From the IMG/VR virus record IMGVR_UViG_3300006753_000024, positions 1 through 34,574 of that record: a stretch of DNA of 34,574 bases, one strand, 5' to 3'. Of this stretch, positions 1 to 34,574 are shown piece after piece (position 1 is the first letter of the stretch; each line of letters starts with the position of its first letter). The DNA is from a virus (taxonomy: Duplodnaviria > Caudoviricetes). A program made the translations under genes and the position numbers. A model generated the notes under the pieces. It had not been told where the DNA came from and made no database searches. It saw only the letters and a program-made list of their open reading frames with translations.

Positions 1-2
1 TA

Positions 3-593
3 GACAATGTTAATCTTATCTTAGATTCAACAGGAGCAATCAATACATATCCAAGCACAGGGGTTACTACTGAAACAACGGAAATAAAGACTAAAGATAT
101 ATTCTTTGAAAAGGGTGTTTTACGGAGGATGAAAGTAGACTACGCGCAAGATTCAAATTTAACTGTTGGAATGGTGACTGGTTATGGTGGACTTACTTCT
201 ATAGGGCAGTGGCTTAGTGTTCCTGTTGGCTCTGTTGCTGTTGATACTGTTATTGGAATAGACGATGAATATATTCTTATAGATGATATAACTTCATACC
301 CCGACGATTATGATGCTTTGCATTTGGTCAGAGGACATAATGATACTGAAGCTGCTGCTCATGCTTTTGGTGTTACTATATATATAAATGAAATACCAAA
401 TATTATTTCAAATATGACAACGATATCGGCTGGTGGGGCTGAAACAACGAATACCAATACAATCAGTTCCCCAAATCCAAATGAGTGGAGGGGTACTGCT
501 CTTCAAAACAGCAGGGGACATAGCGTTTCCTTTGGAGTAACCGGAGCAGACACAATTAAAAAACTTGTATACGACCTAAGACGAGAGGTGTAA
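3..593 (+). CDS. Virion structural protein, 5'-truncated (probable tail/stabilisation protein C-terminus)
   Basis: Frame is open from position 3 to TAA 591-593, so the ATG at 129 is probably internal. Thr/Gly/Ile-rich, lies upstream of ejection-type proteins. Confidence 0.5.
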   Translation, partial: DNVNLILDSTGAINTYPSTGVTTETTEIKTKDIFFEKGVLRRMKVDYAQDSNLTVGMVTGYGGLTSIGQWLSVPVGSVAVDTVIGIDDEYILIDDITSYPDDYDALHLVRGHNDTEAAAHAFGVTIYINEIPNIISNMTTISAGGAETTNTNTISSPNPNEWRGTALQNSRGHSVSFGVTGADTIKKLVYDLRREV

Positions 594-595
594 AG

Positions 596-2257
596 ATGCC
601 ATTTCCATTATTAGCAGCAGCAATTGGAGGAGCAGTCAAAGTCGGAGCTGCATATTTAAACAAACCCAAGAAATCAGATTATACAGCAGACACTACCTAT
701 TTGGATAAATATGTAGCAAGCTTACGCGGAAGACAGGCGGATAGAGAAGTTTATCATATGGCAATGCGCCCTCAGCTTCGCCAGATAGGAGCACAAGGTC
801 GCAGAATGCAGCGTCAGATTGGATATGATGTTGCAAAGAGCGGGCTTGAGGGATCAGGGATTGAGGCACAGCAAAGGCTTTCGGCTGGTGGAAAAGTATT
901 AGAGTCAATACAAACAGCTAGTGAAAAAGCAACTGCCCTGCAACTCCAAGAAAGCCGCCGGCTGGGCGAAGCAGTAGATCAAGCCACAATGCAGAGGGAG
1001 CAACAGATATCTGCCGCTAATAAAGCATATCAACAAGCTCAGAGCCAATGGAAAACTGGTATGTGGCAAGCTGGTCTGAGTGCTGTTGGAGGATTAGCTA
1101 TGGGTGGATTAGAGAAAATGAGTTTAGCGAAAACAGCAACAGAACAAACAGCTTTTGCTGAGGCAACGATGCCACCAACATTGTTTAAACAAATGACAGC
1201 GGAGGGAGTTACTCCAGCGGACATGTATAAGTATGCCCAAGAAAACTTTAGTGGGGAGGGGTTTAACCCGGAAATTCTAACTTCATTTGAGGCTTCTCGT
1301 GGCGGTGGTACAACGACAACAGGGGAGGCTGTCGTTAGAAAAGAACCTGTTATTGAAGAAACAGCCCTTCCAAAGACAAAAGCAGAAGGTATAAATATAA
1401 CTACAGCTGAACAGGCAAGAAAAGCAGGTCTTAAAGTCACAGAGCCAGTCCAATATAAAGATATAACTACAGCTGAACAAGCACGGGAAGCTGGATTAGA
1501 TGTTACCACAGCTGATAAGACAGACGCGGTTCAAAAAGCAGCCATAGATCAAGAACAACAGCAGAAAGCTGACGCAATAACAAGAGCTAAACAAGTTAAA
1601 CAGGAAAAACTAGAGGAAGAACTTGTGAAAAAGCAACTTGCCAAAGAAGCTAAAATAGAAAAAATAAGAAAGGATAGAGAAGAAGAAGCAAAAGCTTCAA
1701 GCGGACTAAACATAGAAGAAATGCAAGCTAAATGGAAAACAGATATAGAAACATATAAAGAGAAGGCTGCCGCTGATAAGGTTGCTGCTGAAGCAAAAGG
1801 AGCACAGGCTACTGCTAAAACGAACGTCATGTCTACTGATGACAAGAAGAAAGATGATAACAAATGGGCTAATTTGTTCAGCAAGGGTGATGTTAGTCTT
1901 GGAGATTTTAGTACAGAAGACTTAATTGAGATGTCTAAAGAGGAAGACCTACCATATTCACCCTCCTTTATACGGAGTTATATAGAACAATATCGGGCAG
2001 ACGATGACTCAGCCATTAAAAAGGCTGCTGCAGAGAAGGCTACTGCTAAAACGAACGTCATATCTACTAAAGACAAATCAGGTAAATGGAATCCCCCTAT
2101 AGAGGACATACTGGAAAAACAGGGAACTGGCTATGAAGCAGAAAAAATGTCGAATAAACTTAGTTTTGATGAGGCATTCGCTGCTGCGAGAAAGAAAGGA
2201 CTGGAGATATTCCAGTGGAGAAATAAATTGTACAGTACAGTAATTACTAAGGAATAA
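596..2257 (+). CDS. Internal virion / DNA ejection (pilot-like) protein
   Basis: 553 aa, GAGG RBS. Gly/Ala N-terminus (LLAAAIGGAVKVGAA), Gln/Ala coiled coils, Gly-rich hydrophobic patch, internal repeats ITTAEQAR(K/E)AGL x2 and ATAKTNVxST x2, C-terminal SFDEAFAAARKKG..FQWRNKLYST. Confidence 0.6.
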   Translation: MPFPLLAAAIGGAVKVGAAYLNKPKKSDYTADTTYLDKYVASLRGRQADREVYHMAMRPQLRQIGAQGRRMQRQIGYDVAKSGLEGSGIEAQQRLSAGGKVLESIQTASEKATALQLQESRRLGEAVDQATMQREQQISAANKAYQQAQSQWKTGMWQAGLSAVGGLAMGGLEKMSLAKTATEQTAFAEATMPPTLFKQMTAEGVTPADMYKYAQENFSGEGFNPEILTSFEASRGGGTTTTGEAVVRKEPVIEETALPKTKAEGINITTAEQARKAGLKVTEPVQYKDITTAEQAREAGLDVTTADKTDAVQKAAIDQEQQQKADAITRAKQVKQEKLEEELVKKQLAKEAKIEKIRKDREEEAKASSGLNIEEMQAKWKTDIETYKEKAAADKVAAEAKGAQATAKTNVMSTDDKKKDDNKWANLFSKGDVSLGDFSTEDLIEMSKEEDLPYSPSFIRSYIEQYRADDDSAIKKAAAEKATAKTNVISTKDKSGKWNPPIEDILEKQGTGYEAEKMSNKLSFDEAFAAARKKGLEIFQWRNKLYSTVITKE

Positions 2258-2260
2258 ACA

Positions 2261-3286
2261 ATGGCAGAACAAACAGCAGCACCACTTGAGGTAAAACCAC
2301 TTGAGCTTATCCCCGCTGAAGAGAGACAGGCAACAAAACCTGCAAGACCAGCTATAAATACCTCTGCGGATTACATAAGGGAATACAAAATTTTTGAAAA
2401 GAAATATAAAACCTATCAGAAGATTGAAGAAGAGGTTGGGACTACTGAGGCAAACGTGCTTTTTAAGGACGTAGAGGATGGGAAGATGTCATCGGCGCGG
2501 GCATTAAATCTGGCAAAATCCCGGGCAACCCCCTCCATGAGGCAGATGGCTAAAGATTATCATGATGGCATATCATTAGAAGATTTTTCAACAAGATATG
2601 GAGATGACTTTTTAAGTACAGCATCAGAGAAAGAGCTTACTAAGTGGTCATTTTACTATGGTAAGATTGTGAAAGATGAAGGGGACGCAGAAATTGCTGA
2701 AAGAAACAAAACGAAAGCAAAAGACAAAGAGGAAGAAGCCCAACGCAAAAAAGAAGATACTTTTACAGAAAACCGCGGTCAAGCATACTCCTTAATGGTC
2801 AAGCTTGGTGTAAAACTTAACAATCCTGTGAATAGAATAATGGATGCCACAAAACGAAAAGCGGTGCAGGATGAGTATGATAAGGCTTGGGGCTCATTAC
2901 AAACTTTTATAGATGACCCGTATGCAGGTGATTGGGAGAGCGCAATAGCACAGATATACGATGATGTTAACGCTTATGTTAACACTCTTGCTGGCTCTGC
3001 TCCAGAGGCGTTACATGATGCCATCGGTGTCTTAGACCGCGAAGCAGTAGAATATGATTTGGAGAAATATGAGAGCGGAGAAGAGGGTTATCCAAACATA
3101 GGAAAACTAAGAGACACTTATGCAAACCAGATGTTAAATCTTGTTAATGGGTTTATTCAGAGCGCACTTGCTACAGCTGACCCTCCGAATCCTGAAGCTG
3201 CTGTGAAGGAGATCAAGAGACAAACAAAAGATGGAAGAACAGCTATATTTAATGCAGATACAAAAGAATTTATAAGATATGAGTAA
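2261..3286 (+). CDS. Probable internal virion protein
   Basis: 341 aa helical, charged ORF with AAGGA RBS, between the pilot-like gene and the giant gene; stop overlaps next start (TAATG). Confidence 0.5.
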   Translation: MAEQTAAPLEVKPLELIPAEERQATKPARPAINTSADYIREYKIFEKKYKTYQKIEEEVGTTEANVLFKDVEDGKMSSARALNLAKSRATPSMRQMAKDYHDGISLEDFSTRYGDDFLSTASEKELTKWSFYYGKIVKDEGDAEIAERNKTKAKDKEEEAQRKKEDTFTENRGQAYSLMVKLGVKLNNPVNRIMDATKRKAVQDEYDKAWGSLQTFIDDPYAGDWESAIAQIYDDVNAYVNTLAGSAPEALHDAIGVLDREAVEYDLEKYESGEEGYPNIGKLRDTYANQMLNLVNGFIQSALATADPPNPEAAVKEIKRQTKDGRTAIFNADTKEFIRYE

Positions 3287-6200
3287 TGCCTGAAACCCAG
3301 CCAACATGGGAAGAGACCACAGATGTAGCACCAACATGGGATGAGACAACAGATGTCATCCCAACGTGGGATGAGACCACTGATATCTCAACCAGTCCTT
3401 TTCCAACAGAGCATCCAACTGTTGTAAATCCAGACGGATCAGTAAGCAATGTAAAAACTATAACCATGGAATCTGATGGGAAACACTATGTTCTCCCTTC
3501 AATGGTTGGTGGTAAACAGCTTTCTGACGAAGAGGCTTGGGAAGTAGCAGTAGGACAGGGGCTTGAGAAATATCCAGCATTCGATACTGCTGATGAAGCC
3601 TTAGAAGCATCTATACAGTTACACGACAAACAAGCACCCCCTCCCGTAGCAGAAGAACCAACATATCAAGACAGAGAGCTTGAAGAATTATATACAAGCT
3701 ATAACAAAGAGATTGATGAGGGGACTTTTGATCCTAAAAAATATTCAAATAGCGAACTAGAACAACTTAGACTTGAGATTTCAAAGGGCGTTGAAGCAGA
3801 AGCACCTAAGATAACATACCCAGAGTTTGAATCCAAGGTACCTCACCCGGGAGCCGCAGAGGTTCCTGATACTGAAAAAGGAATAGGAGAGTGGGGGACA
3901 AGGGAGGTGAAACGCCCCAGCAAACAAAAAGGTCGCGAAGATAAGTTCACTATTGAAAAAGAAGTTTATCCGCTTTTTGACCCAGAGGGTGCTGGTGTTG
4001 ACACATTTGTTCCAGAGGAGTTTCAGAAAGAAGAAAAGGTTTCCCCTTTAGGCTTCCGTGACTTAACCAACAAAGAGATGTCAAGATATGGCTTATCCGG
4101 GGGCTCCAGAGTGGTAACAGTAGGTAAGTCTTCTTCTTCTTATAAGACAATAGAGCGCAATCTAAATAACCTCGGGTTTGAAGTTATGCCATTAGGAGAG
4201 GGAAATCTTAAAAGGTATTTTGCAGTCCCAAGTGGTTCGAGGTTGGATTCCCGTGAACAAAGGGTATATAATGATATTGGCAAACGTCTACGGGACTTAG
4301 AGGACTCTCCCAGAACTAAAGGAGTAAGAAGCAGACTGAATGCAGCAGAGAAGAAGCTGAAAGAGGAAGGCTTCAATATGGATTTAAAGAAGGCTAAAAA
4401 GGAGGGAATTTCAAAAGCAGATGCTTTGAGATACTCTATGGTGTATGATGAATATAAAAAAGTGTTTAATGAATATAATAAAATTGCAGACGATGTCCAA
4501 AAATTTGGGAAACTGTCACAGAAAATATTAGACGAAGTAAACCAGATAAGGGATGAGGCTGGGATACGGGTAGAAGATTCTATGTTTATGGGTCAAACTA
4601 ATGAGGAGTTTATAGAAGACTGGAACACAAACCCCTTAAATAAAGACAACCAGATAGACGAAGCTGACCTAAATAAGATGAAACGTAATGAAATCACAAC
4701 AGGAAGTGTTGTGTTAGATGGTTTAATGTCTGCTTTTGCAAGTTTTGGTTCTCTCGCTAAAGTCCCCGGGATGACCGCGGAGATGCTCTATGACTTTGCA
4801 GCAATACCACAAAATAAAGCTACTGATATTCTACAAGACATGTTTGGTCTGGATATTGACATGAGAACAGACGCAACGGTCTTTAGAAAGGCTCTTAAAG
4901 AGTCTTTTGAAGCTCTGGGGACACAAGACCCATTCACATTACTTGACAATGTTGCACAAACTGGATTTGACTTACAGCAACAGTTTAACCCAACCGAAAG
5001 AATGAGAAGAAGTGGTTCATCTGCCGGAGAACTCTGGGCAATGCAAATGCTGATACTTATTCCACAGCTTGCAGAGGTTGTAGCTTTGACGTATGCAACA
5101 AGACACCCAAAGTATGCTCTTGGCGCGTTGTCTGGGCAAGTAACAGGGGCTAAGAAGATTCAGCTAGCAGGTGAAGGAGAACTATCCAATGTTGAGCAGA
5201 ACATTCTTGCTTTCGAAACTGGATTAGTTGAACTTGCCACAGAAACGCTTGGTACAGGAAAGACTCTTAAACTTATTCTTGGCAATAAAGTCGGGACTGG
5301 AGGATTTAAAGAGGGCTTTAGAAGCGTCTTTGGTATTATCCCGGGGGCTGTAAGAAGAGAAGCACTAGAGGAAGCTGGTGCTGGGATAGGAGAAGACATA
5401 GTGGACGCATGGGCAGGCAGGGCTGGAATGAACATGAGGATGTTGCCCGGTCATATGTTTGATAGGATTCCTGAGTATGCATATGAAGCTTCACTTGGCG
5501 GTGCTGCTGGTCTTTTATTAAGTGGTGGTTCAACCATTATCAATCTTCCTTTACAAAAAGAGATCGAAGCGGCAGAGGCAAAAATGAAAGCCCAGAAAGG
5601 TTTGATAATTGACCAAGCACTAAACCTTCCAAAAGCAAGTGAACTTGAAAAGATGTTCGTAGAAGCTGGGAAGGTAGAGCCTAAAATTAAAGAGGAAGCT
5701 CCACCACCTAAGAAGAAAGTTGCTAAACCCAAGCTAAAGCCCGGAGAAGCTATTCAGCTTTCTAAAAAACATAAAGATTTAACAGAAACAAAAGAACACA
5801 CTTTAAAAGCGTTAAAAACTCCAGAGCTAACCTTCCAACAAAGAGAACAGTATCAAACATCATTGCTTAAAATCGAAGAGCAATTACAGGAATTAGAGAC
5901 TCAAGCTGAGAAGAAAGGAGTCTCTCTGATTGAAAAGGACGTTACAAAAGGTCAACAGGCGATGGTTGATCTATTTACCTCGGTAGATATAGAAAAACAA
6001 CAGTCTTTTGAGCTTGTTGATGAATTTATAAGCCTTAGAGCCCGGGTAGAAGACCCTAAAGATGAGATGACAGAGGAACAGGCTCTTCGGGAGATAGCTG
6101 AGCACGGTCTTGAGGTGGACGAGCTTCCTGAAGGGCAAGACCCGCTGGAGGGATTCCTTACTACTGGTGAAAATGTAACAGATGAGGCTGGTATAGACCA

Positions 6201-9200
6201 GATTAAGATATTTCTTGGTTCTGATATACACGATGTGATCCACGAAAGGTCAGAATCTTGGTATAAGCGTCAAGTAGCTGTAGAGGGGAATTTTGAAACG
6301 CGCATAACAGAGCTGAGAGCCGATTATGAAAAGAGCACTGGTATTGTAAATGAAAAATTAGCTGACCAAGAATGGTTTGCTGACCTTGCTGCTGATTATG
6401 CAGCCGGAGCAATACCAAAGAGCAATATACATAAGACTTTATTAAAGATACTTGAAAGATTTAAGAAGTATGCTGATGCCTTATTAAGAGGCGGCAAAAG
6501 GATGAAGGCAGAGATTGCAGCTGGCAAGGTAAGTAAAGAGCTTCAGGATGCACTTAGCAGGTCAATAACAGAGCCTGTTGCTAAGATACCCAAGGTAAAG
6601 GGCAAGAAGAAGGGCTTTGCGTTAACAAAAGCACAAGGACAGGAAATAGCTGAAGTCCTCCAAAAAGCAAGGGATGAAGGAAGACTTGGTGGTATAAGGA
6701 TGAGAGATGTGATGGAAGAGATTACCCCTACCGAAGCACCACTAGACGAGACACCTATCCAAAAAGTTGATAGGCTAAGAAAAGAAGCTAATTTAGCTTT
6801 CCAAGTCAAGGAATCAATAAAAGAAGAAAAGGCACGATTTGAAGCTGAAAAGAAAGAACAGAGGAGAGTTGCCAGAAAAGAAAAGGCTGAACGCATAGCA
6901 AAGCTTAAAGAAGGCAGGAAGAAGGGCTTTGCAGTTAAGAAGGACGAAAGAAGTATTATTGATAGGTTTGTTAAGGGTGGAAACTTGATGGATATTGATA
7001 TAAATAAATATCCTTGGATAAGAGAAGCAATGGTAGCAGGGGAATGGGATTTCTTAGAGAATTTATATAAGAGGTCACAGATACCAAGGTTACGGGATGA
7101 ACAGGCAAAATTTCTTTTAGAGGTTAAAGAGGCTCAAGACTTTACAGATAATGAACGCGGAGAGGTTGGTATCTTATTTGATGAGGCAAGGGACAAAGGT
7201 CTTATTACTGAAGCAGAGGCAAGGGAAGTTGCAAGACTGATTAAAGGTAAGAAGCCATTAAAGAAATTACCTGAGATGTTCCAGCCCACATACGAAGAAA
7301 AACTGGAACAGTTGAAGGAGAAATATACTAAAATAGCAGAGTCATATCAAATTTCACATAGACCATCTAAAGAAGGATATCCACCAGCACATGATATGTG
7401 GGCAGACGAGCTTGGTGAGGGGGCAATTGCCCCAAAAGATGTATTGGATATGCCGCGTTATTATATAGGTTCTCATCCAGAAGTTAACCCAAAGGTATAT
7501 AATGAAACTTTAGAGGCAGTAAAATACATTAAAAGTATTCAAGGGAACCCAGACGCTGATATAACGGTGTATCGTACATCCCCAGTAGACGAATTAAATG
7601 ATGGTGACTGGGTGTCTTTATCTAAGGAATATGCGAGGGAAGAAGGTGTGCACCCCACTGATGAATCAAAAGATTTAGATGTATATGAGCATAGGGTTAA
7701 AGCAAAAGATATTCGTTGGGCTGGAGACGCGCTGGAGGAGTGGGGATTTTTCCCAGAAAAGCCTAAGAAGTCCTTTGCAATTAAAAGAATTGATACCCCA
7801 GAGTTTAAAAAGTGGTTTAAGAAATCTAAGGTGGTTGATGAGAAGGGTGAACCTATGGTGGTCTATCATGGGACAAATGCTGCTGATATTGTTGATTTAG
7901 GTGAGGATAAAGTTCCACAAAGAGTCCCCGTTGATTTTGAGGCTTTTGAAAAGGGAGACATAGGTTTCCATTTTGGAACAATAGAGCAGGCTAATAAAAG
8001 GACAAGTTCTTCTATCCCCTCTTTTCAGGAGATGGTTTACCTTGGTGCAAAACAGGGCGAATGGGCGGGTGACCCACAATTTGTAGGAAGAAGGGTTATG
8101 CCTGTATATCTTAGTATTCAAAATCCTTTAAGAATGGAAGACCCCATGATAGGTGGTGATTGGAAAAATGCTACAGCACTTATGGAACAATTAAAAAAGT
8201 TAGGGTTTAAGAATGTGCCAACTGGGATGTATACAGGTATGCATAAAAAACATCCTTCTCAACCTCTGTATTCATCCAAACGACATCTTAAAGATATTAA
8301 AAACTATATCATAAAACAAGGCTATGATGGTATTGTATATGCAAATAAATATGAATCACCCCTGAGAGATAAAGAAGGTAAGATTACAACCTCTTACGAG
8401 AAGGGCACAATAGATGTCCAAGATTCATACATTGCCTTTGAACCCACCCAAATAAAGTCAGTCTATAATGTGGGAGCTTTTGACCCGACTGATAAGCGCA
8501 TATCCTTTGCAGTTAAAAAGATTACAACCTTAGAAGCCACAAAGATTTTATCAAAGGAGTTTCGTGGAAAACGTAGAAAAATGAAAACTTCTACACCAGC
8601 ACAGCTTTCAAGGTATGAGGATGCCATAATGGAATATGGAAGATATCTATTTACACATCCTAAGTTTACCGAACAAGATTTCGCAAAAGCAGCTACTTGG
8701 TGGGGTGATGACGTATTTGCTGTTAAACAAAGGCTTCAGGTGGAGCTTCCCACTCTTATGGATGCCAATGATTCTGCTATGTTTGATATATTTCTTGCTT
8801 TTACGTCCCAAGGGTCAAAGCTTGACGGAAATCTTGATGGAGCAGTGTACTTAATGCAGGAATTTAAAGCAAACCAAGCTGAAGGTAGGAATGACTTTCC
8901 CTATTACAAGCCAAAGGTTTTTGTTAAAGACACAAAGAAGACATTCCCGAAGCACCCAGAAGGAGGGGTTCTCCGACCTTTAGACATTGACCATCAGGGG
9001 GGAGTTAAATATCAACTTGAAAAGCTGAAAAGATTACTTGATTACTTTAATTGGGATGCTAAGGCAGTAAAAGGCTGGCTTATGCAGGAAACAACGGTAG
9101 GGGAACTTAGAAAGTTTATATATGAGCTTGGATATAGTAAGACTCAGGCTGAAAGTTGGTCAAAGGACATTACAGGCTCGTCAAGGATGACAAACAGCAC

Positions 9201-12174
9201 ACATAACGTAGTGATGTTTGGTCAGAAGATTGGTGCTATGGTTGGAGCCCTGTACGGGATAAACACGGACGTTGTTTTAGACAGGTGGATGGCTCGTATA
9301 GAAATGATTGCCTCTGGAGATATAAGAACAGCGATAAGTAAGAAAACTGGTGAACTCATTTTGTATGATGCCCCAATACAAAAAGGCGCGCTTGTGAATG
9401 CAATTAGTAGAGCCGGGGAAGAGTTTGGTCTAACACCAATAGAAAGCCAAGCCGTTTTCTGGGTCTTTGGGCGTGAATTATTTTATGAGTTAGGGATAAC
9501 AAGGGAATCAAGTTATTTTTCAGAATCAATGGACAAAAGGAGTTTAAAATATGAACAATTCAACACCGCCCCCGAGAATACTGGAGATATTAGCGAATCT
9601 CGAAGAAACAGGGCGTTTGCCAGAAAAACAGTCTTGGCAAAAAGCTATTGGGAAGGCTTTGACCAGTACAGTGAACCGTCTAAAGAAGAGTACAGCCCGC
9701 CACCCCCACGAGGAAAAGGCAAGAAAACTTTCGCAGTTAAAAAGCGTACAGTCGAAGATGAAAAAGCTATCAGAAAAAGAAAAGCCGAAGAAGCAGAAAT
9801 AAGAAACCGTAGCGCAAAGGATAAGGCTGATCTTGTACCAGACTTTGTTCGGAAAAGAAGAGCTTATATTGCCAATAAAGCTTTAGATATGAATTACTTT
9901 ATAGATACATTAACAAGAAGATACAAGCTTACGAAGTTAGAACGTGAGCTAATACCATTCCTCATAGAAGAGACTGATGTTCCTGATGCCCTTAATAGAC
10001 CAAAACTACAGAGGCTTCAGGCTGAGATTGCTGCATCTGAAGAAGACAGCGCAAGGTTAGCAGCAGCAGTTGCAGAGGTCAATAAAGAGTTTGCGAAAAT
10101 ATGGGATACAAGCGTTGAAGCATTCCCTGAGCTGGATGGCAAGGATTTAGATAATTATGTAACTCATATATGGGACATTCCCCGTAATAAACAGTCAATT
10201 GTCAGGAGATGGTTTACCAAGGATAAGTTCCTTAATAAGAGATATATAGAAACATTAAAAGAGGGGATAGAAGAACTTGAGCTAAAGCCAAAGACCACTG
10301 ATATAGCAGAGATTCTAAGGATTAGAAGTAGTACAGCTCATAAGGCTATTGCTAATAGGCAGTTTGTAGAGGATATACTGGCTCTGGAGCAGGATGAATT
10401 TAAGCTTATCAGTAGAAGTAGGGTAGAAGGGTTTGTACAAATCTACCACGCTGCACTTAAAATTCCCGGGCTAGACTCACATTATTATGTTCATCCAGAC
10501 CTTGAGAAGCCGTTAAGGGTTATTTTTGAAACGCTTGATACGATGGATATCGGGAAAGCTTATGACACTATTGCTGGTTTGATGAAAAAGACACAACTTA
10601 GTCTTTCTCTCTTTCACCATTTTGCACTGTCAGAAACACTCATAGCCTTGGTTGGTCTTCCCCGTTCTGTTAAAATCTTTGCAGAGCTATTTAAGGGTAA
10701 TCCAGCTATGAGAAATATAGCTATTGCCCGGGACGCGGTTGCTCATAATATGCAATTAGGTGCTTCTACTGATATCCCAATAGCAAGAATACAGCAGATG
10801 CTTAAAATGTGGTCTACTAAAACCCATGGGCTCGTAATGCCCCTTGAAGTATTAAACAGGGGATGGGATGCTGCCCTGTGGGATTATCTACACGATGGAT
10901 TTAAACTATTTGGATATGAGCATCTGGTAAGTAAACTTGACCCAGAATCAAAGACCTACGAGCAAGAGAAGAACGAAATAGGTACGCTAATGAATGATGT
11001 CTTTGGTGGACAAAATCTTGATAATTTGATGGTTAACCCAAGAACAATAAAATGGCTCATGCGTGGGTTCTTATCACCAGACTGGCAGATATCAACAATA
11101 AGGCAGGCTCTTTCGGTCACAGGATTTGGTGCAGCTCACAAAGAGACAATTGCTTTACGCCGGAAGGTGGGTAGACACTTCTGGTACAGGGCTGCTGCTT
11201 ATTTTTGGGTAGGTATGAACCTATTAAATATGTCTTTTCGTAAAAAGGACGAAGAAGAATATCCACAGTATTACAAAGGCAAGCTTATCGGTGAAATGCA
11301 TTGGTGGGATTATACCATGTATGGGAATGCCAGAGGGAGTAAGACCAAGCTGTTTATTGGTAGGAATAAGGATAAGACTGAAAGTTATTTACGATGGGGC
11401 AAGCAGTTTAAAGAGTTACCAGAACTTGTTCTTGATGAGACTGGATTTAACCCGTGGCAGATTTGGAAAAAAATATCCGGTAAGTTTAATCCCCTCCTTC
11501 AGTTGGCAGCTTACACTACTGGACACACATGGGGCGGATACAAAATTTGGAGCATGAGAGACCAAGAGGGCTGGGATAGAGTTGGTGCTTTTGTTAAAGA
11601 AATTTTAAAAGCACCGCTCCCGTTTAGTCTTAAAAGTTTAGCAGAAGAAGAACGTGAGTTTAGACTCACAGATTTATTTATGCCTCGAAGCAAGGGAATG
11701 ACAAGGTATAAGGCAAAAAGATTGCTCAGACTTGCCATGCTAAGAGGGGATGAAAATCTTTACAGAGAAGTATTTTCAGATATATGGCAAAATAAGATGG
11801 ACGCTGGGAAATTAGCTGACTCGGTAATAGGAGGGATAAGGACTGACTATAAGCGGGAGGTCGGAGCTTATGATGATGAAATTGAAGAATTGAAAGAGAG
11901 TTTAAAGAAAGCCAAAACCAAAAAAATAAGAACAGACCTTAAAGATAGACTTAGAAAAATAAAAGTAAACGCAAGGGATGCACAGAAGTCTATAAAAGAC
12001 ATAGACGATAAATGGGTAAAATATATCAAGCTTACAAAAGAATATGGTTTTTATGAATATGAAGAAAGAGAGCTCTCTCCAGAAGAACAAGAGCTTCAAG
12101 ACAAGCTTAATGCAGAAGCAAAAAGAAGGGCAGAGTTTATTCCAAAGAGAAGATCAATAGGGGTAAAGAAATAA
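3286..12174 (+). CDS. Large polyvalent (injected) protein: degenerate zincin, two ART-like domains, HhH glycosylase-like domain, C-terminal LPD-type region
   Basis: 2962 aa. HERSE..EWFAD (6241-6384); ITVYR..LNDGDWVSLSKEYA..EWG (7357-7755); FKKWF..VVDEKGEPMVVYHGT..GFHFG..MPVYLSIQNP..GYDGIVY..YIAFEPTQIKS (7790-8500, ART-PolyVal-like); TSQG..GQKIG..DRWMAR..QAVFW (8800-9465). Confidence 0.75.
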   Translation: MPETQPTWEETTDVAPTWDETTDVIPTWDETTDISTSPFPTEHPTVVNPDGSVSNVKTITMESDGKHYVLPSMVGGKQLSDEEAWEVAVGQGLEKYPAFDTADEALEASIQLHDKQAPPPVAEEPTYQDRELEELYTSYNKEIDEGTFDPKKYSNSELEQLRLEISKGVEAEAPKITYPEFESKVPHPGAAEVPDTEKGIGEWGTREVKRPSKQKGREDKFTIEKEVYPLFDPEGAGVDTFVPEEFQKEEKVSPLGFRDLTNKEMSRYGLSGGSRVVTVGKSSSSYKTIERNLNNLGFEVMPLGEGNLKRYFAVPSGSRLDSREQRVYNDIGKRLRDLEDSPRTKGVRSRLNAAEKKLKEEGFNMDLKKAKKEGISKADALRYSMVYDEYKKVFNEYNKIADDVQKFGKLSQKILDEVNQIRDEAGIRVEDSMFMGQTNEEFIEDWNTNPLNKDNQIDEADLNKMKRNEITTGSVVLDGLMSAFASFGSLAKVPGMTAEMLYDFAAIPQNKATDILQDMFGLDIDMRTDATVFRKALKESFEALGTQDPFTLLDNVAQTGFDLQQQFNPTERMRRSGSSAGELWAMQMLILIPQLAEVVALTYATRHPKYALGALSGQVTGAKKIQLAGEGELSNVEQNILAFETGLVELATETLGTGKTLKLILGNKVGTGGFKEGFRSVFGIIPGAVRREALEEAGAGIGEDIVDAWAGRAGMNMRMLPGHMFDRIPEYAYEASLGGAAGLLLSGGSTIINLPLQKEIEAAEAKMKAQKGLIIDQALNLPKASELEKMFVEAGKVEPKIKEEAPPPKKKVAKPKLKPGEAIQLSKKHKDLTETKEHTLKALKTPELTFQQREQYQTSLLKIEEQLQELETQAEKKGVSLIEKDVTKGQQAMVDLFTSVDIEKQQSFELVDEFISLRARVEDPKDEMTEEQALREIAEHGLEVDELPEGQDPLEGFLTTGENVTDEAGIDQIKIFLGSDIHDVIHERSESWYKRQVAVEGNFETRITELRADYEKSTGIVNEKLADQEWFADLAADYAAGAIPKSNIHKTLLKILERFKKYADALLRGGKRMKAEIAAGKVSKELQDALSRSITEPVAKIPKVKGKKKGFALTKAQGQEIAEVLQKARDEGRLGGIRMRDVMEEITPTEAPLDETPIQKVDRLRKEANLAFQVKESIKEEKARFEAEKKEQRRVARKEKAERIAKLKEGRKKGFAVKKDERSIIDRFVKGGNLMDIDINKYPWIREAMVAGEWDFLENLYKRSQIPRLRDEQAKFLLEVKEAQDFTDNERGEVGILFDEARDKGLITEAEAREVARLIKGKKPLKKLPEMFQPTYEEKLEQLKEKYTKIAESYQISHRPSKEGYPPAHDMWADELGEGAIAPKDVLDMPRYYIGSHPEVNPKVYNETLEAVKYIKSIQGNPDADITVYRTSPVDELNDGDWVSLSKEYAREEGVHPTDESKDLDVYEHRVKAKDIRWAGDALEEWGFFPEKPKKSFAIKRIDTPEFKKWFKKSKVVDEKGEPMVVYHGTNAADIVDLGEDKVPQRVPVDFEAFEKGDIGFHFGTIEQANKRTSSSIPSFQEMVYLGAKQGEWAGDPQFVGRRVMPVYLSIQNPLRMEDPMIGGDWKNATALMEQLKKLGFKNVPTGMYTGMHKKHPSQPLYSSKRHLKDIKNYIIKQGYDGIVYANKYESPLRDKEGKITTSYEKGTIDVQDSYIAFEPTQIKSVYNVGAFDPTDKRISFAVKKITTLEATKILSKEFRGKRRKMKTSTPAQLSRYEDAIMEYGRYLFTHPKFTEQDFAKAATWWGDDVFAVKQRLQVELPTLMDANDSAMFDIFLAFTSQGSKLDGNLDGAVYLMQEFKANQAEGRNDFPYYKPKVFVKDTKKTFPKHPEGGVLRPLDIDHQGGVKYQLEKLKRLLDYFNWDAKAVKGWLMQETTVGELRKFIYELGYSKTQAESWSKDITGSSRMTNSTHNVVMFGQKIGAMVGALYGINTDVVLDRWMARIEMIASGDIRTAISKKTGELILYDAPIQKGALVNAISRAGEEFGLTPIESQAVFWVFGRELFYELGITRESSYFSESMDKRSLKYEQFNTAPENTGDISESRRNRAFARKTVLAKSYWEGFDQYSEPSKEEYSPPPPRGKGKKTFAVKKRTVEDEKAIRKRKAEEAEIRNRSAKDKADLVPDFVRKRRAYIANKALDMNYFIDTLTRRYKLTKLERELIPFLIEETDVPDALNRPKLQRLQAEIAASEEDSARLAAAVAEVNKEFAKIWDTSVEAFPELDGKDLDNYVTHIWDIPRNKQSIVRRWFTKDKFLNKRYIETLKEGIEELELKPKTTDIAEILRIRSSTAHKAIANRQFVEDILALEQDEFKLISRSRVEGFVQIYHAALKIPGLDSHYYVHPDLEKPLRVIFETLDTMDIGKAYDTIAGLMKKTQLSLSLFHHFALSETLIALVGLPRSVKIFAELFKGNPAMRNIAIARDAVAHNMQLGASTDIPIARIQQMLKMWSTKTHGLVMPLEVLNRGWDAALWDYLHDGFKLFGYEHLVSKLDPESKTYEQEKNEIGTLMNDVFGGQNLDNLMVNPRTIKWLMRGFLSPDWQISTIRQALSVTGFGAAHKETIALRRKVGRHFWYRAAAYFWVGMNLLNMSFRKKDEEEYPQYYKGKLIGEMHWWDYTMYGNARGSKTKLFIGRNKDKTESYLRWGKQFKELPELVLDETGFNPWQIWKKISGKFNPLLQLAAYTTGHTWGGYKIWSMRDQEGWDRVGAFVKEILKAPLPFSLKSLAEEEREFRLTDLFMPRSKGMTRYKAKRLLRLAMLRGDENLYREVFSDIWQNKMDAGKLADSVIGGIRTDYKREVGAYDDEIEELKESLKKAKTKKIRTDLKDRLRKIKVNARDAQKSIKDIDDKWVKYIKLTKEYGFYEYEERELSPEEQELQDKLNAEAKRRAEFIPKRRSIGVKK
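3298..3384 (+). repeat. Three in-frame 30-bp repeats encoding PTW(E/D)ETTD
   Basis: CCAACRTGGGAWGAGACMACWGAT x3 at 30-bp spacing. Confidence 0.9.
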
Positions 12175-12186
12175 CTGGGCTCAGTA

Positions 12187-12221
12187 CCGGGTGGGGAGTT
12201 CCCCTGCTCCCCCCCGGATTT
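12187..12221. terminator. GC-rich hairpin between convergent gene blocks, probable terminator
   Basis: CCGGGTGGGGAG...CTCCCCCCCGG in the 45-bp gap between convergent stops; U-tract is weak. Confidence 0.55.
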
Positions 12222-12789
12222 AACCTATAATTCTTTCCTTCTTTTCCCGGCGGAAGGAATGTGATTTAAACTCCATGATTGTAAATAACTCTTCTATTCT
12301 ATCCAGAACCCGGGAACCATAAAACTTTAATATCTCCTCACCCTTCAGGTTTGTCGTAATGACCGTCTGACAGTGGTCACGGTTCTGAGCAAGGATACAA
12401 TAGTCGTACCTTTCTTCAATCATGTTGGCTATATAATCATGGGCAGCCTCTGTAGAGGGTCTCTCGTCACCAAAGTCATCAACAACGATTGACTTGCTCC
12501 TGAACTGTTTTTCAATATCCCTTATTGATTGATATTTGTCATTTAGATTCATACTGAGGTAGTACAGATAGCTTCTATAGAACCTGCGAATCTTAATACT
12601 TTCCCAGTATCCGGGCTCATAGCTACTATATATAGCTCTTGCCAGCTCTGTCTTACCACAACCTACTGTTCCTATAAACAAATAATGGAAGGGGTTTCCC
12701 TCTCCCATGTCTTTCATAATCCTGTTTAATATATTGGGGTTATTTTGCTTATAGTATTCTGGTAGCTTTAGTTTTGCTTTTGGTATCAT
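12220..12789 (-). CDS. DnaC/IstB-like AAA+ ATPase (helicase loader)
   Basis: Walker A GTVGCGKT, Walker B IVVDDFG, TVITTN, YGSRVLDRI, terminal SFR. Confidence 0.85.
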   Translation of the reverse strand: MIPKAKLKLPEYYKQNNPNILNRIMKDMGEGNPFHYLFIGTVGCGKTELARAIYSSYEPGYWESIKIRRFYRSYLYYLSMNLNDKYQSIRDIEKQFRSKSIVVDDFGDERPSTEAAHDYIANMIEERYDYCILAQNRDHCQTVITTNLKGEEILKFYGSRVLDRIEELFTIMEFKSHSFRREKKERIIG

Positions 12790-13201
12790 CCTCTAGTTCC
12801 CCTATCTCTATTACTGTTTTTGGTTTTATTGAGTACTTCTTCGTTGCTGATAGTCTGCAAATCTGTGAATCATCTTTAATAAAATCATCCAAAGAGTCCA
12901 TGACCAGCTTTATAAAATTATCAATGTCAGGTCTAATTGCTCTCCATATTGGAGCCTCTGGCTTTAGTTTGTTATCTCTGTTGCGACTTATATAATGTGA
13001 CAGTGGTCTTTTTAAATAAAAAGTAACATTCAAATAAACACCACCATAAAAAGGTTCTCTGGGAGCCTGAGACCTTATCTTGTCTCTGAACTCACGCTTT
13101 TCTTCACGACATGGATCATATACCCGTAGACCAAAAGCATTTTTACTGAATCTGGGGCGTTGTTGGGCTTTTGGTGCCCCATGGACTACTATCTTAATCA
13201 T
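12749..13201 (-). CDS. rusA: RusA-family Holliday junction resolvase
   Basis: G.PKAQQRPR N-terminus; RPDIDNFIKLVMDSL..DDSQI catalytic motif. Confidence 0.9.
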   Translation of the reverse strand: MIKIVVHGAPKAQQRPRFSKNAFGLRVYDPCREEKREFRDKIRSQAPREPFYGGVYLNVTFYLKRPLSHYISRNRDNKLKPEAPIWRAIRPDIDNFIKLVMDSLDDFIKDDSQICRLSATKKYSIKPKTVIEIGELEDDTKSKTKATRIL

Positions 13202-13205
13202 ATAT

Positions 13206-13289
13206 AAAGGGCGGTAGTTGTGAGGCTAATTTCTTTGACCACTTTATTCGTATTTGAAGGAAAACACATTTGGTCTCCTACCGCCCTTT
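13206..13289 (-). ncRNA. Candidate structured intergenic RNA (12-bp outer stem, 5-bp inner stem)
   Basis: Perfect inverted repeat AAAGGGCGGTAG (13206-17) / CTACCGCCCTTT (13278-89); nested GACCA/TGGTC. Confidence 0.45.
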
Positions 13290-13294
13290 CTAAA

Positions 13295-14269
13295 TTACAT
13301 TAACAATCCATATAATTTGGAAATTACATCCTTTTTCTTGTTAAATCCTATATCATTGCTGGGCTCTTCACTCCCGGTAATGTTAAACAAAATTGCTTTC
13401 ACCTTTGCATCTGTACCAGACTCAAGGTGAATCCTTGCAGATATTTCTTTTAAATGCTCCATATACTCGCCTTCTGTGACCCCCGGGGCTATCTCTTGGG
13501 GTAGTTCCTTTACCTCCATGGACTCTTCACCCCACTTGGCTTCCTGTACCTCTTCTGGCTGTTCCTCATATTGAGCAGCTGCATGCAAAGTAGTGGCATC
13601 TTTACGGGTAGACTTAGGAAGCTTTTTATCCACCAGCTGTCGAATAACTGTCTTAATAGCCATAGCATCAAAGTCAGTCTTCCATGGTGAGTCTTTAAAC
13701 TTGAAAGATCGGGAGAATCTTTTGCCCACGTTCATGATCTCATCTCTACTCATAACGGTAATAGCCCTTCCTCCGCCTTTAATGAGAGCGTAAGCGTAAT
13801 AAGCATAGGGCTTACCCCTATCTTCTTTTAAGTTCGGTTTATGAACAAACCTTGCGGAGTCGCCCTTGGTATATATAAACTCATCATTCTCACAAACTTT
13901 ATCATAGTCCAGAGACGTTACAAGCCCAGAGTTCCAAGCCATTTTAAGCATTCCCCTGTATTCAATGACAAACTCTACCTTGTCTCCATACGGTACAAGG
14001 GCAGCTTCTGACAGTGGGGTATTGGGTTCTAAACCAAAGCGGGCTGATTCCATGATAGCTTTCAACAGACTATCCTGACGGCACTGCTGGAGTCTAGGAC
14101 TCATCTTTACAGCAGTAAGGCACGCCTGTATAAACCTGTGTGCATCAGCCCTGTTGGGCAATACATTGGCGTATAGGGCATGCCTGTCTTTAATTAGCTG
14201 ATATACTGTTGTTTGTTTTTCGGTCACAGCTTTGGTTTCTTTTTTAGCAAGAGCGACTTTATCTTTCAT
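13295..14269 (-). CDS. recT: RecT-family single-strand annealing protein
   Basis: LQQC..SLLKAIMESARFGLEP..AALVPY..YRGMLKMA, SPWKTDFDAMAIKTVIR; adjacent to YqaJ. Confidence 0.92.
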   Translation of the reverse strand: MKDKVALAKKETKAVTEKQTTVYQLIKDRHALYANVLPNRADAHRFIQACLTAVKMSPRLQQCRQDSLLKAIMESARFGLEPNTPLSEAALVPYGDKVEFVIEYRGMLKMAWNSGLVTSLDYDKVCENDEFIYTKGDSARFVHKPNLKEDRGKPYAYYAYALIKGGGRAITVMSRDEIMNVGKRFSRSFKFKDSPWKTDFDAMAIKTVIRQLVDKKLPKSTRKDATTLHAAAQYEEQPEEVQEAKWGEESMEVKELPQEIAPGVTEGEYMEHLKEISARIHLESGTDAKVKAILFNITGSEEPSNDIGFNKKKDVISKLYGLLM

Positions 14270-14278
14270 TGTGTTCCT

Positions 14279-15199
14279 TTATTTTTCCGGGGGAGAAAGA
14301 GAGAATCTCCTGTACCCTTCTCTTGTCTTTATAAACTTATTATATATATCAGGCATTTCAACTCTCAGGCGTGCTATATCCAACCCATTTCTATCCTTGG
14401 TCTTCTTCCAAGAGACAACCCGTGTTCCGTCTTCAAGTAGAACAGCACTCTTTTCCCGCATTACATTCATTATATCACCCTTGATTACAGATATATCTTT
14501 TTCAAGCTTGATTTTATTATCAGTAACCTTCTCAAGCTTCTCAATCATTCCCAGCATGTCAGAGTCAGCATAAACAACATCATCAGTGTTGATTGTGTAT
14601 AGCTTCCGGGCACCGTCTTCATTCTCAGGCTCAGGCATTACTCCGGGGATAACATTGTTCTGCCAGAAGTCTACCAAGTTCTCTCTCATCTCAGCAATGA
14701 ACTTCTCATGACGGTTGTATTTTTCTATAATGAACTGTTTGTACTTCCCTAAGACCAGAACAGCATAGTATAAATACTCTGCTCCAGTTACCATCATCTG
14801 GTGCTGTAACTGACAAAAGTAAAAGTCAGGGATTTCACCACCCCATGATGCTGTTGTCTTATATTCAATCGGAACCTTCTCATCAACTACCATTCCATCC
14901 AGATTAGTGGTCAGGAACGCATGCTCCGGATCAATCCTGATCTTATAGTCATTTCTGACCTTCTTACCCGTCTCTTCCTCAAACCTCTTTTTAAGAACAG
15001 GCTCAAGTTCCCGACCAAGCCACATGGCAAGATTATCAGGAATAGGGTTTTGTTTGTTTACCTTTTGTAACCAGACATCTACACGGGATTGAAAGGGGCT
15101 TAATCCCAGTACAGCAGCAGCTTCGCTGGCACCAATGGATTCGTAACGGCGTGCAAACCACTGTTCTCTGGTCATATCAACTGTTGTTTCATATCTCAT
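14279..15199 (-). CDS. YqaJ / lambda-exonuclease-family recombination nuclease
   Basis: R..SIGASEAAAVLGLSPF, G..LEP, NLDG, EYKT, YFCQLQHQM. Start is ATG 15199 or GTG 15202. Confidence 0.92.
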   Translation of the reverse strand: MRYETTVDMTREQWFARRYESIGASEAAAVLGLSPFQSRVDVWLQKVNKQNPIPDNLAMWLGRELEPVLKKRFEEETGKKVRNDYKIRIDPEHAFLTTNLDGMVVDEKVPIEYKTTASWGGEIPDFYFCQLQHQMMVTGAEYLYYAVLVLGKYKQFIIEKYNRHEKFIAEMRENLVDFWQNNVIPGVMPEPENEDGARKLYTINTDDVVYADSDMLGMIEKLEKVTDNKIKLEKDISVIKGDIMNVMREKSAVLLEDGTRVVSWKKTKDRNGLDIARLRVEMPDIYNKFIKTREGYRRFSLSPPEK

Positions 15200-15275
15200 C
15201 ACAGCTACCTCACTTTGTTATGTTTTACGTTAATTTACCCCACAAATGTAAAGTATAATAGCGCAAAACTACAAG

Positions 15276-15932
15276 CTATTTTTCTGGCACTACCATCTCC
15301 ACGCCACCATGATGGTTGTGCTCCACGTTCTGAGTTGAACGGTTGTTAAAGAGTCTCACCTTGTTGGAGACTGTGTTAAATAAAGAAATAAAATTCTTAA
15401 AATCTTTTGAATCCTCAAGATACTTAGAATAATCAATCTTACCAAGAGCTTGTATCATCCTGATAAGCTCAACCATGAAGGCTGTACCAACATAGCCCAG
15501 CCCCTTTTCAACAACAGCCGTAGACTGGGCTGAAATAAAATCTCTCTTTGACCACCATTTCCGTAGGGTGCTCGGGGGTATGCCAAGCATTCCCCCGACC
15601 ATTGAGTACCGTGGTATCAACTCACCCTTACCGTTATCCTGCTGGAAGACTTCTAAAAATAGCAAAGAGAACTGCTGTTCATCAATCCTATATTTCCCGT
15701 TGTTAGTGCTATCTCTCAGAATTGGAGCAGATAATATATCGGGAAAGTCTTTTTCTTCTTCCCTGACAGACATAAGAGCGTCCACGGCTTCAAAGGGGTC
15801 ATCTACATCTCTGGTTTTTGCCAAGCCAAAACCTTCAGCTTGCATAACAATTTGCTGTGCATCCTGTTCAGTATCTCCGGCTTTTTCCATTTTTGCTTGT
15901 AGTTTTCTTGCCCTCTGTTTCTTCTTGTCCAT
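15276..15932 (-). CDS. HTH protein, probable terminase small subunit
   Basis: HTH-like YSMVGGMLGIPPSTLRKW, helical core, C-terminal beta tail STQNVEHNHHGGVEMVVP typical of TerS. Confidence 0.5.
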   Translation of the reverse strand: MDKKKQRARKLQAKMEKAGDTEQDAQQIVMQAEGFGLAKTRDVDDPFEAVDALMSVREEEKDFPDILSAPILRDSTNNGKYRIDEQQFSLLFLEVFQQDNGKGELIPRYSMVGGMLGIPPSTLRKWWSKRDFISAQSTAVVEKGLGYVGTAFMVELIRMIQALGKIDYSKYLEDSKDFKNFISLFNTVSNKVRLFNNRSTQNVEHNHHGGVEMVVPEK

Positions 15933-16159
15933 TATGCTTCTACCTCATTTTCTGGATTGTCTACCATCAGTTCAGGGTTTTCTATTAGTTCTTCTAACAC
16001 TTTGTAATCTTTCCCTAAGATGTGATATGCAACATGCTTCATGACCTCTACACGGCTACGAACGGCTTCTTTACCATCCTCTGAAAGTAGAGCAGACTCC
16101 AGTCTCTGTAAAAGATATATAAACTGGTTCATGTCTTCGTGGCGTTGTTCTCTGGTCAT
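15932..16159 (-). CDS. Hypothetical protein
   Basis: 75 aa, start and stop overlap both neighbours. Confidence 0.7.
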   Translation of the reverse strand: MTREQRHEDMNQFIYLLQRLESALLSEDGKEAVRSRVEVMKHVAYHILGKDYKVLEELIENPELMVDNPENEVEA

Positions 16160-16722
16160 AATGCATGGTTATCGTAGGCATTATCAATCTCTTCCTGCTC
16201 TACCCCTATATATTTAAGAGTTACGTCTGGTGATCTATGGTTTAACAACTTCATGGTCAGTGCAATATCATTGGTTTGTTTATATACATGATACGCTAAC
16301 GTCTTCCGCATGGAATGGGTTCCGAAATTGTCTAGCCCACAGTAAACCGCCGCCTTCTTGAGCAGTCTCCAAGCCTGATGTCTATCAATTGGCTTATCTG
16401 GGTTCTGAGTGGAAAAGAATAGAAAGTCATCCCCCGACAGATGATAGTGCTGAATATGATTAGGAATAATCTTCCTCGATACCCTGTTTAACTTTATCTT
16501 TTTCACTTTACCAGTTTTGCTCTCTTTGAGTGTTACATGTGTCCGGAATTTACCACCCAGAGTGTAAAAATCCGAAACTTTTAACTGCAATAAGTCACTC
16601 ACTCTTAGAATTGTGTTCAATCCAAGGCGGAATAATATAGCATCCCGCATGGACTGTCCTTCAAGATAATCCAGCATACGCCGGATATCAGCCTTGTCTT
16701 TGATTGGTTCTACCTTCTTCAC
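16156..16722 (-). CDS. Tyrosine recombinase, catalytic domain only
   Basis: GLNTILRVSD (R), ESKTGK (K), HSMRKT (HxxR), LNH..TLKYIG (H, Y); 188 aa with no separate N-terminal binding domain. Confidence 0.92.
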   Translation of the reverse strand: MKKVEPIKDKADIRRMLDYLEGQSMRDAILFRLGLNTILRVSDLLQLKVSDFYTLGGKFRTHVTLKESKTGKVKKIKLNRVSRKIIPNHIQHYHLSGDDFLFFSTQNPDKPIDRHQAWRLLKKAAVYCGLDNFGTHSMRKTLAYHVYKQTNDIALTMKLLNHRSPDVTLKYIGVEQEEIDNAYDNHAL

Positions 16723-16855
16723 TCTTCTCTCCTCTCTGGAACTTTAGTTTATAACTCAGGTTAATTATCATTTGTTCAAGCTGTTCTACTTTATCAATAA
16801 GCTTCAGTAAGTCGTGCTCGTGATTGTCCAGCCTCTTTTTTGTGTTCTTGGTCAT
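16688..16855 (-). CDS. Hypothetical coiled-coil protein (55 aa)
   Basis: ATG preceded by GAAAGGAAAGCAC; the longer ORF call runs through a terminator. Confidence 0.65.
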   Translation of the reverse strand: MTKNTKKRLDNHEHDLLKLIDKVEQLEQMIINLSYKLKFQRGEKSEEGRTNQRQG

Positions 16856-16911
16856 GTGCTTTCCTTTCTCGTTTAGTTTGCGACACTCATCCCAATTATA
16901 TATATAACAAA

Positions 16912-16949
16912 TAAAAAAAAATAGAAAACCCCAGCAAAATGCCGGGGCT
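16912..16949 (-). terminator. Rho-independent terminator
   Basis: Minus strand AGCCCCGGC-ATTTT-GCTGGGGTT followed by TTCTATTTTTTTTT. Confidence 0.85.
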
Positions 16950-17001
16950 CTCAGCCTCACTATGGTGGCGGTTTCATACCAGTCTCCTTCCAGACTAAAG
17001 T

Positions 17002-17210
17002 ATTGTGATGGTAGGACTTGAACCAAAAGAGCCGTCACTCAACCTACAGGGGTGAAGTTAACAGGAAATGGTTTCTGTTATTTTACCACCCGACCTACAA
17101 TGTAAGACCTCGCTCATCCATTCGGACATCGTCCGGTCACAGGGAGTAACCAGTCCCCTCTTCAGTAGTGCCTTATCTCCTTTCCAAGAGATTATTCAGC
17201 CACATCACAA
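17002..17210 (-). ncRNA. Expanded tRNA-like RNA (~205 nt)
   Basis: Acceptor-like TTGTGATG/CATCACAA; tRNA-like TGGCTGAAT...TAAGGCA D-arm; T-stem GTAGG/CCTAC with GGTTCAAGTCC; insertions in all arms; region has no convincing ORF. Confidence 0.65.
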
Positions 17211-17225
17211 ATTGTAAAAAAACGT
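17210..17225 (-). promoter_or_regulatory. boxA-like motif, copy 2
   Basis: ACGTTTTTTTACAATT, 14/16 identical to 21970-21985; preceded by hairpin ACTTGGAG/CTCCAAGT. Confidence 0.4.
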
Positions 17226-17265
17226 TGATCAAAATTATAACCAGACTTGGAGCTCTCCAAGTTTG

Positions 17266-17463
17266 TCAACGTTGACGTTTTTCTTTTATCTTCCTGATGT
17301 GGGCGGAATCTTGCCCGGAATCTATAGCATCCAGTATTTTAGCTATAAATTTGATTGGCAGAGTCTTGTACTTGCCATGTATACGCAAATGAGCCCGTAT
17401 TTTACCCCTTAAAGCCCGAAACACGTCCTCATCCACTATGAGTCTGAGTTTGTGTTGTTTCAT
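17266..17463 (-). CDS. Hypothetical basic protein
   Basis: 65 aa ORF directly after tRNA-like element E1. Confidence 0.6.
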   Translation of the reverse strand: MKQHKLRLIVDEDVFRALRGKIRAHLRIHGKYKTLPIKFIAKILDAIDSGQDSAHIRKIKEKRQR

Positions 17464-17480
17464 CGTTTTTGCCTTAATAT

Positions 17481-17528
17481 TGAACCCGGGGCTGGAATCG
17501 AACCAGCCCCTTGAACCATTCGGGTTTA
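17481..17528 (-). ncRNA. Mini-tRNA-like element E1
   Basis: AACCCG-AATGGTTCAAG-GGGCTGG-TTCGATT-CCAGCCC-CGGGTT-CA; begins at the upstream stop codon. Confidence 0.8.
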
Positions 17529-17831
17529 CACCTTCTTAGAAAGTACCACCGCTTTTTCGTGACAATACTCCTGTACGCTCCGGGCGAATGTAAGAAACTC
17601 TGACTTTAAATTGGTACATCTGTCACAGCTTCTTTCTGTTTCGTCCACAGCTACCTTCTCCGCTGGTGTATGCTTCAGCATCATTGTCTTCATGCCGTCA
17701 TCAAGTACCTTTGCACAAAGCTGTTTCAAGAGATTCTCAACAGCCCTGTTAATACCATCAAACGTATCCGGACTAATGCGAATGCCCTCTTCGTTGATCA
17801 GCTTCTTAACCTTTGACTTCTGTATCAGCAT
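17526..17831 (-). CDS. Histone-fold protein with C-terminal CxxC and helix
   Basis: MLIQKSKVKKLINEEGIRISPDTFDGINRAVENLLKQLCAKVLDDGMKTM matches the prokaryotic histone pattern (a1, R-I-S loop, long a2, G-x-KT); GGAGG RBS before ATG 17831. Confidence 0.7.
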   Translation of the reverse strand: MLIQKSKVKKLINEEGIRISPDTFDGINRAVENLLKQLCAKVLDDGMKTMMLKHTPAEKVAVDETERSCDRCTNLKSEFLTFARSVQEYCHEKAVVLSKKV

Positions 17832-18270
17832 CTTTGTCCTCCTTGGCAAGGTCTTTTTGCCATTTCCTGTTGCCTAATACATACTCAAGAGCTTCAACCC
17901 AACCGTCATAGATGCGAGTGTCATCCGGGTTGGAGCATTCTTCTGCACCATCCCGACAGTCTTTAAGAGTCGCTTCTACCTCTGCAACTGATATCTCGGG
18001 ACGTGATATGGTTTTATCCACCACCGTAATGGGGGTTTCAATCTTACCATCCTTAACCTCGTTGGCAAAGCGGTCAGCAAGATCACCACACCTTGCGAAC
18101 TCTTCCTTGATGTAGAGCCAAGCCTGTGACTCATCATTCAAGAGAGATTTTTTAAGATGGGTTTCTATGACCAATAAGAGCCCTTTCACCGTAAAACTCC
18201 AACTAGGAGTTACGTCAAGCATCCTTACTGAATCCGGGGCGTGAGTTGTGAACTTTTTAAGTTCTGACAT
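17806..18270 (-). CDS. Hypothetical early protein (154 aa)
   Basis: Start after AAAGGAAAACACACT; C-terminal GWVEALEYVLG motif. Confidence 0.75.
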   Translation of the reverse strand: MSELKKFTTHAPDSVRMLDVTPSWSFTVKGLLLVIETHLKKSLLNDESQAWLYIKEEFARCGDLADRFANEVKDGKIETPITVVDKTISRPEISVAEVEATLKDCRDGAEECSNPDDTRIYDGWVEALEYVLGNRKWQKDLAKEDKDADTEVKG

Positions 18271-18319
18271 AGTGTGTTTTCCTTTCACTTTCGTTTTTGA
18301 TAATGGTCGCCATGACCAT

Positions 18320-18367
18320 TGACCCACGGGCTGGAATCGAACCAGCCCGGGAACCGTTCGTGGGTTA
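18320..18367 (-). ncRNA. Mini-tRNA-like element E2
   Basis: ACCCACG-AACGGTTCCCG-GGCTGG-TTCGATT-CCAGCC-CGTGGGT-C, then hairpin AATGGTC/GACCATT. Confidence 0.8.
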
Positions 18368-18817
18368 CTTTTCGCCTTCAGCCTTTTCCTTCCTGATAGC
18401 GTTCAATACAGTATTCAATGAATCATCGGCTCTCATGTAGGTGTTAAGCCCATTAGAAACATTACACTTGGGATACAACCACCAGAACACCTTCGCCACC
18501 CTATCTCCCTTCTGAGACCATCTCCACAACCGCTTCATGACTTTAAGTTCTAAGTAATACAGCGGTCTGTATTGCTTGTAGGTCAGGGATGTCTTCTTTA
18601 TGTCATCATGAAAGTTCCATTCCCAATCACCAGCATGGAGACCGTGGTAACCGTCACCTTCATAGTGATAGGAATGCGTTAGCTTCCCAGAGTGACCACA
18701 TTCGTGATAGCCACAATAGGGAGCCCTCTCATATTCCCAGCGTTCACCGTCCACCTTCAGCATCCTTTCAATCCACTCTGACAGCTTATAGAACATCTTG
18801 AAAATAAGCTTTTTCAT
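18365..18817 (-). CDS. Hypothetical early protein (150 aa, His/Cys/Trp-rich)
   Basis: Start after AAAGGAAAACACGCT. Confidence 0.75.
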   Translation of the reverse strand: MKKLIFKMFYKLSEWIERMLKVDGERWEYERAPYCGYHECGHSGKLTHSYHYEGDGYHGLHAGDWEWNFHDDIKKTSLTYKQYRPLYYLELKVMKRLWRWSQKGDRVAKVFWWLYPKCNVSNGLNTYMRADDSLNTVLNAIRKEKAEGEK

Positions 18818-18864
18818 AGCGTGTTTTCCTTTCATCTTGTTTTGATTTAATAGCATCATGCTAT

Positions 18865-18908
18865 TGACCCATCCCGGGGAGTTGAACCCCGGGTGCGACC
18901 ATCATGGG
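18865..18908 (-). ncRNA. Mini-tRNA-like element E3
   Basis: CCCAT-GATGGTCGCA-CCCGGGG-TTCAACT-CCCCGGG-ATGGG-TC, then hairpin AATAGCA/TGCTATT. Confidence 0.8.
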
Positions 18909-18920
18909 ATATTATATATA

Positions 18921-19556
18921 TCAGCTTACAGCCGTTACATCCTCATATCTACCACATTTTATACATTCTCTTAGCCTTGCTCCATCTACCAAGAGAGGGT
19001 CTTGGTCTTCATTTATCTTGAAGATTGAATCCGTCTCACATTCACTACAATATGTTATGCGTTCTTCTTCAGCTTCAAGCTGTTTAACCTTCCGGGCGTG
19101 AGATTTGCCCCAGCTAATCGGGGAGTCCTCACGGATATTACCTTCCTCATCAGAGTGACTGACGATAGAACGTGCCAATTTCTCTTTATTCATGGGGTCA
19201 AGGTTTGCCATCCAAGAGATTGGTGATTTCTGCATCTGCTTGAATTTACCCTCTACATAGTTATCTTCGCCGTACAGCTTCCTGTCTCTGCCGTAAATCA
19301 ATTCGCAAAACTCGTAGCCATTGATATCTGTCGTCCATCTGATTAACTGCTGAACCGTGAATGTAGTAGATTCACCAAGAGAGCTTAATTTCTCTTTTAC
19401 CTTGGCAATCAATTCCCAAGCCATATCAATAGTACCTGTTGCCGTAGGGTTAAAGATTGTTTCTCCAGCCGTCATATTCACCCTGCTAATTTCCGGACGA
19501 ACTTCTTCATAGATGTATGTCAACATCTCAAGCATTTCTTTGATTAGTTTCAACAT
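18921..19556 (-). CDS. Hypothetical early protein with C-terminal zinc ribbon (211 aa)
   Basis: CSEC...CIKC; start after GAAGGGAAACACACA. Confidence 0.75.
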   Translation of the reverse strand: MLKLIKEMLEMLTYIYEEVRPEISRVNMTAGETIFNPTATGTIDMAWELIAKVKEKLSSLGESTTFTVQQLIRWTTDINGYEFCELIYGRDRKLYGEDNYVEGKFKQMQKSPISWMANLDPMNKEKLARSIVSHSDEEGNIREDSPISWGKSHARKVKQLEAEEERITYCSECETDSIFKINEDQDPLLVDGARLRECIKCGRYEDVTAVS

Positions 19557-19602
19557 TGTGTGTTTCCCTTCGTATTTGTTTTGATTAACAGCGTCATGCT
19601 GT

Positions 19603-19654
19603 TGCTCCACGTTCAGGAGTCGAACCTGATATATATATATAACCATTCGTGGAG
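19603..19654 (-). ncRNA. Mini-tRNA-like element E4
   Basis: CTCCACG-AATGGT(TA)n-TCAGG-TTCGACT-CCTGA-A-CGTGGAG-C, then hairpin AACAGC/GCTGTT. Confidence 0.8.
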
Positions 19655-19668
19655 TGTTACTTATTTAA

Positions 19669-19896
19669 TCACTTGCTTGACCACGCTCTGTCCCATATTT
19701 CCTCCTCAGTCACCTTCCTTCCTGCTCTACCTTCCTCTATCTTCCATTCCTGCATCAGTTCATTGTACCGCTGGTCATGTTCCTGTTGGGTGGCTTCTCC
19801 ATCCTGCCATAGACATTCATCACTCAAGCTGTAAGATAATTCCAAGAATATTTCGTACATTTCCCTATGCAAGGGAGGGCGTTTATGCACACTCAT
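19669..19896 (-). CDS. Hypothetical early protein
   Basis: 75 aa, ATGA overlap with the upstream gene. Confidence 0.65.
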   Translation of the reverse strand: MSVHKRPPLHREMYEIFLELSYSLSDECLWQDGEATQQEHDQRYNELMQEWKIEEGRAGRKVTEEEIWDRAWSSK

Positions 19897-20192
19897 CTAT
19901 TGGCTCTGCGTCCAGCTTTTACAATGTTCCGGCGTGATTTAGTTTTGCTCTTATCGTTCTGACGCTTTTTCCTTGGGTGAGAGCTCGTTACCTTGGGATC
20001 ATCATCAGATACTTTAGACTGCTGACTGTTGTCCGTTAAAGACCCCGTGTATGCTTGACGGGTCTTAACAACCCTTGTAGCGGTCTCACGGATTTTAGTG
20101 TTCTTATATTCGTCCATAGCGGTATGAATCATAACGCCAATGGCGACCAGTATACCGACAATAAGAATTACGGTTAGTATTGTGTTTTCCAT
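19893..20192 (-). CDS. Membrane-anchored early protein (99 aa)
   Basis: N-terminal hydrophobic helix ILTVILIVGILVAIGVMI, basic tail; start after GAGGAAACACAAC. Confidence 0.75.
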   Translation of the reverse strand: MENTILTVILIVGILVAIGVMIHTAMDEYKNTKIRETATRVVKTRQAYTGSLTDNSQQSKVSDDDPKVTSSHPRKKRQNDKSKTKSRRNIVKAGRRANR

Positions 20193-20231
20193 GTTGTGTT
20201 TCCTCGTTTTGATTAACAGCTTAATTGCTGT

Positions 20232-20276
20232 TGCCCTATGGACGGGAATCGAACCCATCTACATCCAACCATAGGG
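20232..20276 (-). ncRNA. Mini-tRNA-like element E5
   Basis: CCCTATG-GTTGGATGTA-GATGGG-TTCGATT-CCCGTC-CATAGGG-C, then hairpin AACAGC/GCTGTT. Confidence 0.8.
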
Positions 20277-20295
20277 TATATATATACTACGCTTC

Positions 20296-20604
20296 TTAAT
20301 TGAACAGGATAATAACTCCCCGTTCAGAGTCATGAGAGGTAGCTTTCGTATAGTCAACCTTTGCTCTATCGAAGTACTCACCATGCTTAAAACTGACTTC
20401 CCTGTACCGGGGGATAGCAACGTATGGCTCTTTACCGGGAACAGTAACAAGATAGAGATAATCTCTCGTCTCAATATCTTTGAAACTGTGAGTGGTGCCA
20501 CCGGAACTATTAGGGCGTGTTTGCATGTGCATGAAATCTTCAGCACATAATCCATGACCATGGAGTATGTTATCTAAAGATTTAAACCATTTGGCTAATT
20601 TCAT
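20296..20604 (-). CDS. Hypothetical early protein
   Basis: 102 aa; start after GAAGGGAAAACACAAC. Confidence 0.75.
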   Translation of the reverse strand: MKLAKWFKSLDNILHGHGLCAEDFMHMQTRPNSSGGTTHSFKDIETRDYLYLVTVPGKEPYVAIPRYREVSFKHGEYFDRAKVDYTKATSHDSERGVIILFN

Positions 20605-20641
20605 GTTGTGTTTTCCCTTCGTTAAACGGCATCATTACCGT

Positions 20642-20688
20642 TGACCTGCGGGGGAGATTCGAACTCCCCTATCCAGCCATTCGCAGGT
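20642..20688 (-). ncRNA. Mini-tRNA-like element E6
   Basis: ACCTGCG-AATGGCTGGATA-GGGGAG-TTCGAAT-CTCCCC-CGCAGGT-C, then hairpin AACGGTA/TGCCGTT. Confidence 0.8.
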
Positions 20689-20698
20689 TATATATATA

Positions 20699-21592
20699 TT
20701 ACGCTTCCGGCATCTTCCCGTCTTCAACTCCAAGGATGTGATCAGCAGATTTCTGAGCCCTTGACGAAGCCCAGAGAATCCAGTCTTCATTCTTCTTCAG
20801 TTCCTTCATCCAGCCCTTCAGGTAAGCAGTGTGGTTATCCAGTTCAGCCATTTCCATCCCAGAAAAGCCACAAAGAAATGCGCTTGTCATCTCAGCAATG
20901 AGTTCTTCTTTGCTGTATTTCATGCTACCAAAATGGTCAAACTCCACTATCCCTTCACGGTCTAACCGTGATTTGTGACCAGTTGAGTGACCCAGTTCAT
21001 GAAACAGCGTAGAATAGTACTTTTCGGCTGTTGTGAACCGTTCTGGTGCTGGTAGGTGAACTTCATCAGTAGTTGGACGGTAGTAAGCCCGTGCATCAAC
21101 GTCATGGAAGATTTCCGGGGCATCCTTATAGCCCTTGACAATCTTATCGGCTTCTTCAACAGGATTCCAGTCATCAACTTCCTCTTCGTCCACCTTAGTC
21201 CACTTCTCTGGGAGACCTTCGGTCTGTTCAACATTGAATACGTTGAATGAGAATGGTACACCCCATCTACGCTTCAGCTTTTCACCGTCAGTATCAACAG
21301 CACCAGTCTCTTTTTCATACCACTTCCAGTACATTACAGGGGCTGACTTTTCGTCTAACTTAACTCTTCCCCCAAGCTTGTTAATTTGCTTGAATGTAAA
21401 CCAGACAGGATTTCTGTACCCGTAGGATGCAAGAATGATCAAATTGATTCCACGGTATACGTTCCCCGTTGAACCTGACCGTGGAGTATTACCCGGTTTC
21501 CAAGGTACTCTCCAAGGTGCTACACCACTCTCCAGCATCTTTATAATGCGTTCAGTAATATGCTTACAGATTCTCTTGTATGCGTTTGCCAT
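20699..21592 (-). CDS. ardC: ArdC antirestriction protein (ssDNA-binding domain plus zincin)
   Basis: LESGVAPWRVPW, YRGIN, WFTFKQI..GGRV, FNVFNVEQT, AYYRP..D, YYSTLFHELGHSTGH, YSKEELIAE; AAAGGAG RBS. Confidence 0.93.
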   Translation of the reverse strand: MANAYKRICKHITERIIKMLESGVAPWRVPWKPGNTPRSGSTGNVYRGINLIILASYGYRNPVWFTFKQINKLGGRVKLDEKSAPVMYWKWYEKETGAVDTDGEKLKRRWGVPFSFNVFNVEQTEGLPEKWTKVDEEEVDDWNPVEEADKIVKGYKDAPEIFHDVDARAYYRPTTDEVHLPAPERFTTAEKYYSTLFHELGHSTGHKSRLDREGIVEFDHFGSMKYSKEELIAEMTSAFLCGFSGMEMAELDNHTAYLKGWMKELKKNEDWILWASSRAQKSADHILGVEDGKMPEA

Positions 21593-21657
21593 GTGTTCTC
21601 CTTTGTTTGTTGTTCTGTTCATTGGATGACAAATTGATTTGCCTCAGTCATCCTAAA

Positions 21658-21707
21658 TGCTCCCCGGGATGGATTCGAACCATCCGATGGTCTGACCGTC
21701 CGGAGAG
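21658..21707 (-). ncRNA. Mini-tRNA-like element E7
   Basis: CTCTCCG-GACGGTCAGACCATC-GGATGG-TTCGAAT-CCATCC-CGGGGAG-CA, then hairpin GGATGAC/GTCATCC. Confidence 0.8.
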
Positions 21708-21969
21708 TCATCAAAACAAAAGGATTTTAAACACAATTTATAGACGTATTATATCTTTACACTTCCTCCACAAACACCTATTGGCTGGTAGTTCAGGTCT
21801 TCGTCAGCCTTGTCCGGATGTAAAGAGAGGAAGCTCTTCTGCACGTCTTCTTGGTAGGCACCTGTTCCGTGCCACTTGTATTTCTCCGCACGTCCCCTTG
21901 GTCTTTCTCACGCAATCCAACCTCTTTTAACTACCAACCCTTCCGGGCTGTCACGGGGGGGACGAAATC

Positions 21970-22008
21970 AATTGTAAAATAGCGTAAATGCACCACTAAT
22001 CTAGTGGT
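21970..22008 (-). promoter_or_regulatory. Hairpin plus boxA-like motif in the early-operon leader
   Basis: ACCACTA-GAT-TAGTGGT followed by ACGCTATTTTACAATT. Confidence 0.4.
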
Positions 22009-22444
22009 AGACCAAGGCTATTCCTACATATATTTACAAATATGTTGTACCGAACAGAGACTGTGATGGATACCGGGATACCATCTGTTATTGTACACAC
22101 ATGAAGGGAGAGATGTATAGCTGTGACAAGAGGATGGGAGAGTGAGCCCAACTACTGACACATGCTGACCTGACCATGTATGTGGGCTGTTTGTCGTCAA
22201 GGATACAACACAACTGTCATTGAGTTGTGCTCGATGGATCGCTCTAACTCATTGTATATCTGCACATGCGGACATGTGGTGTGTGCATGGTGGGTGTGTG
22301 GTCGGTCACATCCGCATGGGTGCCCCCACCCAGTCCCTTGGAGCCACCCCCCTCCTCTATTGTATATCACGCACTCACACCAAACGGGATTTCACTTTTT
22401 CTCTATCTCTATAGGTATATTTGATGTCCATCTGTCCATATTAA

Positions 22445-22560
22445 GCCCCATGCTAGCCCCATGGATGGGTCATGCTAGGGTCATGTATGGGTCATACTAG
22501 GGTCATGCATGGGTCATGCTAGCCCCATAGATGGGTCATAGATGGGTCATAGATGGGTCT
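22445..22560 (+). repeat. 11-bp tandem repeats (10 full plus 1 partial), probable replication iterons
   Basis: Units G(GGT/CCC)CAT-NNNN in exact 11-bp register, followed by (AAAGAY)x4 and an AT-rich tract at 22586-22720. Confidence 0.8.
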
Positions 22561-22689
22561 AAAGACAAAGATAAAGATAAAGACACTTAATAGTATAACT
22601 GTAATAATATAGATGTAATAATATCCATATGGACTACCATATACATAAGATATATCTTTATATATATAAATAGGAATAAAAAAAAACTA

Positions 22690-22717
22690 TTGACCTTATT
22701 GTACTTTGTTTTATAAG
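22690..22717 (+). promoter_or_regulatory. Putative sigma70-type promoter for the rightward operon
   Basis: TTGACC-16 bp-TATAAG with an upstream A-tract. Confidence 0.45.
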
Positions 22718-22860
22718 TTCTCCTCCAACAATGTTGAGCACAATCATCCACATACTAAAACGGTTACATACGGTGGGCTATAACAGGAAACTCCCTCAGC
22801 ATACATCCCTGCAAAATCCTAAGTTCACCGTATTGACCAAAGAAAGGAACCAAACCAAAT

Positions 22861-23196
22861 ATGAAAATTTCCCATGTAACTAAGCCCCCAGAGGATGCTA
22901 ACTGGGGTAAAGTAAAGTGTTATTTTTCCATTGAAATTGGAAGCGGAATAATAATACCAAGTTTTAAGTTAATTGAGGGGGCTAACGGTCTTTTTGTCGC
23001 TCCTCCTTCAATGAAATCAGAAGATGGCACATATAAGGACTTAGTATATCTTCGCAAGGAAGCCCGTGAGGAGATGCTCCCCTTAGTCTTAGATGCGTAT
23101 AAGAAAGAACCCTCCAGTGGCTCTGGTGAGCCTTTGATCAAGCCGGATTTCCCAGTGAAGGGAGACTCTTCTGATACTACTGATTTACCTTTTTAG
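22861..23196 (+). CDS. SpoVG-like nucleic-acid-binding protein with SSB-like acidic tail
   Basis: FKLIEGANGLFVAPPS..DGTYKDLV; C-terminal DTTDLPF. Confidence 0.8.
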   Translation: MKISHVTKPPEDANWGKVKCYFSIEIGSGIIIPSFKLIEGANGLFVAPPSMKSEDGTYKDLVYLRKEAREEMLPLVLDAYKKEPSSGSGEPLIKPDFPVKGDSSDTTDLPF

Positions 23197-23369
23197 TGGG
23201 CACAAACAGACGGGATATAAACACATTTATAAGCAGGCGTGGTTTAATCAATTTGTATAAGTCCTTAGAGAAAGAGGGCAGACTTGGAACTGGTGGATTA
23301 AGAAGATTAGAGGAGCTTCAAAACAAGAAAAAGCCAAAGAGAGGTATACGATGGACACTTATACAATAG
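23196..23369 (+). CDS. Small hypothetical protein (57 aa, not in ORF track)
   Basis: GTG overlapping the previous TAG; open frame fills the gap. Confidence 0.5.
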   Translation: MGTNRRDINTFISRRGLINLYKSLEKEGRLGTGGLRRLEELQNKKKPKRGIRWTLIQ

Positions 23370-23542
23370 GTGACTGGGTAAAGTTAGAGGGTGAAGAAGA
23401 TTCCTTTCATATCTTAGATATTGATAATAATAGTGGTTTTATTAAGGTAGAAGATATAAGCGGGCACACCTTTGCAATAGACCAGAGTGCAGTGACTAAG
23501 AAGCTTACAAACGAAGAGATACATGGATTTAAAAGTGAATAA
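23351..23542 (+). CDS. Small SH3/KOW-like hypothetical protein
   Basis: YTIGDWVKL pattern; GAGG RBS. Confidence 0.6.
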   Translation: MDTYTIGDWVKLEGEEDSFHILDIDNNSGFIKVEDISGHTFAIDQSAVTKKLTNEEIHGFKSE

Positions 23543-23879
23543 GAGTGAAATTTTCACCAAGGAAGAGCTTTCTTCCCTTCAGAGCGGTTGTTCTGTTAGT
23601 CCATATAGAGAACCTTTTTCAATCAAAAAATACCAATTTGATATTCTCCGTAAAACAGATGGAAAACATGTATTTACGCTGGGTGATGATTATCAGGAAC
23701 TTTATATGTACATGACTTGTAGTCGCTGCAAGTCCGATATGTACCTGTGTAGCTGTCATAGATATCATCCAGATTACCATGTCTATCATCCCAGCGCAAA
23801 ACCAAATTTAGACGATTATGATAACATGGTTAATTCTGATGATTGGCGCAGATTTTTAACTTGGGGCAAAGATGCATGA
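23523..23879 (+). CDS. Hypothetical Cys/His protein
   Basis: 118 aa, CSRC..CSC. Confidence 0.65.
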   Translation: MDLKVNKSEIFTKEELSSLQSGCSVSPYREPFSIKKYQFDILRKTDGKHVFTLGDDYQELYMYMTCSRCKSDMYLCSCHRYHPDYHVYHPSAKPNLDDYDNMVNSDDWRRFLTWGKDA

Positions 23880-24190
23880 CGGGAGAGCTTATAACCAAAA
23901 CGGAGGACTATAAACCCTTGCCAGACAGTTTGTCCGTTGAAAAGTCCAGCATACATGGATACGGCTTATTTGCTTTGGAGGACATTCCCAGCGGAACGGA
24001 GCTGGGAATAACCCATCATCATCTTTGGGATGAGGTAGTCAGGACACCTTTGGGTGGATTCATCAATCACTCTAATAATCCGAATTGCAGATTAGAAAGA
24101 ATTATAGCTACATCGGTATTATATACAACCTTGCCTATTAAAAAAAAAGAGGAGTTAACACTGACCTATAAAATGTATAAGGTAGAATAA
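23876..24190 (+). CDS. Minimal SET-domain protein (putative lysine methyltransferase)
   Basis: SSIHGYGLFA, GGFINHSNNPNC, EELTLTY; ATGA overlap at 23876. Confidence 0.9.
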   Translation: MTGELITKTEDYKPLPDSLSVEKSSIHGYGLFALEDIPSGTELGITHHHLWDEVVRTPLGGFINHSNNPNCRLERIIATSVLYTTLPIKKKEELTLTYKMYKVE

Positions 24191-24456
24191 TGTTCATAAC
24201 AAAGAAAAAGCACGAAGACATTCTTGCCCGCCGGACTCTTGATGGCTTAGAGGCGCGTCACGGGGTTATTTTGATATTTGGTGAGCTTATAGAGAATATG
24301 AGAATAATATTTGACAAGCACTCAAAGAATCATATGGGAAACAAGAGGGCTCTCACCAATATTTTTAATTTACTGGATAAATATGGGGAGGCAGTAGATA
24401 GTATGGAAGGAGAAATTAAATTAGAAGATGAACAAGAAAGAAAAGATAAAGGGTAG
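24190..24456 (+). CDS. Hypothetical protein
   Basis: 88 aa, TAATG coupling. Confidence 0.65.
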   Translation: MFITKKKHEDILARRTLDGLEARHGVILIFGELIENMRIIFDKHSKNHMGNKRALTNIFNLLDKYGEAVDSMEGEIKLEDEQERKDKG

Positions 24457-24637
24457 AGGTAGGCAACATCTCTTGACTACAGAAGAAATCTGTGAATATT
24501 TTCGTATTTCAAGACAGACTCTGTATAACTGGAGACAAATAGGCTTACCTGTAAAGGTTCAATTTCAGAGAAAGCTCTTATTTTCAATAGGAGACGTTAC
24601 TAGGTGGATGAATAGTTATGGTAAAGCCACAGGCTAA
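24428..24637 (+). CDS. Excisionase/MerR-like winged-HTH protein
   Basis: LLTTEEICEYFRISRQTLYNWRQIGLP..F..DV.RW; AAGGAG RBS. Confidence 0.85.
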   Translation: MNKKEKIKGRGRQHLLTTEEICEYFRISRQTLYNWRQIGLPVKVQFQRKLLFSIGDVTRWMNSYGKATG

Positions 24638-24785
24638 GTGGATCACAAAAAAGCGTACGCAATCGGGTGTATACATAACCATTGCAGAGGGAAGGACACG
24701 CAAAGAGCTCATTGATAGACTAAAACAGGATTCAGAAACATACAGAGAGAGAGGCTATAGAGATGGGAAGAAAAAGGTTAACTGA
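24618..24785 (+). CDS. Small hypothetical protein (55 aa, not in ORF track)
   Basis: MVKPQAKWITKK...; overlaps both neighbours. Confidence 0.5.
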   Translation: MVKPQAKWITKKRTQSGVYITIAEGRTRKELIDRLKQDSETYRERGYRDGKKKVN

Positions 24786-25416
24786 CACTGATTTATATGA
24801 TAAAGAGTGGTTTCAATTATTAGAGTTAAAATATAAATCATTTTGGGAATATTTATTAAAAAAGTGTGATCATGCTGGTATTTGGGATGTAAATACCCGG
24901 CAGGCAGAATTTCAGATAGGGGCTAAGTTTGATCGTGGGGAGCTATTAGAGACATTTAAGAACCGAATAATTGAGCTTGAAGCAGATAAGTGGATTGTTA
25001 AGAAGTTTATATATTTTCAATACGGTAAAGAGTTAAACCCTTCCAACAGGGTACATGGTTCCGTGTTAAAAATTCTAGAAAAGCACGGATTGGAGCTTAT
25101 TGATGGAATACCTGTTTTGCATGATACGAAGCAGTCCAAAAAGGTTTCAAAAGCAACAGGGAATGTATCTAATCGGGAGGGTTTTTCAGTACCTACTATA
25201 GAAGAAATTGCTGTATATTTCAAAGAGAAAAAGCTTAAAAATCATAAAAGAGAGGCAGAAAGGTTCTGGAACTTTTATGAATCAAAGGGCTGGTATGTTG
25301 GTAAGGGTAAGATGAAGAGTTGGACAGCAGCAGCCACCGGATGGAAGATGAGAGCAGAAAAGGGTTCAGACAGGACATACATTGAAGAAGGTCACGATGA
25401 GGACATAGATTGGTAG
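24763..25416 (+). CDS. Phage replication initiator-like protein
   Basis: N-terminal KRLTDT..WF..L..K.FWEYL..CDHAGIW..FI.FQYG; C-terminal PTIEEI..AERFWNFYESKGW.VGK.KMKSW.AA..W. Confidence 0.75.
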   Translation: MGRKRLTDTDLYDKEWFQLLELKYKSFWEYLLKKCDHAGIWDVNTRQAEFQIGAKFDRGELLETFKNRIIELEADKWIVKKFIYFQYGKELNPSNRVHGSVLKILEKHGLELIDGIPVLHDTKQSKKVSKATGNVSNREGFSVPTIEEIAVYFKEKKLKNHKREAERFWNFYESKGWYVGKGKMKSWTAAATGWKMRAEKGSDRTYIEEGHDEDIDW

Positions 25417-25601
25417 AAAAGAAGTTTAATATTGGTGATGATGTTGTACTAAAAAAGACGGGAATGCGTTACAAGATTGTTGCAAAGGGCATTGACGGTC
25501 AGTATTTCTTAAAAGATACATGGGCAAAGAAACAAAGCAGGTTTACAGCGGTAAAATCCGGCGAAATAAGGGAGAGAAAGAGTGAAAGTACTACGAATTG
25601 A
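25410..25601 (+). CDS. Small SH3/KOW-like hypothetical protein
   Basis: KFNIGDDVVLK; TTG start after GAGG. Confidence 0.55.
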   Translation: MVEKKFNIGDDVVLKKTGMRYKIVAKGIDGQYFLKDTWAKKQSRFTAVKSGEIRERKSESTTN

Positions 25602-25863
25602 AGACCCTCCAGATGACTTATATGACAAGATTGCAAAGATGGCTGAAAGGTTTGGTGCAAAGGCAGTGGTCGTTACCGATAAGGTTATTGTTCGTAATGA
25701 CGAAAATGTTTATGCTTATAGGAGCACTAATCATGACAGCCTTTGGAATGCTCTTGCTTATGCTTTTAGAACCGATCAAATACGAAATTGGTTTGTGGTG
25801 GAAAAAGACAAAGAAGAACCGACAAAGTTAAGGGCTATCGAGGATGAAATCTTAATATATTGA
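25582..25863 (+). CDS. Hypothetical protein
   Basis: 93 aa, GTG start with GGAG RBS. Confidence 0.6.
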   Translation: MKVLRIEDPPDDLYDKIAKMAERFGAKAVVVTDKVIVRNDENVYAYRSTNHDSLWNALAYAFRTDQIRNWFVVEKDKEEPTKLRAIEDEILIY

Positions 25864-25901
25864 TGGGAGTATATCCAGAGACACAAGAACGGGGCACCGA
25901 C

Positions 25902-26096
25902 ATGACAGTAAAGTTTTGTAAAAGCTGCTCAAGATGTTGGGAAAAGACAGAATATCAATCTTATACTGGTGATCATCATATAATATATTACCAAAAAGGT
26001 ACTTTACCGACCATTGGTAAGATGAGGGAAATTTGCAGGAAATGTTCAGGGAAGCAAAAACAAAATAAAAGCGCAAGTGAAATTAAAGCAGACTAA
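25902..26096 (+). CDS. Small zinc-finger protein
   Basis: CKSC...CRKC. Confidence 0.6.
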   Translation: MTVKFCKSCSRCWEKTEYQSYTGDHHIIYYQKGTLPTIGKMREICRKCSGKQKQNKSASEIKAD

Positions 26097-26331
26097 AGCG
26101 CGAGTGAAAGCAAAGCAAGTGGGACTGGCGGGCGGAGGTAACCGCCCTGCTTCCTCGCTTGAAGCTGTTACTGAGGGCGTTGTTGACTGTAGTGTCTGTC
26201 GTGGTGACTTTGATCTTGATAGTGAGGGTGGAATATCTGGATACTTGGGTATCTTGCCTGTTTATTTCTGTCCTACCTGTCTTTCTGGTATAACAGACTT
26301 GGTAAACCAGCTAAATGGCTTTGAGCAGTAG
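26077..26331 (+). CDS. Small zinc-finger protein, start uncertain
   Basis: CSVC..G.LPVYFCPTC. Confidence 0.55.
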   Translation: MKLKQTKARVKAKQVGLAGGGNRPASSLEAVTEGVVDCSVCRGDFDLDSEGGISGYLGILPVYFCPTCLSGITDLVNQLNGFEQ

Positions 26332-26797
26332 TTTAGATATTTTAACTACGAGAGGTCAGCTATCGCTTGAGCATGAAAATAAAATGTTATTTACTATTAA
26401 AGAAAAATATAACGTTGATATTATAACAACTAATAAAACCAAACCATGCCTATGTGATGGATTTACGACACGGGATAATATAATCACGGGTTTATTTGAG
26501 AGTAAGTGCAGAAATGCATCATTAGAAGATTTTAAGAAATGGGGTTCATGGCTTATAACTTATAAAAAAATTGACGGATTAGCGTGGCTTTCCAATAAAT
26601 TATGTGTGCCAGCAATTGGTCTTTTGTACTCGATACCTGATGATACTATATTGATGTGGGAAATAACCAATAGTGAGGGAGATTATTTGTTTAAATTTAA
26701 TGTAGAAAAAACAGTAACTCAGGAAACCGTAAATGGTGGCACAATAGAGAGGGAGAACGCTTTTCTTCCGATGAAGAATGCAAAGATAATAAGTTAA
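26315..26797 (+). CDS. PD-(D/E)XK-like nuclease
   Basis: E..CDG..FESKCR spacing. Confidence 0.6.
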   Translation: MALSSSLDILTTRGQLSLEHENKMLFTIKEKYNVDIITTNKTKPCLCDGFTTRDNIITGLFESKCRNASLEDFKKWGSWLITYKKIDGLAWLSNKLCVPAIGLLYSIPDDTILMWEITNSEGDYLFKFNVEKTVTQETVNGGTIERENAFLPMKNAKIIS

Positions 26798-26820
26798 CGA
26801 GTAAAAAAAGGAGAGAGAGA

Positions 26821-27222
26821 ATGAAGGCAACACTAAGAAGCACAGAAAGTAAAATGGTAAACATACCCTCTAAAGTATGGAAAGAAGCAGGGTGGAAATT
26901 AAATGATGAGGTTTATGTTGGTGTGTGTGAAAACCTTGGAACAATGGAAAAGTGGAACAGCATTAGCATTGACAGGATAAAGGATGAACACTTTTTCAAT
27001 GAGGTTGAGGGTGAGGGAGAGGAAAACACAGACCGAATTGCTCTTTATGTAACATATAATCTTGATTCTGGTGAAGGGCTGGAAGTAGAATTTGAATCTG
27101 AATTTGAAGATGAAACTTCATTGTTTAGATTGGATGTGTTAAAAGATGCTATCGGTATGCTTGAAAATGAATATGAAAAAGTGCACGAGGAATGGACAAA
27201 TGAGAGCATCGCAATTCATTGA
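26821..27222 (+). CDS. Hypothetical protein with AbrB-like N-terminus
   Basis: MVNIPSKVWKEAGWKLNDEV; AAGGAG RBS. Confidence 0.6.
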   Translation: MKATLRSTESKMVNIPSKVWKEAGWKLNDEVYVGVCENLGTMEKWNSISIDRIKDEHFFNEVEGEGEENTDRIALYVTYNLDSGEGLEVEFESEFEDETSLFRLDVLKDAIGMLENEYEKVHEEWTNESIAIH

Positions 27223-27373
27223 TTTTATCAACAGGAAGAAAATGCCCCAAAAGGAGGAACAGTTAACGAAATACACCCACATTTATCTCGAAGACGATAA
27301 GGACGAGGATGGTAAGATAATTAAAGTTAACAAGTTAAAAAGAGCAAGAAGAAAATATAGATTGATTAAATGA
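27200..27373 (+). CDS. Small hypothetical protein
   Basis: MRASQF..., overlaps neighbours. Confidence 0.5.
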   Translation: MRASQFIDFINRKKMPQKEEQLTKYTHIYLEDDKDEDGKIIKVNKLKRARRKYRLIK

Positions 27374-27549
27374 AGACCGATTCTTTAAATACAATACAGC
27401 AAGTTCCACAGAGGGTAAAGTTGGAAACTCCTCTTGGTTCTATAGAGTCGGACAGTGGCAATCCAATTCTGGATGGTGTCATAGTAGTATCTGCGGTGCT
27501 GATATTGTATATATGTAAGAAGGTAGTAGATAAGTTGTTCAAGAGATAA
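27370..27549 (+). CDS. Small membrane protein (59 aa, not in ORF track)
   Basis: ETPLGSIESDSGNP followed by hydrophobic GVIVVSAVLILYIC and a basic tail; ATGA overlap. Confidence 0.6.
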   Translation: MKTDSLNTIQQVPQRVKLETPLGSIESDSGNPILDGVIVVSAVLILYICKKVVDKLFKR

Positions 27550-27570
27550 ACAAAAAAAAGGAGGGAGCAA

Positions 27571-27867
27571 ATGATAGAGATAGGTGAACAAGAAGCGTCA
27601 ATGCTGGTTAGTCGTATCAATGAGAAGAGGGATACATTCCTTGATTCCCCCTCATTTCTTGCTTTTGTTGACTCAATAGAAAAGGAACTGACAGAGCTCA
27701 CAGAAGACGAGTTAGAATGGATTCACATGTCGCTTAAAGTTTTTGGAGAGGGGCAAATGCCTGCGTTTGATGGTGATGTAATGCGTGCAAAAAAAGAATT
27801 TCTTCAAATGATACGTAAAATAAAGAGACAAATTAAAAGAATAAGAAATCCACAACAAAGTGCCTAA
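27571..27867 (+). CDS. Hypothetical helical protein
   Basis: 98 aa, AGGAGG RBS, directly upstream of terL. Confidence 0.7.
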   Translation: MIEIGEQEASMLVSRINEKRDTFLDSPSFLAFVDSIEKELTELTEDELEWIHMSLKVFGEGQMPAFDGDVMRAKKEFLQMIRKIKRQIKRIRNPQQSA

Positions 27868-29410
27868 ATTTAGTCCACATACCGGGAAACAGGCGGAGTT
27901 TCTAAGAGCCACTTCCGACTGGGTTTTTTACGGAGGAGCCCGGGGTGGGGGCAAGTCTCTCATGCTTGCATGGAAAGCTGCTCTCACCCCACGGAAATGG
28001 AGGTATAAGTACGGCTCTGGTGAGATATCACACAGAGAATACCAGACAATGATAAAGCTGGGTAAACAGCCTAAAATCATAATAGATAAAATCAGCATAG
28101 ATTACCCGGATTATATTGCTTTACTTGTCAGGAGAACATTCCCCCAGCTTGAAAGAAACCTGAAGCCAGAATGTGACAAGTTATATAGATTATATAACGC
28201 CACTTGGCAGGAGAGAAACAAATGTTATCAATTCCCATCTGGAGCCAAGGTTTACCTTGTTCACTGTCAAGACCGCAGGGCTCTGGATAACTACATTGGT
28301 GGGAATTATAATTTTATAGGGATAGACGAAGCCAATCAATTCCCTGAGTCGTGGGTTGAAGAGCTTTCCACATCCGCCCGTACAGACAACAAAGAGTTAA
28401 AACCCCAGATATGTCTAACCAGCAACCCCGGTAATATTGGTCATGTCTGGCTTAAAAGAAAGTTTGTTGAAAGATGTGAACCTGTTCCTGATGAGAAAAT
28501 ATATAGTGATACCTTTGATGTTGAGTATATGAAGACAAAATCTGGCAGACCGTATAAAGACAGCGAAGGAATAACGTGGCAGTTTATACCAGCCACTGTC
28601 TTCGATAATCCGACAATATTGAATAATGACCCTATATATGTGAGAAGGCTTAAAAAATTAAATCCAATACTGCGCTCCATGTGGCTTGAGGGAAGATGGG
28701 ATGTTTTTGCTGGAACCTTTTTTGATAACTGGAGTATGACACATCATGTAATACCGCAGGAGAAGTTCCAATATGACAAGCACTTTAAGAGAGGGACTCA
28801 CTCATTTTACAGGTTTTATGATTATGGTACAAAGGCTCCTTTTGTGTGTTTATTTGCTGCGGTAAATGAAGAAGGCATTATGGTCATATTTGATGAAGTG
28901 GTAGAAACAGGATTGTCTGCATCACAGCAGGCACGGCTTGTTACCAAGCACGCTTGGAAGAAATACAAATTAAGGGCTACTGATTTTGATGAAGAGATTG
29001 CAGACCCCTCTTATTGGACGAAGCATGCAGCTGGTGAAGTTTTCTATTCCCCGGCTATGTATTATGAGGACGAAGGCATCTCTCTTTCTAAGGGAAATAA
29101 CGATAGAAAAGCGGGCGCAAAAGTAGTGTATGAAGGGTTCAATATACCCAATGAGGGTGTCCCGCGCATAAGTTTTACAGAAAACTGTTTGTATTCCATT
29201 GAAACAATACCGAATTTACCATCTGCTGAAAACAACCCAGAAGACATAGATACTAAAAGTGAAGATCACGCTTACGATGCACTAAGGTACGGTTGTATGA
29301 AATTGTTGTTCGGCTTATTACCATCCTATCCGAAGGAAAAAAAGGGATGGAGAGAAGAGATGCTTAAAGAGAGAGGAGGCGCAAAAGGTGAAAACTGGAA
29401 AACTCTATGA
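27860..29410 (+). CDS. terL: Terminase large subunit
   Basis: Walker A YGGARGGGKS, Walker B FIGIDEA, TSNPG, nuclease YDYG, IADPS, DHAYDALRY. Confidence 0.96.
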   Translation: MPKFSPHTGKQAEFLRATSDWVFYGGARGGGKSLMLAWKAALTPRKWRYKYGSGEISHREYQTMIKLGKQPKIIIDKISIDYPDYIALLVRRTFPQLERNLKPECDKLYRLYNATWQERNKCYQFPSGAKVYLVHCQDRRALDNYIGGNYNFIGIDEANQFPESWVEELSTSARTDNKELKPQICLTSNPGNIGHVWLKRKFVERCEPVPDEKIYSDTFDVEYMKTKSGRPYKDSEGITWQFIPATVFDNPTILNNDPIYVRRLKKLNPILRSMWLEGRWDVFAGTFFDNWSMTHHVIPQEKFQYDKHFKRGTHSFYRFYDYGTKAPFVCLFAAVNEEGIMVIFDEVVETGLSASQQARLVTKHAWKKYKLRATDFDEEIADPSYWTKHAAGEVFYSPAMYYEDEGISLSKGNNDRKAGAKVVYEGFNIPNEGVPRISFTENCLYSIETIPNLPSAENNPEDIDTKSEDHAYDALRYGCMKLLFGLLPSYPKEKKGWREEMLKERGGAKGENWKTL

Positions 29411-31305
29411 GTTACGAATCCAAGGGTGCAAACACAGACCCGCGGTCAGACAAAGTAATAAAATGTTATAACTTTTCCAAGGAAGCGTTCGAAAACGCTA
29501 GACAGGGCAGTGAAAAGTCTGTCCGTTATATAAACAACGAATCTTGGTCATCCTCAGAAACCGCTGCTGCCACAAAGCACGGAAAGCCCGCCCTTAAATA
29601 TAATATTATAATACCTATCCTTTCTACCTTACAGGGTAACGAGCAGCTGAATCGTAGAAGGGCATCTTTCAAACCAACCACAATCCCTTCTGTTGATATA
29701 GCGAATATCGTACAGGGAAGATGGAATGCTATTAACGATGAAGAAAATCTTGAAGAAAAGATACAAATAGCATTCATAGACGCGCTCTCAACAAGGGTTG
29801 GCGGCTGGATAGAGAGAACATTTGAGATAAACAGCGAAGGTTATCTTGATTTCTGTTATAGGGTTGTAAACAATATGCGTGTTTTTGTTGATCCTGAGAC
29901 CCGTGCCAGCGACTTCAGGTTAAAGAATTGTCGTTGGATTATTAAAGAAGGCTGGGAAACTCTTGATGTTATTAAGAGTGAGTACGGTTTGAAGCCAGAG
30001 GATTACAAGAACGAACAAAGGGTTAACTGGTGGAATCAACTTATAAAAACATTCCAAAGATTTAAAGATGAGATATATTCATCTGATACAGAAAATTACG
30101 ATAAAGAAAATGACCGATATAAAGTTCTTGAAATGCAGGAGCGTGTCACTCAGAAGGTCTACAGGGTTTTTGATGGAGAGGCTTATTATAACTTAGAACC
30201 GAAGGAATTTGCTGAGGCGGCTAAGGAAACTCCCCAAATACAGAAGATAGCTGAACTTGATGAAGACAGAATACATGTAACAGTTATCATCCCATTTTTT
30301 GAAGACGCTGTCCTGATAGATGCTGACATGCCCAGCAAGATAGCTACATTTACTTTATTCCCGGTATTTTCATATAATTACAATATACAAGTTTCTGAAC
30401 AGACCTCTCTTGTTGACTTGCTTATTGATGTACAGGACGATATCAATAAAGGAAAATCGCAGGTGCGCGACTATGTAACCCAGATACTATCTGGCGGTGT
30501 ATATATAGATAAGCGCGAGAAAGAGGCTATAAAACAGTTAAAGCAAAAGGGTAACCAGCCCGGTCAGGTATATGAGCTGCTTAACCCTGCCAACCCCCCT
30601 CAGAAAATGCCAATGGGCAATGTTCCCCCGGATATCATGTTAAATGCTGAAAATTCTTATAATTATGCACAGCGGGTATCTTTAATAACGGAAGCCATGA
30701 GGGGAGAATCAGCACGATCTGGAGAATCTGGTGTTTTATTCCAGCGTAAAGTTCAGAGGGCTGCGGCTGCGATCAACCCCTATTTTCACAATATATCTAA
30801 GCTTAGAAAGGCTTTAGCGGAAGATTTTATAGATAATTTTGCATACGTTTATGCTGAGGACGACAGGGTTATAAATATAAAGAAGACCAAAAACATATAT
30901 CAGGAAGTAATAGTAAATCTAAATATGGCTGGCAAAGTAATTAACGAAGTCAGCAACCCCTCAGTTTTCGTAGAGTTAGATGAAGGTGAAGATAATATTA
31001 CGCAGAAAGAGGATGATTTTAACTCTATGCTTGCTCTTATAAATATAATAGCTGGTATAAACCCGCAACTTGTTGATATAGAGTCACTTGTGGCGAATGC
31101 TCCAATACAGGGTGCAGATAAAATGGTTGAATATATACAGCAGGTCAAGGAATCTCAAGCTGGAGCCGCTGAACAGCAAAGACAAATAGATACGACCAAG
31201 GGTGTTCTTGATAATTTAAAGACCGAAAGAGACATGGTAACCGACCAAGAAAAGTTGAAACTGGAGAGTGAAAAGGTAAAGGCAGCAGGAGCTGCGAAGG
31301 CATAA
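29407..31305 (+). CDS. Portal protein (P22-like)
   Basis: 632 aa after terL; W..KPALKYN.I.P, VFVDP, DVQDDINK, ESG..QRK, C-terminal coiled coil. Confidence 0.85.
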   Translation: MSYESKGANTDPRSDKVIKCYNFSKEAFENARQGSEKSVRYINNESWSSSETAAATKHGKPALKYNIIIPILSTLQGNEQLNRRRASFKPTTIPSVDIANIVQGRWNAINDEENLEEKIQIAFIDALSTRVGGWIERTFEINSEGYLDFCYRVVNNMRVFVDPETRASDFRLKNCRWIIKEGWETLDVIKSEYGLKPEDYKNEQRVNWWNQLIKTFQRFKDEIYSSDTENYDKENDRYKVLEMQERVTQKVYRVFDGEAYYNLEPKEFAEAAKETPQIQKIAELDEDRIHVTVIIPFFEDAVLIDADMPSKIATFTLFPVFSYNYNIQVSEQTSLVDLLIDVQDDINKGKSQVRDYVTQILSGGVYIDKREKEAIKQLKQKGNQPGQVYELLNPANPPQKMPMGNVPPDIMLNAENSYNYAQRVSLITEAMRGESARSGESGVLFQRKVQRAAAAINPYFHNISKLRKALAEDFIDNFAYVYAEDDRVINIKKTKNIYQEVIVNLNMAGKVINEVSNPSVFVELDEGEDNITQKEDDFNSMLALINIIAGINPQLVDIESLVANAPIQGADKMVEYIQQVKESQAGAAEQQRQIDTTKGVLDNLKTERDMVTDQEKLKLESEKVKAAGAAKA

Positions 31306-31434
31306 TGTTTATAATACCAAAAACCAAGGTTAAGCAAAAAACGGCTTCGAAGCCGGAGTTACCAAAAGCACAGTCTTTACAGTCAAGGGATATTTATAGA
31401 ATTATTCTAGAAAGCAAAAATAGAGGAGCAAAAA

Positions 31435-31548
31435 ATGCCAGCAGGTAAAGGAACGTACGGAAGCAAAGTAGGAAGACCACCTGAAAAGAAGAAGAACCAA
31501 AAATTTAAAATTCCACCGGGAATGAGACCGGACGTTTCAGTTAAATAA
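31435..31548 (+). CDS. Small basic protein (37 aa, not in ORF track)
   Basis: MPAGKGTYGSKVGRPPEKKK; GAGGAG RBS; GRP is AT-hook-like. Confidence 0.65.
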   Translation: MPAGKGTYGSKVGRPPEKKKNQKFKIPPGMRPDVSVK

Positions 31549-31564
31549 AATAAGGGGAATAAAA

Positions 31565-32506
31565 ATGGACGAAAACACAGAACAAGAAATTTTAGACGAA
31601 GATTCTTCGTCTGATACAATAACAGCTGAGGATGATGCCTCGGTTGTAGAAGAAGATGGTGAATTATACCTACGGGTAGACGCAGAAGAAGAAGGCTCAG
31701 AAGAACCTGAAGAGGAACCAGAGGAATCTGGAGAATCCCAAGAAGGAAAATCAGCCGAACCTGAAGAGTCTGTTGACGCGACAACGGTAAAAGAACCAGA
31801 AGCGTACCGGGAAAAATCCCGGGACGAGCTCATCGGAATGCACCAAGATGCTACCAAGAAAATTGGCAAGCAGGGTACAGAAATTGGAGAGCTAAGGGAG
31901 TCCGCGAAAGTTGAGAACCTCACGGATGAAGAAGTTTATGAAAAATTATCTTCATCTGACGTTGCTCATGGCTTAGAGGTCGAAAAAGTCAAGCTAATGG
32001 AATTGGAAACATATGAGGAAGGATACGATAAGCAGCGGAATTTAGTTGCATCTCTGGAGAAGGATTTTATTGCGAAAAAAACGGAAGAGGAAATCCAGAA
32101 GAGGTTTGCAGCGGCAGACAACCAGCAGTTCATTGAAAAGCAAAAAGAGCGATTCAAAGAACAGAAGGTTGAGCTAACTGACGATGAGTTTACCAAAGTC
32201 ACTGAAAATGCAAAAGTTTATGTTGAAGACGGCAGGCTGACAGAAAGGGCTTATCATAAGTCCTTAATTGACCAGTTTGGCGTTAATATGGTTGTAAAAA
32301 ACTTTAGCATGGAAGGTGAGAAAAAGGCTCGTAATGATATCAGTAAAGCAGACAAAAAGAAAAGCACAACCCTTAACGTCCAAGGTTCCGGCAAAGGTTC
32401 GCGTTTAATTCGAATCGGTGATATGGGACGGCGGGAACTCAGGAGTAGGCTTGACAATTTGTCTACTGATGAACTTAACGAGCTTTATAAACGTGTTAAC
32501 AAATAA
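31565..32506 (+). CDS. Capsid scaffolding protein
   Basis: Acidic N-terminus, KIGKQGTEIGELR, coiled coils; lies between portal and capsid. Confidence 0.75.
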   Translation: MDENTEQEILDEDSSSDTITAEDDASVVEEDGELYLRVDAEEEGSEEPEEEPEESGESQEGKSAEPEESVDATTVKEPEAYREKSRDELIGMHQDATKKIGKQGTEIGELRESAKVENLTDEEVYEKLSSSDVAHGLEVEKVKLMELETYEEGYDKQRNLVASLEKDFIAKKTEEEIQKRFAAADNQQFIEKQKERFKEQKVELTDDEFTKVTENAKVYVEDGRLTERAYHKSLIDQFGVNMVVKNFSMEGEKKARNDISKADKKKSTTLNVQGSGKGSRLIRIGDMGRRELRSRLDNLSTDELNELYKRVNK

Positions 32507-32523
32507 ATAAGGAGATGTTATAA

Positions 32524-33786
32524 ATGGAAACTTCTCAAAGCTGGATTGCGAATGTAGAAATTCTGAACGCACAGCTTCGTAAGGAGACATGGTACAATAC
32601 CTTTTGGTCAAAGTTCTCGGGTTCTGTAAAAGTATCCCAAGACGACAACGGCAATCCTGTATATGCCCCTTCCGGAAAGCCCATTGAAATCCTGAATGCT
32701 TTCATTCAAGAAGGAAGAGACAATATGTTAATTCCTTTCTTAAGTGAACTTTCTGGTTCTCCGGTTTTTGGTGATACAGTTCTTAAAGGTACTGGTGAAG
32801 ACCAGACGATGAAATGGCTTCGCAGCTATGTAAATCAATACCGTAAGGCTGTAATGAAAAAATCCGGTTCAATGAGTGAACAGCGTCAGAAAATATTCAA
32901 GCTCTATGAAGCTGCCAAACCTCAACTCTCAAAATGGTTTTCCAAGTACGAAAATCAGGCTGTTTTTGAAACATTCTATCAGGGTGTTTCCCCGAATTTA
33001 AGTACCGGGACAACGTCTGATGGACTCGGGCTTGCAATGCGATTGCATCCTAATTGGTTCTATATAGACCACGATACTAACGGTACGCTTACAACTTTTG
33101 GATCAGTTAATACCACTAAAACGGTATCAATACTTGATACAGTTGTTGCTGCTGATGGTCAAAAGGCGATACATGGCAAAGCGTTGCAGACATTGCGTGT
33201 TAAATGCATGACTCAGCGGATTCCGCAGATTGTTACAAAATCTGGGTTGCCTTTCTGGGCATTGCTTGTTCATCCGGAACAAATGAAAACCTTACAGCAG
33301 GAATCTGTATTCCTCGCTGCCCAACAGGCAGCATTCACAGGCAAGGCATTAGACCTTCCTGAGTTGGCAGGTGCACAGGGATTCTATGCTGGTTTCGCCA
33401 TATTTGAAGATATAGTTGGCGTAAGAAAATGGGATAATACGGCGGCAGTTGGTCAGGAGCTCTTCGGCGCAACTACAGCAACAAGAATGGCACCAGATGC
33501 TTCTTCTCCGAGTAACGCGAATTACAATGCTATTGTATTTGGAAATGGTTCTATTGGCAAGGGTGTTGCCAAGGACTTGCACTTCACAAATGAAGTGGAT
33601 GACCATGAAAACACTATTGAAGTCGGTGGAGCCGCTATAAACGGATACAACAGAGCTGAATTTTTTGCTGAAAGCGATGCAACAGAAGGTGCTGGCGATG
33701 CGTTTTTAAATGCGCAATCTGCCGCACATTACTGTGCAGCTCTTTCGAGTACAAATCAAAGCTCATTAGTATTGATGACGAGCTAA
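32524..33786 (+). CDS. Major capsid protein (N4 gp56 / DUF4043-like)
   Basis: 420 aa; GD..LKG.GE, VNQYRKAV, LLVHPEQMKTL, G.YAGFAIFE, AIVFG; strong TAAGGAG RBS. Confidence 0.85.
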   Translation: METSQSWIANVEILNAQLRKETWYNTFWSKFSGSVKVSQDDNGNPVYAPSGKPIEILNAFIQEGRDNMLIPFLSELSGSPVFGDTVLKGTGEDQTMKWLRSYVNQYRKAVMKKSGSMSEQRQKIFKLYEAAKPQLSKWFSKYENQAVFETFYQGVSPNLSTGTTSDGLGLAMRLHPNWFYIDHDTNGTLTTFGSVNTTKTVSILDTVVAADGQKAIHGKALQTLRVKCMTQRIPQIVTKSGLPFWALLVHPEQMKTLQQESVFLAAQQAAFTGKALDLPELAGAQGFYAGFAIFEDIVGVRKWDNTAAVGQELFGATTATRMAPDASSPSNANYNAIVFGNGSIGKGVAKDLHFTNEVDDHENTIEVGGAAINGYNRAEFFAESDATEGAGDAFLNAQSAAHYCAALSSTNQSSLVLMTS

Positions 33787-33798
33787 GGAGGATGAATA

Positions 33799-34218
33799 AT
33801 GGCTAAAACAAGTATTGCTAATTGGAGAGCATCCGGCGGTGCGTTAGACATATCTGCTTCTCATGGTGGTAATGGTACTATTACAGAGTGTGTAGCACAA
33901 GATGGAATGATTATCTGTGACTTCACTGATCTTGGTAGTGGAGAAACTGTTACTATTAATACACCATTTAAATTCACAGCTATAGATATACATATGGTGG
34001 TGGGTAATGGTGAAAATGTAGGTTCAAAAACACTAACAGTTAAAAATGACAGCACAGCTCTATCAAGTGCAATGTCTATGGCTAATTCTTCTGCAAGAGT
34101 GCCGACAGCAACTCTTGATGAAGATCAAGCACTATTTAATGTTGGTGATAATGATCTGAAATTGGTTTCATCAGCCCACAATGATGGTGGCGGAACAGTC
34201 TATATTAAATACCGATAA
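33799..34218 (+). CDS. Probable capsid decoration / minor structural protein
   Basis: 139 aa beta-rich protein after the capsid gene; AAGGAGG RBS. Confidence 0.6.
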   Translation: MAKTSIANWRASGGALDISASHGGNGTITECVAQDGMIICDFTDLGSGETVTINTPFKFTAIDIHMVVGNGENVGSKTLTVKNDSTALSSAMSMANSSARVPTATLDEDQALFNVGDNDLKLVSSAHNDGGGTVYIKYR

Positions 34219-34258
34219 TCTGAAGTTGAGGAGGTAATAGCCTCATATAAGGATTCAT

Positions 34259-34288
34259 GGTCAGGGGCGGTTTGCGCTGCCCCTGACT
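34259..34288 (+). terminator. Strong hairpin after the capsid genes (terminator or stabiliser)
   Basis: GGTCAGGGGCGG-TTTGCG-CTGCCCCTGACT; no clear U-tract. Confidence 0.5.
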
Positions 34289-34364
34289 ACTATGAAAGTT
34301 AGTTAAATAATAACAATAAACGAGCCCATTCACGGATCGTCAATCCTTAGGGCAGGAGGTAAAC

Positions 34365-34574
34365 ATGGCAACTTTACATAAATACTCAGTTCAAGAAGCA
34401 CAAAACGCAGCATTTGGTCAAGCAGGTTCAATATTTATTGACCAAGCGACAGCTGATGCAGATGCAACACCACTATCTGGTGTGTTTGTAGCAATTCAAT
34501 TCATTGAAGATACAATATTTGGAACATTAACAGCGGAAACATCAGAATTATATCCTGCAAGCAATGGAACTTCA
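34365..34574 (+). CDS. Structural protein, 3'-truncated
   Basis: AGGAGGT RBS; MATLHKYSVQEAQNAAFGQAGSIFI... open to the window end. Confidence 0.7.
   Translation, partial: MATLHKYSVQEAQNAAFGQAGSIFIDQATADADATPLSGVFVAIQFIEDTIFGTLTAETSELYPASNGTS

What the first reader, a model, noticed from the sequence alone, without database searches (positions are those of the whole stretch)
17002..17210. ~205-nt tRNA-shaped RNA with insertions in every arm, at the end of the array
Seen, minus strand: 8-bp terminal stem TTGTGATG/CATCACAA; a Ser/Leu-type D-arm frame (TG-GCTGAAT...AAGGC-A) with hairpin ATCTCTT-GGAA-AGGAGAT inserted; CTAC/GTAG enclosing a ~70-nt branched domain (GGGA/TCCC, GACC/GGTC, GGAC/GTCC) where the anticodon loop should be; a long variable arm (GGGTG..TAACAG/CTGTTA..CACCC); and T-stem GTAGG/CCTAC with a 20-nt insertion bounded by GGTT repeats before TTCAAGT. 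A terminator follows. There is no G3-U70 pair or tag ORF, so it is not a standard tmRNA. Inference: a new tRNA-derived ncRNA, a multi-intron tRNA, or a tRNA scaffold that presents functional loops.
Basis: partly seen in the sequence, partly recalled or inferred. Interest (0 to 1): 0.85.

Follow-up and report, generated by a model that had tools for sequence, protein, structure and literature searches.

The report
tRNA-shaped manA RNA of marine phage
This marine phage carries a conserved ~208-base non-coding sequence laid out on a transfer-RNA frame, with extra hairpins in place of the decoding loop; it is a divergent relative of the cage-forming manA RNA, likely made as a free RNA whose matching loops are predicted to clip copies together, and it suggests that manA RNAs are built from tRNA.

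Summary
The element is real: 17003-17210, minus strand. Two homologues from other contigs (about 79% identical) keep the fold, and 12 of 64 pairs change on both sides.

It is not a spliced tRNA or a tmRNA: no U33/anticodon loop, no G18G19, no CCA, no G3-U70. It is a divergent manA RNA (Rfam RF01745, 30.9 bits, below the 55.2 cut-off), a family shown by cryo-EM to form pentamer-based cages through kissing loops.

Three points are new in what I could read. (1) The manA core sits in exact tRNA register. (2) This three-member branch keeps a full 7-bp acceptor-like stem and a UUCAAG T-loop remnant. (3) The GACG hairpin that usually precedes manA lies inside the T-loop here.

The RNA is followed by a terminator; in the one relative that has the upstream array, it lies apart from it on the other strand. 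So it is likely a stand-alone RNA, not a riboswitch. Loop L8 (AACCA) matches L9 (UGGUU), the contact that builds manA pentamers. Expression and assembly are untested. The scan has met manA variants often on other DNA.

The parts
17003..17210 (-). manA-type RNA on a tRNA-like frame (whole element, 208 nt)
   Evidence: Rfam RF01745 30.9 bits, E 2e-4 in the all-family scan, 4.8e-8 for one genome; homologues L001 and L111; ends match the limits of conservation in relatives' contigs
17203..17210 (-). acceptor-like stem, 5' strand (pairs with 17003-17010); 7 bp conserved, 8 bp here
   Evidence: A-U to G-C change on both sides in L111
17003..17010 (-). acceptor-like stem, 3' strand, directly after the T-stem; no encoded CCA
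17170..17202 (-). U8-G9 and D-arm frame: 3 pairs plus G13.A22, then A14, A15, A21; no G18G19
   Evidence: sequence; invariant columns; pairs vary on both sides in the published seed rows, read by eye
17175..17192 (-). hairpin P3 inserted in the D-loop, loop GGAA
   Evidence: U-A to C-G change in L001
17095..17168 (-). anticodon-stem equivalent P4 closing a branched domain (no anticodon loop)
   Evidence: the 3' strand is one column off in the MAFFT alignment; by eye the stems are CUAC/GUAG, CUGGC/GUCAG and CUUGA/UCAAG
17141..17158 (-). hairpin P5, loop with conserved GGUUA (manA L5 equivalent)
   Evidence: 2 of 5 pairs compensatory
17105..17139 (-). arm P6 with the AUG-stem-loop-UGAG module (17113-17129)
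   Evidence: 2 of 4 inner pairs compensatory; module in 8 of 24 clusters; similar modules in published seed rows
17050..17091 (-). variable-arm equivalent P8; loop L8 holds AACCA at 17069-17073
   Evidence: outer helix: 2 of 6 pairs changed on both sides, 2 on one side
17011..17047 (-). T-arm equivalent with a 27-nt loop L9 (U54...A58 kept); UGGUU at 17021-17025 matches L8
17029..17040 (-). GACG-tetraloop hairpin inside the T-loop
   Evidence: present in 3 of 3 subfamily members, closing pair U.G / U-A / C-G
16960..16991 (-). ribosome-binding site (16984-16991) and micro-ORF MKPPP-stop (16960-16977) in the 3' trailer
   Evidence: SD plus AUG AAA kept in 3 of 3; MKPP-stop in L001, a 24-codon frame in L111
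16924..16952 (-). intrinsic terminator-like hairpin followed by a U-tract
   Evidence: a terminator-like hairpin starts 64-66 nt after the T-stem in 3 of 3
17234..17276 (-). possible promoter region: 12-bp palindrome holding TTGACA (17265-17276) and TATAAT (17234-17239), spacing non-standard
   Evidence: the palindrome or a near-palindrome aligns in 3 of 3; promoter function is an inference, and the consensus scan finds no excess of sites

Best explanation
The stretch is a divergent manA-family sequence whose conserved core has the layout of a long-variable-arm tRNA; it is likely transcribed as a free non-coding RNA that cannot decode and is predicted to join copies of itself through complementary loops.

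Shown here: the fold, the manA core, the tRNA-register spacing, the terminator, independence from the upstream array, and L8-L9 complementarity.

Inferred steps: (1) It is transcribed from its own promoter, or by read-through from the early genes, and stops at the terminator. (2) The stacked acceptor-like and T stems (7-8 + 5 bp) fold into a tRNA-like L-shape; host RNase P and 3' nucleases would trim the U-rich leader and the trailer and leave a stable ~205-nt RNA. (3) The parts of a tRNA that meet other molecules (D-loop, anticodon loop, variable-arm tip, T-loop) carry hairpins that act as joints: L8 AACCA of one copy would pair with L9 UGGUU of the next, as in the L8-L9' contact of manA pentamers seen by cryo-EM; L5 GGUUA would pair with the strand that replaces P7; the GACG loop would give a self-to-self contact. 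(4) The product would be a ring or closed shell made during infection, an accessory factor that most likely stores, shields or sponges RNA or RNA-binding proteins, as proposed for the ROOL and GOLLD cages.

Odds by step: manA kinship about 0.9, free RNA about 0.8, oligomer about 0.6, the shielding or sponge role about 0.3.
For: manA kinship: the Rfam match covers model positions 1-192 with the invariant GUGRCUGAAUAA..UAAGG and UGURGGU..CCYAC blocks. Of 20 loci scanned from the same DNA pattern, 9 hold a manA match over the cut-off and 5 a weaker one. The P6 module also occurs in published seed rows.

tRNA register: the terminal stem starts directly after the T-stem and ends two bases before the D-stem, with at least 4 bp in 13 of 16 single-unit clusters against 0 of 16 for each one-sided shift of 1-3 nt. 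A58 is present in 25 of 25 clusters and Y60 in 23 of 25; neither was in the patterns that fetched nearly all of these loci. After cutting out the inserts and shortening the variable arm in silico, ARAGORN of 16 constructs tRNA at default and 8 of 16 at 95% (hand-made, descriptive only).

Free RNA: a terminator-like hairpin follows within about 70 nt in 3 of 3; downstream genes are convergent in L001/L122 and L111; a terminator-like hairpin lies upstream in L111; the RNA is on the strand opposite to the array in L122. S-CREM1 manA sits between tRNA-Leu and tRNA-Asn.

Joints: AACCA/UGGUU is kept in 3 of 3. Across clusters, each RNA's own L8 matches its L9 better than permuted partners (Watson-Crick run 3.39 against 2.86, p 0.0015, n 23). 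The preprint reports L5-L7', L8-L9' and L3-L8' kissing in manA cages. The loop numbering is checked on the two NZ_ seed rows, which show L3/L8 complementarity and a GNRA L6, as reported for the Photobacterium RNA (by eye). A GACG hairpin lies in the 5' flank of 6 of 24 clusters and in the T-loop of 3 of 24, never in both. GACG tetraloops take part in retroviral RNA dimerisation (PMC516450).
Against: The score (30.9 bits) is below the Rfam cut-off (55.2), and two manA parts are missing: the 5' hairpin and hairpin P7.

The subfamily has only 3 distinct sequences, and the L8-L9 pairs never vary among them, so they say nothing by covariation. L8 AACCA could equally pair with L5 UGGUU inside one molecule (5, 5 and 4 pairs). 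The family-wide L8-L9 signal weakens when close relatives are merged (70% clusters, n 14: p 0.026 Watson-Crick, 0.068 with G-U), and the automatic choice of L8 picked the wrong hairpin in several cases. The L5 partner strand has a U.U mismatch in the window (by eye).

The cages were made in vitro at about 3 mg/mL with 10 mM Mg, and the word 'in vivo' does not occur in the preprint's main text. The canonical elbow (G18, G19) is absent, so recognition by RNase P is uncertain. A ribosome-binding site and start codon follow the RNA in 3 of 3, which keeps a cis role open. The single-sequence fold is not clearly better than shuffles. U48, A15 and the 5' T-stem were in my search patterns and U54 in my filter, so their conservation is not independent.
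Confidence: 0.55

Rival explanations
1. Monomeric tRNA mimic or decoy: the RNA folds like a tRNA, with the loop contacts formed inside one molecule, and likely titrates a host tRNA-handling protein (an anticodon nuclease of an anti-phage system, a synthetase, EF-Tu or a processing enzyme).
For: A full 7-bp acceptor-like stem stacked on a 5-bp T-stem in 3 of 3. The T-arm without the insert matches ordinary phage tRNA T-arms. The gene sits in an early region with an ArdC-type anti-restriction gene. Weinberg et al. drew the L5-L7 pairing as a possible pseudoknot.
Against: The features such proteins read (anticodon loop, G18G19, CCA end) are absent or replaced by large inserts. Five of five manA RNAs studied by cryo-EM oligomerised.
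Confidence: 0.2
2. Cis-acting leader: the structure would control translation of the micro-ORF MKPPP, or read-through at the terminator into the integrase-like and recombination genes, as a riboswitch or a proline/EF-P-sensing attenuator.
For: SD + AUG AAA is kept 33-43 nt after the T-stem in 3 of 3 while the flanks diverge. Loose ends of two relatives' contigs also show an SD-like run just after the RNA. manA was described as a 5'-UTR riboswitch candidate (PMC2864571). Pro-Pro-stop stalls ribosomes (recalled).
Against: In a fold of 16910-17235 the terminator pairs at about 1.0 and no antiterminator appears. In L001 and L111 the genes beyond the terminator point the other way. The peptide is not conserved (MKPPP, MKPP, a 24-codon frame). 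None of the 28 other MKPP-start loci has such an RNA within 400 nt.
Confidence: 0.15
3. Non-functional relic of a tRNA gene or a passively carried insertion.
For: Weak folding z-score. No match in 0 of 5 related phage records searched, three of them at least 90% complete.
Against: 12-14 compensatory pairs among three sequences that are 74-79% identical. Conservation stops sharply at the ends. 67 distinct cores of the wider family were found.
Confidence: 0.05
4. Multi-intron tRNA: the three inserts would be spliced out to give a working tRNA.
For: Removing the 20-nt T-loop insert leaves a perfect T-arm, and trimmed constructs can score as tRNA.
Against: No construct with the full variable arm scored at default or 95% (0 of 8), and the calls give different anticodons. 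The bases after P4 are G-A, G-A and U-A, with no U33. G18G19 cannot be rebuilt. The inserts are too short for group I or II introns and show no bulge-helix-bulge by eye. T-loops range from 7 to 27 nt across the family, as expected for loops, not introns.
Confidence: 0.02

Closest known systems
manA RNA motif (Rfam RF01745; Weinberg et al. 2010, PMC2864571; cryo-EM in bioRxiv 10.64898/2026.07.01.735769)
   Same: Same core blocks and helix order: terminal stem, short stem with an inserted hairpin, branched domain, long arm, final hairpin. GG-rich L5, L8-L9 complementarity, about 200 nt, marine phage host genome.
   Different: Scores below the cut-off. Terminal stem 7-8 bp against 5 in the model. 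No 5' hairpin; its GACG loop sits inside the T-loop. No P7, and ACCA is in L8. T-loop 27 nt, ending in UUCAAG. Followed by a micro-ORF and a terminator, not a metabolic gene. The carrier is a small non-T4-like phage (portal, terminase, RecT/RecE, integrase-like).
Class II tRNA (Ser/Leu/Tyr; Rfam RF00005)
   Same: 7-bp acceptor; U8-N9; 3-bp D-stem with G13.A22 (compare the tRNA-Tyr beside manA in L027); A14, A15.U48, A21; one base at 26; 4-5-bp stem at 27-31; long variable arm; G53-C61, U54, A58, U60.
   Different: No anticodon loop, U33, G18G19 or CCA; large inserts in the D-, anticodon and T-loops. Not found by ARAGORN or by the Rfam tRNA model.
ROOL and GOLLD phage RNAs (PMC12286853)
   Same: Phage-encoded, often near tRNAs, form RNA-only cages, function unknown. 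The ROOL 3' part carries a GUGGCUGAAUA..GUARGGC block like the manA D-arm block.
   Different: Three to four times longer, with a different overall structure; no Rfam match to this element.
tmRNA and bacterial Y RNA (YrlA)
   Same: Non-decoding RNAs with a tRNA-like domain (general knowledge).
   Different: No G3-U70, tag frame or CCA. No Rfam match at E up to 1. No Ro60 gene among 31 window proteins scanned with PHROGs.

Membership tests
manA RNA (RF01745) | Score at or above the Rfam gathering threshold (55.2 bits) | tested here: not met
   30.9 bits; L001 copy 34.9 bits
manA RNA (RF01745) | Conserved GUGRCUGAAUAA-hairpin-UAAGG block and UGURGGU-loop-CCYAC block closed by a terminal stem | tested here: met
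manA RNA (RF01745) | Multi-branched domain with three hairpins and an L5 (GGUGGU) - L7 (ACCA) pairing | tested here: not met
   Two arms only, P7 absent. L5 GGUUA matches the strand that replaces P7 in L001 (5 bp) and L111 (4 bp) but only 3 of 4 in the window (by eye)
manA RNA (RF01745) | 5' hairpin, often with a GACG loop | tested here: not met
   Absent from the 5' flank in 3 of 3; a GACG hairpin lies in the T-loop instead
manA RNA (RF01745) | L8-L9 loop complementarity | tested here: met
   AACCA/UGGUU in 3 of 3, invariant; family-wide p 0.0015 to 0.068 depending on clustering
manA RNA (RF01745) | Position in the 5' UTR of a metabolic gene | tested here: not met
   A micro-ORF and a terminator follow; genes beyond are convergent in 2 of 3
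manA RNA (RF01745) | Assembly into pentamer-based closed oligomers | not testable with these tools
   Needs SEC or cryo-EM; no RNA complex prediction is offered
tRNA (class II) | Cloverleaf spacing: acceptor stacked on the T-stem, two bases to the D-stem, one base to the anticodon stem | tested here: met
tRNA (class II) | 7-nt anticodon loop with U33 | tested here: not met
   A 66-nt domain instead; no Y32-U33 in 3 of 3
tRNA (class II) | G18G19 in the D-loop and a 7-nt T-loop (elbow) | tested here: not met
   D-loop is AAUAA-hairpin-UA; T-loop is 27 nt
tRNA (class II) | CCA end and aminoacylation | tested here: inconclusive
   No encoded CCA in 3 of 3; addition by the host enzyme and charging cannot be tested here
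tmRNA | G3-U70 alanine identity pair, CCA end and internal tag frame | tested here: not met
   Position 3:70 is U-A in the 7-bp register (G-C in the 8-bp register); ARAGORN finds no tmRNA
Intron-containing tRNA | Self-splicing intron core or bulge-helix-bulge at the junctions, and a conserved spliced product | tested here: not met
   Inserts of 16-66 nt; ARAGORN with introns finds nothing on the intact region at 90% or above; trimmed constructs give mixed anticodons
Bacterial Y RNA (YrlA) | Ro60-binding stem and a neighbouring Ro60 gene | tested here: inconclusive
   No Rfam match; no Ro60 family among 31 proteins scanned, but the record is about 40% complete

The most novel reading that the evidence does not exclude
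manA RNAs are tRNAs turned into building tiles. A class II tRNA kept its L-shaped core and host processing, while its D-, anticodon, variable and T-loops were replaced by kissing-loop joints, so that phages build RNA-only cages from tRNA-shaped subunits. This branch is the least-changed link (full acceptor stem, UUCAAG T-loop remnant). Its GACG hairpin is a movable two-fold joint that has jumped from the 5' end into the T-loop, so it should build a shell of a different geometry from the known manA cages. The same D-arm block in ROOL would extend the tRNA origin to a second cage-forming RNA.
Probability: 0.3. Interest if true: 0.8.

Novelty: new variant of a known kind. Interest (0 to 1): 0.5.

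Why it matters
manA has been an orphan riboswitch candidate since 2010 and was recently shown to form RNA-only cages, including a 60-mer; neither its origin nor its job is known. This variant makes both testable. It maps manA onto tRNA numbering, which predicts which host enzymes should handle it and that the solved manA monomers should superimpose on a class II tRNA. It stands before a terminator, which argues against the riboswitch reading. Its joints are rearranged (P7 lost, ACCA in L8, GACG hairpin in L9), a natural experiment on how loop position sets cage geometry, which also bears on RNA nanostructure design. The kind of RNA is known, and the scan has seen many manA variants, so the interest is moderate.

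Tried and rejected
Expression: no RNA holder listed among 22 runs, so transcription was not tested. A second read-laying on the L001 copy gave no result, so further natural variants of the subfamily were not seen.

Homologue searches that added no subfamily member: blastn against GenBank phages (18 short matches, none covering more than 14%); a T-loop-insert pattern in viral contigs (L001's contig only); loci around 14 RecE-like relatives and 10 relatives of the small early gene (L001's contig only); 29 MKPP-start loci (L001's only). Of 10 matches in prokaryote genomes, nine failed my filters and L112, which passed, looks like a chance match in coding sequence.

Rows dropped before counts: L045 and L082 (the window's own record); L005 and L013 (ROOL end plus a tRNA-Tyr); 11 matches without a T-arm under my filter; L112 from then on; L009 and L112 from the L8-L9 test (loop too short); 8 tandem units from the acceptor count. 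The first two extraction scripts mis-called L001 or missed canonical rows and were replaced.

A survey of D-stem types in real tRNAs parsed only 11 of 32 and showed no G13.A22 case, so it is inconclusive; the class II comparison rests on the L027 tRNA-Tyr read by eye. One joint skipping 17029-17167 in a DNA contig of X4 has unknown sequence between its sides and is read as another family member, not as splicing. ARAGORN at 85% spurious genes in the window, so relaxed calls were ignored. The promoter scan found no excess over shuffles (18 against 19.1). The weak Rfam matches rnk_pseudo and SIB (E 0.16, 0.26) were treated as chance. No covariance model was built, because the middle of the wide alignment is unreliable.

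Literature: searches listed no paper that calls manA tRNA-like, judged from listings and the passages read. The preprint's main text has 0 occurrences of 'tRNA', 'T-loop' and 'GACG'. Its figures and supplements, and Additional files 1, 3 and 7 of PMC2864571, could not be read and may say so.

Full report
Setting. The window is a 34.6-kb virus record, about 40% complete by CheckV. It has terminase, portal and major head genes, RecE/RecT, RusA, DnaC-like, integrase-like and ArdC-type genes. Runs that hold the region are labelled marine, marine plankton or hydrothermal vent metagenomes. Contigs of X4 and X9, from two studies, carry 16924-17350 and 16924-17327 without a differing letter, so the element is not an assembly artefact. 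The host is unknown.

Observation. All listed features are present. ARAGORN finds nothing. The single-sequence fold is weak (z -1.47; 12 of 200 shuffles as good). A pattern scan found one homologue in viral contigs (L001) and the metagenome scan a second (L111). They are 79%, 79% and 74% identical pairwise. On these three, 12 of 64 hand-drawn pairs change on both sides and 95.8% of cells pair, against 42-48% for slid controls. RNAalifold, unguided, gives the same cloverleaf with 14 of 60 compensatory pairs. Three related sequences are few, and the shuffle control does not correct for kinship. Contigs of relatives match about 17004-17211 and then run on unlike.

Identity. Rfam's best match is manA (RF01745) over the whole model, at 30.9 bits against a cut-off of 55.2 (E 4.8e-8 for one genome). 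Looser patterns gave 23 and 20 viral, 65 metagenome and 10 genome stretches. Of the first 20 scanned, 9 hold a manA match above the cut-off and 5 a match below it, so the pattern picks up a continuum. After the rows listed under Tried and rejected were dropped, 67 distinct cores in 25 clusters remained; one cluster (L112) was later dropped as chance. The published seed (36 rows read) already holds P6 modules like the window's and the second units of tandem copies. By formal score and by three structural features (5' hairpin, P7, UTR position) the element fails membership. By core and ancestry it is a manA relative. I file it as a new variant, not a plain member.

The tRNA frame. The terminal stem ends two bases before the D-like stem and resumes directly after the T-like stem. 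This register gives at least 4 pairs in 13 of 16 single-unit clusters, against 0 of 16 for every one-sided shift of 1-3 nt. A58 is kept in 25 of 25 clusters and Y60 in 23 of 25, while the loop varies from 7 to 27 nt. In the seed rows the three D-stem pairs vary on both sides and G13.A22 is nearly constant (by eye). This is the pattern of the tRNA-Tyr next to manA in L027. A15, U48 and U54 were imposed by my patterns or filter and do not count. In silico removal of the inserts plus shortening of the variable arm gives ARAGORN calls in 3 of 16 constructs at default and 8 of 16 at 95%, none with the full arm, and with mixed anticodons. The features needed to decode or be charged are absent: U33 and the anticodon loop, G18G19, CCA, G3-U70. 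So the skeleton is tRNA-like and the product is not a tRNA. Homology is the simplest reading; convergence is not excluded without a 3D comparison.

What is special in this branch. The acceptor-like stem has the full 7 bp (5 in the Rfam model) and the T-loop ends in UUCAAG. P7 is missing and the ACCA element is in the variable-arm loop. A GACG-tetraloop hairpin lies in the 5' flank in 6 of 24 clusters and is the first loop in 17 of 36 seed rows read; another 7 rows have self-complementary GAUC or AGCU loops.

Context. A terminator-like hairpin starts 64-66 nt after the T-stem in 3 of 3. In L001/L122 the RNA is on the strand opposite to the early array and faces a convergent gene; L111 has a terminator-like hairpin upstream and convergent genes downstream. 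Its place at the end of the array is thus peculiar to this window. Five related phage records, three at least 90% complete, show no manA match at E 0.01, while the same search rings in the window's own record, so the RNA looks accessory. An SD and AUG AAA are conserved in the trailer (MKPPP-stop, MKPP-stop, a 24-codon frame). This keeps a cis role open, but the terminator forms regardless in a fold of 16910-17235.

Mechanism. The preprint 10.64898/2026.07.01.735769 reports that five manA RNAs form octamers, decamers or a 60-mer, with pentamers held by L5-L7', L8-L9' or L3-L8' kissing loops. I could not see its figures. My loop numbering is inferred and checked on the two NZ_ seed rows, which have the L3/L8 match and the GNRA L6 that the text gives for the Photobacterium RNA. 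In the window L8 AACCA matches L9 UGGUU, invariant in 3 of 3. Across the family each RNA's own L8-L9 pair matches better than permuted pairs (p 0.0015 for 23 clusters at 85%; p 0.026 and 0.068 for 14 clusters at 70%), which is moderate support. L8 could also pair with L5, and any of these contacts could be intramolecular. GACG loops help dimerise retroviral RNAs (PMC516450), so a self-to-self joint is plausible but untested. I commit to a free, probably trimmed, tRNA-shaped RNA that oligomerises (0.55), ahead of a monomeric decoy (0.2), a cis regulator (0.15), a relic (0.05) and a spliced tRNA (0.02).

Papers seen. 10.64898/2026.07.01.735769: passages, section 8 and part 2 of 5 of the text; no figures or supplements. 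PMC2864571: passages, supplement 5 parts 119-120, supplement 6 passages; Additional files 1, 3 and 7 were unreadable and may discuss tRNA likeness. PMC9964418, PMC7779021, PMC12286853, PMC516450 and 10.1101/2020.02.04.933952: passages only. tRNA numbering, tmRNA and Y RNA features, and Pro-Pro-stop stalling are recalled knowledge.

Earlier scan notes. 330 findings hold the words manA, RNA and RF01745, several of them proposing stand-alone or self-joining manA variants. None matched this sequence, and none held all the words of my tRNA-frame or GACG queries. They are unchecked leads, and my reading was set down before I saw them.

Verdict. Observation confirmed, interpretation partly supported, new variant of a known kind, interest 0.5.

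Noticed in passing
window, minus strand: 21660-21707, about 20642-20690, 20234-20276, 19605-19654, about 18864-18911, 18322-18365, 17483-17526: Seven mini-tRNA elements (acceptor-like stem, short linker often with AAUGG, intact T-arm, CA), most followed by a small hairpin, an SD and a gene. Six similar elements lie in the early region of L122 and four T-arms each in L170 and L171. They are likely RNase P/Z-type processing or stabilising signals for early mRNAs; a five-term paper search found nothing.
   Followed up: partly
window 16960-16977 (-); L001 about 3232-3246 (+); L122 about 7633-7644 (+): Polyproline micro-ORFs with good SD sites: MKPPP-stop and MKPP-stop after the RNA, and MPPP-stop just before a T-arm element in the L122 array. 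Three more MKPP-stop frames were among 29 viral loci. Possibly ribosome-stalling or EF-P-sensing elements.
   Followed up: partly
L004, L012, L014, L016, L033, L052, L084 and others: Tandem manA cores in which one GGGAU/AUCCC stem closes two units; Rfam scores only the second unit, taking the first unit's T-arm as its 5' hairpin. The scan noted this before (e1-8342218).
   Followed up: partly
L005 1592-2184 (-), L013 969-1561 (+): The 3' part of ROOL RNA carries GUGGCUGAAUA-helix-GUARGGC, the same block as the manA D-arm frame; a shared module or shared origin.
   Followed up: no
window 17265-17276 and 17240-17261 (-): A 12-bp palindrome containing TTGACA about 60 nt before the RNA, aligned in all three subfamily members, with a second inverted repeat before the TATAAT; possibly a bidirectional promoter or an operator.
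   Followed up: no
L120 about 1950-2145 (-); L065 about 1150-1345 (-); L091 about 1170-1360 (+): Possible more distant manA-like RNAs that failed my T-arm filter: one in an Acholeplasmataceae genome bin, one in a tRNA cluster, one preceded by a T-arm-like hairpin.
   Followed up: no
window 3286-12174 (+): A 2962-aa protein with an ART-PolyVal domain (PF18760), a phage polyvalent protein; L122 has a 2391-aa counterpart on the opposite strand relative to its early genes.
   Followed up: no
window 22438-22559: An 11-bp tandem repeat in an A+T-rich gap between divergent gene blocks, possibly a replication origin or packaging site; L001 has a similar short repeat about 120 nt after its RNA.
   Followed up: no
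window 17175-17192 (-): The 3' strand of the D-loop hairpin reads like a Shine-Dalgarno sequence (AGGAGA; AGGAGG in L001) and its 5' strand like an anti-SD, close to the trailer's own SD; may be chance.
   Followed up: no
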